NCBI GenBank assembly: GCA_963933835.1
Contig: CAWVVV010000001.1
Location: 256,001 to 320,000 of the forward strand
Reading direction: 5' to 3'
Length of the DNA: 64,000 nucleotides
Source: an uncultured Puniceicoccaceae bacterium
GTDB taxonomy: Bacteria > Verrucomicrobiota > Verrucomicrobiia > Opitutales > Oceanipulchritudinaceae
The notes under the pieces were generated by a model. That model saw only the letters and a program-made list of their open reading frames with translations, did not search any database and had not been told where the DNA came from. This document shows, one piece after another, positions 1-64,000 of this stretch (position 1 is its first letter; each line of letters begins with the position of its first letter). The translations under genes were made by a program, and so were the position numbers.

Positions 1-1
1 C

Positions 2-400
2 GATACGATACGAGTCCGCTCCATTCTCGGCCGCTATTTGGAGCATAGTCGCATCTATTACTTCGAAAATTCGGGAAGTGATAAACCAGATATCTACATC
101 GGCAGTGCAGACTGGATGTCGCGAAATTTCCACCGAAGAGTCGAGGTCGTCGTACCTGTTGAACAGGAAGACTTACGACAGCGCATCATAGAGGAGATTC
201 TTAGTTCCTACGCCCTCGATAACGTAGCCGCAGTACAACTACAATCGTCAGGGAACTACCGCAAAGTTTCTCAGCACCGGAGCAAAGCACCTTTCGACGT
301 GCAAAATCACTTACTCGAAGTCGCATCTCAGCGGCAAAAAGAAGCGATTTACATCCAAGAGCTTGAAGAACCCGCACAATCCGACCCCGCCGAGGCATAG
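2..400 (+). CDS. ppk1: Polyphosphate kinase 1, C-terminal part (truncated by window start)
   Basis: Frame open from position 2: IRVRSILGRYLEHSRIYYF...YIGSADWMSRNFHRRVEV, the PPK1 C-terminal PLD-like motifs. Confidence 0.95.
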   Translation, partial: DTIRVRSILGRYLEHSRIYYFENSGSDKPDIYIGSADWMSRNFHRRVEVVVPVEQEDLRQRIIEEILSSYALDNVAAVQLQSSGNYRKVSQHRSKAPFDVQNHLLEVASQRQKEAIYIQELEEPAQSDPAEA

Positions 401-488
401 TCTTCTGGATCACGAAAGGGAGCAAATCCGCCCTTTCCTCTTCCTCTCGACTTGCCACCTGCTGTAAGGGGCGTCTCACTACGCCTCT

Positions 489-1091
489 GTGAAACAGAAT
501 ATCGTCACTCTCGACATGGAGGGGGTCCTCACCCCGGAAGTTTGGATTAATGTAGCCCAGCGCACCGGCATCGAAGGCCTCTTACGCACGACTCGTGACG
601 AGCCAGACTACGATGTCCTGATGCAGTATCGCCTCGATCTCCTCGACAAGCACGGCATCACGATCACTCAGATTCAGGAAGTGATCGCGGAACTCCCTCT
701 TTTGGACGGCTGTATTGAGTTTCTCGACGCCCTCCGGTCAGAGGTTCAGCTCATCATTCTCTCCGATACCTTTGAGCAATTCGCCACGCCATTCCTCAAG
801 CAAATGAAATGGCCGACCGTTTTCTGCCACCAGCTCATCATTGAGAATGACTGCATCACCGGTTATAAGCTACGCCAGCCAGACCAAAAACGCCAGGCAG
901 TGAAGGCCCTCCACGGGCTCAACTACAATGTCATCGCGGCAGGCGACTCGTTCAACGACACGACCATGCTGAGCGAAGCTGACCACGGGTTTCTCTTTCA
1001 CGCCCCGCAAAACGTCATCGATCAGTTCCCGCAATATCCAGCGTTGAACACCTACGACGAGCTCCTCGCCGCCATCCGTAGCGGTTATTGA
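489..1091 (+). CDS. thrH: Phosphoserine phosphatase/homoserine phosphotransferase (HAD family)
   Basis: LDMEGVLTPEVW, TTRDEPDYDVLM, ILSDTF and AAGDSFNDTTML motifs. Confidence 0.93.
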   Translation: MKQNIVTLDMEGVLTPEVWINVAQRTGIEGLLRTTRDEPDYDVLMQYRLDLLDKHGITITQIQEVIAELPLLDGCIEFLDALRSEVQLIILSDTFEQFATPFLKQMKWPTVFCHQLIIENDCITGYKLRQPDQKRQAVKALHGLNYNVIAAGDSFNDTTMLSEADHGFLFHAPQNVIDQFPQYPALNTYDELLAAIRSGY

Positions 1092-1585
1092 GCAGGTGAG
1101 CCCGCCTCTGTGCTCGCTGAAGTTAGACGTATATACACTTCGTCGGCTTCTTTCGCGTAACGCGCCAAGTCTTCTTTACACTTAGCGAGGATCTCTTCGC
1201 TCTGAAGTAGATAGAGACGATCGTTGTGGATGACAAAAATCTCCGGATCGCCACCGGTCGCAGCTGCCCCATTCTCGCTCACACAGTAGCCACAGTAGCC
1301 ACCATAAGCCGGGGCATATTTTTCAGGATTTTCCGCAAAGCGCTTTTGATGGGAGGCGTTCGAAAAATACCAGTAGGCCCCTTGCCATTCCTGGCGAAAG
1401 ATCGAGCGTCCCTGCACCGCTTCCCCTGAAACAAAATAGGCCACGGCGTCATAGCCGCTGATCGCCACATCCGTCTGGCCATTCACCTCGGCCACACTCA
1501 CGGGGTGGAAGCCAAACAGGGGCACGGTCACAAGAGCCGTAATCAAGAAGAGGAAAATACGAAATCGGGAATAGATCGTTATCAT
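1085..1585 (-). CDS. Secreted YHS-domain protein
   Basis: Signal-like N-terminus; AISGYDAVAYF, F..NPEKYAPAYGGYC motifs. Confidence 0.85.
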   Translation of the reverse strand: MITIYSRFRIFLFLITALVTVPLFGFHPVSVAEVNGQTDVAISGYDAVAYFVSGEAVQGRSIFRQEWQGAYWYFSNASHQKRFAENPEKYAPAYGGYCGYCVSENGAAATGGDPEIFVIHNDRLYLLQSEEILAKCKEDLARYAKEADEVYIRLTSASTEAGSPAQ

Positions 1586-1709
1586 GAGGATGAAAAGTCT
1601 TCCTCACGCTCGAGCTAAACGCCACTCGTTTTTCCATATAAGGCGCACGGATACCTTTTGCCTTGTCACCCTAAGTGCAATCCGGCACTCCCAATTAAAC
1701 TATTTAGAC

Positions 1710-1955
1710 ATGGAATCGGACAAATTCAACGACTACATCGGAAAGCCTTTTATCGCGTTCAGCATTCTCAGCACGCTGCTCGTCTGGTGCTTTTTCACCT
1801 ACTTTCTCACTGCCTTTGTTCCGACTGAATCGATGCCATGGATGTATGTCCTGAGCGGTTTCACTGCCACCCCGCTCGCAGGCGTTTACTGCATTGCGAG
1901 CTTCATGTTCTGGCTCGTTGTTAAAGAGCAGCGCGAAGCGAAACTGAACGCTTAA
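1710..1955 (+). CDS. Small two-TM hypothetical membrane protein
   Basis: ATG at 1710 (MESDKFNDY...) followed by two hydrophobic helices. Confidence 0.65.
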   Translation: MESDKFNDYIGKPFIAFSILSTLLVWCFFTYFLTAFVPTESMPWMYVLSGFTATPLAGVYCIASFMFWLVVKEQREAKLNA

Positions 1956-2097
1956 GCGCGCAATTAGCGCGATAAATGGGGCTTACCCCCCAAGGAAAGG
2001 CTCTCTAATGCAAGAGATGAGCCCAACTCCTTAAACCCGACCCGTGATCGGGCGATGTTCCAATGAGACTGACTGCACACATGCAGTGGCTCTGCCC

Positions 2098-3066
2098 ATG
2101 TCGGAACAACCTCCATTACATCGCCACTATCGGATCCCGGATCTCAGCTTCCGCGACTTCTGGGATATCTGTCGCCAATATCAGCGCCTTCGTCCGAAAT
2201 ATCGCTGCATCCTCTATAGTGTCGAAGGCTTTGGAAGCCAACTCGTCGAAAACGAATCTGATGTTTCCGTCGTTCTCCAAGCGATTGCGAAAAACCAAAA
2301 TCAGGTTCGTCGATTCACCGCCCGATTTTATCTATCAGCCTTGTCCGAGCCCGGAGACTACGGTAACTCGAAACTGGAATATCTTCCCGAGATTGTTGAT
2401 TTTCTCCCAGCAGGCCTTCACTTCTACAGCCCGGACGACGACAAACTCATCCTCTACAAGCTCGAAGACTACATCTTCAACAGCTACTATATCGAGGAAG
2501 AGCTGAACCGTAACGTCGAGTATGGTATGCCTTGTGAAGTCCTCACGGCGGTCATCGATATGCGGGGCTTCAGTTCCTTTTGTGAGCAGGCAAACATCGA
2601 GTCGCCCTACACTTGTGGTCTCATGACGGCCTTCTAAGGGATGGTACATGATGGATTTAAGCGCTACCCACCGGAGTTGGTTAAGTTCCTTGGCGACGGC
2701 GTTCTTGCGATTAGGCAAACAACCGCACGCGATCGGGAAGTCGCGATTGAAGCCTGCATCAACGGCATCCTTGAGCTCGCTCCAAAGTGGGAACAAATCA
2801 TCCGTGGTCCAGAGTTCAGCCATGGTGCCCCTTCCGGCATCGGTGCAGGCATAAGCTTTGGCCTCGCGAGTAAGATTTCAATCGGGAACGACTACCTCGG
2901 CCGCCCAATCAATTTAGCCAGTCGCCTCTGCGGCGTCTGTCCGCCAAGTACTCTTTACATCGACTCTGCAGTGCCCGAAATCGCAGGCCGCGAAGGCGTC
3001 AAAAGCACGAGCGTTCGTCTCAAGAGCTTCGGAGATAGAAAGACCTGGATGCTTCTCAGCAACTAA
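2098..3066 (+). pseudogene. Class III adenylate/guanylate cyclase interrupted by in-frame TAA at 2635-2637
   Basis: ORFs 2044-2637 and 2641-3066 are in the same frame; IDMRGFS precedes the stop, KFLGDG and DYLGRPINLASRL follow it. Confidence 0.8.
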
Positions 3067-3078
3067 GACTTCTCAGCC

Positions 3079-3927
3079 CTACAGCGTATCATCCTCAGGC
3101 GTCATAGCGTGCTCAGCTTCGCGTCGGCGCTCCACCTTCCCGCCGACAAAAATCGACAGCTCATAGAGCACGTAGAGCGGGATTGCCAAAAAGAGGAACG
3201 TGATCGGGTCAGGCGTCGGTGTTACGACAGCCGACAAAACGAGGAAGGCTATGATGGCATGGCGCCGGTAGTTCTTCAGCATCACGGTTGTGGCAACCCC
3301 CATGTGGATGAGCAGTAGTAGAACGAGCGGAAACTCGAAAGCCGCACCGACCCCCATCGTCGCCCACATCAAGAGTCCGTAGTAACTCGATGCATCGATC
3401 AAAAGTTCAAAGCCGAACATCTGCGAGAACATCACCGAGGCGCGCAGACCCGCTGGTAGTAAAATCCAGAAGCTGAAAGATGCCCCCGCAAGAAACAGGA
3501 CAAAGGCCGCGAGACTACCGGGAAGAAGCATGCGTCGCTCTTTCAAGGTCAGCCCTGGCGCGATAAACTTCCCCAAGAAGAGGAGCATAAAGGGCAGCGA
3601 GATCGACAGTCCCCCAAGAAAGAAGAGCTGAAGCATGACCGAAAACACGCCCATGAAGCCCCGGATATAGAGCGTATCGTCGACGCCCTCTTGTCCACGC
3701 AGGGCAAATTCGTAGGGCCAACGCAAAAGATCGGCGAACTGGAAGACAAAAACCCCAACCAAAAGACACGAGAGGAGAAAGACTCCAAAGCACTTCGCGA
3801 TCACCCAGCGAAGCTCCTCGAGATGGTCTAAAAAGCTCATCTCGACCGCAGCGCTGTCAATCGGCTCGGCAGGCGCAATCGCTTTCGAGTCTACATTTTG
3901 ATTCTCTTCGTCGGGTAGAATTGCCAT
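3079..3927 (-). CDS. tatC: Twin-arginine translocase subunit TatC
   Basis: MSFLDHLEELR, FEFP, RRHAII, TPTPDP, LYELSI motifs. Confidence 0.96.
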   Translation of the reverse strand: MAILPDEENQNVDSKAIAPAEPIDSAAVEMSFLDHLEELRWVIAKCFGVFLLSCLLVGVFVFQFADLLRWPYEFALRGQEGVDDTLYIRGFMGVFSVMLQLFFLGGLSISLPFMLLFLGKFIAPGLTLKERRMLLPGSLAAFVLFLAGASFSFWILLPAGLRASVMFSQMFGFELLIDASSYYGLLMWATMGVGAAFEFPLVLLLLIHMGVATTVMLKNYRRHAIIAFLVLSAVVTPTPDPITFLFLAIPLYVLYELSIFVGGKVERRREAEHAMTPEDDTL

Positions 3928-4087
3928 CGGATCGTCGAGTCAAGATGGCGACTGCAACTTACAGCGCAAGCACGCGGTCTTGTCATTGACAGCTCAATGC
4001 CGAGAGCCAAATTTACGCGCTAGCTTTATCCCAATTTGTAGCGACCCCTAAAAGTCGCAAATCCTCTATACTATCCATACACTCAAA

Positions 4088-6835
4088 ATGCCCAAAAAAG
4101 TTAATAAAAAGTCCATTCCGGCCAAAAAGAAGGCCGTTAAAGCGACAAAGTATGTCTACGCGTTCGGAGCAAAAACTGACGGCGACACGACAATGAAGAC
4201 CCTTCTCGGAGGCAAAGGAGCAAATCTCGCGGAGATGGCTCGCATCGGCTTACCGGTGCCTCCTGGGTTCACTATCACGACAGGCGTCTGCACCTACTAC
4301 TACGATAATAAGCGCAAATACCCTAAGACCCTCGTCGCTGAAGTTAAGGCCTCCGTCGCCCGAGTTGAAAAGGAAGTCGGTAAGAAATTTGGCGATTTGA
4401 AGAATCCACTTCTGTTCTCGGTGCGCTCCGGTGCACGAGAATCTATGCCCGGCATGATGGATACGATTTTGAACCTTGGCCTCAATGACAAGACCGTCAA
4501 AGCCCTCGCCGATAAGAGTGGCAACGAAGCCTTTGCCTACGATTGCTACCGTCGTTTCATCCAGATGTACGGCGACGTCGTCATGGGCGTCCAACCCAAG
4601 GACGACACCGAAGCGGAACCCTTTGAGCACGTCCTCGAAACTCTAAAGAAAGAAGTCGATGTCGAACTCGACAGCGACCTCACGGCTAACAATCTCCGCG
4701 AGCTCATCAAGCGCTACCAAGTCCTGATCAAAAAGTATACCGGCGACGCTTTCCCTCAAGATCCATACAAACAACTATGGGGAGCGGTCAGTGCCGTTTT
4801 CGGTTCTTGGCAAAACGAGCGAGCAACTATTTACCGCCAGAAATACGGTATCCCTGCTGCGTGGGGCACCGCCGTGAATGTGCAAGCAATGGTCTTCGGC
4901 AACATGGGTGAGGACTCCGCAACCGGAGTCGCCTTTACGCGAGATCCCGCAAATGGCGAAAAAGTGTTCTATGGGGAATATCTAATCAACGCCCAAGGTG
5001 AAGACGTCGTCGCAGGCGTGCGCACACCGAAACCGATCGCGCAACTCGCAGATGAAATGCCCAAGGGGCACAAAGAGCTCGAGGTCATTCGCAAGAAGCT
5101 CGAAAGGCACTTTCGTGATATGCAGGACTTCGAATTCACGATCGAGAACAAGCAGCTCTACATGCTCCAAACGCGCAACGGCAAGCGGACTGGCTTAGCT
5201 GCCGTGCGCATCGCGGTGGAGATGACAAAAGAACGTCTCATGACTGAAAAAACAGCGGTGACCAAGATCCCCGCTGAGTCGATCGATAGCTTACTCGTTC
5301 CCGTCTTCAATCCAGCTGCAGTTAAAGCTGCAAAAACGATCGGCACTGGCCTACCGGCAGGACCCGGCGCTGCTTCAGGGCATATCGCTTTTTCCGCCGC
5401 TGCAGCCGAACGCTCAGTCAAGGACGGCAAGAAGGTCGTGCTTTGTCGCCAGGAAACATCTCCTGAAGACCTTAAAGGCATGATCGCCTCCGAAGGCATT
5501 TTGACAAGTCGCGGTGGCGTCAGCTCACACGCAGCTCTTGTTGCCCGTCAAATGGGTAAAGTCTGTATCTGCGGAGCCTCTGAAATCAAAATCAACTACG
5601 CCAAGAAGACACTGACTGCAGGTAAAACTGTCCTCAGGGAAGGCGACTTCATTTCGATCGATGGCACTGCGGGAACAATCTTCTCTGGCCAAATCGAAAC
5701 GAGTGACTCAGAAGTGCAGCAAGTTCTCGCCGGAAAGCTCAAAGCGAGCAAAAGCTATACGTATCAGCTTTTCAATACAGTCATGGGCTGGGCTGACAAA
5801 TACCGCAAACTAGGTGTTCGGACCAACGCCGACTCCCCTGCCCTCGCACAAGCAGCCATCACCTACGGAGCTGAAGGCATCGGACTTTGCCGCACAGAAC
5901 ACATGTTCTTCGAAGGCGACCGGATTGATTACATGCGCCAAATGATTTTGGCCGGGGAAGAAAAGGATCGCCGAGCAGCGTTGAAAAAGCTGCTTCCGTT
6001 CCAACGCAGAGACTTCAAAGGCCTCTTCAAATCGATGGCAGGCTTGCCGGTCACCATTCGCCTCCTCGACCCACCGCTGCACGAATTCGTCCCACACGAC
6101 GACGCTGCACGTCGTGAGCTCGCAGAGAAGCTCAATCTAAAGCCCGACTACATTGCCGAACGCATTCGTGCACTGCATGAAGAGAATCCGATGCTTGGAC
6201 ACCGTGGCTGCCGCCTAGGTATTTCATATCCGGAAATCACCGAAATGCAGTCACGCGCCATCTTTGAAGCCGCTGCAGCACTGCTCACGCAGAAGAAGCC
6301 AATCGATGTTCAGCCCGAAGTGATGATCCCACTTGTTGGTTTCAAGCAGGAGTTAGCTAACCAAATCGCGATCGTTCGCCGCGTCGCCGACGAAGTGATG
6401 AAAGCGAAGGGGGTAAAAATTCGCTATACAGTTGGCACCATGATTGAGATCCCACGCGCCGCTATCACTGCTGACGAAATCGCTGAAATCGCCGACTTCT
6501 TCAGCTTCGGAACAAACGACCTGACTCAGACAACGCTTGGCCTCAGCCGCGACGATATGGGTTCATTCTTCGATAAGTATAAAGAAGAAGACATCTTCGC
6601 ACAGAACCCATTCGCCAGCCTCGATCAAAGCGGCGTCGGCAAGGTTGTCGAAATTGCCGTCGAGAAAGGCCGCTCGGTAAAGAAGAATTTGAAACTCGGC
6701 ATCTGCGGAGAGCATGGGGGCGACCCATCTTCAATCAACTTCTTCCACCAGGTTGGTTTAAACTATGTCAGTTGCTCACCACCGCGCGTCCCAGTAGCTC
6801 GCCTTGCTGCAGCTCAAGCAGCGCTCACAAATTAA
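4088..6835 (+). CDS. ppdK: Pyruvate, phosphate dikinase
   Basis: [36 protein letters not shown] (phospho-His), [30 protein letters not shown]. Confidence 0.98.
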
Positions 6836-6869
6836 CGGTTTGTAAGCAAAAGTTTAACACCCTTCATAC

Positions 6870-6905
6870 GTCCTCCTTCGCCTCTGCGAAGGGGGACTTT
6901 TTATT
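6870..6905 (+). terminator. Intrinsic terminator after ppdK
   Basis: GTCCTCCTTCGC-ctct-GCGAAGGGGGAC hairpin followed by TTTTTATT. Confidence 0.8.
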
Positions 6906-7645
6906 GATTCAGATACAAAACGTCTTCCTGAAACCATTCTCCAGCCCCGAAGTCGTAAAACCATCGGCCACCCTCGGTATTCAGTAAAGAGCTCCCAGCG
7001 AGGTAAAAATACCATACGTCCGTCGGCTGGTGGTAAAACGTATCGCCCTAATCTCTGGATGTATAGACCCACCCTATCAGCTGATCGTAAAACCAATAGC
7101 TGTCCGTATTACCCTCTCCACTACAGTATACCCATTCATGTTCGATATGGTAGACCCAAGGGAAATAGACCCCGCTGAGCCAGCCGCTACCTAACCAATC
7201 GAGTTTATACCACACTCCATCTGCCGTCACCGCGGAAGGAAAGAATTCCATCACGAATGGATTAAAGCCCGTATAGCGGCCTTCTTGATTCATACCCTGT
7301 CGAAAACGGGGCCAAACCGATGTCGGGCTCAAAGCGTTTCCTCCCCCTTCAAAAGCGATGATTCGATTTCCATGCATCCCGAGATAGAGCGTTCCATCCG
7401 GAGCGATGTTGGGTGAAGAATCGTTGATCCCCGATAGGACTGAAGAAGTGACCGTGTTCCCGTCTGGCAAATTAACATCGGCCAAAATGACATCGAAATT
7501 CTGGCTCTCGGAGGTTTTCAACCTCCGAGAGCGTTCCGGCGGCCATGACCTCCGCTCCAGAAGCTTCCAAAGAAGCAACCAGTTCGCGGCGCCAAAGGAC
7601 TTCATCCTCTAACACCAAAATCTCCAAGCCGCTTAATCTACCCAT
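6901..7645 (-). pseudogene. Chimeric remnant: frameshifted response-regulator receiver N-terminus joined to the C-terminus of a PQQ-like beta-propeller/Trp-rich surface protein, with internal TAG
   Basis: From ATG 7645: MGRLSGLEILVLEDEVLWRRELVASLEASGAEV, frameshift, then FDVILADVNLPDGN; then SSPNIAPDGTLYLG...WPRFR...FPWVYHIEHEWVY; TAG at 7048-7050 and the same frame continues GDTFYHQPTDVWYFY...RWFYDFGAGEW to TAA at 6901. Confidence 0.75.
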
Positions 7646-7659
7646 GACGCAAGGTATCT

Positions 7660-7692
7660 AAAACAAAAACGCCGAGGTCAAACCTCGGCGTT
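7660..7692 (-). terminator. Intrinsic terminator after the small basic protein gene
   Basis: AACGCCGAGG-tcaaa-CCTCGGCGTT perfect stem with an A-tract on its left (U-tract on the minus strand). Confidence 0.8.
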
Positions 7693-7717
7693 ATCATATA
7701 AAAATCTATTGAGAGGA

Positions 7718-7924
7718 TTACTCTTTAACAGCCGTCGCAGTAGCCGTCCCTACCGGTTCGGCTTCTTCGAGACGCTTTGCCTCGCGAAGAGCGAACAATC
7801 CGCTCTCACGGTATTGCTTCTTGCGCTTAGCAAGATGTCGGAGCCGGTGAGCGTTAGGCTTCTTACCGGGGGCTTTAGTCTTGGATCGGCGTTTGCCGTA
7901 AAAAGGAGAATTACGTCCACTCAT
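7718..7924 (-). CDS. Small basic hypothetical protein (68 aa)
   Basis: MSGRNSPFYGKRRSKTKAPGKKPNAHRLRHLAKRKKQYRE...; followed by its own terminator. Confidence 0.65.
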   Translation of the reverse strand: MSGRNSPFYGKRRSKTKAPGKKPNAHRLRHLAKRKKQYRESGLFALREAKRLEEAEPVGTATATAVKE

Positions 7925-8005
7925 GGTTTCTGGATTTCTTGGGTGAAAACCTCTACTGCCAACAAGACACAGCAACGTCGGCAAGAAAAATGACACAATT
8001 ACCGA

Positions 8006-8419
8006 CTAATCGACGGCAGTGACACTGATTTTCACATCCTCTTCGGCGGTGTAAGAAGCATCGATGACCTGAACCATAAGGCCAGACAACGCGTTGCGCT
8101 GAACTTCGAGAATGACAGGCACATCATCACGGCTGAGGACATCGCGAACGATCTTCTCCACCTGATTCATCGTTACCTGGTCGTCTTTATAGAGGACTTG
8201 GCCGTTCGCTTGGATATTAAATACGATCGGATCGCTCTTCGGCTCATTCTCCGTCTCAGGTGGCTTAGGCTGTGGCTTATCGATTTTGATACCGATTTCG
8301 TCAACGAAGACGGTGGTCACGATAAAGAAAATGAGAAGGATGAAGACCATATCAATCATCGGGGAGATGTTGATGTCTGTATTGTCTTCAGCTTGTTTGA
8401 TCCGACGATGACGGCTCAT
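8006..8419 (-). CDS. exbD: ExbD/TolR family protein
   Basis: INISPMIDMVFILLIFFIVTT signature. Confidence 0.92.
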   Translation of the reverse strand: MSRHRRIKQAEDNTDINISPMIDMVFILLIFFIVTTVFVDEIGIKIDKPQPKPPETENEPKSDPIVFNIQANGQVLYKDDQVTMNQVEKIVRDVLSRDDVPVILEVQRNALSGLMVQVIDASYTAEEDVKISVTAVD

Positions 8420-8495
8420 AAAATTTTAAGGGGTTGTAGGGGTGTAAGAAAATGAATGCGCCCAGAGAGGTGAATCATCAAGGAAATTAAACATC

Positions 8496-10109
8496 TCAAG
8501 TCGCTCGTTTTGTCGCGAAAATATAGGATGAGGCGAAAAGCAATGCAGCCCCCACGACGATGACAAGACCCGGTATAGGCAACCAAAAGAGCGGAACAAA
8601 ACCCAAGAAAAGCGCTGCTCCTCCAGCGAGGAGAGCATATGGAAACTGTGTTTTCACATGCTCATGCGGTTCTATTCCACACGCGATGGACGAAACAATC
8701 GTCGTATCAGACAACGGTGAACAGTGATCACCAAAGACGGCGCCACTAAAGACTGCTGCCACAATTCCAGAAAGACCGAAGCGCAATGCAGCGTCGTCCA
8801 TCTCGGAGCCCAAACCGAAGAAAAGTGGGATCGATAAGGGCATGACCAAAGCCATCGTTCCCCAAGAAGTTCCCGTCGTGAAACTGATCACAGAGGCTGC
8901 AACAAAAACGACCGCGGGCAAAAGCTTCACAGAAACGGCTCCCTCAAGTAATGCAGATAAAACGTCACCCGCCTGAAGCTCTCCGATCACGCTTCCGAGA
9001 ACCCATACCGCAACCAAGATCAATGCCGGTTTAAAGAGCGCCAGCACGCCATTCTCAAAGGCCTCCATCCCCGCACTGATTCCACCACGGGAGCGAGGGA
9101 AGACAATGAGCGCTCCGACCACTCCAATTATGCTCGCCCACACCATAACGATCGCCGCGTTTGAAGCACCAAACGCAGCCGCGAGGAGCTTTAAGCCCGA
9201 CAGCTCGGAGCCGTTCTCTCCGAGTCGTTGAAAGCCATCCCAAACGATACCGCCAATGACCGAAAATATCAGCAAGGCGAGGGGTCCGAAGAAGCGCCAG
9301 CGTCCCACCGTGCTCTCTTCGCCATCGGTCGTTTGAGCCAAAGGCTCTAGCTCACTCGGCGCAACCGCTTGCGCGGACTTCATTGGCCCTATGTTCCACT
9401 GTCGATAAATCGCTACCACCAATAAGATTAACGCGAACCAACAGTAAAAATTAACCGGAATGGACGAAAAATAGACCGAATACGGATCAGCGAACCCTTC
9501 TCGGCCGGCCTCGATCATACCCTCTCGTATCTGACTCAGTTGAAAAGCTATCCATGTTGAAATGAAGGCGATACAAGCGACCGCTGCACTCGTCGTATCG
9601 ACGATATAAGCAAGCCGCTCGCGAGCGACCCCACAACGGTCAGCTAGGCCTCGAAACAGACGACCGACCATCAATGAGTTTGCCAACCCGTCAAAGAAGC
9701 AGATCAGGCCAAATCCCATCGCCGCGCCTTCGAGTCGGCGTCTAGAACCTTGATCAGCAACGCGTCCGAGCCATGCATCCAAAGCGCCCGATTTTTCAAG
9801 AATTGCTGCAAATCCCCCCAAAAGAAGGGTAAAAACCAGAGCGCCGACATTCCACAAGCTGCCGAATTTAGGTAGAAAATGAATTTCGACGAGTGAGACG
9901 AAAGCGAGCGCAGGGTTCCCATTACTTAAAAGAATCGCTCCGCTCAAAGCCCCAACCAACAGGGCAATCACGACCCGCCGGAAAAGGACCACCATCGCCA
10001 AGGCAAGAAACGATGGCCAAAGCGCGGCAAGCTCACCGCCAAAAAACAACATGCCCCACGTGGCTGCAAAGAGAACGAGAGCGAGAGCAGTCTTCCAGTC
10101 TTTAAACAT
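8496..10109 (-). CDS. NhaC-family Na+/H+ antiporter-like transporter
   Basis: RERLAYIVDTTSA, SFTTGTSWGT, GAVFGDHCSPLSDTTIVSS, HVKTQFPYA motifs. Confidence 0.9.
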   Translation of the reverse strand: MFKDWKTALALVLFAATWGMLFFGGELAALWPSFLALAMVVLFRRVVIALLVGALSGAILLSNGNPALAFVSLVEIHFLPKFGSLWNVGALVFTLLLGGFAAILEKSGALDAWLGRVADQGSRRRLEGAAMGFGLICFFDGLANSLMVGRLFRGLADRCGVARERLAYIVDTTSAAVACIAFISTWIAFQLSQIREGMIEAGREGFADPYSVYFSSIPVNFYCWFALILLVVAIYRQWNIGPMKSAQAVAPSELEPLAQTTDGEESTVGRWRFFGPLALLIFSVIGGIVWDGFQRLGENGSELSGLKLLAAAFGASNAAIVMVWASIIGVVGALIVFPRSRGGISAGMEAFENGVLALFKPALILVAVWVLGSVIGELQAGDVLSALLEGAVSVKLLPAVVFVAASVISFTTGTSWGTMALVMPLSIPLFFGLGSEMDDAALRFGLSGIVAAVFSGAVFGDHCSPLSDTTIVSSIACGIEPHEHVKTQFPYALLAGGAALFLGFVPLFWLPIPGLVIVVGAALLFASSYIFATKRAT

Positions 10110-10200
10110 TAGTTAGTTACGATGATAAGGACTCGCTCGGTGGCAAGTTTAGCGCTTACCGATTGCATGCATTGAGGGAATACCAAACTGTCCCCCCCCT

Positions 10201-11313
10201 ATGCCTTTTCAACCAGCGAAACGGTCGATCCTCGATGAAAGCGAAACGAGTCTCAAAGAGTCTCTTAAGGCTTGGGGACTTCCTGCATACCGATGCCAGC
10301 AAATCCTCGATGGCATTTACCGCGGGCAGGCCGCTAGCTTCGACGACTTTAGCTCCTTGCCGAAGAGCCTTCGTCAGAAACTTGCAGAGCAATATGAGTT
10401 TATGCCGACAAAACGCCTGCTCGTCAAAAATCCCGACGGGAACACCGAAAAGCTCCTCCTCGAACTCGAAGATCGAAGCCTGATCGAGACCGTTCTCATT
10501 CGCTACCCACAAACCGGCGTAGGTCAAAGCGAGTCGCGCCGAACGATCTGTGTTTCTAGTCAAGTTGGCTGCGCTTATGGCTGTAAATTCTGTGCCTCGG
10601 GGCTCGCAGGTTGGAAAAGGAATCTCACCCGAAGCGAAATCGTCGCCCAGTTCATCGAAATCAGGGAATGGGAAATCGAGCGTGAGCGGGCTACTCCCGA
10701 AGGCCGCACTCCCTTCGACAACATCGTTTTCATGGGAATGGGTGAGCCTTTAGCCAACTATGATGCCGTTGTCGGCTCGATCCAAACCTTGAACTCAGAA
10801 TGGGGATTCAACTTCGGGGCACGACGCATCACCCTATCCACCTCAGGCCTCGTCCCACAGATTCTAAAATTGGCCAAAGAGCCAATTCAGTTTCGCCTCG
10901 CTATCAGTCTGCATGGGGCAACGAACGCCGTTCGCGAGAAGATCATGCCGATCAACAAACGCTATCCACTCGAGGAATTGATTCCCGCAGCCGAATATTT
11001 CAGCCAGAACCATGGACGCATGCTGACACTTGAATACATCCTCATTGAGGACGTGAACGACTCCTTTGAACAAGCCCACGAACTGGTCAAGATTGCTCGG
11101 CGCCTTCACGCGCACGTTAACTTGATTCCTTACAATAAGGTGGAGGGTCTGCCTTGGAAACGGCCTAATATTATGCGTCAGCAAGCCTTCGGAACGATCC
11201 TCAAAAAGCAGAAGATCTCTTTTACGATCCGGAAGGAAAAAGGGCACGAAATCGATGCAGCCTGTGGTCAGCTCCGTCTGCTAACAGAGAAAGAACGCGG
11301 ACAAGTCGCTTAA
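10201..11313 (+). CDS. rlmN: 23S rRNA/tRNA m2A methyltransferase RlmN
   Basis: CVSSQVGCAYGCKFC radical-SAM motif, FMGMGEPL, IDAACGQL. Confidence 0.96.
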   Translation: MPFQPAKRSILDESETSLKESLKAWGLPAYRCQQILDGIYRGQAASFDDFSSLPKSLRQKLAEQYEFMPTKRLLVKNPDGNTEKLLLELEDRSLIETVLIRYPQTGVGQSESRRTICVSSQVGCAYGCKFCASGLAGWKRNLTRSEIVAQFIEIREWEIERERATPEGRTPFDNIVFMGMGEPLANYDAVVGSIQTLNSEWGFNFGARRITLSTSGLVPQILKLAKEPIQFRLAISLHGATNAVREKIMPINKRYPLEELIPAAEYFSQNHGRMLTLEYILIEDVNDSFEQAHELVKIARRLHAHVNLIPYNKVEGLPWKRPNIMRQQAFGTILKKQKISFTIRKEKGHEIDAACGQLRLLTEKERGQVA

Positions 11314-11378
11314 ACACGTAAATTTGAATTCTTAATTCAGCTTTACATCAATATATCCGTATATATTGATTTGTTATC

Positions 11379-12257
11379 ATGAAGAACCGAGCCATCACTG
11401 ACCTGCTCGCTCAGGACAAACCTACATTGTCGGTAGAATTTTATCCGCCCAAAGACGAAACGGGAGGCGAACTGATCGTTCGCAGTGCGGTCGAAATTGC
11501 TCAAGAAGTGAAGCCCGACTTTGTTTCGATCACTTACGGGGCCGGTGGTTCGACGCGCGAGCGCACCTTTCGCTACGCCAGCAAGCTAAAGGACGAAAAC
11601 AACTTCAATGTCATGCCACACCTGACTTGCGTCGGGTCTTCAAAAGCTGAAATCGTCGATATCGTCGAAGGCTATGTACAAGCAGGCTTTTGTAATCTAA
11701 TGGCCCTCCGGGGGGATCCGCCAAAAGGCGAGACAGAGTTTAAGCCGCACCCAGATGGACTCGCCTACGCGAGTGACCTCATGGCCCTCTTACGCGAGAA
11801 GTTCGCTGGACTTTGCCTCGGTGTAGCGGCGTATCCCGAGGTTCACCCTGAAGCAGCCTCTGCCGAACAAGACCTCAAGCATTTGAAACTGAAGGTCGAT
11901 GCAGGGGCATCCTTCATTACGACACAGCTTTTTTATCGAACTGAGAACTTCGTTCGCTTTGCGGAAAACTGCCGAAGTGCGGGTATCACGATACCGATCG
12001 TTCCAGGACTCATGCCGATCCTCTCCGCAAAAGCCGCCAAACGCTTCTGCTCAGACATCCCAGCCCCCTTACTCGAAGCGTTGAATAAGGCAGGTGATGA
12101 TCCGCAAGCGATTCAGGCAGTCAGTGTTGATTGGACCTTTCGGCAGGTCAACGAGCTCAGTGAGGCCGGCTTTAAGAACGTCCACCTCTACATCATGAAT
12201 AGGAGCGCCATTGCAGTTCCATTGATGAAGAGACTTCAGGACGCCGGCATCTATTAG
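11379..12257 (+). CDS. metF: Methylenetetrahydrofolate reductase
   Basis: SVEFYPPK, SITYGAGGSTR, PHLTC, ALRGDPP, AAYPEVHPEA, ITTQLF. Confidence 0.95.
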   Translation: MKNRAITDLLAQDKPTLSVEFYPPKDETGGELIVRSAVEIAQEVKPDFVSITYGAGGSTRERTFRYASKLKDENNFNVMPHLTCVGSSKAEIVDIVEGYVQAGFCNLMALRGDPPKGETEFKPHPDGLAYASDLMALLREKFAGLCLGVAAYPEVHPEAASAEQDLKHLKLKVDAGASFITTQLFYRTENFVRFAENCRSAGITIPIVPGLMPILSAKAAKRFCSDIPAPLLEALNKAGDDPQAIQAVSVDWTFRQVNELSEAGFKNVHLYIMNRSAIAVPLMKRLQDAGIY

Positions 12258-12359
12258 GACGAGCTGTCCAAACAAAAGGCCCACCGTTCGGGCCTCGTCA
12301 TCTACCTGACTTACCGCGGGCAGCGCTTACCTTTTGCGGCCCCCTTGTAGTTGGGGCAC

Positions 12360-12389
12360 AAAAAAGCCCCTCGGTAAACCGAGGGGCTT
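12360..12389 (-). terminator. Intrinsic terminator after PEP-CTERM gene
   Basis: AAGCCCCTCGGT-aa-ACCGAGGGGCTT inverted repeat with an A-tract on its left. Confidence 0.85.
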
Positions 12390-12418
12390 GAAAGAGAGAT
12401 TTAAATCTAACGCAGGAT

Positions 12419-13192
12419 CTAGCGGCGGCGGCGTGATGTGCCGAGGAGCGTAGCGATAAATCCGAAGCTGATCAGAGCAATGAATGAAGGCTCAGGGATC
12501 GGAGCTGTCACTTGCGTTGGACGAACCGGCTTACTCGGCTTAATATCCGTAAGGAAGTCTACTGGGGTGTAACCACCGTAGGTGTAGACGTCAGGAAATG
12601 TTTCAAACATGCTGATATTCAGAATACCAGAGCTAGTGAGGTCAGCCAAGATAGCGTCGTAGTATGGACCACAACCAAGAAACTCAGCTGTGCCAACAGA
12701 TGCCGCCGGTGGACCGCAGATTAAGCCGAGATCAAAACCAAAGTTGTAGTCGAGGTCGTTAACCATCAGGAGATCATCGCCTGGATTATTAAAACCTTGA
12801 AAGTCGAACATCGTCATTTCGATGTTGATCCCAGCGATACCACCGCCGAAATCAAAAGCATCCCAACCGTAACTTTCGCCGATGATGCCGAGGGCATCAG
12901 CGACACCCGGGATAGGAGTATTTGCGCCACCAGCGTAACCGAACACGCCATTAATGATGTCGCCGCCGCCTGTGCCGTAGTCGAAGAAGCCGTTGTAGAG
13001 TTCTAGAGCAGACAGCTGGGCAACAACGTGCGCACCATTTGTTCCGAGGATTTCGATTACGATTCCAGTGTCTTGGACGATACCGAAAGTATTGAGGTCA
13101 ATCGCGGGGTTGAGCGACGACATGAACTGAGCACTTAAAGGTGCGGAGATTGCAGCGGCCGCAAGCAGACTGACAGTTAGATTTTTCTTCAT
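12419..13192 (-). CDS. PEP-CTERM sorting-domain surface protein
   Basis: Signal peptide MKKNLTVSLLAAAAISAPLSA; C-terminal IPEPS + hydrophobic helix + RRRR. Confidence 0.9.
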   Translation of the reverse strand: MKKNLTVSLLAAAAISAPLSAQFMSSLNPAIDLNTFGIVQDTGIVIEILGTNGAHVVAQLSALELYNGFFDYGTGGGDIINGVFGYAGGANTPIPGVADALGIIGESYGWDAFDFGGGIAGINIEMTMFDFQGFNNPGDDLLMVNDLDYNFGFDLGLICGPPAASVGTAEFLGCGPYYDAILADLTSSGILNISMFETFPDVYTYGGYTPVDFLTDIKPSKPVRPTQVTAPIPEPSFIALISFGFIATLLGTSRRRR

Positions 13193-13320
13193 AGTAGACA
13201 GGATTGAGATGAAAGACTAGTAGTAGACTGTGCAAATTAAGGAATACACCTACAGGGATATCAAAGGGTTTATAAGTATATTCCTGTTAAAAAACCTTAA
13301 TGTTTTTTACATTTAGACCT

Positions 13321-14178
13321 CTAAACCCTGATTCTAGAGCGAAATAGCGTCTTTGTCTGCCAGAGCACAGGCCTGTGCCCAAGGAGCTCGCCCTCGGAAT
13401 CAATTGCACTGACTAGGTATGAGCTAGCGAAGCGAAAGGGGGCGCCTGAAGAGGATCCAAATCCGCCAACGAGCTCCGTTCCTCGGCGCGCAGAATCCTC
13501 CATCCACGCGGGCAACGTCAGGTGATAAGGGTTTCTCCTCACCTCCCCTTCATGCTCAGCCAGTGCCCGAACCAGCTCAGAAACCTCAAGCGGTGTCGCC
13601 TCAACGATGCAGTTTGGCTCAGGCATGGTGGCCCAAAACTCTGATTCAACGTATAATTGAGGTCTTCTATTCAGCGTTTTGATCGCCTCGCGAACGAAAT
13701 TCCCGACCGAAACGTGGGTCGGATGGGCATCTGCTAGATGCGGTGCGAGCACGATTGTGGCTCCTAAATCGTCTAAAACCGCCCCAAAACCTGCGAGGGC
13801 GTCTTCTCTTTGCGCTTCTTTGGATGCACGCAAGAAGCCCCCGCTTAGGTCCTCAAAAGGATACCTACATTCAAAACCAAGGCTGGCACACGAGCACTCA
13901 AGTTCTCCTCGGCGACGCCCATGCTCTTCGAACCGGCTACCTAGGGTCATGGCTAAATTGACTACCCGCCAGCCTTCTTGACGAAGTCTGTAAGGTAAAA
14001 GACCAACGATCGCCTCATCATCTGGGTGCGGTGAACAAATCACTACCACGGGTGCATCCTCGGCGACGGGCGGAAGACTAGGTCGAGCCGACGTGTCTCG
14101 TCCGATCGACTCTGCGGCATCCCGCAAAGCTACGAGTGATTCAATCCAATCGGCGTATGTTTTAGGGGGGGAATTCAC
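13321..14178 (-). CDS. PIG-L/LmbE family deacetylase
   Basis: SPHPDDE metal-binding motif; DAHPTH motif. Confidence 0.88.
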   Translation of the reverse strand: MNSPPKTYADWIESLVALRDAAESIGRDTSARPSLPPVAEDAPVVVICSPHPDDEAIVGLLPYRLRQEGWRVVNLAMTLGSRFEEHGRRRGELECSCASLGFECRYPFEDLSGGFLRASKEAQREDALAGFGAVLDDLGATIVLAPHLADAHPTHVSVGNFVREAIKTLNRRPQLYVESEFWATMPEPNCIVEATPLEVSELVRALAEHEGEVRRNPYHLTLPAWMEDSARRGTELVGGFGSSSGAPFRFASSYLVSAIDSEGELLGHRPVLWQTKTLFRSRIRV

Positions 14179-14196
14179 AGCGGAAATATTCAGCGC

Positions 14197-14691
14197 TTAG
14201 CGATGACGACCGCTCCATGCGCCTAAACCGGAGGCCAAAGCCTGCGCCTCGAGCTCGCCAAAGCGCTCTAGAAATGAATCCGTCCAAATAAGCGGCCGAT
14301 GGTCTTCGGCCGAGATGCGGCAATTTGTCCGAAATCCTCGGGCGTAGAGCCGCTCCTTATCCCCCGACTGAATCGCAAAACCAGTTGTCATCGATCCCGC
14401 GCGGAGTCGCTGGCACCAGAGAACGATCGAAATAGGCACGACACCGTTAATCGAGCTGAGATAATCCGACTCAATCCGACTCACGACATGATACATGTCG
14501 GGAAATTTTTCCCAATCAAAGCGCGGCGCGCCCAACACACTTTCGAACCAAAGCTGCTGAGCACGTTCGACGAAAGTTAGATACTTCGGGTGGTGAACGA
14601 CCATTTGTCCATCGAGGTCATCGTAGTGCGTATCGGTCTGATATAAAAAGCAGCCGAGGGGTAGGCTTGATAAATCTATGGGCTCAATCAT
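14197..14691 (-). CDS. Hot-dog fold acyl-CoA thioesterase (4HBT/YbgC-like)
   Basis: YDDLDGQMVVHHPKYLTFVERA motif. Confidence 0.85.
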   Translation of the reverse strand: MIEPIDLSSLPLGCFLYQTDTHYDDLDGQMVVHHPKYLTFVERAQQLWFESVLGAPRFDWEKFPDMYHVVSRIESDYLSSINGVVPISIVLWCQRLRAGSMTTGFAIQSGDKERLYARGFRTNCRISAEDHRPLIWTDSFLERFGELEAQALASGLGAWSGRHR

Positions 14692-14773
14692 TTCAAAAGT
14701 TCTAGGCTACGTAATGCTAAAGACAGGAACACGGCTCACGCAAGCCACCGAGACAACCAGAAGCAAAAAAGGC

Positions 14774-15766
14774 TCATGTCTTCGCCTTCAAATCTGCGAG
14801 ATACTCGGAAAGACCCACCGAGGTCGGATGTTTTTCAGGTTCGTATCCCAAATCAGCTCGAGCCGCTTCGATAGAAAACCAATGATCTTTTGCTAGCTCC
14901 GTCGCAACGAAGCGCGTCATCGGGGGTTCCCCATCCAGCCGTAGCAATTTCCAAATGAACTCAGCCGTCGCCCCAAGGCAGTAGGCCACCCCAAGGCTCA
15001 ATCTACGCTTTAAGGGCGGAATTCCCACAGCATGGAGAATCTCAGCTACCCAATCCCACAATACAACCGGCTCCCCTTGGGAGAGAAAATACGCCTTCCC
15101 CCCCGCCACTCCTCTTTGAAGCGCGTCCAGCGCCTGCACATGTGCGTCCGCCGCATTGCGAACATGCGTAATGTCTGCCCGGTTTTTGCCCGTTCCTATC
15201 TGGGCGAGGCGTCCTGCTCGAGCACGATCGAGGACGCGGGGCAGCAAGTGTGGATCACCCACACCCCAAATCAAATGCGGCCTCAAGGCACAGGTTTCAA
15301 AACGGGGACCATTCGCCTGCAAAACCATCTGTTCAGCAGTCGCTTTTGTCTCAGCGTAGTGGCAAAGCCAGTTACGTCCGTAAGGCAGTGACTCGTCTTC
15401 TCCTTGGAAGGACTCTCCGGAAAAAACAACGCTCGGCGTACTCGTGTGAACCATCCAACGTACACCGTGTTTACGGCAAGCAGCCAAGACGTTTGCAGTG
15501 CCACCGATGTTAATCGCTTCGTATTCTTCGCGCTTACCCCACACCCCGGCTTTCGCCGCGACGTGGATCACTGCGTCTTTGCCCTCAATGGCGCGCGCCA
15601 CTTCATCAGCATGGGTCAAATTTCCCTGGCAAACGATGACCCCACTCTCAGCTAGGTCATTTGCGGCTGAGCGCTGAAATACAGTCACCTCATCTCCGCG
15701 TTCAAGCAGCGCTTTGACGATATACCTTCCGAGGAAACCTGCCCCGCCTGTCACCAAAATCCGCAT
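14774..15766 (-). CDS. oleD: OleD-like NAD-dependent 2-alkyl-3-oxoalkanoate reductase (3-beta-HSD/extended SDR)
   Basis: TGGAGFLG, HVAAKAGVWG, TSTPSVV, YAETK, LRPHLIWGVGD; lies directly after an oleC-like gene. Confidence 0.8.
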   Translation of the reverse strand: MRILVTGGAGFLGRYIVKALLERGDEVTVFQRSAANDLAESGVIVCQGNLTHADEVARAIEGKDAVIHVAAKAGVWGKREEYEAINIGGTANVLAACRKHGVRWMVHTSTPSVVFSGESFQGEDESLPYGRNWLCHYAETKATAEQMVLQANGPRFETCALRPHLIWGVGDPHLLPRVLDRARAGRLAQIGTGKNRADITHVRNAADAHVQALDALQRGVAGGKAYFLSQGEPVVLWDWVAEILHAVGIPPLKRRLSLGVAYCLGATAEFIWKLLRLDGEPPMTRFVATELAKDHWFSIEAARADLGYEPEKHPTSVGLSEYLADLKAKT

Positions 15767-15769
15767 GCC

Positions 15770-17386
15770 CTACAAAGCTTTCTTTCCCTCGAACTCTTTC
15801 TTCAAGGTCAATCGATGAATCTTCGCATTATGCCTCACATCGACAGGGAAGCCTTTGCTGACAAAGAAATTCTTAATCACTTCCGTATGAGGAAATCGGG
15901 ACGCTTGCTCAATAAGCTCATCCACTCGAAGTGATTTACCATTTTCAAATTCCAGCACGACGGCCGGTATTTGCCTCGGCGCTTGGCCAAGCCCGATTAG
16001 AGCGCTGCGAAAAACACCGGGGAGCTGGTTAAAGACCGCTTCGACCTGATCGGTAAAAAGGACCCCAGTAGTTGTCACCACCTGCTCCACGGCCCGTCCA
16101 CAAAACCAAAGGCGCCCCTCTTTATCAAAATAGCCAAGGTCGCCCATTCGGTGCCAAACGACCCCATCAGGAGAGAGCCACTTGGATTTCGACGTTGCCC
16201 CAGGCAAGCGGTCGTAGGTCTCAGTCACTGAAGGTCCAGTGACGATGACTTCTCCAATTTGCCCCTGCTCTAATTCTTCAAGCTCAGTTGCCCCGTCAAA
16301 GGGTTGCTCTTGAAAGGGCACGATCTTCGCAGACACCTCAGAAACTAAGCGCCCCACACAAGTGCCCTGCCCTGCCCGCGTTCGGTCCCAGGTTGAATCT
16401 AGTACTTCCCGTGCTGAAATCGTGGATACAGGGAGGCATTCCGTCGCTCCGTAGGGCGTATGAACCATTCCATTTGGCAAAAGCCTAGAAAGTCTTTCGA
16501 GAAGTTCTACGGGCGCGGGGGCACCAGCCATAAGAATTCGCCTAATCGATGGCAGCTTCAGGGACTGCGCATCGCAGTAGTCGGCGATACGTTTCCAAAG
16601 AACTGGCGAACCGAAGGAGTTCGTTACTTGGTTTTGCTCAATCGCTTGAACAATCTTGGCTGGATCGACCGTTGCTGGGCGACTCGGATTCATTTCAGGA
16701 ACAACCGTCGTCATACCCATCGCAGGATTAAAGAGCGCAAAGATGGGCAACATCGGGAGATCTACTTCCCCGGGCTCAATACCATACGTGTCCCGGATCA
16801 GCCGAACCTGTGCATCGAACATCCCGTGAGTATATTGCACCCCTTTAGCTGGCCCAGTTGACCCCGAGGTAAAAAGGATGGCAGCGAGCTCATCCGCATC
16901 GGCTTCAGCCATTCCGATATTACCCGCGCAATTCCCAATCGCAGCTTCCCATTTTTTCCCAACGAGGACCCGCGGACCCACGGAGCGAAAGGTTCGACGA
17001 AAAATCTTCGAGAGAGCAACCGCCAGCGGGATCCCAACTAAGGCTTCAGGTTCGGTTCTCTTCACACAGCTCAAAAACCCTTTCAGACCCATGCCGGGGT
17101 CGATCACAACCGGAACCGCGCCCAGCTTGAAGAAAGCGAAGCAAATCTCAATCAAAGGCAAACCAGGCCGAACCATAAGGAGGGTCCGTGTTCCCCTCCT
17201 GACCCCACGCTCAGAAAGGAACTGCGCGGCGCGATTTGACGACGCATCCAGTTCAGCGAAGCTCCGTTCGAGATATCGAATCGTTCCATTCGAACTTCGT
17301 CCTTCAGCAACGCGAAGCGCAGCCTGATGCCCCCTTTCAGAGGCCATCGCATTGAGGAATCGTGCGACGTTAGCGTTGGTATCCAC
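15770..17386 (-). CDS. oleC: OleC-like AMP-dependent ligase (beta-lactone synthetase family)
   Basis: AILFTSGSTGPAKGV, TPYGATECLPVS, WHRMGDLGY, FPVDVRHNAKI motifs. Confidence 0.85.
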   Translation of the reverse strand: MDTNANVARFLNAMASERGHQAALRVAEGRSSNGTIRYLERSFAELDASSNRAAQFLSERGVRRGTRTLLMVRPGLPLIEICFAFFKLGAVPVVIDPGMGLKGFLSCVKRTEPEALVGIPLAVALSKIFRRTFRSVGPRVLVGKKWEAAIGNCAGNIGMAEADADELAAILFTSGSTGPAKGVQYTHGMFDAQVRLIRDTYGIEPGEVDLPMLPIFALFNPAMGMTTVVPEMNPSRPATVDPAKIVQAIEQNQVTNSFGSPVLWKRIADYCDAQSLKLPSIRRILMAGAPAPVELLERLSRLLPNGMVHTPYGATECLPVSTISAREVLDSTWDRTRAGQGTCVGRLVSEVSAKIVPFQEQPFDGATELEELEQGQIGEVIVTGPSVTETYDRLPGATSKSKWLSPDGVVWHRMGDLGYFDKEGRLWFCGRAVEQVVTTTGVLFTDQVEAVFNQLPGVFRSALIGLGQAPRQIPAVVLEFENGKSLRVDELIEQASRFPHTEVIKNFFVSKGFPVDVRHNAKIHRLTLKKEFEGKKAL

Positions 17387-17411
17387 TCAGCAAACGACCG
17401 ACCGTAGAGGC

Positions 17412-17714
17412 CTAGTAATCAGTAAACGAAAGCAACCCCCAAAGAATTTCGACTTTCCGCCCGGTTGGATTCTCGTTCGTCGCGAGTTCACCTTCCGACA
17501 GCGTAGGAGAAACTGAACCGGTTGGCTCGAAAGACTCGTTCTCAACCGACACAATGCCGAGAAAGTTGAAGTCGGAGCCAGGGCCAGAGGCGGTTTCTTC
17601 GGTAGTGGCACAACCAACCATCGATACTGCCACGATCAGAAATGTAAGTCGTAAAAACACGAATATGAGACAAATCCTTAAGCGCATCGTGGCAACGCAA
17701 AAGCGCATGGGCAT
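17412..17714 (-). CDS. Putative small lipoprotein (start uncertain)
   Basis: Hydrophobic stretch ending VSMVGC lipobox-like; C-terminal ILWGLLSFTDY. Confidence 0.55.
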   Translation of the reverse strand: MPMRFCVATMRLRICLIFVFLRLTFLIVAVSMVGCATTEETASGPGSDFNFLGIVSVENESFEPTGSVSPTLSEGELATNENPTGRKVEILWGLLSFTDY

Positions 17715-17729
17715 CGGTCAACCCCTCGC

Positions 17730-18060
17730 CTAAAAGCGCTTTTTCGCACCGATCTGATACATCCGTCCAACGGGAGAATGAAGATAATCGTAACCGATAG
17801 AATCAGCATCCGAAAATGGCGGTTCCTCATCGAACAGATTGATGACCTCAACCGTAAACTACATATCTAAGGCCTCGAAGCCTATCCCAATATCTACCGT
17901 CACAAACGGGTCCACCTCTTCTACCCCGGAGAATGAAGCGAAAAGTTGGTTGTATGGGCCGACATAATTGACAGATCCAAAGGCATCCCAGCGATCCTTC
18001 GTCCAAGTCACCCTTAAATCACCCCTGTATTCAGGAAAAAGATACTCGCCTGATTTCCCT
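17730..18060 (-). pseudogene. TonB-dependent receptor C-terminal remnant with internal stop (absent from ORF track)
   Basis: Manual translation: FPEYRGDLRVTWTKDRWDAFGSVNYVGPY...VDPFVTVDIGIGF..M*FTVEVINLFDEEPPFSD..GYDYLHSPVGRMYQIGAKKRF*; TAG at 17859-17861; no start or plug domain. Confidence 0.8.
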
Positions 18061-18142
18061 TCTAATCTACTTTAGATGCAAAACAAAAATAGGGCTAACG
18101 ATTCAGTCCGTTGCCTGAATAAAAACCCGCCCTTAGCTAACC

Positions 18143-19951
18143 TTAATAGACATCGCGCTGGTAGCGCTTGTCCTTTTTGAGAGCTTTAACGTAGGCCTCA
18201 GCCTCTTCGACCGACTTCCCGCCATGCTCGGCAACGACATCGATCAAGGTTTGATGAACGTCTTTTGCCATCCGCGAGGCGTCTCCACAGACGTAGAAGT
18301 ACGCACCCTGCTCAAGCCAATCATAGAGCTCTTTGCCATGCTCAGCCATGCGATGCTGCACGTAGACCTTCTCAGCACGATCGCGCGAGAAGGCGACATC
18401 CAGCTTCGTCAGGCTTCCTGACTTCAAATATTTCTGCCACTCGGTCTGATAAAGGAAGTCATCCTGGAAGGTCCATTCGCCAAAGAAGAGCCAGCTCTTC
18501 CCTTTCGCACCTGTCTCAGCGCGCTCTTCAACAAAAGCTCGAAACGGAGCGATACCGGTGCCCGGCCCCACCATGATGACGGGAGTCTCGGGATTCTGAG
18601 GCAGTTTAAAGTTTTTGTTCCGGTGGAGAAAGATCGGAATCGCCTCACCTAGCTCAATGCGGTCGGCGAAGTATGTGGAGCAAACTCCGAGACGATCTTT
18701 ACCATGACTGTTATAGCGAACCGATACGATCGTCAGGTGCACCTCACCCGGGTGTGCCGCGATACTCGATGCAATCGAATACAGGCGAGGTGGCTGTTTG
18801 CGAAGCATTTTCAACAACTGATCCAGCGTGAGTGGGGCGGTTGGTGGATACTCAAGGAAGAGATCGCGCAGCTCACGCCCCCACAGCCAATCTTTCGTCT
18901 TCGCTGCGTTAGCATCATCCAAGGCTCCGTCGAGGGCCGTATTCTTCGCCAGCGGAGCATACTTCTTCATCAATGCCTTCGAGAGCGAAGTAATGTCATA
19001 CTCAGCCAAGACCTCTTTTAACGTGAGCTTACTGCCGTCGGCTTCATAAATCTCATCGCCCCGGTATCCCGCCATGCGGATGAAATCGTCAACGACCTCA
19101 GAAGAATTTGTCGCAAAGACGCCTACGACATCACCCGGCTCATAAGACAGTCCGGAATCACCCAAATCGATTTCGATGTGAAGTGTCTCCTTTTTAGAAT
19201 CTGCCCCATTGAGAACGAAGCTTTCCTTCAGGATCGCCTTATACGGGTTCGACTTTGAATAGGACGTGACCGCAGCAGAAACTCCAGCGGGGACCGCCGC
19301 GGTCGTCGCATTTTTGACTCCACTCGCCTCAACCATCGCAGCGATGGCTCCACTCTGCCATTGTGCAAAGGGCTCCTCATAAGCGACATCGCTGTCAACA
19401 CGGTCAAAGATCCGCTTCGCTCCGAGCTCACCGAAGCGCTTATCGATGTCCATACCACATTTGCAAAAATCTGCATAGCTCGTATCGCCTAGAGCGAAGA
19501 CAGCAAAGCGTGTGTTCTCCATTTTTGGCGCCGAGCTACCCATCACCGTTTCATAGAAGTCAGTCGCACCTTCGGGTGGGTCGCCTTCACCCCACGTTGA
19601 GACAACGACGAGGATGTTTTCTTCTTTCTCGAGCTGAGCGACTCCGTAGTCGCCCATGTCGACAAGCTTCGTTTTGAAGCCCTCCGCCTTCGCAGCTGCC
19701 TCTAGTTTTTGGGCGCACCCCTCGGAGTTTCCACTTTCCGAGCCGTAGAGGATCGTGAGTGGAACCTTCGGCGCAGCAGAAGCTGACTGACCGACTGCTG
19801 CTCCACCACTGACTTGGCTAAGGGCACCAAAGTAGCCAATGAGCCATGTCGATTGCGGAGGTGTCAGCGTTGGCAAGAGAGCGGACAAAGCCACCTTTTG
19901 CTCAGGCGTAAAAGGTGCGTTGGCTGGAAGCTCGGTAGGATTATTCGGCAT
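18143..19951 (-). CDS. cysJ: Sulfite reductase flavoprotein subunit (diflavin reductase)
   Basis: ILYGSESGNS and STWGEGDPP (flavodoxin), PRLYSIASS, GVCS, GPGTGIAPFR, YVCGDA, RYQRDVY; CysJ-type N-terminal segment. Confidence 0.9.
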   Translation of the reverse strand: MPNNPTELPANAPFTPEQKVALSALLPTLTPPQSTWLIGYFGALSQVSGGAAVGQSASAAPKVPLTILYGSESGNSEGCAQKLEAAAKAEGFKTKLVDMGDYGVAQLEKEENILVVVSTWGEGDPPEGATDFYETVMGSSAPKMENTRFAVFALGDTSYADFCKCGMDIDKRFGELGAKRIFDRVDSDVAYEEPFAQWQSGAIAAMVEASGVKNATTAAVPAGVSAAVTSYSKSNPYKAILKESFVLNGADSKKETLHIEIDLGDSGLSYEPGDVVGVFATNSSEVVDDFIRMAGYRGDEIYEADGSKLTLKEVLAEYDITSLSKALMKKYAPLAKNTALDGALDDANAAKTKDWLWGRELRDLFLEYPPTAPLTLDQLLKMLRKQPPRLYSIASSIAAHPGEVHLTIVSVRYNSHGKDRLGVCSTYFADRIELGEAIPIFLHRNKNFKLPQNPETPVIMVGPGTGIAPFRAFVEERAETGAKGKSWLFFGEWTFQDDFLYQTEWQKYLKSGSLTKLDVAFSRDRAEKVYVQHRMAEHGKELYDWLEQGAYFYVCGDASRMAKDVHQTLIDVVAEHGGKSVEEAEAYVKALKKDKRYQRDVY

Positions 19952-20164
19952 TTCTAAAATTCAGAGATTAGGCGGGAATGGCCTGAAGTTTCTTATCAAA
20001 AGTGAATCAGTCGACAGCTTTGGGCTGGAGGGAGACCTCGCAGCTCCCGCGATAGACTAAAGTCGACCAGTTTCAGACACGTAGAAAAGGTCGTGCAAGT
20101 GGTATTTTGACCGAAGCAAAAACTCCGACCGCAGGACGCATCGAGCGCTTCGCTCAGTGCTTCT

Positions 20165-20500
20165 CTAGAAGAAGCGAATCGTCTGAGAGCGCATCCGCTC
20201 GTGTTCCTCGTCCGTGCATGAAGCATTGGTAGGAACATCGGTCGAGGACTCGTTCGGGCTCACCAGCTTATTGGCCAAAAGGTAGTTCTCGACCTCTTCA
20301 CCGCTCACATCCGCGAGCATGATGCCATCCACGACGACACAGGGAGAGAGTGGCTGACCCGATTTTTCCACCATTTCAGCGTAAATCTCAGGATTGTTGA
20401 TGATATCCTTGTCAGAGTATTCCAAGCCGTACTTCGACATGATTGCGCGAACGCCCATACTCCACCCGCAGGTCGGTTTCAAATATGCTACGATTTCCAT
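20165..20500 (-). CDS. Monothiol glutaredoxin-like protein
   Basis: YLKPTCGWS active-site motif and SGQPLSPCV cis-Pro region. Confidence 0.8.
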   Translation of the reverse strand: MEIVAYLKPTCGWSMGVRAIMSKYGLEYSDKDIINNPEIYAEMVEKSGQPLSPCVVVDGIMLADVSGEEVENYLLANKLVSPNESSTDVPTNASCTDEEHERMRSQTIRFF

Positions 20501-20559
20501 AAATTTCCTTAAGCAACTAAATGGACTCAATTTCGAGACAAACTCAAGAACCCTTACGC

Positions 20560-21459
20560 CTAAATGGCTGATTTACTTTGTGCCGACCGAAATACCCACG
20601 CCCAAAGGCCGCCACCGGCCACGAGAGTGAGGACCGAGTAGAAAATACCCCGTGAAACGCCCAGAATAAGATCTGCATCGGGCTCGCGAAACTGCTCACC
20701 CATAATTCGCACCATGGCGTAGAAGATAAGAAATTCAGCGATAAGCTGCCCTCCCCGCTTCATTTGCCCACTCTGAATCCAGAACCGCCACAGAACGAAA
20801 CTCCCGAGAAGGAGGCCCTCTAATCCCGCCGCATAGAGCTGCGAAGGGTGGCGGGGATTGACCATGACCCCGAGTGCCGGCTCGAAATAGCGCACCGCCG
20901 AGTAGTCCACCGGGGCATCGGGAAACACCCAAGCCCAAGCGACCGTCGAGGGCTTCCCCCAGAGTTCGCCGTTTATGAAATTAGCAATGCGGCCGAAGAA
21001 AATCCCAATCGGGGCCGTCATTGCGACCAAGTCCCCAAGTCTCAGCGCGGATAAGCCATGGCGATAGGCGAAGATAAAAATCGCGATCGTCACCCCCATA
21101 AAACCACCATGGCTCGCCATCCCGCCATTCCAGACTTGGAAAACAATCCAGGGTTCCTTGAGGAAATCGCCAAACGAGTAGAGCAAGACCGAACCGATGC
21201 GGCCGCCGAGCACAACTCCGAGCGCTATGTAGACCCAGAAAGACTCTACCTGCTGCACCTTGAGTTCGGTGCGGTCGGTCTTGGCCGCCCGATACAACAG
21301 CATTATCGCCGCAACAAATCCCAAGACGTAAGCCAAACCATAGTAGCGGATGCCGATGCTCTCCGTGAATTGGATCAAGAACGGCGAGAAGTCATGAATC
21401 GGAAAATCTCCGGGCATCGGTTCTACAGACGTCATTGCATGCAAAACGTGCCCTTCCAC
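20560..21459 (-). CDS. lgt: Prolipoprotein diacylglyceryl transferase (start uncertain)
   Basis: IRYYGLAY, LGGRIG, GGMASHGG, GRIANFINGELWG, RHPSQLY. Confidence 0.96.
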   Translation of the reverse strand: MEGHVLHAMTSVEPMPGDFPIHDFSPFLIQFTESIGIRYYGLAYVLGFVAAIMLLYRAAKTDRTELKVQQVESFWVYIALGVVLGGRIGSVLLYSFGDFLKEPWIVFQVWNGGMASHGGFMGVTIAIFIFAYRHGLSALRLGDLVAMTAPIGIFFGRIANFINGELWGKPSTVAWAWVFPDAPVDYSAVRYFEPALGVMVNPRHPSQLYAAGLEGLLLGSFVLWRFWIQSGQMKRGGQLIAEFLIFYAMVRIMGEQFREPDADLILGVSRGIFYSVLTLVAGGGLWAWVFRSAQSKSAI

Positions 21460-21502
21460 AGCTCAGAGGACAAGCCTCCACTCGGCGCTTTTTAGGTCCG
21501 AA

Positions 21503-22558
21503 TCAAGAGTCCTTCAACTCGCTGTTATCTGAATCGTTCGCGTGGCTGCGCTCAGCACGCTTTTTGGCCAGCTCCCGCATATCGACGGCGACATCCGAAT
21601 CCTCATAGATCTCATCACCAACGAGGAGTTCCACGATGTCCTCCATCGTCAAAACGCCCACCGTCGAGCCATATTCGTCGACGATGATCGCGAACTGTTG
21701 GTGTTTTTTCAAAAACTGCTGGAGGGCGTCGTGTACCGATGCGGTTTCAGGCAGGTAGAGAATTTCGTTCATCAACTCACGCATCGTGAGCGCTTCCTTG
21801 TCTTCGCTGTAGGCCTGCAAAATGTCACGACGCCGGACAAGTCCGATGATGTCGTCGACGCCTTCTCCGTAAACTGGGATACGCCCAAATGAGATATTCT
21901 TCGACTTCGAGCACACTTCATCGACGCTCGAATCAGCCGAGAGAAACATCGTGACGGTGCGAGGAGTCATGATCTGTCCGACCCTTGAATCATCGAGGCT
22001 GAGGACATTTTTGATCAGCTCACTCTCGTTATTGGAGAGCGCCCCTGAGGCCGCACTTTTCTCCGCTAGAAGCTTAATCTCCTCTTCCTGCTCTTCCTCC
22101 GTCGGCGCCTCGAGCTTAACCAAGATCGTAACGAGATTTTTGAGGAAAAACGACGCAGGCATCATCGAAATGCGAACAAAGCCCAATCCGTATACGGCCA
22201 AAGGCTGAAACTTCCGTCTGTAAGCAAAGCCGATGTTTTTCGGCAAGACCTCGGAGAATATTAAAATTGAAAAAACGAGGAACCCGGAAACGACTGCCAC
22301 CTTCATTGCCAGCCCCTCTGCGAGAGATCCAATCCATGCAGCGCCCGCCGTATTCGCGACCGTATTGAGCGTTAGGATCGCGGAGGTCGTCTCTTCGATC
22401 TGGTATTTGTAGCGCTCAAGGAGGGCTCCACGCCACGGGTGACTCTGTTTCAGTGCCTCGATTTCGGCCGAGGTGGTACTGAGAATGAGTGCCTCCAGAA
22501 GAGAACAAAAGGCCGAAATCCCGAGCGTAAATGCAATCGCTATGACAAACTCAGTCAT
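21503..22558 (-). CDS. CNNM (DUF21)/CBS domain hemolysin-family protein
   Basis: SAFCSLLEA, AILTLNT, FSEVLPK, IMTPR, VDEYG, TMEDIVE. Confidence 0.9.
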   Translation of the reverse strand: MTEFVIAIAFTLGISAFCSLLEALILSTTSAEIEALKQSHPWRGALLERYKYQIEETTSAILTLNTVANTAGAAWIGSLAEGLAMKVAVVSGFLVFSILIFSEVLPKNIGFAYRRKFQPLAVYGLGFVRISMMPASFFLKNLVTILVKLEAPTEEEQEEEIKLLAEKSAASGALSNNESELIKNVLSLDDSRVGQIMTPRTVTMFLSADSSVDEVCSKSKNISFGRIPVYGEGVDDIIGLVRRRDILQAYSEDKEALTMRELMNEILYLPETASVHDALQQFLKKHQQFAIIVDEYGSTVGVLTMEDIVELLVGDEIYEDSDVAVDMRELAKKRAERSHANDSDNSELKDS

Positions 22559-22757
22559 GAGCTCAGCGTGCTCCTCGTGGAGATGGCCGGTCGGCAATCG
22601 TCAGTCAAAAAACAACTTCGACTGTCTCCATCCTCAGTTTCGTCGGATAATATGGGATCCACTATGCCGATAACTCTCTACATGACATCACTCACGATCA
22701 AGCTTGTATTCAAGCCGCGCCTTGACCTCTCGCGCTAAAAAACCCAAGCAAACTAGT

Positions 22758-23234
22758 ATGTTTTGTCGACTTGCTCTCACTTCTCTTGCCCTAGGTTTAC
22801 TTTGCGGGTGCCGAAATACGGTGCAAACAGTGGATATTTCTTCAAGTCCTCCCGGCGCCGCCATTCAGGTAAATGGTAAACCTATCGGCCAGACACCTCT
22901 CCAAATAGACCTCAAAACGAAGCGTTCATATACGGTGGTCGTCGAGAAGGAAGGCTACAGACCAAGCGACACCCTGCTTGCTGCGCGCGAACTACCTGAC
23001 GCCCCCTATCTCCAATTTGGACTCAAAGCGGATGCTGGCCACTATCGGCGCCTCGCGCCAGCCCCGATGCATATCGAACTCATTTCCGAAATCGTCCCTG
23101 AGAGTGTCGGTTCAGATCGATTTGATGAACTCGGAACGCACATCGAACAACTCGATACGCTCCTCGCGACCGCCAAGATCACCGCAGCTGAACACGCTCG
23201 AATCATGGAGCAAATCCTCGCCGTTTTCGAATAG
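22758..23234 (+). CDS. PEGA-domain lipoprotein
   Basis: LLCGC lipobox; ISSSPPGAAIQVNGKPIGQTP...KEGY. Confidence 0.85.
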   Translation: MFCRLALTSLALGLLCGCRNTVQTVDISSSPPGAAIQVNGKPIGQTPLQIDLKTKRSYTVVVEKEGYRPSDTLLAARELPDAPYLQFGLKADAGHYRRLAPAPMHIELISEIVPESVGSDRFDELGTHIEQLDTLLATAKITAAEHARIMEQILAVFE

Positions 23235-23294
23235 CCCGCCGCGGTGTAGTTGAATTTCCATTGCAAGCATCCACGACTTTGGGAGCGTAGGGCT

Positions 23295-24377
23295 ATGTCT
23301 GACCTTCGAAGCACGCCATTGAGCGCCCTCCACCTCGCGAATGGTGCTCGCATGGTCCCTTTCGCTGGCTGGGAAATGCCGGTGCAGTACTCAAGCATCC
23401 TCGAAGAGCATCGCGCGGTTCGAGAAGGCGTCGGACTTTTTGATGTCAGCCATATGGGTGAAGTCCACGTCACGGGAGTCGAGTCCGAGGCTTTTCTAAA
23501 CTACCTCCTGACTAACGATATCTCTCGGCTCAAACCTGGTTTTGCACTCTATACCGTGATGTGCCATCCCTCGGGCGGCGTCGTCGATGACCTTCTCGTC
23601 TACCGGTTCGGCGCCGAAGACTTTCTCCTCGTCGTCAATGCCGGCAATGCCGACAAGGACTGGGCGTGGATTCAGAAACACGCGGCCAACTTCGAATGCG
23701 AAGTTGAAAACCAGAGCGATCGTTACGCGCTTCTCGCGCTCCAAGGCCCCAAAGCCGCTGAGGTCCTCGAAAAGCTCACTCCGCTCGCTAATGACCTTCC
23801 CCGGCTCACTATTTCAGAAGCCGAAATCGCAGGCATCACCACCTTAGTAGCACGCAGCGGATACACCGGCGAAGATGGATTTGAAATCTTCATACCGATT
23901 GAAAACACTGAAGCGGTTGCTACCGAGATCCTTTCAGCCGGAGAAACCTTCGGACTCAAGCTCATCGGGCTCGGGGCTCGCGACAGCCTCCGGCTAGAAG
24001 CAGGCTACCCGCTATACGGACATGAGCTTTCCGACGACATTTCACCTCTTACGGCAGGCCTCAAGTGGGTCGTTAAACTCAACAAGCCGGACGACTTCAT
24101 CGGTAAAGACGCTTTGGCGGAAGAGCTCGAGGCTGGAAGCACAGAACGTATCGTCTGGTTCACGACCGAAGGCCGACGTATCCCCAGAATGGATACACCT
24201 GTCCTAAGCAACGGGATTGAAGTTGGGCGCATTCTAAGCGGCACCCTCTCTCCAATAATCAATGCTCCAATCGGCTCCGCTTTAATCTCAGTCGAAGCCA
24301 ACCCCACCTCACTTGAAGTCGATCTACGCGGTACTCGCATTGCATTGCTAACCAAGCGCCCTCCCCTCCATAAGTAA
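23295..24377 (+). CDS. gcvT: Glycine cleavage system aminomethyltransferase T
   Basis: FAGWEMPVQY, LFDVSHMGE, RSGYTGEDGFE, GARDSLRLEAG. Confidence 0.96.
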   Translation: MSDLRSTPLSALHLANGARMVPFAGWEMPVQYSSILEEHRAVREGVGLFDVSHMGEVHVTGVESEAFLNYLLTNDISRLKPGFALYTVMCHPSGGVVDDLLVYRFGAEDFLLVVNAGNADKDWAWIQKHAANFECEVENQSDRYALLALQGPKAAEVLEKLTPLANDLPRLTISEAEIAGITTLVARSGYTGEDGFEIFIPIENTEAVATEILSAGETFGLKLIGLGARDSLRLEAGYPLYGHELSDDISPLTAGLKWVVKLNKPDDFIGKDALAEELEAGSTERIVWFTTEGRRIPRMDTPVLSNGIEVGRILSGTLSPIINAPIGSALISVEANPTSLEVDLRGTRIALLTKRPPLHK

Positions 24378-24381
24378 TCCC

Positions 24382-25116
24382 ATGGCAAGACCCATCAAAG
24401 AATTCCTCTACGGCCTCAACCCGATTTTCGAAGCACTTCGTGATGGCCGACGCACTTTCCACTGCGCCTACATGAGCGATACCAGTGCACAGAACGGGCG
24501 ACAGCAAAAGCTCAAGGAGCGTTTCGAACGCGACGGCATTCCCATCGAGTGGTGCGACAAAGGCCGTCTCCATCAAATCTGTGGGGCGAAGGAACACCAA
24601 GGTGTCGTTGTCAGCGCAGACCTGTATCCATATTCCTCACACGAAGAAATTTTTGAATCAGGGGCGAAACGCATCATGCTGCTCGATAACGTCGAAGACC
24701 CGCACAACGTTGGTGCCATTCTGCGCAGCGCCGAAGTCTTTGGTTTCGACCATGCGCTCCTCCCGATTAAAGGGGTCCCTGAGGTCTATCCCAGTGTCGC
24801 CAAGGTGAGTTCAGGAGCGACTGAACACATGCTTATTGCAAAAGACTGCAATTCCAACCGCTACGTTCAGCAGGCCCGCGAAAACGGATACACCGTCGCC
24901 GCCCTCGATGCGAAAGGCAAAGTCGCGCTCAATACTTTTGCTGAGTCTCCCCCGGAGAAGCTTCTCCTCGTCATTGGCGGAGAAGACAAAAGTGTCGGTC
25001 AATACATCCTCAACGATGCCGACGCCATCCTGAGTGTCCCTCAGAGTGGAAAGGTCAACAGCCTCAACGCCTCCGTTGCTGCAGGGCTGGCGATGTATGA
25101 GCTGCGCCTTCGCTAG
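24382..25116 (+). CDS. rlmB: 23S rRNA Gm2251 methyltransferase RlmB (SpoU family)
   Basis: HQGVV, DNVEDPHNVGAILRSA, SLNASVA. Confidence 0.85.
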   Translation: MARPIKEFLYGLNPIFEALRDGRRTFHCAYMSDTSAQNGRQQKLKERFERDGIPIEWCDKGRLHQICGAKEHQGVVVSADLYPYSSHEEIFESGAKRIMLLDNVEDPHNVGAILRSAEVFGFDHALLPIKGVPEVYPSVAKVSSGATEHMLIAKDCNSNRYVQQARENGYTVAALDAKGKVALNTFAESPPEKLLLVIGGEDKSVGQYILNDADAILSVPQSGKVNSLNASVAAGLAMYELRLR

Positions 25117-25139
25117 GCATCCCAGAATCCGGGAACCAG

Positions 25140-25825
25140 CTATATATTATCGTTATCGATCGTTTCGGCTTCTTCGTCTGCATCTGGCTCAGCTGAAGCT
25201 GCCGCTTCGGCCGCTTCTTTCTCGCGATCCGCTGGAGAAACATAGGTCACTCCAAGGCGGCGCTCGATTTCAAGGATGACGTCTTCAGCAGGCGCAAACT
25301 TGTAGTCATCGAGGATCATCTTGCCCGCTTTGCCGTTCTCTTCGTAGATCGCGACAGCGATACCCTTCTTCTCCCATTTCGTGCGGTCGACGCTCTTGAA
25401 ATCCGCCCAAGCCACTTTCTTACCACGGGCGCTGTAGACAAATTCGTCGTTGCTGCGGATTTTTAAAGTCTGGTTCCAAAGGACCCATGCGATGAATGCG
25501 AACCCGATGAGAGCAGTCCCCACTCCCCATTTAAACTGGCCAGCGATGTCTCCGTCTGTGCGTTCCGAAGGCACTTTCTCAGGAAATCCGTTCTCTTTCG
25601 CGATCTTCTTCCAAGCAAGTGTGATCTCAGGGGCATCCTCATCAAGCACCGCACCACTGGCGATCATCGCGTCGGATATCACTTATATTCCGTATAACGC
25701 TCAGCTTCAGCAGGCCATGCAACGAGGCCATCGTAGAAGAACCATGCGGCTACACCGACGATCATAAATCCGACGAACAGCATGCGGTTGCGCCAGGTAG
25801 AAGTAAGTTTTGTTTCGACGTTCAT
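25140..25825 (-). pseudogene. Hypothetical membrane protein split by a 1-nt frameshift near 25682
   Basis: MNVETKL...WFFYDGLVAWPAEAERYTEYK* overlaps the GTG of ISDAMIASG...; restoring one base (AAG GTG) joins the two ORFs. Confidence 0.6.
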
Positions 25826-25908
25826 AGAAGTAATCTGGAGATTGGCTGCAATGAGGGAGGCTTTAGGGTTGCTTGCCAAGCCCGAAGCCAGCCTTCCTTT
25901 CTCTAGAT

Positions 25909-26733
25909 ATGCGTTTCAAAAAGTATCACGCCTTGGGGAATGACTACTTTGTCCTTCCACCCAGCGAAGCAGATCTTCCTTCGGAAGACGGCATTCGACA
26001 AGTCTGCCACCGCAATTTCGGTCTCGGCTCCGATGGCATCCTCTTCGGCCCACTGCCCACTAAAAATGCTGACTTCGGCCTCCGCATTCTCAACCCCGAC
26101 GGCTCTGAAGCCGAAAAAAGCGGCAATGGCCTGCGCATCTTTTGCCGCTATCTGCTCGACGAAGGTAAAGTCAGCAACGCTCCCTTCACGATTGAAACCC
26201 CGGGCGGTGTTGTTACCTGCCGCATTCTCGACGGCGCCAATTCAATTGAGGTCGAAATGGGCCAAGTCAGTTTTGTCTCAACCGCAGTTGGCCTCGCCGG
26301 TGACGAGCGCGAGGTGATCAACGAGACGATCGAGCTCGTAGGGAAACCTTACACTTTCTGCGCTGCCACGATCGGGAACCCGCACGCCGTTCTTCCGCTC
26401 GACGAAATCAGTGAAGCCCAAGCTCTCCAGCTCGGGCCGCTCATCGAAACCGATCCACGCTTTCTAAACCGCACCAACGTCCAGTTCCTCAAAGTCCTCG
26501 ACCGAGCCAATATCCAGATTGAAATCTGGGAACGCGGCGCCGGCTACACCCTCGCGAGCGGCAGCAGTTCTAGCGCTGCCGGAGCGGTCGCCAAAAAACT
26601 CGGGCTCGTCGACAACGACATTACTGTCCACATGCCTGGCGGCAATATCCAGCTTCAGATCGACGACGCCTACAACGTCCGCATGACAGGACCCGCTACG
26701 CGTATCGGAGAGCTCGACTGGCAACCGGAGTGA
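25909..26733 (+). CDS. dapF: Diaminopimelate epimerase
   Basis: KYHALGNDY, GLGSDG, NPDGSEAEKSGNG, GNPH, TNVQF, WERGAGYTLASGS. Confidence 0.93.
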   Translation: MRFKKYHALGNDYFVLPPSEADLPSEDGIRQVCHRNFGLGSDGILFGPLPTKNADFGLRILNPDGSEAEKSGNGLRIFCRYLLDEGKVSNAPFTIETPGGVVTCRILDGANSIEVEMGQVSFVSTAVGLAGDEREVINETIELVGKPYTFCAATIGNPHAVLPLDEISEAQALQLGPLIETDPRFLNRTNVQFLKVLDRANIQIEIWERGAGYTLASGSSSSAAGAVAKKLGLVDNDITVHMPGGNIQLQIDDAYNVRMTGPATRIGELDWQPE

Positions 26734-26738
26734 GTGGT

Positions 26739-28172
26739 CTAGGCTCCAGCTAAAGCACCCGTTTCAATACCGAAGACTTCGCGCGCATCGCTGATTTCGC
26801 CGGTGACGGCGGCTGCAGCAACCATGAGCGGACTCATCAGAGTCGTTCGACCCGTGACACTGCCCTGACGCCCCTTGAAGTTACGGTTACTTGAACTCGC
26901 ACTGAGTTGATCGCCGATGAGCTTGTCTGGATTCATTGCGAGACACATCGAGCAACCCGCCGCACGCCATTCGAAGCCTGCGTCGATATAGATCTGATCA
27001 AGTCCAAGTTCCTTCGCGATCGCATCCACAACTTGTGAACCGGGAACGCAAATCGCCTTCACGCCGGCAGCGACCTGGCGGCCCTTGAGGTATTTGGCGA
27101 CCTCCTTGAGGTCAGAGAGGCGTCCGTTTGTGCAGGAGCCGAGGAACGCGACATCGATCTTAGTACCTTTGATCGCCTGGCCTCCTTCAAACTTCATGTG
27201 CTCAAGCGCTTCTGCGATACCATCGCGTTCGCTTTCCGTCGCGCCTTCTTCAATCGCTGGGATATTCTCGTGGATGAAGACGGCCTGGCCGGGATTGATT
27301 CCCCAAGTCACGGTCGGCGCGATGTCTTCAGCGCGGATGTTCACGACATCATCGTATTCACAATCTGCATCGCTGGCGAAGCCCTTCCAGCGCTCAACCT
27401 CTGCATCCCAGTCTGCGCCTTTTGGTGCGTAGGGACGACCCTTGAGGTAGTCGTAGGTCGTTTCATCGGGGTTCACATAACCAACGCGGGCACCGCCCTC
27501 GATCGACATGTTACACACCGTCATGCGCTCTTCCATCGTGAAGCTGTCCAAGACTTCGCCGCCATACTCGTAGGCAAAGCCCGTGCCACCGTTCACGCCG
27601 AGGAGGCGGATGATGTGGAGAATGACATCTTTCGCGTAAACCCCCGGAGCCAGCTCACCATCGACATTGATGCGGCGCACCTTGAGCTCGCCGATGGCCA
27701 TTGTCTGGCTAGCGAGGACGTCGCGCACTTGGCTCGTGCCGACACCAAAAGCGATCGCACCGAAAGCACCGTGCGTGCTCGTGTGGCTATCACCACAGGC
27801 AATCGTCGTGCCCGGCTGGGTGATGCCCTGCTCAGGTCCGACGATGTGAACGATGCCTTGTTTGCCGGTGCTAACATCAAAGAAAGTTACGCCATACTCG
27901 GCGCAATTATTGCGCAGCTCCTCGATCATCGCTTGCGCGAGCGGATCGCTATAGGGCTCAGCGACTTCATTCGTCGGGACAATGTGGTCAACCGTCGCGA
28001 AGGTGCGGTGAGGAAATTCCACCGGGAGACCGCGCTCACGGAGCATGCCAAAGGCCTGCGGGCTCGTCACCTCGTGAATGAGGTGAGTTCCGATCAACAA
28101 CTGGGTCTGCCCATTGGGCATTACACGCACACTGTGGGAGTCCCACACTTTCTGAAATAGACTCTTTGCCAT
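26739..28172 (-). CDS. leuC: 3-isopropylmalate dehydratase large subunit
   Basis: [49 protein letters not shown]. Confidence 0.97.
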
Positions 28173-28343
28173 AGGGATTCCTGCCTTAATGAAATATATG
28201 TCTCAATAAGCTCGGAGAATTTTCAGGCGCAAGCGAAAAAAGCGATTATCAGGGGCTAAAGGCGCGCCTCGTCCCGACTATTCAGATTTTAAAAAGCCAA
28301 TCGATAAAATCAGAAGAGAAACCGTATATGACTGAACGTGCCT

Positions 28344-28412
28344 TGGAGGGACCGGCTCCTGTCGGTCCGCAGTAGCTCCTCGGTGGCGGACCGACAGGAG
28401 CCGGTCCCTCCA
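28344..28412. repeat. REP doublet (REPIN-like), copy 1
   Basis: 27-bp perfect inverted repeat TGGAGGGACCGGCTCCTGTCGGTCCGC (28344-28370) / 28386-28412; each arm is itself GGAG + hairpin. Confidence 0.85.
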
Positions 28413-28455
28413 GTGCAAGCGGCGACGCATACATTTTGGGGTCTCGCAGGGCCGA

Positions 28456-28911
28456 TCAGAAATCTTTTTGCTCTGTGTCGAGGATCAGGGTCACCGGTCC
28501 ATCGTTCTGAGCCTCGATATCCATCTGCGCGCCAAATGAACCGGTTGCCACTCGACGCCCGACCGCAGCCTCAAGCTTTGTAACAAATTCCTCATACATC
28601 GGAATAGCTTTCTCAGGGCGCGCTGCCCGATTGAAAGATGGCCGCGATCCTTTCTTCAAATTTCCAAAAAGCGTGAACTGGCTGATCACCATCAGCTCCC
28701 CCTCGATATCAACCACGCTGCGATTCATCCGCCCTTCGGTATCCTCAAAACAGCGGATCTGCGGAATTTTGCGAACGAGCCACTCCAAGTCCTCCGGCTC
28801 ATCCGATTCAGCAACGCCGAGAAAGATCAAGAGCCCGCGGCCGATCGCATCCTTCGGTTCCCCATCCGCAGCTACCGCCGCCGAACTCACTCGCTGCACA
28901 ACTGCTCGCAT
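28456..28911 (-). CDS. dtd: D-aminoacyl-tRNA deacylase
   Basis: MRAVVQRV, ISQFTL, GSRPSF, NDGPVT. Confidence 0.96.
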   Translation of the reverse strand: MRAVVQRVSSAAVAADGEPKDAIGRGLLIFLGVAESDEPEDLEWLVRKIPQIRCFEDTEGRMNRSVVDIEGELMVISQFTLFGNLKKGSRPSFNRAARPEKAIPMYEEFVTKLEAAVGRRVATGSFGAQMDIEAQNDGPVTLILDTEQKDF

Positions 28912-28974
28912 TTCCATCAATTCATGCACGAGAAAGATTTGTGCAAGATTGGACTCCATCCTAAGTTTTCAAAA

Positions 28975-29015
28975 GTATTAACGCTTGACGATATTAACGA
29001 GCAACGTATACACAT
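28975..29015 (+). promoter_or_regulatory. higBA promoter with two imperfect palindromic operators
   Basis: TTGACG at 28985 and TATACA at 29007; TAACG-cttga-CGATA and TAACG-agcaa-CGTAT overlap the promoter. Confidence 0.6.
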
Positions 29016-29019
29016 ATGA

Positions 29020-29301
29020 ATGATCGCAGATTTTGCCTGTGATGAGACAAAACAAATCTATCTTGGCCGCTACGCTCGTAGGCTGCCGAATCAGATTCAT
29101 CGAACAGCGAGAAGAAAGCTCTTATATCTCGACGAAGCCCTTGATATCAATGACTTACGCTCACCCCCGGGCAATCGACTGGAGCAAATCCACGGAGACC
29201 GAGAGGGACAGTGGAGCATTCGGATCAATGAACAATGGAGACTTTGTTTTGTTTGGAACGGGCACAACGCATCCTCAGTAGAAATCATCGACTACCACTA
29301 A
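29020..29301 (+). CDS. higB: HigB toxin (RelE/ParE superfamily)
   Basis: DLRSPPGNRLE, GDREGQWSIRINEQWRLCF, VEIIDYH. Confidence 0.93.
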   Translation: MIADFACDETKQIYLGRYARRLPNQIHRTARRKLLYLDEALDINDLRSPPGNRLEQIHGDREGQWSIRINEQWRLCFVWNGHNASSVEIIDYH

Positions 29302-29307
29302 AGCACC

Positions 29308-29607
29308 ATGAAAAGTTTAATGTGTATCCACCCTGGCGAAGTGCTTCTGTCTGACTTTATGGAACCGTATGGGCTCAGCCAATATCGTGTCGCAAAGGAC
29401 ATCGGAGTCCCTCCCATTCGGATCTGTCAAATCGTCAATGGGAAGCGTGCCATCACGGCTGATACCGCTTTGCGCCTGTCGAAGTATTTTGGAACCTCGG
29501 CCGAGGTATGGATGAGGCTTCAAGCTCGCTATGATCTCGAAGTCGCAGAGAAAGCAACGGGCAAGAAGATCAAGGGCGAGGTAACAGCATTCGTCGTAGT
29601 AAGCTGA
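29308..29607 (+). CDS. higA: HigA antitoxin (HTH-XRE)
   Basis: IHPGEVL, IVNGKRAITADTALRLSKYFGTSAEVWMRLQARYDL. Confidence 0.93.
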   Translation: MKSLMCIHPGEVLLSDFMEPYGLSQYRVAKDIGVPPIRICQIVNGKRAITADTALRLSKYFGTSAEVWMRLQARYDLEVAEKATGKKIKGEVTAFVVVS

Positions 29608-29645
29608 TTTCGATTCAATACAAGTTGTTCGGTAGGGATCACAAC

Positions 29646-29723
29646 TGGAGGGACCGGCTCCCGTCGGTCCGCTGCTGAAATACCATAGCCCACGCCGCGG
29701 ACAGGCAGGAGCCGATCCCTGCA
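29646..29723. repeat. REP doublet (REPIN-like), copy 2, right arm degenerate
   Basis: Left arm 29646-29672 is 26/27 identical to copy 1; right arm 29697-29723 has 5 mismatches to the complement of its left arm. Confidence 0.8.
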
Positions 29724-29766
29724 TCACTGCTTTTCAGCGCTCTGAAGAGACGGACATAGAGGCATG

Positions 29767-31164
29767 CTACCTTGGCGATAGCTCCGAAGGCCTACCAAGA
29801 CAGTAACGTAGCGCATCTTCTAGATTTTCATGACGCCAGTCATAGCCGTGGTCTTTTAACTTTTGCGGAACGAGATGGAGATCGGCCAGCAGGGTTTCGT
29901 TCGCGAGGTCATTACCAAAGAGGGTTCGAACAACTCCAGCGGGCAGCGGAATGATGGCCGGACGGCGAAGGACTTTACCCAGGGTTTTGGCGAATTCCTT
30001 TTGGGTGGGCACATGAGGAGCGACGACATTGATCGGCCCCACATAGCGTTCGTCTTCGATCGCTTGCAGAAAGACATCGAGGGCATCGTGCAGGCCGATC
30101 CACGAGAAGGCTTGCTCGCCAGTGCCAATAGGGCCGCCCGCTCCGATTATAAAAGCTGGGAGCATCTTCTTGAGTGCGCCACCACTTGGCGTGAGGACAA
30201 CACCCAGTCGTAAATGTGCGACACGAATACCGGCATCTCGGGCGGCATCCGCACTGCTCTCACAGGCCTCAACGACTTGAGACAGAAAACCATCACCTTT
30301 AGGGCCCGTTTCATCATGCGGATTACCATCGAGTGGATAAGCATTTGCACCGGACGCACAGATCAATGCCTTCGGCGGATGCGTCATCTTCGCCATCGTC
30401 TCAGCTAGGAGACGTGTCCCCAGCTCTCTGCTACGCAATATTTCTTCACGATAAGATTTTGACCAACGCTTGTCCGCGACCCCAGCACCTGCGAGATGGA
30501 CAACAGCATCAACACCTTCGAGCGCAGCCTCGTCGATAGTGCCTGTTTGAGGACTCCAGAAATACTGGTCGGTGTGATTCGGTGACCGCGTCAGACCTCG
30601 CACACGATAGCCGAGAGATTGCAATAAGGCCGTAAGCTCACGACCAACCAATCCACTGCTGCCTGTAATCAGGATCGTGCCCTCTCGAGGAAATCGCTGC
30701 GCCCAGTGCCGCTCGGCATCGAGGCGGGTAACCTCGTGACGATACCAGAAAAGCCGTTCGAGTTCTTTTCGAGCGAAACCACGACCCAAGGCAGCCCCGA
30801 GCCAGCCCAATGGCAGCCGATAAGTGATTTCGTCTGATAGAACCGACGTGTTCGGTTCTTCCGTTTTGAGGAAGGTGTGGACGTGTTCCCATTTCGGAAA
30901 AGGCCCATGAAGAGCTGAATCAGAAAAGCCCTCTCCTACTTTGACGTCAAAATGCTCTGCCACCCATGGCCGTCGAATGGGCCCTAGCTTAAATTCTAAA
31001 ACTGCTTGGGTTCCATCGATGATTTCATCGGGGGCGAGTTGCAGCGTCACATCTTGCCATGGCGGCGTGAGACGATTGAACGCTCCGCGCATGGTGTGCC
31101 ACTTGAAGAGGTCCGCGGGCGAGACGGTCACTCTAGATTGAAACTTGGCTTTAAAGTCACTCAC
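29767..31164 (-). CDS. SRPBCC domain fused to TIGR01777-family NAD-dependent epimerase
   Basis: N-terminal LFKWH..GAFNRLTPPW...GPFPKWEHVH; then ITGSSGLVG, HLAGAGVADKRWS, GGPIGTGEQAFSWI. Confidence 0.88.
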   Translation of the reverse strand: MSDFKAKFQSRVTVSPADLFKWHTMRGAFNRLTPPWQDVTLQLAPDEIIDGTQAVLEFKLGPIRRPWVAEHFDVKVGEGFSDSALHGPFPKWEHVHTFLKTEEPNTSVLSDEITYRLPLGWLGAALGRGFARKELERLFWYRHEVTRLDAERHWAQRFPREGTILITGSSGLVGRELTALLQSLGYRVRGLTRSPNHTDQYFWSPQTGTIDEAALEGVDAVVHLAGAGVADKRWSKSYREEILRSRELGTRLLAETMAKMTHPPKALICASGANAYPLDGNPHDETGPKGDGFLSQVVEACESSADAARDAGIRVAHLRLGVVLTPSGGALKKMLPAFIIGAGGPIGTGEQAFSWIGLHDALDVFLQAIEDERYVGPINVVAPHVPTQKEFAKTLGKVLRRPAIIPLPAGVVRTLFGNDLANETLLADLHLVPQKLKDHGYDWRHENLEDALRYCLGRPSELSPR

Positions 31165-32597
31165 GCGGTTTCCATTCCCTTCAATTCCTGCAGGGCTTTC
31201 AAGGCCCGATCACGCCCAGCGCTGTGCTCGATAATTGGATACGGATAATTCTCCCCCAGCGATACGCCCCATGCTTTTAACTGAGTCTCAGAGGCCTCCC
31301 AAGGGCAATGAATGAACTTCGCCGGCACCTTGGAAAGCTCTGGCACCCAACGGCGAACATAGTCGCCCTCGGTATCGAATTTCTTCCCTTGGATAATGGG
31401 GTTGAAAATCCTGAAATAGGGAGCTGCATCTGCTCCACATCCACCTGCCCATTGCCAGCCAAGCGAGTTACTCGCAAGGTCAGCATCGACGAGTGTATCC
31501 CAAAACCACATGGCACCCTCCTGCCACGGAAGAAGAAGGTGCTTCACTAGAAGTGATGCGACGATCATACGCACGCGATTGTGCATCCAGCCCGTAGTCC
31601 AGAGCTGGCGCATACCAGCATCTACGATCGGATAGCCGGTCTGCCCTTTTTCCCATGCCTGCAAATCCTCCGGACACTCTTTCCAAGGGAACTTCTCATA
31701 CTTAGCCTGCAATGGCTCGATTGTTGTATGAGGAAAATGGAACAAAATATGATAGGCAAATTCGCGCCACAGAATCTCACTAAAGAAGACACAGCCACCC
31801 TTCTCTTCCCGCTTCGCTTCCACTCGTTCAGCAATTTCGCGCGGACCGATTTGTCCAAAGGCCAAATAGGGAGACAAGGCCGAGGTTCCCTTCAGCCATG
31901 GAAGATTTCTATCGTCCGCATACCCCTCGATTGATTCATCAATAAATCGATCTAAGTTCGCAAGGGCTCCCTCCCGTGTCGGCTGCCATGCTTTGTAAAA
32001 GCCTTCGTCCCATGGAATCTCTGGAATCAATCCCAGTGCCTCCAATCGATTGGCCTGCGCCGCTTCTTTGGGATCCACCCACTGTGCGCTATCGAGAGGG
32101 ACTTGAGCGGGTTGTGGGATAGAGTTCTTTAGCACAGCCTTTGAGAAGGGCGTGAAAACCTTATACGGACCGCCAGACTGAGAAGCGATTTCCCAGGGTT
32201 CAATAAGCAGACTCGCATTAAAACTCTTCACTTCGACTCCATCATCACGGAGCCCAGCTTTGATGTCGCTGTCTTGCTCAATATGATGGAGGGCGTATCG
32301 CCGATTCCAATATACGGCATCCGCATTATAGCGTTGAACAAGCTCGCGCAGAACAACACTCGGCTCTCCAGATAAAACCTGAAGAGTGCTCTGCCGCTTG
32401 ACTAATGACTCGATGAGATCGTTCAGGGCGTGGTGTAACCACCAACGGCTCGCACCACCCATCGCCCACGGGTGTTTCTCGCCCGAGTCAAAAATATAGA
32501 CTGGCAGAACAGCGCCTCGCACTATCGCTGCGGCGAGGGCTGGATTATCTTCGAGCCGGAGATCTTGCCGAAACCATAGTATTGTAACTGAAGACAC
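31161..32597 (-). CDS. phrB: Class I CPD photolyase (cryptochrome/photolyase family)
   Basis: WFRQDLRLEDNPAL, TSALSPYL, WREF, GQTGYPIVDAGMRQLWTTGWMHNRVRM, DAAPYFRIFNP. Confidence 0.93.
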   Translation of the reverse strand: MSSVTILWFRQDLRLEDNPALAAAIVRGAVLPVYIFDSGEKHPWAMGGASRWWLHHALNDLIESLVKRQSTLQVLSGEPSVVLRELVQRYNADAVYWNRRYALHHIEQDSDIKAGLRDDGVEVKSFNASLLIEPWEIASQSGGPYKVFTPFSKAVLKNSIPQPAQVPLDSAQWVDPKEAAQANRLEALGLIPEIPWDEGFYKAWQPTREGALANLDRFIDESIEGYADDRNLPWLKGTSALSPYLAFGQIGPREIAERVEAKREEKGGCVFFSEILWREFAYHILFHFPHTTIEPLQAKYEKFPWKECPEDLQAWEKGQTGYPIVDAGMRQLWTTGWMHNRVRMIVASLLVKHLLLPWQEGAMWFWDTLVDADLASNSLGWQWAGGCGADAAPYFRIFNPIIQGKKFDTEGDYVRRWVPELSKVPAKFIHCPWEASETQLKAWGVSLGENYPYPIIEHSAGRDRALKALQELKGMETA

Positions 32598-32651
32598 CGA
32601 GAACGTTTACGGCACGTTAATCTAAAATGCAAATGGGATTCTTTATGGGTC

Positions 32652-32684
32652 AAAAAGAAACCGCCCGGACGAATCCGGGCGGTA
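32652..32684 (-). terminator. Intrinsic terminator after cysK
   Basis: ACCGCCCGGA-cgaa-TCCGGGCGGT stem with A-tract on its left. Confidence 0.85.
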
Positions 32685-32749
32685 TTATTGTCTACTTTTG
32701 ACTTATCTTCCTGTGATCGACAGCGACGACGAGACAGGTAAAAATCTAT

Positions 32750-33718
32750 TTATAAGGAAGCAACTTCTAGACTAGTTACTTTCTCACGAATCGCGGCGGC
32801 AAGCGGGGTGCTGAGATAGCGCTCCGATGGGCTAGCACCGATTGTCACGATCGTCTTGCCGGCAAACTCCGGCATCTTAGCAACTTGCATCGCTGCCCAA
32901 ACATTGGCGCCGGTTGAAATTCCACCGCTAATGCCATCCGTTTGGGAGAGCTTCTGAGCCGTCTCGAAAGCGTCTTCGTTGCTCACCTTCACAACATCAT
33001 CGATGATCGACGTGTTGCAGTTCCCAGGGATGAAGCCGGCGCCGATACCTTGAATTTTATGTGGGCCGGAGGCACCACCACTGATGACCGCGCTCCCTTC
33101 CGGCTCTACTGCAAAGACCTTGAAATCAGGCTTACGCGCTTTGATAACTTCGCCAACACCCGTGATGGTTCCACCCGTTCCAACACCCGCTACGAACGCA
33201 TCGACGTTACCACCTGTCGCACTCCAAATTTCTTCGGCGGTGGTGGTGCGGTGAACTTCAGGGTTAGCTGGATTATCGAACTGGGATGGGTTGAAAGCTT
33301 TGTCGCCGTATTCTTCCATCAATTGGCCAGCCTTCGCAATCGCGCCTGGCATGCCCTTTGCCCCAGGGGTCAGAACGATCTCTGCTCCGAGCATTCCGAG
33401 GAGAATGCGTCGCTCGAGGGACATCGTCTCTGGCATCGTGAGGATGCAGCGATAACCTTTACCGGCACAAACAAAAGCCAGCCCGATCCCTGTGTTACCA
33501 GAGGTCGGCTCGATGACAACAGAACCCGGCTTGAGCTGACCGTCGGCCTCTGCCGTTTCAATCATCGCACGGGCAATGCGATCCTTCACACTCCCGAGCG
33601 GGTTGAACCACTCAGCTTTGATATAGATCGTCGCAGGCAAATCTTTCGCGATTGCGTTCAGTTTAATCAGCGGCGTGTTGCCGACGGTTTCGATGATATT
33701 GGATGCGAGCAAACTCAT
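32750..33718 (-). CDS. cysK: Cysteine synthase A
   Basis: NPLGSVKDR (PLP Lys), EPTSGNTGIGLA, GVGTGGT, GPHKIQGIGAGFIP. Confidence 0.96.
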   Translation of the reverse strand: MSLLASNIIETVGNTPLIKLNAIAKDLPATIYIKAEWFNPLGSVKDRIARAMIETAEADGQLKPGSVVIEPTSGNTGIGLAFVCAGKGYRCILTMPETMSLERRILLGMLGAEIVLTPGAKGMPGAIAKAGQLMEEYGDKAFNPSQFDNPANPEVHRTTTAEEIWSATGGNVDAFVAGVGTGGTITGVGEVIKARKPDFKVFAVEPEGSAVISGGASGPHKIQGIGAGFIPGNCNTSIIDDVVKVSNEDAFETAQKLSQTDGISGGISTGANVWAAMQVAKMPEFAGKTIVTIGASPSERYLSTPLAAAIREKVTSLEVASL

Positions 33719-33838
33719 AGTTGCAGGGGTGTTTTGGGATTCAAGTTAAACGCTAATATTAACGCTCAATCGAAGCAGCGCGCAACTTGAAAGATCAATT
33801 AATGCCTAATGCCACAAAGGCTGAAAGGCAGACCAGAA

Positions 33839-34114
33839 CTAGCGGCGCTTACGCGGGCCGAAACTACGGATCGGCGCATTCGCGTTCATCGACTTCTTCC
33901 GCAAGCGGTAGACGATGCGTGCTTTATCGAGATCACGCGGGGTCATCTCCATTTTGACTGTATCACCGACTGTGATTTTGATGAAGTGCTTGCGGAGCTT
34001 ACCTGAGATGTGAGCCAACACTTGGTGGCCATTCTCAAGCTCAACGCGGAACATTGTCCCTGGTAAAACAGCAACAATCTTGCCTTCAATCTGTACAATA
34101 TCGGAATCAGTCAT
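33839..34114 (-). CDS. infA: Translation initiation factor IF-1
   Basis: [44 protein letters not shown]. Confidence 0.95.
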
Positions 34115-34182
34115 AGTAAGCACTAGAGACGAAGTCTCAAAAAGCGGGTAAAAACAGGCTATGAGCCGCTTTAGGTCAAGTT

Positions 34183-36300
34183 CTAATCCTGCGCCAGCTG
34201 GAGCGGGAATACGGTCTGATTACCTGATTCATCGAGAGCTTCGAAGACAATCGAGAGCGATCCTTCAACCTCCGTCGCAAGCCGAAGCGCAAACAGCTCT
34301 AAGATGTCGTCGAAAAGTCCGTCGACCGGGCGCAGTGAAATGGGTTCGGCGCCATCGACGGTGATCTGCGCAGCGACCAACCGACTCACATCGCTCTCAA
34401 CCCTAAAGCTCACCACCCCATCTTCAAATCCGACATACTCAATCACAGGCGGGGTCGTATCGAGACGAACAAGTTCACTCACAAGCTCTGCGCTAAGAGC
34501 ATCGGCGGTCGCGTTTGTCATCTCGTCCGACGCAACGACCTTGAAGCGGTATTCACCGGGCTCAAATCCCGCTGCATTGAAGAGGAAGGTTGGCTGCGAA
34601 AGATCGCGGGCTAGCAATGTCCAAGAATCCTCGCCGACGCGCTGAACTGAAACATCGAATCTCAGTTCATCACCATTGGGGTCGTTCACCATCCAGACAA
34701 CGGTGCGAAAAGTCAGTTCCGGACGGCGCTCTAGTTTAAATCGATCACTGCCGCGGTTAGCTGGGCTCTTATTGTTCTCTTTAAAAACCGTCGAAAGGTC
34801 AAAAATCTGCGGTGAGCTCGAACTCGCACGTGCTTCTGCCCCGTAATCGAGCACTCGCAGTTGAGTGAACACAGGTGCCGCATTTGGCGAAGTGTGGAAC
34901 AATCGTGCACGTAAAAACAACGCTTCGGAGTCAGCTGGAAGGTTTAGCCGATACTGCGCATAACGCCCAGCGGGGCTAGCGATATGATTTCCTTCCAAGG
35001 TCTTCCAATCGCTCCACGTCGAATCAGGTTCATCGGTTAGACCTGTGCGCGTCGCGATCGTTGCCTCTCCCTCTCTCGCAAAAGACGCCTCAAGCCTCCC
35101 CCATCGCACCGACCGCTGGGCATCCATCACGTCTGAGGTAAAAGTGGAAGCATCACTTGATTGCCCGCCGAGCTGGTAAATCGCAGCCGGATTACTCGTG
35201 AAAATGTAGAAAGGTGCGGTATCACCTGCGCCGCGCTGAATAACGCTGATCTCGCCACCATTCGGGACTTGGTGAAGGAGGCCCCACTCGTGCCTAGTTG
35301 AAAATGTATACAAGCGACCCTTGTCATTCGTCCCCAGCAGCCAGTGCTCGCTGTTAATAGGTGAAAGAGAAAACACAGACCCAGCAGCTGAACGCCACTC
35401 TGGACGCGCAAAGCCATCTTGCCCGACGCGCACGAGAAAGCCTTGGCCTGCACCATCCGCAAACAATCGCTGGCTTTGACTCTCAGCTTTCACCTCAAAC
35501 GGAGGCAACTCACCTTTGTCGTTCGGCACCTGTGGTTTCTTTGGCGCGGGTTTGTCCGAATAAGTGGATACAAGGAGTGTATCGCCCGACTGAGCTACCT
35601 GACGAATTTCCTTTTCGTCCGACTTGTATACCGCCCGGGCTTCGTCAGGGCTCGACACTGCATAGACAACACCCCGTGGACTACTACCGAGCAGCCACTC
35701 TTCGCCTCGTCTCAAGAGACTCGTGAAATGTTCATCCTTTGAGCTAAACCAAACCTCGGAATCCGTATCGTCATCGCCAAGTGGAAGGCGTATGAGTTGC
35801 GCTGGAAACCCTGTCGCAATCCAGAGGACGTTGTCCACAATTTTAAGATCCCAGATGTATACTGAGTCCGGATCGTAGAAAAGCTCAGGCTTGCCACCTG
35901 AAATGGGCAAGCGATAGATCGCTCCCTTAGGTGACGTAGCGACATAAAGGTCTCCCACATCATCAAAGACTAATCCGCGCGAAATCAATGAGCCGGGCTC
36001 AAAAAGCACCTCCAACTCACCATCGAGGCTCAACTTGAGGACTCGGCCCTTGTTGCCTGTTCCAATCACGAAGCCACCATCCGGCGCGGGAGTCACCTGC
36101 CAGATCGAGGTGTCGTCTAGGCTAGCGAGCTCGATCAGATTCGGCGCAGTTCCGAGCTCTCCGGAGCGTGAGAGTGATATGTTCTTCAGTTCTCCGGAGA
36201 TAAAGTCCTGGTAGCCCTCGTCGACCAATACGCCGGTTTGCACTGCAACGAGCGGAGTAAAGATGAGGGTCGTAAGTAAAAATCCAATACAGATTCGCAT
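34183..36300 (-). CDS. Secreted beta-propeller protein with Ig/FN3-like C-terminal region
   Basis: Signal peptide; repeated GDLYVAT/VYIWDL-type blades; [35 protein letters not shown]. Confidence 0.75.
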
Positions 36301-36304
36301 GTGC

Positions 36305-38062
36305 TTATTCTAAAGTAATAACAAAAATGTCCTGCCCTAAGAAAATGCCTTCAACCGGCAAACGAGTTTCCCACCATATATGGGAGCCTCCCGGTGTCAT
36401 AACAAAATTACTCGCTTCCGAAGCGAAAGTTGAGGCGAAAGACGGCGGGAGCCCAGGCAACCGTTGCCCATCGATTCCCGGCGACAGCCTTTGTTCGCCT
36501 ATAAACACATAAACGTAGCCCTGAGGACGCGTATCAGCCCATGCTTCCAGCAGATCGCCAACGCCATCAGCACTCCGGCGCTGAGAGGCCGCGATCCGAT
36601 TCGCACCCTCGGCATCAGCCACCGTCACGAGCAATTTTTGACCGGAGCGAAAGTCTTCGGGTATCGGAATTTCAATACGCCGCTGCGAAGCGTTCCCCCT
36701 ATAGTCATGAAGATCCAGAATGAGCCCTAAAGGCTCTCCTGCACGCGGACTCGCATCCACCTGCCGCACAGCTCGTAGGATGGATGCTTTCAGCCCTTCC
36801 TTGGCCTCAAGTTGCATCTCGATCGAGGCAACTTCGAGCTGCTCAAAGGGGTTATTCAAAAGCATGTTGAGTCGACCGTAGATCTCTTGCGCGAGGGCAT
36901 TGGCGCCCTCACTTCCCACGCTACGGGACTCCCACTGAAGTTCCTCTCCATCCGATAAGACAAGCCTAGCCTGTAGGCGGAAGCTCTGCTCTTCTTCTTT
37001 GAAAAGGCTCCGAGAACTCGCCTCGATCACCGTCATCGCCGACAGCACCGGCAAAAAGCGCGCGTCTGGCCAAATCTCGGCATTAAAATCTACCGGAGGC
37101 AACTCACCTGGGATGAGCCGCAGCGAGAGATCTGCCATTTCGGGCACCTCGCCAAGCCGTCCAGCCACACCCGTCAGCCGGTCCTGAAAGAGACTGCCCT
37201 CCGCAGGGCCGATGTTGGCCAGCTTGAAAGAGCTCTTAAGGTTGCGCACCACGGTAATAATGTCCGCCCCTGCCATTGGCATGTCGATCGAGCCCGACTG
37301 TAGAAAAGGATGCCCAAAAGCCAAAAGCTGATCACCATCGGTCCATGTGATTGTGCCCGTCGCAGCGGCCTGAAAGTCGCCTTGCATCAGGACACCCGCC
37401 ACCGCAGCGCCAGGGCGTAGATCGAGCGAAATGTCGTCACCTGCTCCGACCGGGCCAGCCGCAGGGACAAAGCCGAGATCCTCCAGTTCAGTTCGAAAGG
37501 CTTCGATCGAAGCGCTCCCAAAGCCCGCTAGCATCATCGGCGACGGCACCGCTTCGAGTCGCGCAGATCCAAACACACCTGCACTTGCGCGCGAAATGAG
37601 TTTCGAACGCGTCCTCGTAGAAATCGAATTACTTTCGTCTTCCTCAAAATCAAGGATCTCGAGCATCTTCTCGATCGGAGTGATACCGATCAAAGCCTGC
37701 TCTTTAGGCCAAATATAGCCGTAAGCGTAGGCGCCCACGATTCGGCCATCGATGAAAACCGGGCTGCCACTCATCCCCGCAACGGGGCCACTAAGAATGT
37801 GCTCTGCATCGAGTGCTTCAGCCAGGATCACAGGTTGCCCTGGTCCAGCGAAGTTATCCACCACGCCGAGAATCTTGAGCTTGAATTCCCGAATTTCGTC
37901 GCCTTGCACAACTGTTCTCCAGATGCCCGATTGTCCTTTCTCTACCTCAGAGAGCGGAAAAATCTCATTTACCCGCTCGCCATCCTGCGCTCCGAGGAGC
38001 CCGCTCAAGAGCAACACACCAGTAAGAAAGCTACCTAATCTCATTTTGGGGAAAACAAACAT
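36305..38062 (-). CDS. SpoIVB/peptidase S55 domain protein, secreted
   Basis: TVVQGDEIREFKLKILGV, AGMSGSPVFIDGRIVGA, GTIT...LAFGHPF. Confidence 0.88.
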   Translation of the reverse strand: MFVFPKMRLGSFLTGVLLLSGLLGAQDGERVNEIFPLSEVEKGQSGIWRTVVQGDEIREFKLKILGVVDNFAGPGQPVILAEALDAEHILSGPVAGMSGSPVFIDGRIVGAYAYGYIWPKEQALIGITPIEKMLEILDFEEDESNSISTRTRSKLISRASAGVFGSARLEAVPSPMMLAGFGSASIEAFRTELEDLGFVPAAGPVGAGDDISLDLRPGAAVAGVLMQGDFQAAATGTITWTDGDQLLAFGHPFLQSGSIDMPMAGADIITVVRNLKSSFKLANIGPAEGSLFQDRLTGVAGRLGEVPEMADLSLRLIPGELPPVDFNAEIWPDARFLPVLSAMTVIEASSRSLFKEEEQSFRLQARLVLSDGEELQWESRSVGSEGANALAQEIYGRLNMLLNNPFEQLEVASIEMQLEAKEGLKASILRAVRQVDASPRAGEPLGLILDLHDYRGNASQRRIEIPIPEDFRSGQKLLVTVADAEGANRIAASQRRSADGVGDLLEAWADTRPQGYVYVFIGEQRLSPGIDGQRLPGLPPSFASTFASEASNFVMTPGGSHIWWETRLPVEGIFLGQDIFVITLE

Positions 38063-38209
38063 ATCTGAATAATCGACCAGCCTTGGCTAGTTAACGTAAC
38101 AAAAGCCCATTCCCTTAGCTAAGACAAGGTTACGAAGGAAAAAACATCTAGGACGCCCCCTAGGATTAACCTTGGCGGTCAGATCAAGCCGAACATCTTC
38201 AAAGCCACT

Positions 38210-38896
38210 GTGAGTGACCCCTTATACGATGCCGACCTGATCAAATTCCTCCAAAGCTTCGTAACTGAAGCCCGCCGGGAAAAGATCGAGCGTGTCCTCG
38301 CAGCGCGAACCGACCGTGTCAGGGTCGTGGTGGAAGACCTTTACCAGCCCCACAATGCCAGTGCTGTGATGCGCTCATGCGAATGCTTTGGCGTGCAAAA
38401 CATGCACATCATCGAAAACCGGAACACCTTCGCTCCAAACAACGAGATCTCCCTCGGCTCTGCACAGTGGCTAAGTCTCCACCGCCACCGCGAAAAGGAT
38501 GCCGATAATACGCGGCAGTGTCTCACCGACCTTAAAAAGCAAGGCTTCACGATCGTCGCCACAGCCCTCCGCGAGGACTCTATTGAACTCGACGACGTCC
38601 CTACCGATCAACCCGTTGCGCTCCTTTTTGGAACCGAAGCGGAGGGACTCTCCGAAACCGCCCTAGAGCTCGCTGATAAGACGATGCGCATCCCAATGTT
38701 TGGTTTTACGCAGAGCTTCAACATTTCCGTTAGCGCCGCGATTTGCCTTTCCAGCCTCGTTAACCGAGTCCGTAAAGAGCGCGACGATTGGGCCCTCGAC
38801 GAAGCCACCCTTCAACGTCTGCGCAGCGACTGGATTCGGAAGTCTCTGAAAACCCCCGAAGCGCTCATTCGCCGATACGAGGAAGATAATGCGTAA
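38210..38896 (+). CDS. trmH: tRNA Gm18 methyltransferase TrmH
   Basis: VVEDLYQPHNASAVMRSCECFG, FGTEAEGLS, IPMFGFTQSFNISV. Confidence 0.9.
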   Translation: MSDPLYDADLIKFLQSFVTEARREKIERVLAARTDRVRVVVEDLYQPHNASAVMRSCECFGVQNMHIIENRNTFAPNNEISLGSAQWLSLHRHREKDADNTRQCLTDLKKQGFTIVATALREDSIELDDVPTDQPVALLFGTEAEGLSETALELADKTMRIPMFGFTQSFNISVSAAICLSSLVNRVRKERDDWALDEATLQRLRSDWIRKSLKTPEALIRRYEEDNA

Positions 38897-38971
38897 TCCA
38901 AATTCAAGCTGAAGCTAGAGAAGGGTTAGGTTTGAGGTCGACAATCCAACAGAAACAAGGCACTTCAATCC

Positions 38972-39373
38972 ATGCCCTTAAAGGATCCAGAGGCGCAAAT
39001 GAGGGAGACCACCCATGGCCCATTAGTGGTTATCGGAGCGCTGGTTACAATTCCACTCGCGTGGGTCATTGGGCTGTGGTGGTTTTCCTCCTTTCATACT
39101 GATAAGAAGAAACAGGCGGAAGACAATGGCCTGCACTGGCCCCTTTGGACAATCGCTACGCTCGTTGCGACTAGTATAGCGCTCTTTTTGGGTCTTGGAT
39201 CGATTTTGAAAGATGCCACCTCCCATGGCCAAAGCACTGATCTGATCACTCTCGTCCTTCCTCATTTTTTCGAGCATACTTTAGGCTACTTCGTCGTTCC
39301 TTTTACGGCAATTTGGACTGCCAGCATGATCCTCTGGCTCCACCTCAGAGCACACCGTAACACTCAAACTTAG
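38972..39373 (+). CDS. Hypothetical three-TM membrane protein
   Basis: Three hydrophobic segments; fills the gap between trmH and the NusG paralog. Confidence 0.6.
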   Translation: MPLKDPEAQMRETTHGPLVVIGALVTIPLAWVIGLWWFSSFHTDKKKQAEDNGLHWPLWTIATLVATSIALFLGLGSILKDATSHGQSTDLITLVLPHFFEHTLGYFVVPFTAIWTASMILWLHLRAHRNTQT

Positions 39374-39375
39374 CT

Positions 39376-39906
39376 CTATCCAGCCTCAGGATCGACGATC
39401 AGCGTGTCCGCCGGAACTTTCAGCTCTAAAGACTGACCCAGAAACTCGAGAAGAATCGCCACCCGCTCACTCCCTGGGACCATTCCAGTAACCACGGCGC
39501 TCCACTCTTTGAACGGGCCTTCAACAATCGCAACTGGTTGCCCAGGTTTAAGAACGACCTCTAGCTCTTCTTGGATATCATCCTCCAAACTGGTGCGAAG
39601 CTCTTCGATAAAACGGTCCGAAATCTGTGGAACATTATCACCATAGCAAACAAGTCCAGTGATTCCTGCCGTCGCCATAATGCGGCGAAAATTCGTCTTC
39701 AAATCGGTATGCACAAACACATATCCAGGAAACAGCGCCTCGACAAATTTCACTGCGCCGCGCCGCGCCTTCTTCGTATAACGTAAGCGCGGGCTAAAAG
39801 CATCCGTCACTTCCAATCTCTGTAACAGCTGAGCAGCCAAGTGCTCCTTTTTGGGAGAAGCCTTCAACGCATACCATCCAAGGTCACAATCGTAGAGGTT
39901 CGGCAT
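39376..39906 (-). CDS. RfaH/UpxY-like NusG paralog
   Basis: WYALKASPKKE, EALFPGYVF, KOW motif PGQPVAIVEGPF, RVAILLEFLG. Confidence 0.88.
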   Translation of the reverse strand: MPNLYDCDLGWYALKASPKKEHLAAQLLQRLEVTDAFSPRLRYTKKARRGAVKFVEALFPGYVFVHTDLKTNFRRIMATAGITGLVCYGDNVPQISDRFIEELRTSLEDDIQEELEVVLKPGQPVAIVEGPFKEWSAVVTGMVPGSERVAILLEFLGQSLELKVPADTLIVDPEAG

Positions 39907-40025
39907 AAGCTAGAGGGTTTTTTGATTTGTATAGAATCAGCGTCAAGCCCTTCTCCCAAATCAATCGGATGCTTCATTGACGAGGCAAACGTCTCCCCTC
40001 ACCGTCGCACCTTTCATTTTTAGCT

Positions 40026-42590
40026 ATGTCAACTGAGTTCAAGCCGTATAACCCCTCCGAGATCGAAGCCAAATGGCAGGCGATTTGGGAGAAAGATGGC
40101 ACCTTCGAAACAGAAGGTGTTTCCGCAAAACCGAAATTCTACATTCTCGACATGTTTCCCTACCCTTCGGGCGCTGGGCTGCACGCCGGTCATGCGGAGA
40201 ACTTCACTGGCAGCGACGTCCTCGGACGCTACAAAATGGCTCAGGGCTTCAACGTTCTCCATCCGATGGGCTGGGACGCTTTTGGCCTACCCGCCGAACA
40301 ATACGCCGTTAAGACAGGGACCCACCCCTCGGAGACTACAGCGACAAACATCGGCAACTTCCGTCGTCAGCTCAAAGACCTCGGCTATGCCATCGACTGG
40401 TCGCGTGAGGTTAACACGACTGATCCACAATACTACCGCTGGACGCAGTGGATCTTTGTCCAACTTTTCAAACACGGCCTCGCCTACGTCGATGAACGCC
40501 CGGTGAACTGGTGTCCCGAGCTCGGCACCGTCCTCGCCAATGAAGAAGTGGTCGACGGCAAAAGCGAAGTCGGCGGTCATCCCGTGGAACGCAAAGCACT
40601 CCGCCAATGGGTTCTTCGCATTACCGCTTACGGCGATAAACTCCTCGATGGTCTCAAAACCCTGGACTGGCCAACCTCGACCAAAACCCAGCAAACGAAC
40701 TGGATTGGCCGCAGTTCCGGCGCCGAAGTCGATTTCAAACTCGAAGGCCACGACGAAACCGTCCGCGTTTACACCACTCGCCCCGACACTCTCTTTGGCG
40801 TCACTTACATGGTGATCGCACCCGAGCATCCCCTCGTGGACAGCCTGACAGTAGCTGAGCAAAAGGATGCCGTCGAAGCCTACGTCAAAGCAGCCTCACT
40901 CAAGAGCGACCTCGACCGCACTGAACTAGCGAAAGAAAAAACTGGTGTCTTTTCCGGTTCTTATGCACTTCACCCAATCACCGGCGAACGCCTCCCAGTC
41001 TGGATCGCAGACTACGTGCTAACCAGCTATGGCACCGGCGCGATTATGGCCGTTCCCGGACAAGACGAACGCGACTGGGAATTTGCTGAAACCTTTGACC
41101 TGCCGATCAAGCGGACTGTCCAACCACCCGAAGGGTTTGAGGGCAAAGCCTACTCAGGTGAAGGTCCTGCAATCAACAGTGATTTCCTCGATGGACTCGA
41201 GATCGCCGGAGCAAAAGCTAAGATGATCGCCCACCTTGAAGAGCAGAAAATGGGCGTCCCAAAGATCAACTACAAACTCCGCGACTGGCTGTTCAGTCGC
41301 CAACGTTACTGGGGCGAACCGTTCCCGATTGTCTGGGTCGATGAAAGCGCTTACAAAGCCGCAAAGTCAGCAGGAGGAAATGTTGCGGAGATGCTCCCTC
41401 AAGAGCCCGTCACCTACAAAGAGAACGGTCGATCACTCTACGCCCTACCCGTCCCTCCTAATCAATTACCGGTCACTCTTCCTCCCTCAGAAAATTTCAA
41501 GCCTTCTGGAGATGGACAAAGTCCTTTGGCCAACCTGACCGACTGGGTAGAAGTCTACTACAATACTGCAACAGGCGAAACCGCCTCTGAAGCGACAGGC
41601 CCAGAGTGGGTTTCCGCCAAACGCGAGACGAACACGATGCCGCAGTGGGCTGGCAGCTGCTGGTATTACCTGCGCTACCTCGATCCTAAGAACGAAACAG
41701 CCATCATCGACCCTGAGATCCGCGACTACTGGGGCGTGCCAGACTTCTATATGGGCGGACGCGAACACGCGGTTCTCCACCTCCTCTACGCCCGCTTTTG
41801 GCACCTATTCCTCGTCGACATCGGTGTCCTCAAAGAAGCTGAGCCTTTCACCCGCCTTTTCCACCAAGGGATCATTCTCGGCGAAGACGGCGAAAAAATG
41901 TCTAAAAGCCGAGGCAACGTCGCTAACCCCGATGATTTTCTTCAGACCCACGGCGCCGACGCCTTCCGAACCTATCTCATGTTCATGGGGCCGCTCGAGG
42001 ATTCCAAGCCATGGAAAACAGAAGGCCTCGAAGGTCCGTTCCGTTTTATCAAAAAGGTCTGGCGAGAATTCACCGGCGAATCTAATGGCCTGTCATCAAA
42101 GATCCATGAGCATGGAAAAGAAACTTCCGAGACGCTCAAACAGCTTCATCTCACGATCAAAAAGGTAACGGAAGACATAGAAGCGATCCGTTACAATACG
42201 GCGATCTCTGCTTTGATGATTTGCGTCAATCACCTTGGGAAAGCAGAATCAGTTCACCGGGAAACCGCTTCCACCTTTATTCAACTCCTCGCACCCTTTG
42301 CTCCGCACCTCGCCGAAGAACTTTGGTCGCGCCTCGGGAACAAGGGATCAGTCACCGTCGCGCCATGGCCGAAGCACGATGAATCGCTCCTCGTTTCCAG
42401 CGAAGTTTCGATTGGCGTCCTCATCAACGGCAAGGCCCGTGGCCAGCTGACAGTCAGCAAGACGACAACTCAGGACGAAGCGCTTGATCTGGCCAAAGCT
42501 CAGCCAAAAGTTGCAGCGCACCTCGAAGGGAAAACAATCCGCAAGATCATCTACGTTCCTGGGAAAATCCTCAACCTCGTTGTAGGATAG
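40026..42590 (+). CDS. leuS: Leucine--tRNA ligase
   Basis: [37 protein letters not shown]. Confidence 0.98.
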
Positions 42591-42591
42591 C

Positions 42592-43029
42592 GTCCACGAA
42601 TAACACAAATACTCATTCTACATGGAAGTATTTCACAAGGATTTGGCTTATCAAATTATGGGAGCATGTTTTGAAGTGCACAATTCGATGGGTGCTGGAT
42701 TTTTAGAATCTGTATATCAGGAGTGCTTGGAGATTGAGCTAGAGAAGAGAGACATACTATATGCAGCACAAGAGACCTTGGCGATCGCTTACAAAGGCCA
42801 ACAACTTTCGCAAAAGTATATCCCCCATTTTATTATTGATCAGAAAGTCATTCTAGAAATCAAAGCACTTTCCAATCTCACCCCTGACCACCGTGGCCAA
42901 ACCCTTAACTACTTAAAAGCCACCGGCCTAAAACTAGCCCTCCTCGTAAACTTCGGCTCAATCGACAAACTAGAATCCGAACGCCTAGTTCTCTGAGCCC
43001 ATTCGTTAAAATTCGTGTTATTCGTGGAC
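42592..43029. repeat. 19-bp inverted repeats enclosing the GxxExxY gene
   Basis: GTCCACGAATAACACAAAT (42592-42610) and ATTCGTGTTATTCGTGGAC (43011-43029), 18/19 complementary. Confidence 0.85.
42622..42996 (+). CDS. GxxExxY protein (PD-(D/E)XK nuclease-like family)
   Basis: GACFEVHNSMGAGFLESVYQECL, VILEIKA, QTLNYLKATG..LALLVNFG. Confidence 0.92.
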   Translation: MEVFHKDLAYQIMGACFEVHNSMGAGFLESVYQECLEIELEKRDILYAAQETLAIAYKGQQLSQKYIPHFIIDQKVILEIKALSNLTPDHRGQTLNYLKATGLKLALLVNFGSIDKLESERLVL

Positions 43030-43887
43030 AACCTACCCTCACGCTTCCTCCCTGCTGACTTTGATCCGTCGAAACCGATTGCGGTCGTGGCGGGGCAACG
43101 CGATTATCCGATTCTTGCAGTGGCGAGCATTCGAGCCGCTGGGCTACAGGTTCGCCTTATTGCGTTTGAAGGTGAAACTGATGACGCGCTGTATGAGAGT
43201 TTTGGTGACAGCGAGCGCGCGAAGATAAAGGTCGGCCAAGTAGGCAAGATGCTCAAAGCCCTCCAACGGATGAACTGCGGTTATGCGATTTTTGTAGGGC
43301 AGATCACGCCGGGGCGACTGTTCCGCGACCTAAAGCCAGACCTGAAGGCAATCGCTATGCTCGCGATGCTAAAGGAGCGAAATGCGGAAACGATCTTTGG
43401 CAGTATCGTTGCTGAAGTGCAGAAGGTCGGAGTCTCGATGCTCGATGCCCGAGCCTTCATGGATGACCATCTCGCTTCGGTGGGCCTCATGACGCGCGGG
43501 AAACTCAAAGCCGATCAGGAGCACATAGATTTCGGGGTTCAAAAAGCCCGAGAGATTGCCGCCCTCGACATTGGGCAAGGCGTCGTCGTGCGCAAAGGAA
43601 CCGTTCTCGCGGTAGAAGCTTTCGAAGGGACCGACGACATGCTCGCTCGTGCGAATAAGTATAAGACAGAGAAATTGATTTTCGTTAAAACAAGTAAGCC
43701 CACCCAAAAACCTTTCTTCGACTGGCCCTGCTTCGGCGAAAAGACGCTCGAAACAATGGCGTCCTCCGGCATCTCAACCGCCGCCCTTGAGGCCGACTGT
43801 GCACTCCTTCTCGGCAAGCCGGGGTTAATTGAGAAAGCTAATCAACTTGGGATTGAGCTTATCGGCTACACCACCCAAGATAAATGA
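43015..43887 (+). CDS. lpxI: UDP-2,3-diacylglucosamine pyrophosphatase LpxI (start uncertain)
   Basis: VAGQRDYP, KVGQVGK, LDIGQGVVV, AVEAFEGTD motifs. Confidence 0.85.
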   Translation: MLFVDNLPSRFLPADFDPSKPIAVVAGQRDYPILAVASIRAAGLQVRLIAFEGETDDALYESFGDSERAKIKVGQVGKMLKALQRMNCGYAIFVGQITPGRLFRDLKPDLKAIAMLAMLKERNAETIFGSIVAEVQKVGVSMLDARAFMDDHLASVGLMTRGKLKADQEHIDFGVQKAREIAALDIGQGVVVRKGTVLAVEAFEGTDDMLARANKYKTEKLIFVKTSKPTQKPFFDWPCFGEKTLETMASSGISTAALEADCALLLGKPGLIEKANQLGIELIGYTTQDK

Positions 43888-44537
43888 GTTCCATTATGAA
43901 TAAAGCCCTTACACTCCTCATTCTAGCCTTCAGTGGAGCCCTCAGCTCTGCGCAAATCGTTTTCGAAGAGAAGGTCATCGAGCACACAGCGACGGTTGAC
44001 GAATCTAATTTCGCCGCCGTTTTCAAATTCCAGAACGTGGGCGATGACACGATCGAAATCAAGAAGCCCTCTTCGTCCTGCGGCTGCACTGTTCCGAGTC
44101 TCGAGAAGACGACTTACGCACCCGGCGAAGAAGGTGAGATTACGGCAGTTTTTTCCTACGGCACACGTTCTGGCACACAGCACAAGACGGTAACCGTTCC
44201 GACCTCCAAAGGCACCCATGAGCTAGCCCTCACGGTCGACATCCCTCTTCGCTACTCCCTCGACGTCCGCCTCCTCCATTGGAAAAAATCGGAGGTAATG
44301 GCGCCAAAAACGGCCAATTTCCAATTCCACGTCGACCTACCAGTCGAGCTTATTGGACACACCGTCAACGAGGCACACTACAATCTCGACTTAAAGATCT
44401 CGCCAGAAAGTGGTATTGTAACCGCGACAATCCGACCCACTGCAAACGCTCCGGCAAAGATCAACCGAACCGACTGGGAGTTCAAAACTGCGAGCGGAAA
44501 GATCTATAAAATTCCGCTCTACATTCGGGTTTATTGA
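43884..44537 (+). CDS. DUF1573-domain secreted protein
   Basis: Signal peptide; FKFQNVGD..I....SSCGCTVP......APGEEGEI. Confidence 0.85.
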   Translation: MSSIMNKALTLLILAFSGALSSAQIVFEEKVIEHTATVDESNFAAVFKFQNVGDDTIEIKKPSSSCGCTVPSLEKTTYAPGEEGEITAVFSYGTRSGTQHKTVTVPTSKGTHELALTVDIPLRYSLDVRLLHWKKSEVMAPKTANFQFHVDLPVELIGHTVNEAHYNLDLKISPESGIVTATIRPTANAPAKINRTDWEFKTASGKIYKIPLYIRVY

Positions 44538-44593
44538 AGTACCGACAAAGCGTTACTTACTAGTGCGAGATAGATACATTTTAACCCGCCAGC

Positions 44594-45895
44594 ATGTTTG
44601 ACGTTCGCGAGAAACCCAAATTCGTCGAACGCGCATTACTCGTTGGAGCTTTTCTTGCGAAAGAATCCGAGGATCGGACGATCACCCTTTTGGAGGAGCT
44701 GGAAGAGCTCGTTACAACCCTGGGAATTAATATCGGCGGCACAATGCTGGCCAAGGTCCGTCAGCCGAATCCAAAGCTGCTCGTAGGCACCGGAAAAGCG
44801 GATGAGATCATCGCTCGCGCACTGGCTGAGGAATGCGACTGCATCGTCTTTGACGCCGAGCTCACGCCCGGCCAACAGCGCAACTGGGAAGCTCTGAGTA
44901 AGCTTTGTGTGATCGATCGGCAGGAAGTCATCCTAGATATTTTCCGTGAGCGTGCCCAGACAAAGGAAGCTGTTCTCCAGGTTGAACTTGCCCGGGCCCA
45001 GCATTCCTTGCCTCGCTTGAAAAATGCGTGGACCCACCTGAGTCGGCAGCGCGGCGGTGGTGGTGTGACACAGCGCGGCGAAGGTGAAGCCCAGATCGAG
45101 CTCGATCAGCGCATGGTCAGAGACAGCATTGCCGCCCTCAGAAAAGAGCTCGATGTCGTCGTAAAACAGCGCCATGTCCAACGTCACCAGCGTCAACGAG
45201 TGCCACTACCGACCGGAGCCATCGTTGGTTATACAAATGCTGGTAAGTCGACCCTACTAAATCGGCTCACGGGAGCCGATGTCGTGGTCGAAGATAAACT
45301 CTTCGCCACCCTCGATCCAACGACACGGCAGCTGATCCTCCCACGTGGTCAGAAACTACTCCTGACCGACACCGTAGGCTTTGTAAGACGTCTACCGCAC
45401 AGTCTGATTGAAGCCTTCAAGGCGACGCTCGAAGAATCCGTCCAGAGTGATTTCTTAATACATGTCTTAGATCTAACGAACCCTGATCTCGCTGAACATT
45501 TCGAGACGACTTGCAAGGTCCTTGAGGAACTCGGTGTGGGCGAAAAGCCCAGTATCTACGTCTACAACAAGGTCGATGGCTTAGATCTGAAGTCAGGCGA
45601 ACTACCCGCAGCACTCGTCGGTTCAGAGTTGCCGACAAAGGATGCACTCTTCGTCAGCGCGATGACCGGAGACGGAATCCCAGCGCTGCTCGAATCGATC
45701 GAAAAGCTTCTTTCCAAAACCCGGCGCACAGTCGAACTACTCGTCCCGCATTCCCGCTACGATATCATCAACAAGCTCCACCAAGCCGGTGCCATTCGAC
45801 ACGAGGATGCAAAGGAGGATGGTGTCCATATTGTCGCTTTAATTCCACCCAGTCTCGAAGGCCTTATCACCGACTTTTGCACTACTGTGAATTAG
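44594..45895 (+). CDS. hflX: Ribosome-splitting GTPase HflX
   Basis: ILDIF..RA, GYTNAGKST, LFATLDPT, DTVGF, FKATLEE, NKVD. Confidence 0.96.
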   Translation: MFDVREKPKFVERALLVGAFLAKESEDRTITLLEELEELVTTLGINIGGTMLAKVRQPNPKLLVGTGKADEIIARALAEECDCIVFDAELTPGQQRNWEALSKLCVIDRQEVILDIFRERAQTKEAVLQVELARAQHSLPRLKNAWTHLSRQRGGGGVTQRGEGEAQIELDQRMVRDSIAALRKELDVVVKQRHVQRHQRQRVPLPTGAIVGYTNAGKSTLLNRLTGADVVVEDKLFATLDPTTRQLILPRGQKLLLTDTVGFVRRLPHSLIEAFKATLEESVQSDFLIHVLDLTNPDLAEHFETTCKVLEELGVGEKPSIYVYNKVDGLDLKSGELPAALVGSELPTKDALFVSAMTGDGIPALLESIEKLLSKTRRTVELLVPHSRYDIINKLHQAGAIRHEDAKEDGVHIVALIPPSLEGLITDFCTTVN

Positions 45896-46102
45896 GAACC
45901 GATTTCACGTTAAAGAGGACGCCTGACGGCCGCCAAGGTGTATAGCACATCTATTGATCAGATTATAAGGCCACCTACATTCCACCATTAGGGTAGACTC
46001 TAGGCACTCATCATTTCGTTTTTGTCTTGGGCATAGCGATAAGCTTAACTAATTATTATGCCATACTTAATAAGCATAATTAATTATTAATAGCTATACA
46101 TA

Positions 46103-46780
46103 ATGACGATTAAAAGCGTAATACTCGCATCCTCGCTCTTAGGAATTTTCCTTTCAGGTGCAAATTTAGGCTACGCTCGAGACGACATTCAATGGTGGCA
46201 ATGGCTCAATCTGAACCTAATGGAAGAAGGGCCTCATAAAATCCATCTATACTTGGACAATCGTATAGTGGAAGATGTCACAGAGGAAAGACTTTGGCTC
46301 GCGAGCATCGGCTACAAGTATCAAGCCAGTAAGCGAACCCAGATTGGCTTGGGCTACACCTACCTCGATATACGCAATATCGCGCAAGACACCTGGATGC
46401 ACCGGCAACGACTTGAATTGGAGGTTAGCCACGAAACAAAGCTCAACGCATCGCTGAAGCTTCACTTGCGCAACCGGATCGAAATTTGGTGGGACGAAGA
46501 TGAAAATACCGACGAATATCGCTCCCGTCACCGTATCCAACTAAGTCATCCACTTTCTATTGGAAAACTCTACAAGATCTATACTAATACCGAAGTCTTC
46601 TATAACTACGAACGAGATCTTCTTAGCCAAGTGCGGACCATACCCGTCGGCCTCGGCTTTAAATTGAGCAAAGCAACCCAGCTCAGTATTTTTTATATGA
46701 TACAATCCAATCGGGCGACGAATGGAATGCCTTGGTCACACAACCACGCAATAGGGACACACCTTAACCACACTTTTTAA
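46103..46780 (+). CDS. DUF2490-like outer-membrane beta-barrel protein
   Basis: Signal peptide, DIQWW, LGYTY, RNRIE, RSRHR, terminal Phe. Confidence 0.75.
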   Translation: MTIKSVILASSLLGIFLSGANLGYARDDIQWWQWLNLNLMEEGPHKIHLYLDNRIVEDVTEERLWLASIGYKYQASKRTQIGLGYTYLDIRNIAQDTWMHRQRLELEVSHETKLNASLKLHLRNRIEIWWDEDENTDEYRSRHRIQLSHPLSIGKLYKIYTNTEVFYNYERDLLSQVRTIPVGLGFKLSKATQLSIFYMIQSNRATNGMPWSHNHAIGTHLNHTF

Positions 46781-46800
46781 ATACATTTACCTGAAGGATC

Positions 46801-47139
46801 ATGAGGATCAGCAAACAAACGATCGGACTTATCGCAGGACTGACAGCTCTGGCGGCTCCATCCTTCATCCCTCTAGGATCACTCAGCCTCGAAGGTCAAA
46901 TTGCGCTGGGGATCTTTCTGATGGCAGGAATTTTCTGGATTCTAGAACCCATCCCTATCTACGCGACCTCCATGGTGGTTATCCTTCTGCAAGTCTTTCT
47001 CCTCAGTGATAAAGGTCTCACTCTGGACTACCTAGGGAATTATAAACCTCAGCCATACACCGCTTTCTACGGCACACTCGCTAGCCCGATCATTATTTTA
47101 TTTCTGGGGGGCTTTCCCCTCGCTGCGGCAGCGGTCAAA
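46801..47139 (+). pseudogene. SLC13/DASS permease, N-terminal fragment only
   Basis: FWILEPIPIYATS, LASPIIILFLGGF.LAAAAVK; similarity ends after about 113 codons and the frame stops at 47196. Confidence 0.8.
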
Positions 47140-47141
47140 TC

Positions 47142-47828
47142 GCAAAAGATTATCCTCGATTTGCTCGAAAGCTGGTACGGCGCCTCTCAGGATTAGATAC
47201 TGCCAGCTGGGTCCTTCTAGGGCTGACTCCAAACAGCTCACCCGACCTGAATACGCTCGAACGCGACCTAGACTTTCTTGATCTGGGAATTGACCTGCGC
47301 AGCATCCGCTTATCTTCAGGGCGTATCAGCAAGCTCATCGCCAGCCTAAAAAACTATGCTGCCCCAGGTAAAGGAGACTGGGAAAAGATCGATGCTCTCG
47401 AGGGGATCAAAGACACTCTAACCGTCTTAAATAGCAGTCTCCACCCATACCGTCTCCATACAGACTTATCACCCCTTGAGCCCGTTCGGGGCATCGCTAG
47501 CGAACTAAATCAGGTTTGGACAAATCTCCTAGTCAACGCCTGCCAGGCGACTCAGCCCAATGGTGAAATCTGGATATCAACCCAAAGCACTCCTAAAGGT
47601 ATCGTGGTATCCATTTCCGATAGTGGGAGTGGTATAGATCCAGACTACATCGAACAGATATTCGAAATGAATTTCACGACAAAGAAGACCAAATCAAATT
47701 TCGGGCTGGGACTAGGACTTTCTATTTCTAAAGAGATCATCGAAAAACACGGTGGTCAGATTCGCGCTTCCAATCGAAAAGACGGCGGCGCTTGTTTCGA
47801 AGTCCTTCTTCCTACAAGAGGCGCGTAG
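47142..47828 (+). pseudogene. Histidine kinase C-terminal fragment (HATPase_c) without start or H-box
   Basis: Frame open from 47142: RISKLIASLKNYA...ELNQVWTNLLVNACQA...DSGSGI...FTTK...GLGLGLSIS; the only start in the ORF track is the late GTG at 47604. Confidence 0.8.
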
Positions 47829-47895
47829 AGGCAGTTTCTGTTTTACCTCTACTGAAAGACACCCGATCAAGTATTTCACAGTGCCGCTTGGATAC

Positions 47896-47930
47896 AAAAA
47901 AACCGCGAGCCCAGTAAAGGACCCGCGGTT
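47896..47930 (-). terminator. Probable terminator after rpoC
   Basis: AACCGCG...CGCGGTT imperfect stem with an A-tract on its left. Confidence 0.6.
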
Positions 47931-47954
47931 GAAATGTTTAGCTAACTGCTAGGA

Positions 47955-52082
<4,128 letters not shown>

Positions 52083-52121
52083 AGTGTTAATTCTTTAAAG
52101 TTCTGAGTGGTGAGAGGTGGC

Positions 52122-55901
<3,780 letters not shown>

Positions 55902-55950
55902 GGTAGTGGGTCTTCTAGATTATTGCGGTGAGAAAGGTAACGATGCGAAG

Positions 55951-56048
55951 TCGGGAGCACCGCAAAACGGTGCTTCCGACGACGCATTGATCATGAACAA
56001 AAATGAAAACAAACAACCAGACCGCATCCTGTGGATGCGATCTGGTTG
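55951..56048 (-). promoter_or_regulatory. Two hairpins in the rplL-rpoB intergenic region (attenuator/terminator-like)
   Basis: CAACCAGACCGCATCC/GGATGCGATCTGGTTG followed by a U-rich tract on the minus strand; GTCGGGAGCACCG-caaaa-CGGTGCTTCCGAC. Confidence 0.6.
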
Positions 56049-56084
56049 TCGGAAAAACTGGATAAAATGTAAGCTTCCAGGAGT

Positions 56085-56468
56085 TTACTTGATTTCGACT
56101 TCGGCGCCAGTGGCTTCGAGTTTCTTTTTAACTTCTTCAGCATCGTCCTTCGTAGTGGCTTCCTTGACTGCCTTAGGAGCACCTTCAACGAGGTCTTTCG
56201 CTTCCTTGAGACCGAGACCAGTGATGCTACGAACTTCCTTGATAACAGCGATCTTGTTTCCGCCGAAGCTCTTCAAGATAACGTTGAATTCAGTTTGTTC
56301 TTCGGTCGCACCAGCGTCACCGCCAGCAACTGGTCCAGCAGCAACAGCAACAGGTGCTGCAGCACTAACGCCCCATTTTTCTTCGAGGTCCTTAACGAGA
56401 CCAGCGATATCGAGAACGGATTGGCCGGAGAGCCATTCGATTACATCTTCTTTTGTAATGTCTGCCAT
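56085..56468 (-). CDS. rplL: 50S ribosomal protein L7/L12
   Basis: [33 protein letters not shown]. Confidence 0.98.
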
Positions 56469-56581
56469 GATATTGATTTTCCTTTGGATCAGTTAGCGCT
56501 ACTTTGGCGACTTGCCTTTTCGTCGTTTAAGGGACTACCCCCCTAACTGAAGCTTTTAGGTAAAGTATAAGGTGAGAGAAC

Positions 56582-57097
56582 TTACCCTTCGTCTTTGTCC
56601 GCTTTCGCTTGGAGGACGTTCAAGAGACCTTCTGGAACTGCTTGAGCGATCCGAACCATCTGCGTGGCTGGAGTGTTGAGAAGAGCGAGGAGTTGTGCTT
56701 TGAGCACCTCGACAGGAGGTAGCTTAGCGAGCTGTGAAATCTCATCTATTGTGAGCGCACCTTTTTCAAGAATGCCCCCCTTAAGTTCGATTTTCTTATT
56801 ATCCTTAAAGAACTTCTCGAGTGCTTTCGCTACGCCGGGAGCATTGCTGCCACCCACAACGATTGCCGTCGGTCCTTTAAGTTGATCATCGAGATCCGGA
56901 TACTCGCGCGCGGAAGCAGCAAGCTTAAGGATGCGGTTCTTTACAACGTGGAACTCAGCGCCGTGCTCTGCGAGGATCTGGCGGAGTTCTTCGGTTTCGA
57001 TAACCGTGATGCGTGTAAAGTCTGCGAGAAAAACGTAGTCTGATTGGTCGAGCCAATCGCCGGTTTCTTCAACGAGGTATTTCTTTTCTTCCTGCAT
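56582..57097 (-). CDS. rplJ: 50S ribosomal protein L10
   Basis: VVKNRIL, LKGPTAI, LAKLP; position between rplA and rplL. Confidence 0.95.
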   Translation of the reverse strand: MQEEKKYLVEETGDWLDQSDYVFLADFTRITVIETEELRQILAEHGAEFHVVKNRILKLAASAREYPDLDDQLKGPTAIVVGGSNAPGVAKALEKFFKDNKKIELKGGILEKGALTIDEISQLAKLPPVEVLKAQLLALLNTPATQMVRIAQAVPEGLLNVLQAKADKDEG

Positions 57098-57111
57098 GGA
57101 TCGGTCTTCCT

Positions 57112-57810
57112 TTAGTGGTTAGGATAGAGGGCTTGGTCGAGACGGATGCTTGGAGTCATCGTCCCACAGATCGCCATCGTCTTGATGTAGCGAGCACCTT
57201 TGAGGCCATCAGGACGCAATTTCGCAACTGCATCGATGACGGCTTGGATGTTCTCCGCGAGCTGTTCACCAGCGAACGAACGTTTGCCAACGATAACAGC
57301 CATATTGGCTGTCTTATCCATTTTGAATTCAACACGCCCACCCTGCTTGATGTCTTTGAGCGCAGCGGCGATATCGTCTGTCACCGTGCCAGATTTCGGA
57401 TTCGGCATCAGGCCACGAGGTCCGAGAACCCGAGCTGCCTTACGCACTTCCTTCATCCCAGCGACGGTCGACACAGCGACGTCAAAGTCGAGCCAACCGC
57501 CCATGACTTTCTCAATGAGCTCAGTCATACCAGCTTCGTCTGCGCCTGCAGCCTTCGCCGCTTCGACGTCATCGGTAAAGACGATCACGCGGACAGTCTT
57601 ACCGCTGCCATTTGGCAGGTTAAGTGTCCCTCGAATCATTTGATTACTCATGCGAGGATCAACACCGAGGTTGATCGAGAGTTCGACTGTCTCGTCGAAC
57701 TTCGCTTTGGGAAAACGTGCGAGCGTTTCCACCGCTTCTGGAAGCGGATAGTATTTCATACGGTCGACGTGCTCTTGCGCGCTCCGAATGCGTTTAGATA
57801 ATTTAGGCAT
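57112..57810 (-). CDS. rplA: 50S ribosomal protein L1
   Basis: KFDETVE, LGVDPR, VLGPRGLMPNPKSGTVT. Confidence 0.98.
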   Translation of the reverse strand: MPKLSKRIRSAQEHVDRMKYYPLPEAVETLARFPKAKFDETVELSINLGVDPRMSNQMIRGTLNLPNGSGKTVRVIVFTDDVEAAKAAGADEAGMTELIEKVMGGWLDFDVAVSTVAGMKEVRKAARVLGPRGLMPNPKSGTVTDDIAAALKDIKQGGRVEFKMDKTANMAVIVGKRSFAGEQLAENIQAVIDAVAKLRPDGLKGARYIKTMAICGTMTPSIRLDQALYPNH

Positions 57811-57865
57811 ATGTATTCAACTCCCTCGTTGAGGTTCGATCGTTGAGATTGATCAGAAAAAAAAA

Positions 57866-58291
57866 TTACTCCGTGACTTCGATCCCCATCGAACGCGCGG
57901 TCCCCTCGATAACGAGCATCGCAGCATCATCGGTTTGGGCGTTGAGGTCGGCCATCTTGGTCTTCGCGATCTCGAGGACCTGCGAACATGACACTTTGCC
58001 GACCTTATCCTTATTCGGGACCCCAGAGCCTTTGGCAATCCCTGCAGCCTTCTTCAGAAGGTAGGAAGCCGGTGGCGACTTTGTGATGAAAGAGAAGGAG
58101 CGATCTGCGTAAACCGTGATCACGGTCGGCAGGATCATTCCGGCTTTTTCTTTTGTCCGCGCATTAAAGTCCTTACAAAAGGCCATAATGTTGACCCCAG
58201 CAGCACCGAGTGCGGGACCGACGGGTGGGGATGGGTTTGCTGCACCTGCTGGGAGCTGCAGTTTGATTGTTCCTGTGATTTTCTTGGCCAT
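57866..58291 (-). CDS. rplK: 50S ribosomal protein L11
   Basis: [28 protein letters not shown]. Confidence 0.98.
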
Positions 58292-58312
58292 CGAATAAAA
58301 GAGATAAAGGGA

Positions 58313-58924
58313 TTAGTTTTCTTCGGAATCACGCTCAACTTGCCAATACTCGAGGAGAACTGGAGTGAAGCGGCCGAAAATAGAGACAGAGATTTTGAGT
58401 TTGCCTGCTTCCGGATCGATCTCGTCGATGCGTCCGGTGAGGTTGAGGAAAGGTCCGTCGGTGATTTTGACGTCTTCGCCCACTTCGTATTGCACCTTCG
58501 GCACTTCCTTGCCTTCATTTTCTGCAACCTGAGTGAGGATACGGTCAATTTCTGAGGACTTGAGCGCGCTAGGTGATTTACCGCCGGCAAATCCAATCAC
58601 GCCGTCGGCACCATTGATGTAATACCAAACCTTCTGGACGATATTATCGTCTTCGTCGTAGAGCCGGCAATTCACGAAGATATAACCAGGATAAAGCTTA
58701 CGCTTCCGGTTAGATTTCTTGCCCTGCTTGACCTCTGAAATCGTTTCCATCGGAACGAGCACCTCGAAGACGAAGTCCTCGAGTTCGTTGTCAGGGATGT
58801 AACGGTCGATGTAGCGCTTTGCGGCAGGCTCTTTATTGGAGAGGGCCTGCACAACAAACCAAGAGCCCCTTGCTTCTGGAGAAGAGGGGGTCGACTGATC
58901 GAGTGCGTTGTCGGAGGATTCCAT
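58313..58924 (-). CDS. nusG: Transcription termination/antitermination factor NusG
   Basis: KLYPGYIFV, KITDGPF, VSIFGRFTPV; secE-nusG-rplK synteny. Confidence 0.96.
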   Translation of the reverse strand: MESSDNALDQSTPSSPEARGSWFVVQALSNKEPAAKRYIDRYIPDNELEDFVFEVLVPMETISEVKQGKKSNRKRKLYPGYIFVNCRLYDEDDNIVQKVWYYINGADGVIGFAGGKSPSALKSSEIDRILTQVAENEGKEVPKVQYEVGEDVKITDGPFLNLTGRIDEIDPEAGKLKISVSIFGRFTPVLLEYWQVERDSEEN

Positions 58925-58950
58925 GGGTGGGACTGTAAAGAAGTGTGACT

Positions 58951-59151
58951 CTAGCGGACCACTTTAGTGATGAGCTCGATCCAGTTGTAAACTGCGAAAT
59001 CAGCGAGAGCGATATAACCACCAAGAAGTAACGAAGCGATCAGGATCACAACAGTGCTGTCGCGAAGCTCTTTCGCCGTCGGCCACACAGACTTACGGAG
59101 CTCTTGTGCTGTCTCGGAGAAAAATTGGCGGGTGCGGCGAATCGAATTCAT
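58951..59151 (-). CDS. secE: Preprotein translocase subunit SecE
   Basis: ELRKSVWPT motif + single TM; between tRNA-Trp and nusG. Confidence 0.93.
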   Translation of the reverse strand: MNSIRRTRQFFSETAQELRKSVWPTAKELRDSTVVILIASLLLGGYIALADFAVYNWIELITKVVR

Positions 59152-59183
59152 GGGAAGGCTAACTATACGGGTTTCAGCGAGAT

Positions 59184-59259
59184 TGGCAGGGCAGGAGGGA
59201 CTCGAACCCCCAACCAATGGTTTTGGAAACCACTACTCTACCAATTGAGCCACTGCCCT
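59184..59259 (-). tRNA. tRNA-Trp (CCA)
   Basis: 76-nt cloverleaf AGGGCAGTGGCTCAATTGGTAGAG...TTCCAAA...GGTTCGAGTCC...GCCA. Confidence 0.96.
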
Positions 59260-59344
59260 AGACAATAATAACTGTGAAAAACAGGGAAGCCGGGAACCCT
59301 GAAATGGATCCCCGGCTCACCCGGAAAGGTGGTAGAATGAAGAA

Positions 59345-60535
59345 CTACTTCGTGATCTCTGTGATACGACCAGCACCAATGGTGCGGCCACCTTCACGGA
59401 TCGCGAAACGTTGACCAGGCTCCATCGCGATCGGCTTACCGAGCTCGATCGAAACTGAGAGGTTATCACCAGGCATAACCATTTCAACACCCTCTGGGAG
59501 GTTGAGGATACCCGTTACGTCCGTTGTGCGGAAGTAGAACTGCGGGCGATAGCCGGTGAAGAATGGTGTGTGACGACCACCTTCTTCTTTATTCAAAACG
59601 TAGATTTCTGCGTTACCAGCAGTGTGGGGAGTGATCGAACCAGGCTTGGCGAGAACGTGACCGCGCTCGACATCTTCCTTGGCAACACCACGGAGGAGGA
59701 GACCAACGTTGTCGCCAGCTTGTCCTTGTGGGAGAAGCTTACGGAACATTTCAACCCCTGTTACGATCGTCTTTTGCGTGTCAGTCAGACCAACGATTTC
59801 AGCTTCGTCACCGACCTTGATAATACCACGCTCGATACGACCTGTAGCAACTGTTCCACGACCAGTGATCGAGAAAACGTCTTCTACAGACATAAGGAAT
59901 GGCTTATCAGTTTCGCGGACTGGCTCCTCGATTTCTTCGTCGATCGCGTCCATCAGTTCGCTGATCGAGTCGACCCATTGCTGCTCGCCTTGGAGAGCTG
60001 GGAATGCGGCACCCTTTACAACGCGAGCATTGTCGCCGTCGTATTGGTACTTGGAGAGGAGGTCACGAACTTCGATCTCAACGAGTTCGAGGAGTTCTTC
60101 ATCGTCGAGGAGGTCACACTTGTTAAGGAAGATGACAATCTTCGGCACACCAACCTGGCGGGCGAGAAGGATGTGCTCGCGAGTCTGCGGCATAGGGCCG
60201 TCAGCTGCGCTCACTACGAGAATAGCGCCGTCCATCTGGGCAGCTCCCGTAATCATGTTCTTAACGAAGTCAGCGTGGCCTGGGCAGTCAACGTGGGCGT
60301 AGTGCCTGTTGGCTGTCTCGTATTCAACGTGCGCTACAGCGATTGTTACAGTTTTGGTCTCATCACGGACTGTGCCGCCTTTAGCGACATCGGCATAGGA
60401 CTTGAACTCTGCGAGACCCTTGTCGGCTTGAACCTTAAGGATAGCAGTCGTTGTTGTCGTTTTACCGTGGTCAATGTGGCCAATCGTTCCGACATTTACG
60501 TGCGGCTTGGTGCGTTCGAAGGTTGCTTTGGACAT
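59345..60535 (-). CDS. tuf: Elongation factor Tu
   Basis: [42 protein letters not shown]. Confidence 0.98.
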
Positions 60536-60578
60536 GGATCTGTTTTCGGTTTTTCTATGAAAGATGTGAACACTAAAA

Positions 60579-60654
<76 letters not shown>

Positions 60655-60692
60655 ACTACAACAGCGCTCCAGAAATTGAAGCAAAGCCGCGA

Positions 60693-60721
60693 ACCTTGCT
60701 TTCGGCTAAAACTCAGGTCAA
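60693..60721 (-). promoter_or_regulatory. Putative promoter of the tRNA-Thr/tuf operon
   Basis: TTGACC-17 nt-CAAGGT followed by a GC-rich discriminator-like TCGCGGC. Confidence 0.45.
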
Positions 60722-60749
60722 GCACTTTCACTTAAGTTTTCCGCCTTTT

Positions 60750-61496
60750 TTACTCAGCCACATAAACACGGTAGTAGCCGTAAGGGAGACCCTCTAGGAC
60801 AGGGCTGCCAGAAAGCGCTTCGGTTAAGAGGTCATCCCACTCGACCGATCCGCTGGAACTCAGCTTTAAAGGCATTTCCGCGCCAAAGGCCGGGTCGAGG
60901 ATCATGACGTACTCGAGAGGATTCCAAAGCGTTGGCGGAGCCTGACTCACGTCGACCGTTAGTATCTCGGTGATTTCGAGCTGTGCGCCTTCCTCGCTGA
61001 GAGAATGAATCCGCACATGGACGCCCGAGGCTTGAAGGCTGCTAACCTCATCCGGGCCACCATCCAAAAAGAGCCGAAAGAGCTTCGTTTTCTCCGAAAT
61101 CAAAGGGAGATCCCCCACACTGCCCGCTGTAATTGTCGGCGCGCTCATCGTTAACGCCCCAATCCGGAATGAAAATGGCGGAAATAACTCTGTCGCATCC
61201 CGCAAGCGCGCTATTTCAGTCACATCGCTGGCAGAGTTCCATTCAGTGGGCAAAAAGAGGGGCTCTGCATCGAAGAGCAGAGCCGAGTCAGCCCAGCCTT
61301 CATCGAGCGCCTCCTGCCTGCTTTCGACCCAAGCGACATCAAATGTCGACGACGGCTCACGTGGCCCCGCGCCAATACTGATCGAAACGAAGGCGAAAAG
61401 CAGCCAGTGCACCGCTAGTCCTGCGCCCAAAACCACAATCACCAGAAATAGCCGACTCCGAAGGCCCCATGAACGCTGTGCGTGGCCTTGGCTCAT
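60750..61496 (-). CDS. Membrane-anchored hypothetical protein (TonB/TolA position in the operon)
   Basis: Single N-terminal TM; overlaps the ExbD-like gene by 4 nt. Confidence 0.65.
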   Translation of the reverse strand: MSQGHAQRSWGLRSRLFLVIVVLGAGLAVHWLLFAFVSISIGAGPREPSSTFDVAWVESRQEALDEGWADSALLFDAEPLFLPTEWNSASDVTEIARLRDATELFPPFSFRIGALTMSAPTITAGSVGDLPLISEKTKLFRLFLDGGPDEVSSLQASGVHVRIHSLSEEGAQLEITEILTVDVSQAPPTLWNPLEYVMILDPAFGAEMPLKLSSSGSVEWDDLLTEALSGSPVLEGLPYGYYRVYVAE

Positions 61497-61966
61497 TGAA
61501 ACACGTCGCGAGATCGCGCATCCGACGGGCTCTCGGCGGCGATTTGAACGGTTACGAATCCAGCTGAACGGGCGGACTCAAAGATGGAGAACAACTCGTC
61601 CGTGGGAGTGCTGCGGTCCACTTTCAAAAGCAAGCCCTGGTCATTCGGATTCTCAGCTAAATACGCTGCCAAGGTTTCGCTGAGACGCTCAGGAGTGATT
61701 TTTCGGCCATCAAAAAACAAAAGATCATCGCGGCGAACAGTTAAGACTGCCCGGCTAACCGACGTTTGCAAAGAACTCGACTCTAGGATTGCCAGATTAA
61801 CTTCGACCCCTGGGGCAGATACGAAGCGTGAATAATTCAGGAAGAGCATCGCAAGGATGATCAATAAATCCACGAGGGCAAAGAGCCCCCACCCTAGCCG
61901 CGGCACAGTCCTGATGTAGCTTTTTAAGCTGAGAGGCTCAGTGATTGATCGAGGCGTCGCTCTCAT
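61493..61966 (-). CDS. ExbD/TolR family protein
   Basis: LVDLLIILAMLF, PGVEVNL, LLLKVDRS, ARSAGF. Confidence 0.85.
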   Translation of the reverse strand: MRATPRSITEPLSLKSYIRTVPRLGWGLFALVDLLIILAMLFLNYSRFVSAPGVEVNLAILESSSLQTSVSRAVLTVRRDDLLFFDGRKITPERLSETLAAYLAENPNDQGLLLKVDRSTPTDELFSIFESARSAGFVTVQIAAESPSDARSRDVFQ

Positions 61967-61968
61967 CT

Positions 61969-62628
61969 CTAGTCCTCATCGTCTTTGCCTGCCTCGACGG
62001 AAGGAAGGTCGAAGAGCAGAAATTCAATAATGTGATGACCCGCATACTCCATATCATGCACGATTGAGCGAACCCTCGAGACGAGGAAGGCATACCCCAA
62101 GTGCGCCATGACCGCAAAAGCGAGACCGATGATCGTCGTCAGCATCGCCTCAGTAAGCCCATCGAGGAAGTCTCCAAATCTGGGGAAAGCGACCGCTTCA
62201 GCGCTGCCGATTCCGAAAAACGCATCTGAAATCCCTAAAAGAGTCCCAATGATACCAAGGATGGGCGCGATGCGTCCTAAGGCGGCGATCACCGCAATTC
62301 GGCGCTCCAAAGTCGGGATTTCAACCAATGCAGCCGCCTGAGCAGCCATACGAATGCGCTCCTCGCCTTCATTGTAGTGCAGCAAGATTGATTTAACAAC
62401 ACTGGCCACCGGACCCGGCGTGGATTCACAAACCGTCACCGCTTCGACGAGCCGGCGGTTACGGAGATTCGTCTTAATACCGGCAAGGAACTCCTCTTTC
62501 TTAAGCTGCCCAGCATGAAGAAAGAGCAGGCGCTCAAAAAAGATGACGAGGCCAAAAAGGTTGAGTGCGAGCAGCACCCACATGATAGGTCCGCCCCGAT
62601 CAAGGAGTGACAAGGGATTCCAATCCAT
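61969..62628 (-). CDS. MotA/TolQ/ExbB proton channel protein
   Basis: GGPIMW, IAPILGIIGTLLG, EAMLTTIIGL. Confidence 0.9.
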   Translation of the reverse strand: MDWNPLSLLDRGGPIMWVLLALNLFGLVIFFERLLFLHAGQLKKEEFLAGIKTNLRNRRLVEAVTVCESTPGPVASVVKSILLHYNEGEERIRMAAQAAALVEIPTLERRIAVIAALGRIAPILGIIGTLLGISDAFFGIGSAEAVAFPRFGDFLDGLTEAMLTTIIGLAFAVMAHLGYAFLVSRVRSIVHDMEYAGHHIIEFLLFDLPSVEAGKDDED

Positions 62629-62668
62629 TGCGACGAAGATCGTGAATTAACTCTACAGGTGGCAACCC

Positions 62669-64000
62669 TTAACGAGGAGTTGCAGCGGCGCTGCTCGGAT
62701 TCAAAAGTTCGAGCCGAGCCTTTGCCAGCGCCTTGCCTGGCAATGCCCTCTCGTCCATGAGGCGATAGATGCCGCGAGCCCTTTCCAGGCCATCAATCCC
62801 CCCTTGTTCCTCGTAGAGTCCTCCAAGTTCGAGCAGACTCCGCGAAAGCCAGTAGCGGCCGTTCGGCCCAAGCTGTGGCCGATCAGATCGATCAAAAAAA
62901 CGGTCTTTAACCAGAAAAAGGGCCGCCATCGTCTCTACCCATAGCCCACGCTGACGTAGCGCAGTTGCCCACTTATAGCCTGCCTCCACCGCCGCATCGC
63001 GGGGTGTGCGACTATCCTCAAACAAGCGATCGTAGACGACCGTCGCAGCGACCAGTGAAACCTCTTGGACACCGCCACGCGCAAGCAGGCAATCACCACG
63101 GCTCATCTCCGCGCGGTAGCGCTCAGGGTGATCAGGATAGTCCGCTAAATGGCGATCATACAGATCCAGTGCGGTCGAAAAATCATTCAGTTTTCTGGAA
63201 AGATCGGCCTGTTTCAGGCGCGCGTAGAAAACGAGGGCATGCTCTGGATAGTCGCGTATCAAGCGCTCTAGAATCGTCATTGCTTCACGATACGCGCTGT
63301 CGACACCGCGCTGCTCTGCAAGGAGGGCTGCCTCCCAAAGGGAAATCCCCGCATACCGACTTTCAGGAAAGCGCTCCACAAGCAACATCAGGCTCTTCTG
63401 AGTGTCCAAAACACTGTTACCTTCGGATCCCAATCGGGACTCAAGGAGGTAGGACAACATCGCTGGCCCAGAGTCTTGGTATTGTGCCCGCAAGAGATCT
63501 AAAAGCGCCCGCCCATCAGTCCGCATTCCCAGTCGGAGAAGAGCTTCAATTTTTAATAACATAACGTGACTGGCAATTGCATCACGTTGAGAAGCCTCGA
63601 TCGAATCGAGATCATCGAGCCAATCTGTAATCGCATCGCATAAGGCAGGAACCTCGGCGATACGGTCAACATCGAGCGCCAACCTCGCTTCCATCCAGCG
63701 AAGTCTCGCTTGCAATTCCACCGACAGATCAGAGGCAGCTCCGCCCTGTATCAGTTTTTGGATACGCTGAAAGGCTTCCTGTGTCTCGCCCGACTCACGC
63801 AGGCGATCAAGAAGGTTGTATTCAGCCTCCCATCTCCGAGCAGAATCTCGAATCACCGTCGTATCCAACGCCGCAATCGCTTTATCCAGCTGATTGAGTC
63901 GGATCTCTGCGAGGACTTGCTGAAAGAGCCAGCGCTCTGAATCATCGCCCAAGTCGTCGCCCGCCTGAAGAGCACTAGCATAGGCCTCAGCCGCATTGGC
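62669..64000 (-). CDS. Tetratricopeptide-repeat protein (5' end beyond window)
   Basis: Frame open to the window end; repeated helical TPR units with YPEH/YPDH/FPES turns. Confidence 0.8.
   Translation of the reverse strand, partial: ANAAEAYASALQAGDDLGDDSERWLFQQVLAEIRLNQLDKAIAALDTTVIRDSARRWEAEYNLLDRLRESGETQEAFQRIQKLIQGGAASDLSVELQARLRWMEARLALDVDRIAEVPALCDAITDWLDDLDSIEASQRDAIASHVMLLKIEALLRLGMRTDGRALLDLLRAQYQDSGPAMLSYLLESRLGSEGNSVLDTQKSLMLLVERFPESRYAGISLWEAALLAEQRGVDSAYREAMTILERLIRDYPEHALVFYARLKQADLSRKLNDFSTALDLYDRHLADYPDHPERYRAEMSRGDCLLARGGVQEVSLVAATVVYDRLFEDSRTPRDAAVEAGYKWATALRQRGLWVETMAALFLVKDRFFDRSDRPQLGPNGRYWLSRSLLELGGLYEEQGGIDGLERARGIYRLMDERALPGKALAKARLELLNPSSAAATPR

Follow-up and report, generated by a model that had tools for sequence, protein, structure and literature searches.

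In insertion sequences and MITEs the terminal inverted repeats carry repeated protein-binding words, and gene-less derivatives of these elements occur. REPtrons and TIRtrons, the elements of the RAYT and TIRYT genes, likewise have one gene between inverted repeats, some of which overlap the ends of the ORF; their gene-less copies are clustered between host genes, and the type of repeat is specific to the gene (passages on these elements in PMC3733652). The cassette described here is alike in each of these respects. Another kind of small ORF within paired ends is the S23p intervening sequence (IVS) of Coxiella, in which a 28-bp stem surrounds the ORF and is cleaved by RNase III in vitro (excerpt of PMC4990558). 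The PDDEXK_3/GxxExxY family itself (PF13366, TIGR04256) is listed as 'Unknown', with multiple transfers, in a passage of PMC3424549 that names neither a DNA target nor a flanking repeat, and a brief mention in the literature has a GxxExxY protein as the Cas4-like neighbour of a reverse transcriptase.

We analysed a window of 64,000 nucleotides from an uncultured Puniceicoccaceae bacterium, in which a GxxExxY gene lies between leuS and lpxI. The original prediction had proposed either a one-gene element, comparable to REP/RAYT, with ends that the encoded protein would recognise, or a unit whose ends pair in the mRNA and are cut out by RNase III. We consider it probable that the unit between leuS and lpxI is a selfish one-gene cassette of a slow-moving kind, here in a likely inactive form, and that the protein of such a cassette would read and cut the ends of the cassette and leave host repair to finish the move. 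A binding-only, operator-like role is the main rival to this reading, followed by co-inheritance and then by RNA excision.

The cassette between leuS and lpxI

The architecture first described from the letters was borne out. The two 19-nt arms pair at 18 of 19 positions (95% complementary), stand 400 nt apart and form the top inverted repeat in 41500–44000 (Table 1). A single C (42591) separates the end of leuS, at 42590, from the left arm; three ATTCGT units stand on the right, at 43001, 43011 and 43020; and the enclosed ORF is AT-richer than its neighbours (GC 0.424, vs 0.546 in leuS and 0.540 in lpxI). The sole matches of the enclosed gene are to GxxExxY/PDDEXK_3 (TIGR04256, 139.5 bits at a cut-off of 35; Pfam PDDEXK_3, 134.6 at a cut-off of 22), with G26, E29 and Y32 of the motif present; no transposase was found in it and no target-site duplication among the flanking bases. 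The name leuS (leucyl-tRNA synthetase) comes from the earlier description and from sequence motifs. The arm words are of the CACGAAT type, stand in tandem and are not self-palindromic, and each arm holds one decayed word. An exact second copy of the right arm is absent from the genome, in which 5 sites match at no more than 2 mismatches, both arms counted. CGTC occurs once, at the left end (42591–42594); the right end and the homologues show AAC/CAC.

Table 1. Features of the cassette and of its host genes, in window positions
Feature	Position	Strand	Remarks
leuS, upstream host gene	40026..42590	+	ORF; adjoins lpxI in 19/29 relatives
Left arm: GTC and two words (CACGAAT, decayed CACAAAT), 9-nt period	42592..42610	+	
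GxxExxY/PDDEXK_3 gene, 124 aa	42622..42996	+	E29, E79, K81 and Q93xxxY97 retained; Asp69 replaced by His
Asn21 codon, end of predicted helix 1 (residues 6–23)	42682..42684	+	covaries with last base of arm word
Codon 69	42826..42828	+	His for the family's invariant acidic PD residue
Decayed inner (third) word of right arm	43001..43006	+	
Right arm: two reverse-complement words, end GTGGAC	43011..43029	+	
Probable lpxI start, GTG within right arm	43024..43026	+	inferred; 5 codons before conserved SRFLP
lpxI-family gene (LpxI_N and LpxI_C), downstream host gene	43024..43887	+	ORF, profile matches

The right arm appears to have been taken over by the downstream host gene. An in-frame ATG is missing in lpxI, the only nearby starts are two GTG codons (43015 and 43024), both inside the right arm, and the second of these aligns with the ATG of both same-genus relatives; to judge from these alignments, the start codon of lpxI is probably a GTG that belongs to the cassette, a point on which the earlier description is silent. 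A scan of 700 nt at the cassette returned 4 weak promoter sites (0.8 expected) and no terminator. A single 160-nt contig (42570/42582 to 42736/42737), unstranded, appears in each of two RNA runs of one study; it comprises the left arm and the start of the ORF, ends ~20 nt from a weak minus-strand −10 site (42756–42761) and may reflect DNA or search selection. Elsewhere in the window, at 46801–47952, a short histidine-kinase-like C-terminal ORF comes after a 131-aa fragment of a sodium:sulfate symporter, an arrangement that suggests a decayed region.

In a structure model (pLDDT 93.7) the window protein adopts a PD-(D/E)xK fold, with Cas4 SSO0001 as its best fold match (Z 8.2, rmsd 3.5, 99 residues). 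A PDB sequence search with the protein returned nothing significant, and T7 endonuclease I, a junction-cutting enzyme, gave a weak profile match (E 0.26) over the E...PD...ExK stretch; Cas4/RecB-like nucleases and T7 endonuclease I are 17–18% identical to it, hence no function can be transferred from them. Most fold matches start at residues 23–28, past the N-terminal helix, which in the model ends at the GxG loop before Glu29 and carries both residue 9 and residue 21. We read this helix as a possible recognition element, joined to the core of the nuclease. The PD motif of the window protein reads P-H, a feature absent from the earlier description: residue 69 is His here, and each of the 192 other distinct proteins has an acidic residue there (Asp, 190; Glu, 2). 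The acidic residue expected of an active PD-(D/E)xK enzyme is therefore missing at this position, with E79 and K81 kept, and the letters for His69 were repeated in an independent DNA run from a second study. The protein is also off-consensus at 11 of 59 conserved columns, vs a maximum of 8 among 80 relatives, an excess that may in part reflect its basal place in the clade. Given His in place of the conserved Asp69, the window copy is likely inactive.

Arms and gene-less arrays beyond the window

Examination of the flanks of other GxxExxY genes gave inverted arms in all 7 copies of this genome, which lie at unrelated sites of its 1.94 Mb, each copy having its own class of arm word. An inverted-repeat score of at least 12 was reached in 69 of 81 loci (the 7 of this genome and 74 of the 80 nearest relatives, 6 having been left out for short flanks), as compared with 1 of 76 control flank pairs, which were taken 450 nt further out and put through the same ungapped arm search. 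Flanks paired across loci scored at least 12 in 85 of 300 cases, which indicates a family relationship among the arms. The gene lies between two hairpins, not in one arm pair, in 10 of 87 loci. Each arm is composed of two or three C-R-C-N-R-A-K/A words at a fixed period, and both the period and the CAC...GTG polarity are fixed per clade, across phyla. Only 3 loci were obtained when relatives of a third copy of this genome were sought; hence the 8-nt and CACGAAG classes are thinly sampled. Gene-less copies are also abundant: the genome holds 83 tandem word arrays, vs 12, 17 and 22 in three Markov-5 simulations, and with a looser pattern 91 arrays were found away from GxxExxY genes; a looser pattern also gave 5 gene-less arrays of the window's class.

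One could envision that the protein merely binds the arms without moving the element, the arrays serving as operators for self-repression or protection, as of a stand-alone addiction or defence nuclease, and having been spread by another enzyme or by host recombination. Such a role would suit the position of the gene's ATG, which in the 10-nt clade (L149–L228) is nearly always contained in the left arm (66 of 72 loci), and the residue-base data given below would fit it equally well. However, an operator requires neither a mirror array downstream of the gene nor the dozens of gene-less arrays counted above, and it leaves aside the likeness, from arm to arm, of cassettes at different sites. We regard this rival, although the foremost, as rather unlikely.

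Other repeats were seen around the arrays. In gaps of this genome (G000), e.g., C1:88525-88850, C3:18577-18925 and C4:75833-76160, gene-less arrays of different word classes are piled up, often with left arms first and right arms after in a nested-like order, and with common inner motifs such as ACAGAGCCTAAGC. A 3.3-kb cluster (G000:C4:173974-177256) has ~20 word arrays interleaved with three genes, one of them a 127-aa ORF in which a signal-like N-terminus and a D...ExD motif were noted and which has no Pfam match; the cluster is bounded by two inverted 9-nt CACGAAT arrays, and a ~200-nt block within it is directly repeated. A further family of GTAG/CTAC-ended, REP-like repeats (GGGGACAG...CCCTACC) lies beside many word arrays (in G000, e.g., C1:51900-51970, C1:171400, C2:252640-252720 and C3:252895-253010), yet no Y1 transposase (PF01797) was found in the genome, which is 97% complete, and no reverse transcriptase either. 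Both TIGR02436 four-helix-bundle genes of the genome, L270 (G000:C1:432570-432887) and L271 (G000:C2:34587-34895), have inverted tandem-word arms, of 7-mer and 6-mer types, and the 6-mer words are those of a hairpin in the same-genus relative G001.

Covariation of arm words with the protein

The expectation that the arms would covary with protein phylogeny was confirmed, in that word variant and period both track the protein tree. Of the 80 proteins closest to that of the window, which come from at least 10 phyla, 71 have arms of period 9; all 80 of those closest to another copy in this genome have period 10. When 193 distinct proteins were placed on a tree, with a word called for 166–167, we counted 9 changes of period, vs a shuffled mean of 60.5, and 12, 16, 18 and 19 changes at word bases 7, 5, 2 and 4 (shuffled, 53, 43, 35 and 26). 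Because shared descent alone can give such a fit, single residues were examined.

A scan of all alignment columns yielded a rule for residue 21 in the window clade (74 loci, i.e., 73 of 80 relatives with a called word, and the window): Asn21 goes with a T-ending word in 27/27 and other residues, mostly Lys or Arg, with A in 47/47, and the next best column agrees with word base 7 at 0.76. A cause at the DNA level, namely an AAT codon that echoes the word, was ruled out by mixed codon use at residue 21 (Asn, AAC 22 and AAT 4; Lys, AAG 25 and AAA 15), which places the link at the level of the protein. Predicted beforehand, the rule held in 23/23 new loci (6 Asn/T, 17 other/A), which are kin of the first set rather than independent and include two identical tandem copies; they are what was left of 41 fetched loci after removal of 4 without a full match, 5 duplicates, 5 without a called word and 4 below 45% identity. 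Outside the window clade, Asn accompanies 99 of 107 T-words and is lacking in 8. For residue 9, Thr is found with G at base 5 in 30/31, yet 12 of 42 G5 words are without Thr9. By the tree, the base-7 trait changes 10–14 times, with 14 contrasts when all branches are used; supported branches provide only 4 independent contrasts, all in the same direction (4/4, p 0.125).

This paucity of supported independent contrasts favors an alternative in which small genes moved horizontally, slippage and template switching produced the arms on either side of them, and word and protein are linked by co-inheritance alone. Departures at base 4 of the middle word point the same way, as they are mirrored between the arms in 28 of 33 cases, vs 18 expected (window clade), as though copied in register from arm to arm. 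Nevertheless, words are uniform per cassette and spacers are variable: in the 10-nt clade, variable word bases match across the units of one cassette in 135/141 (73 when shuffled), and spacer bases match in 98/188 vs 95.3 between cassettes. In addition, one column predicts the base perfectly across those repeated changes on the tree, and the polarity and period are fixed per clade in different phyla. We consider co-inheritance improbable, and, on the strength of these comparisons, the GxxExxY protein likely reads the words of its own arms.

Within the window clade, spacers match in register in 37/66, vs 24.6 expected within word class, and out of register in 26/66. Together with the mirrored departures, this suggests a step at which one arm serves as a copy of the other or the two arms pair; arrays that are purely binding sites would not need an in-register spacer match, which counts against reading the arms as binding sites alone. 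Such pairing could take place in RNA, as the second proposal of the original prediction would have it: the arms would pair in the mRNA and RNase III would cut the loop out, as in ORF-bearing 23S rRNA intervening sequences. Structure prediction for the 456-nt RNA does bring the arms together as a stem (z −3.3), the cassettes are co-oriented with host genes, the in-register spacer matches would agree with a helix, and the Coxiella IVS sets a precedent. However, mismatches in the sense strand of 100 distinct arm pairs have no G-U preference (66 G-U vs 73 A-C, p 0.61), spacer pairs are divided among G-U (38), A-C (33) and other (48), spacers in the 10-nt clade do not covary, and the window's own mismatch is an A-C in the sense RNA. 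A cut would moreover fall in a stem that includes the probable lpxI start, and a residue that tracks a word base would be left unexplained. To our knowledge, RNase III does not rejoin the RNA it has cut. The arms do not appear to be filtered as an RNA helix, and excision by RNase III is very improbable, even more so than co-inheritance.

Probable mobility and relation to known systems

Alignment of leuS–lpxI in relatives, through which an empty site was to be sought, finds loci without the gene, and none of 29 lpxI loci has a GxxExxY match. In the 19 of these 29 relatives in which leuS precedes lpxI, the two are separated by a short spacer (12), a different gene-less hairpin (2) or an unrelated gene (5). 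One of the hairpins, in the same-genus G001 (L010), is a hexamer array of ATCCTA/CTCCTA words, and the other, in G005 (L018), is REP-like; the site has thus been filled three times independently. The family is patchy, with GxxExxY in 19/29 genomes of the host's family and none in the near-complete G002 of the same genus. The LpxI of the nearest relatives is only 70–74% identical, so that the target site and the ends are placed only approximately. Several pairs of cassettes at 80–88% protein identity (e.g., L064/L239, L069/L071 and L172/L216) are alike in DNA from the start of the left arm to the end of the right arm, and of the pairs above 93% nearly all have their two members at the same site, with no recent move to a new site among them. 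We take this to mean that the unit runs from arm to arm and moves rarely; the filled and empty alleles and the same unit at unrelated sites that characterize a mobile element are both present, as old events only. The want of a recent move would also suit operators.

In 84 of 125 loci the left arm follows a same-strand host stop codon at a distance of no more than 30 nt, vs 25/125 for the reverse arrangement. In one genome (L252/L256, G386:C21) the cassette is duplicated exactly in tandem, with a 542-nt period. Matches were found in 0 of 50,697 phage records and 8 of 72,556 plasmid records, so neither phages nor plasmids are indicated as vehicles. No empty allele was found in run X5, and no cassette-skipping joint in the DNA or RNA contigs of 4 of 15 listed runs, where RNA coverage (7/30 and 6/30 bins) is too thin to establish absence.

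The notion of a one-gene element with self-recognised ends is supported in part, by empty sites in relatives, arms around nearly all homologues, gene-less arrays, covariation and the residue-base match; the window copy itself is likely inactive. Under this preferred reading, it would be the small PD-(D/E)xK protein that reads the arrays of 7-base words at both ends of the element; its N-terminal helix would contact the last base of the word through residue 21 and the fifth through residue 9, with one subunit per period of 8–10 bases. The two arms would be brought together at some step, as the in-register match beyond the word in the window clade suggests, the protein would cut at the paired ends to begin a move, and host repair would complete the rare move. 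Gene-less arrays would then be non-autonomous offspring upon which intact copies act in trans, and a cassette that directly follows a host stop codon and shares its orientation would borrow host transcription. The window copy, having lost Asp69, likely persists since its right arm now provides the lpxI start codon.

Mobilisation by the nuclease is what we infer from these patterns, and cutting and moving are the weakest steps of the proposed mechanism. We know of no way in which a lone PD-(D/E)xK domain could rejoin DNA. Arms of this design also flank the two four-helix-bundle genes, which are without the nuclease fold, so the movement of these cassettes may depend on something other than cutting; the shared architecture is also in keeping with an operator role. 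As a wider and much more tentative proposal, GxxExxY cassettes might be widespread mobile DNA without a transposase of known class, in which a nuclease of ~120 residues polymerises on the arrays via a one-helix code (Asn21-T, Lys/Arg21-A, Thr9-G) and cuts the paired ends and host repair copies the unit behind stop codons, the four-helix-bundle cassettes being a parallel class or a partner.

What this analysis adds is, likely, a testable recognition code of residue and base and a captured start codon. The arms give a very common protein family a candidate DNA target, and the contrast of Asn21/T with Lys21/A makes possible an experiment in which one mutation would switch specificity. Were the protein also to move the unit, DNA could be mobilised with no known transposase involved, and many of the intergenic repeats of PVC bacteria and other groups, a large class, would be accounted for. 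The window copy may illustrate how an element becomes fixed in a housekeeping operon, its end having likely become the start codon of a gene of the lipid A pathway.

As compared with described systems, the cassette resembles Cas4/RecB-like nucleases in fold (SSO0001), except that the helix with residues 9 and 21 falls outside most matches. It shares with 23S rRNA intervening sequences a length of ~430 nt, complementary ends and a small ORF in the loop (excerpt of PMC4990558), and this genome also has four-helix-bundle genes between tandem-word arms; in contrast, it lies between protein genes rather than in an rRNA gene, encodes a nuclease fold, overlaps a host start codon with one arm and, despite a predicted stem and some in-register matching, has no G-U bias. 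In the excerpt, the precedent is moreover an rRNA whose pieces stay paired (PMC4990558), and Rfam gave nothing near threshold at the cassette. Unlike insertion sequences and MITEs, it has no DDE, HUH, serine or tyrosine recombinase, that is, no transposase of a known class, and no target-site duplication, and it is strongly co-oriented behind stop codons. The literature searched gave no description of word-armed GxxExxY cassettes, although the TIR lists that supplement PMC3733652, or papers in subscription journals, may hold such repeats, and these cassettes are apparently an undescribed class. With REPtrons and TIRtrons they have flanking repeats and gene-less copies in common; where those elements, in the passages of PMC3733652 that describe them, have an HUH/Y1 tyrosine transposase and either GTAG/CGTC-tagged palindromes or GGGGWSAS TIRs, neither of which was found here, the cassette has a PD-(D/E)xK fold and tandem 7-base words at a period of 8–10 nt.
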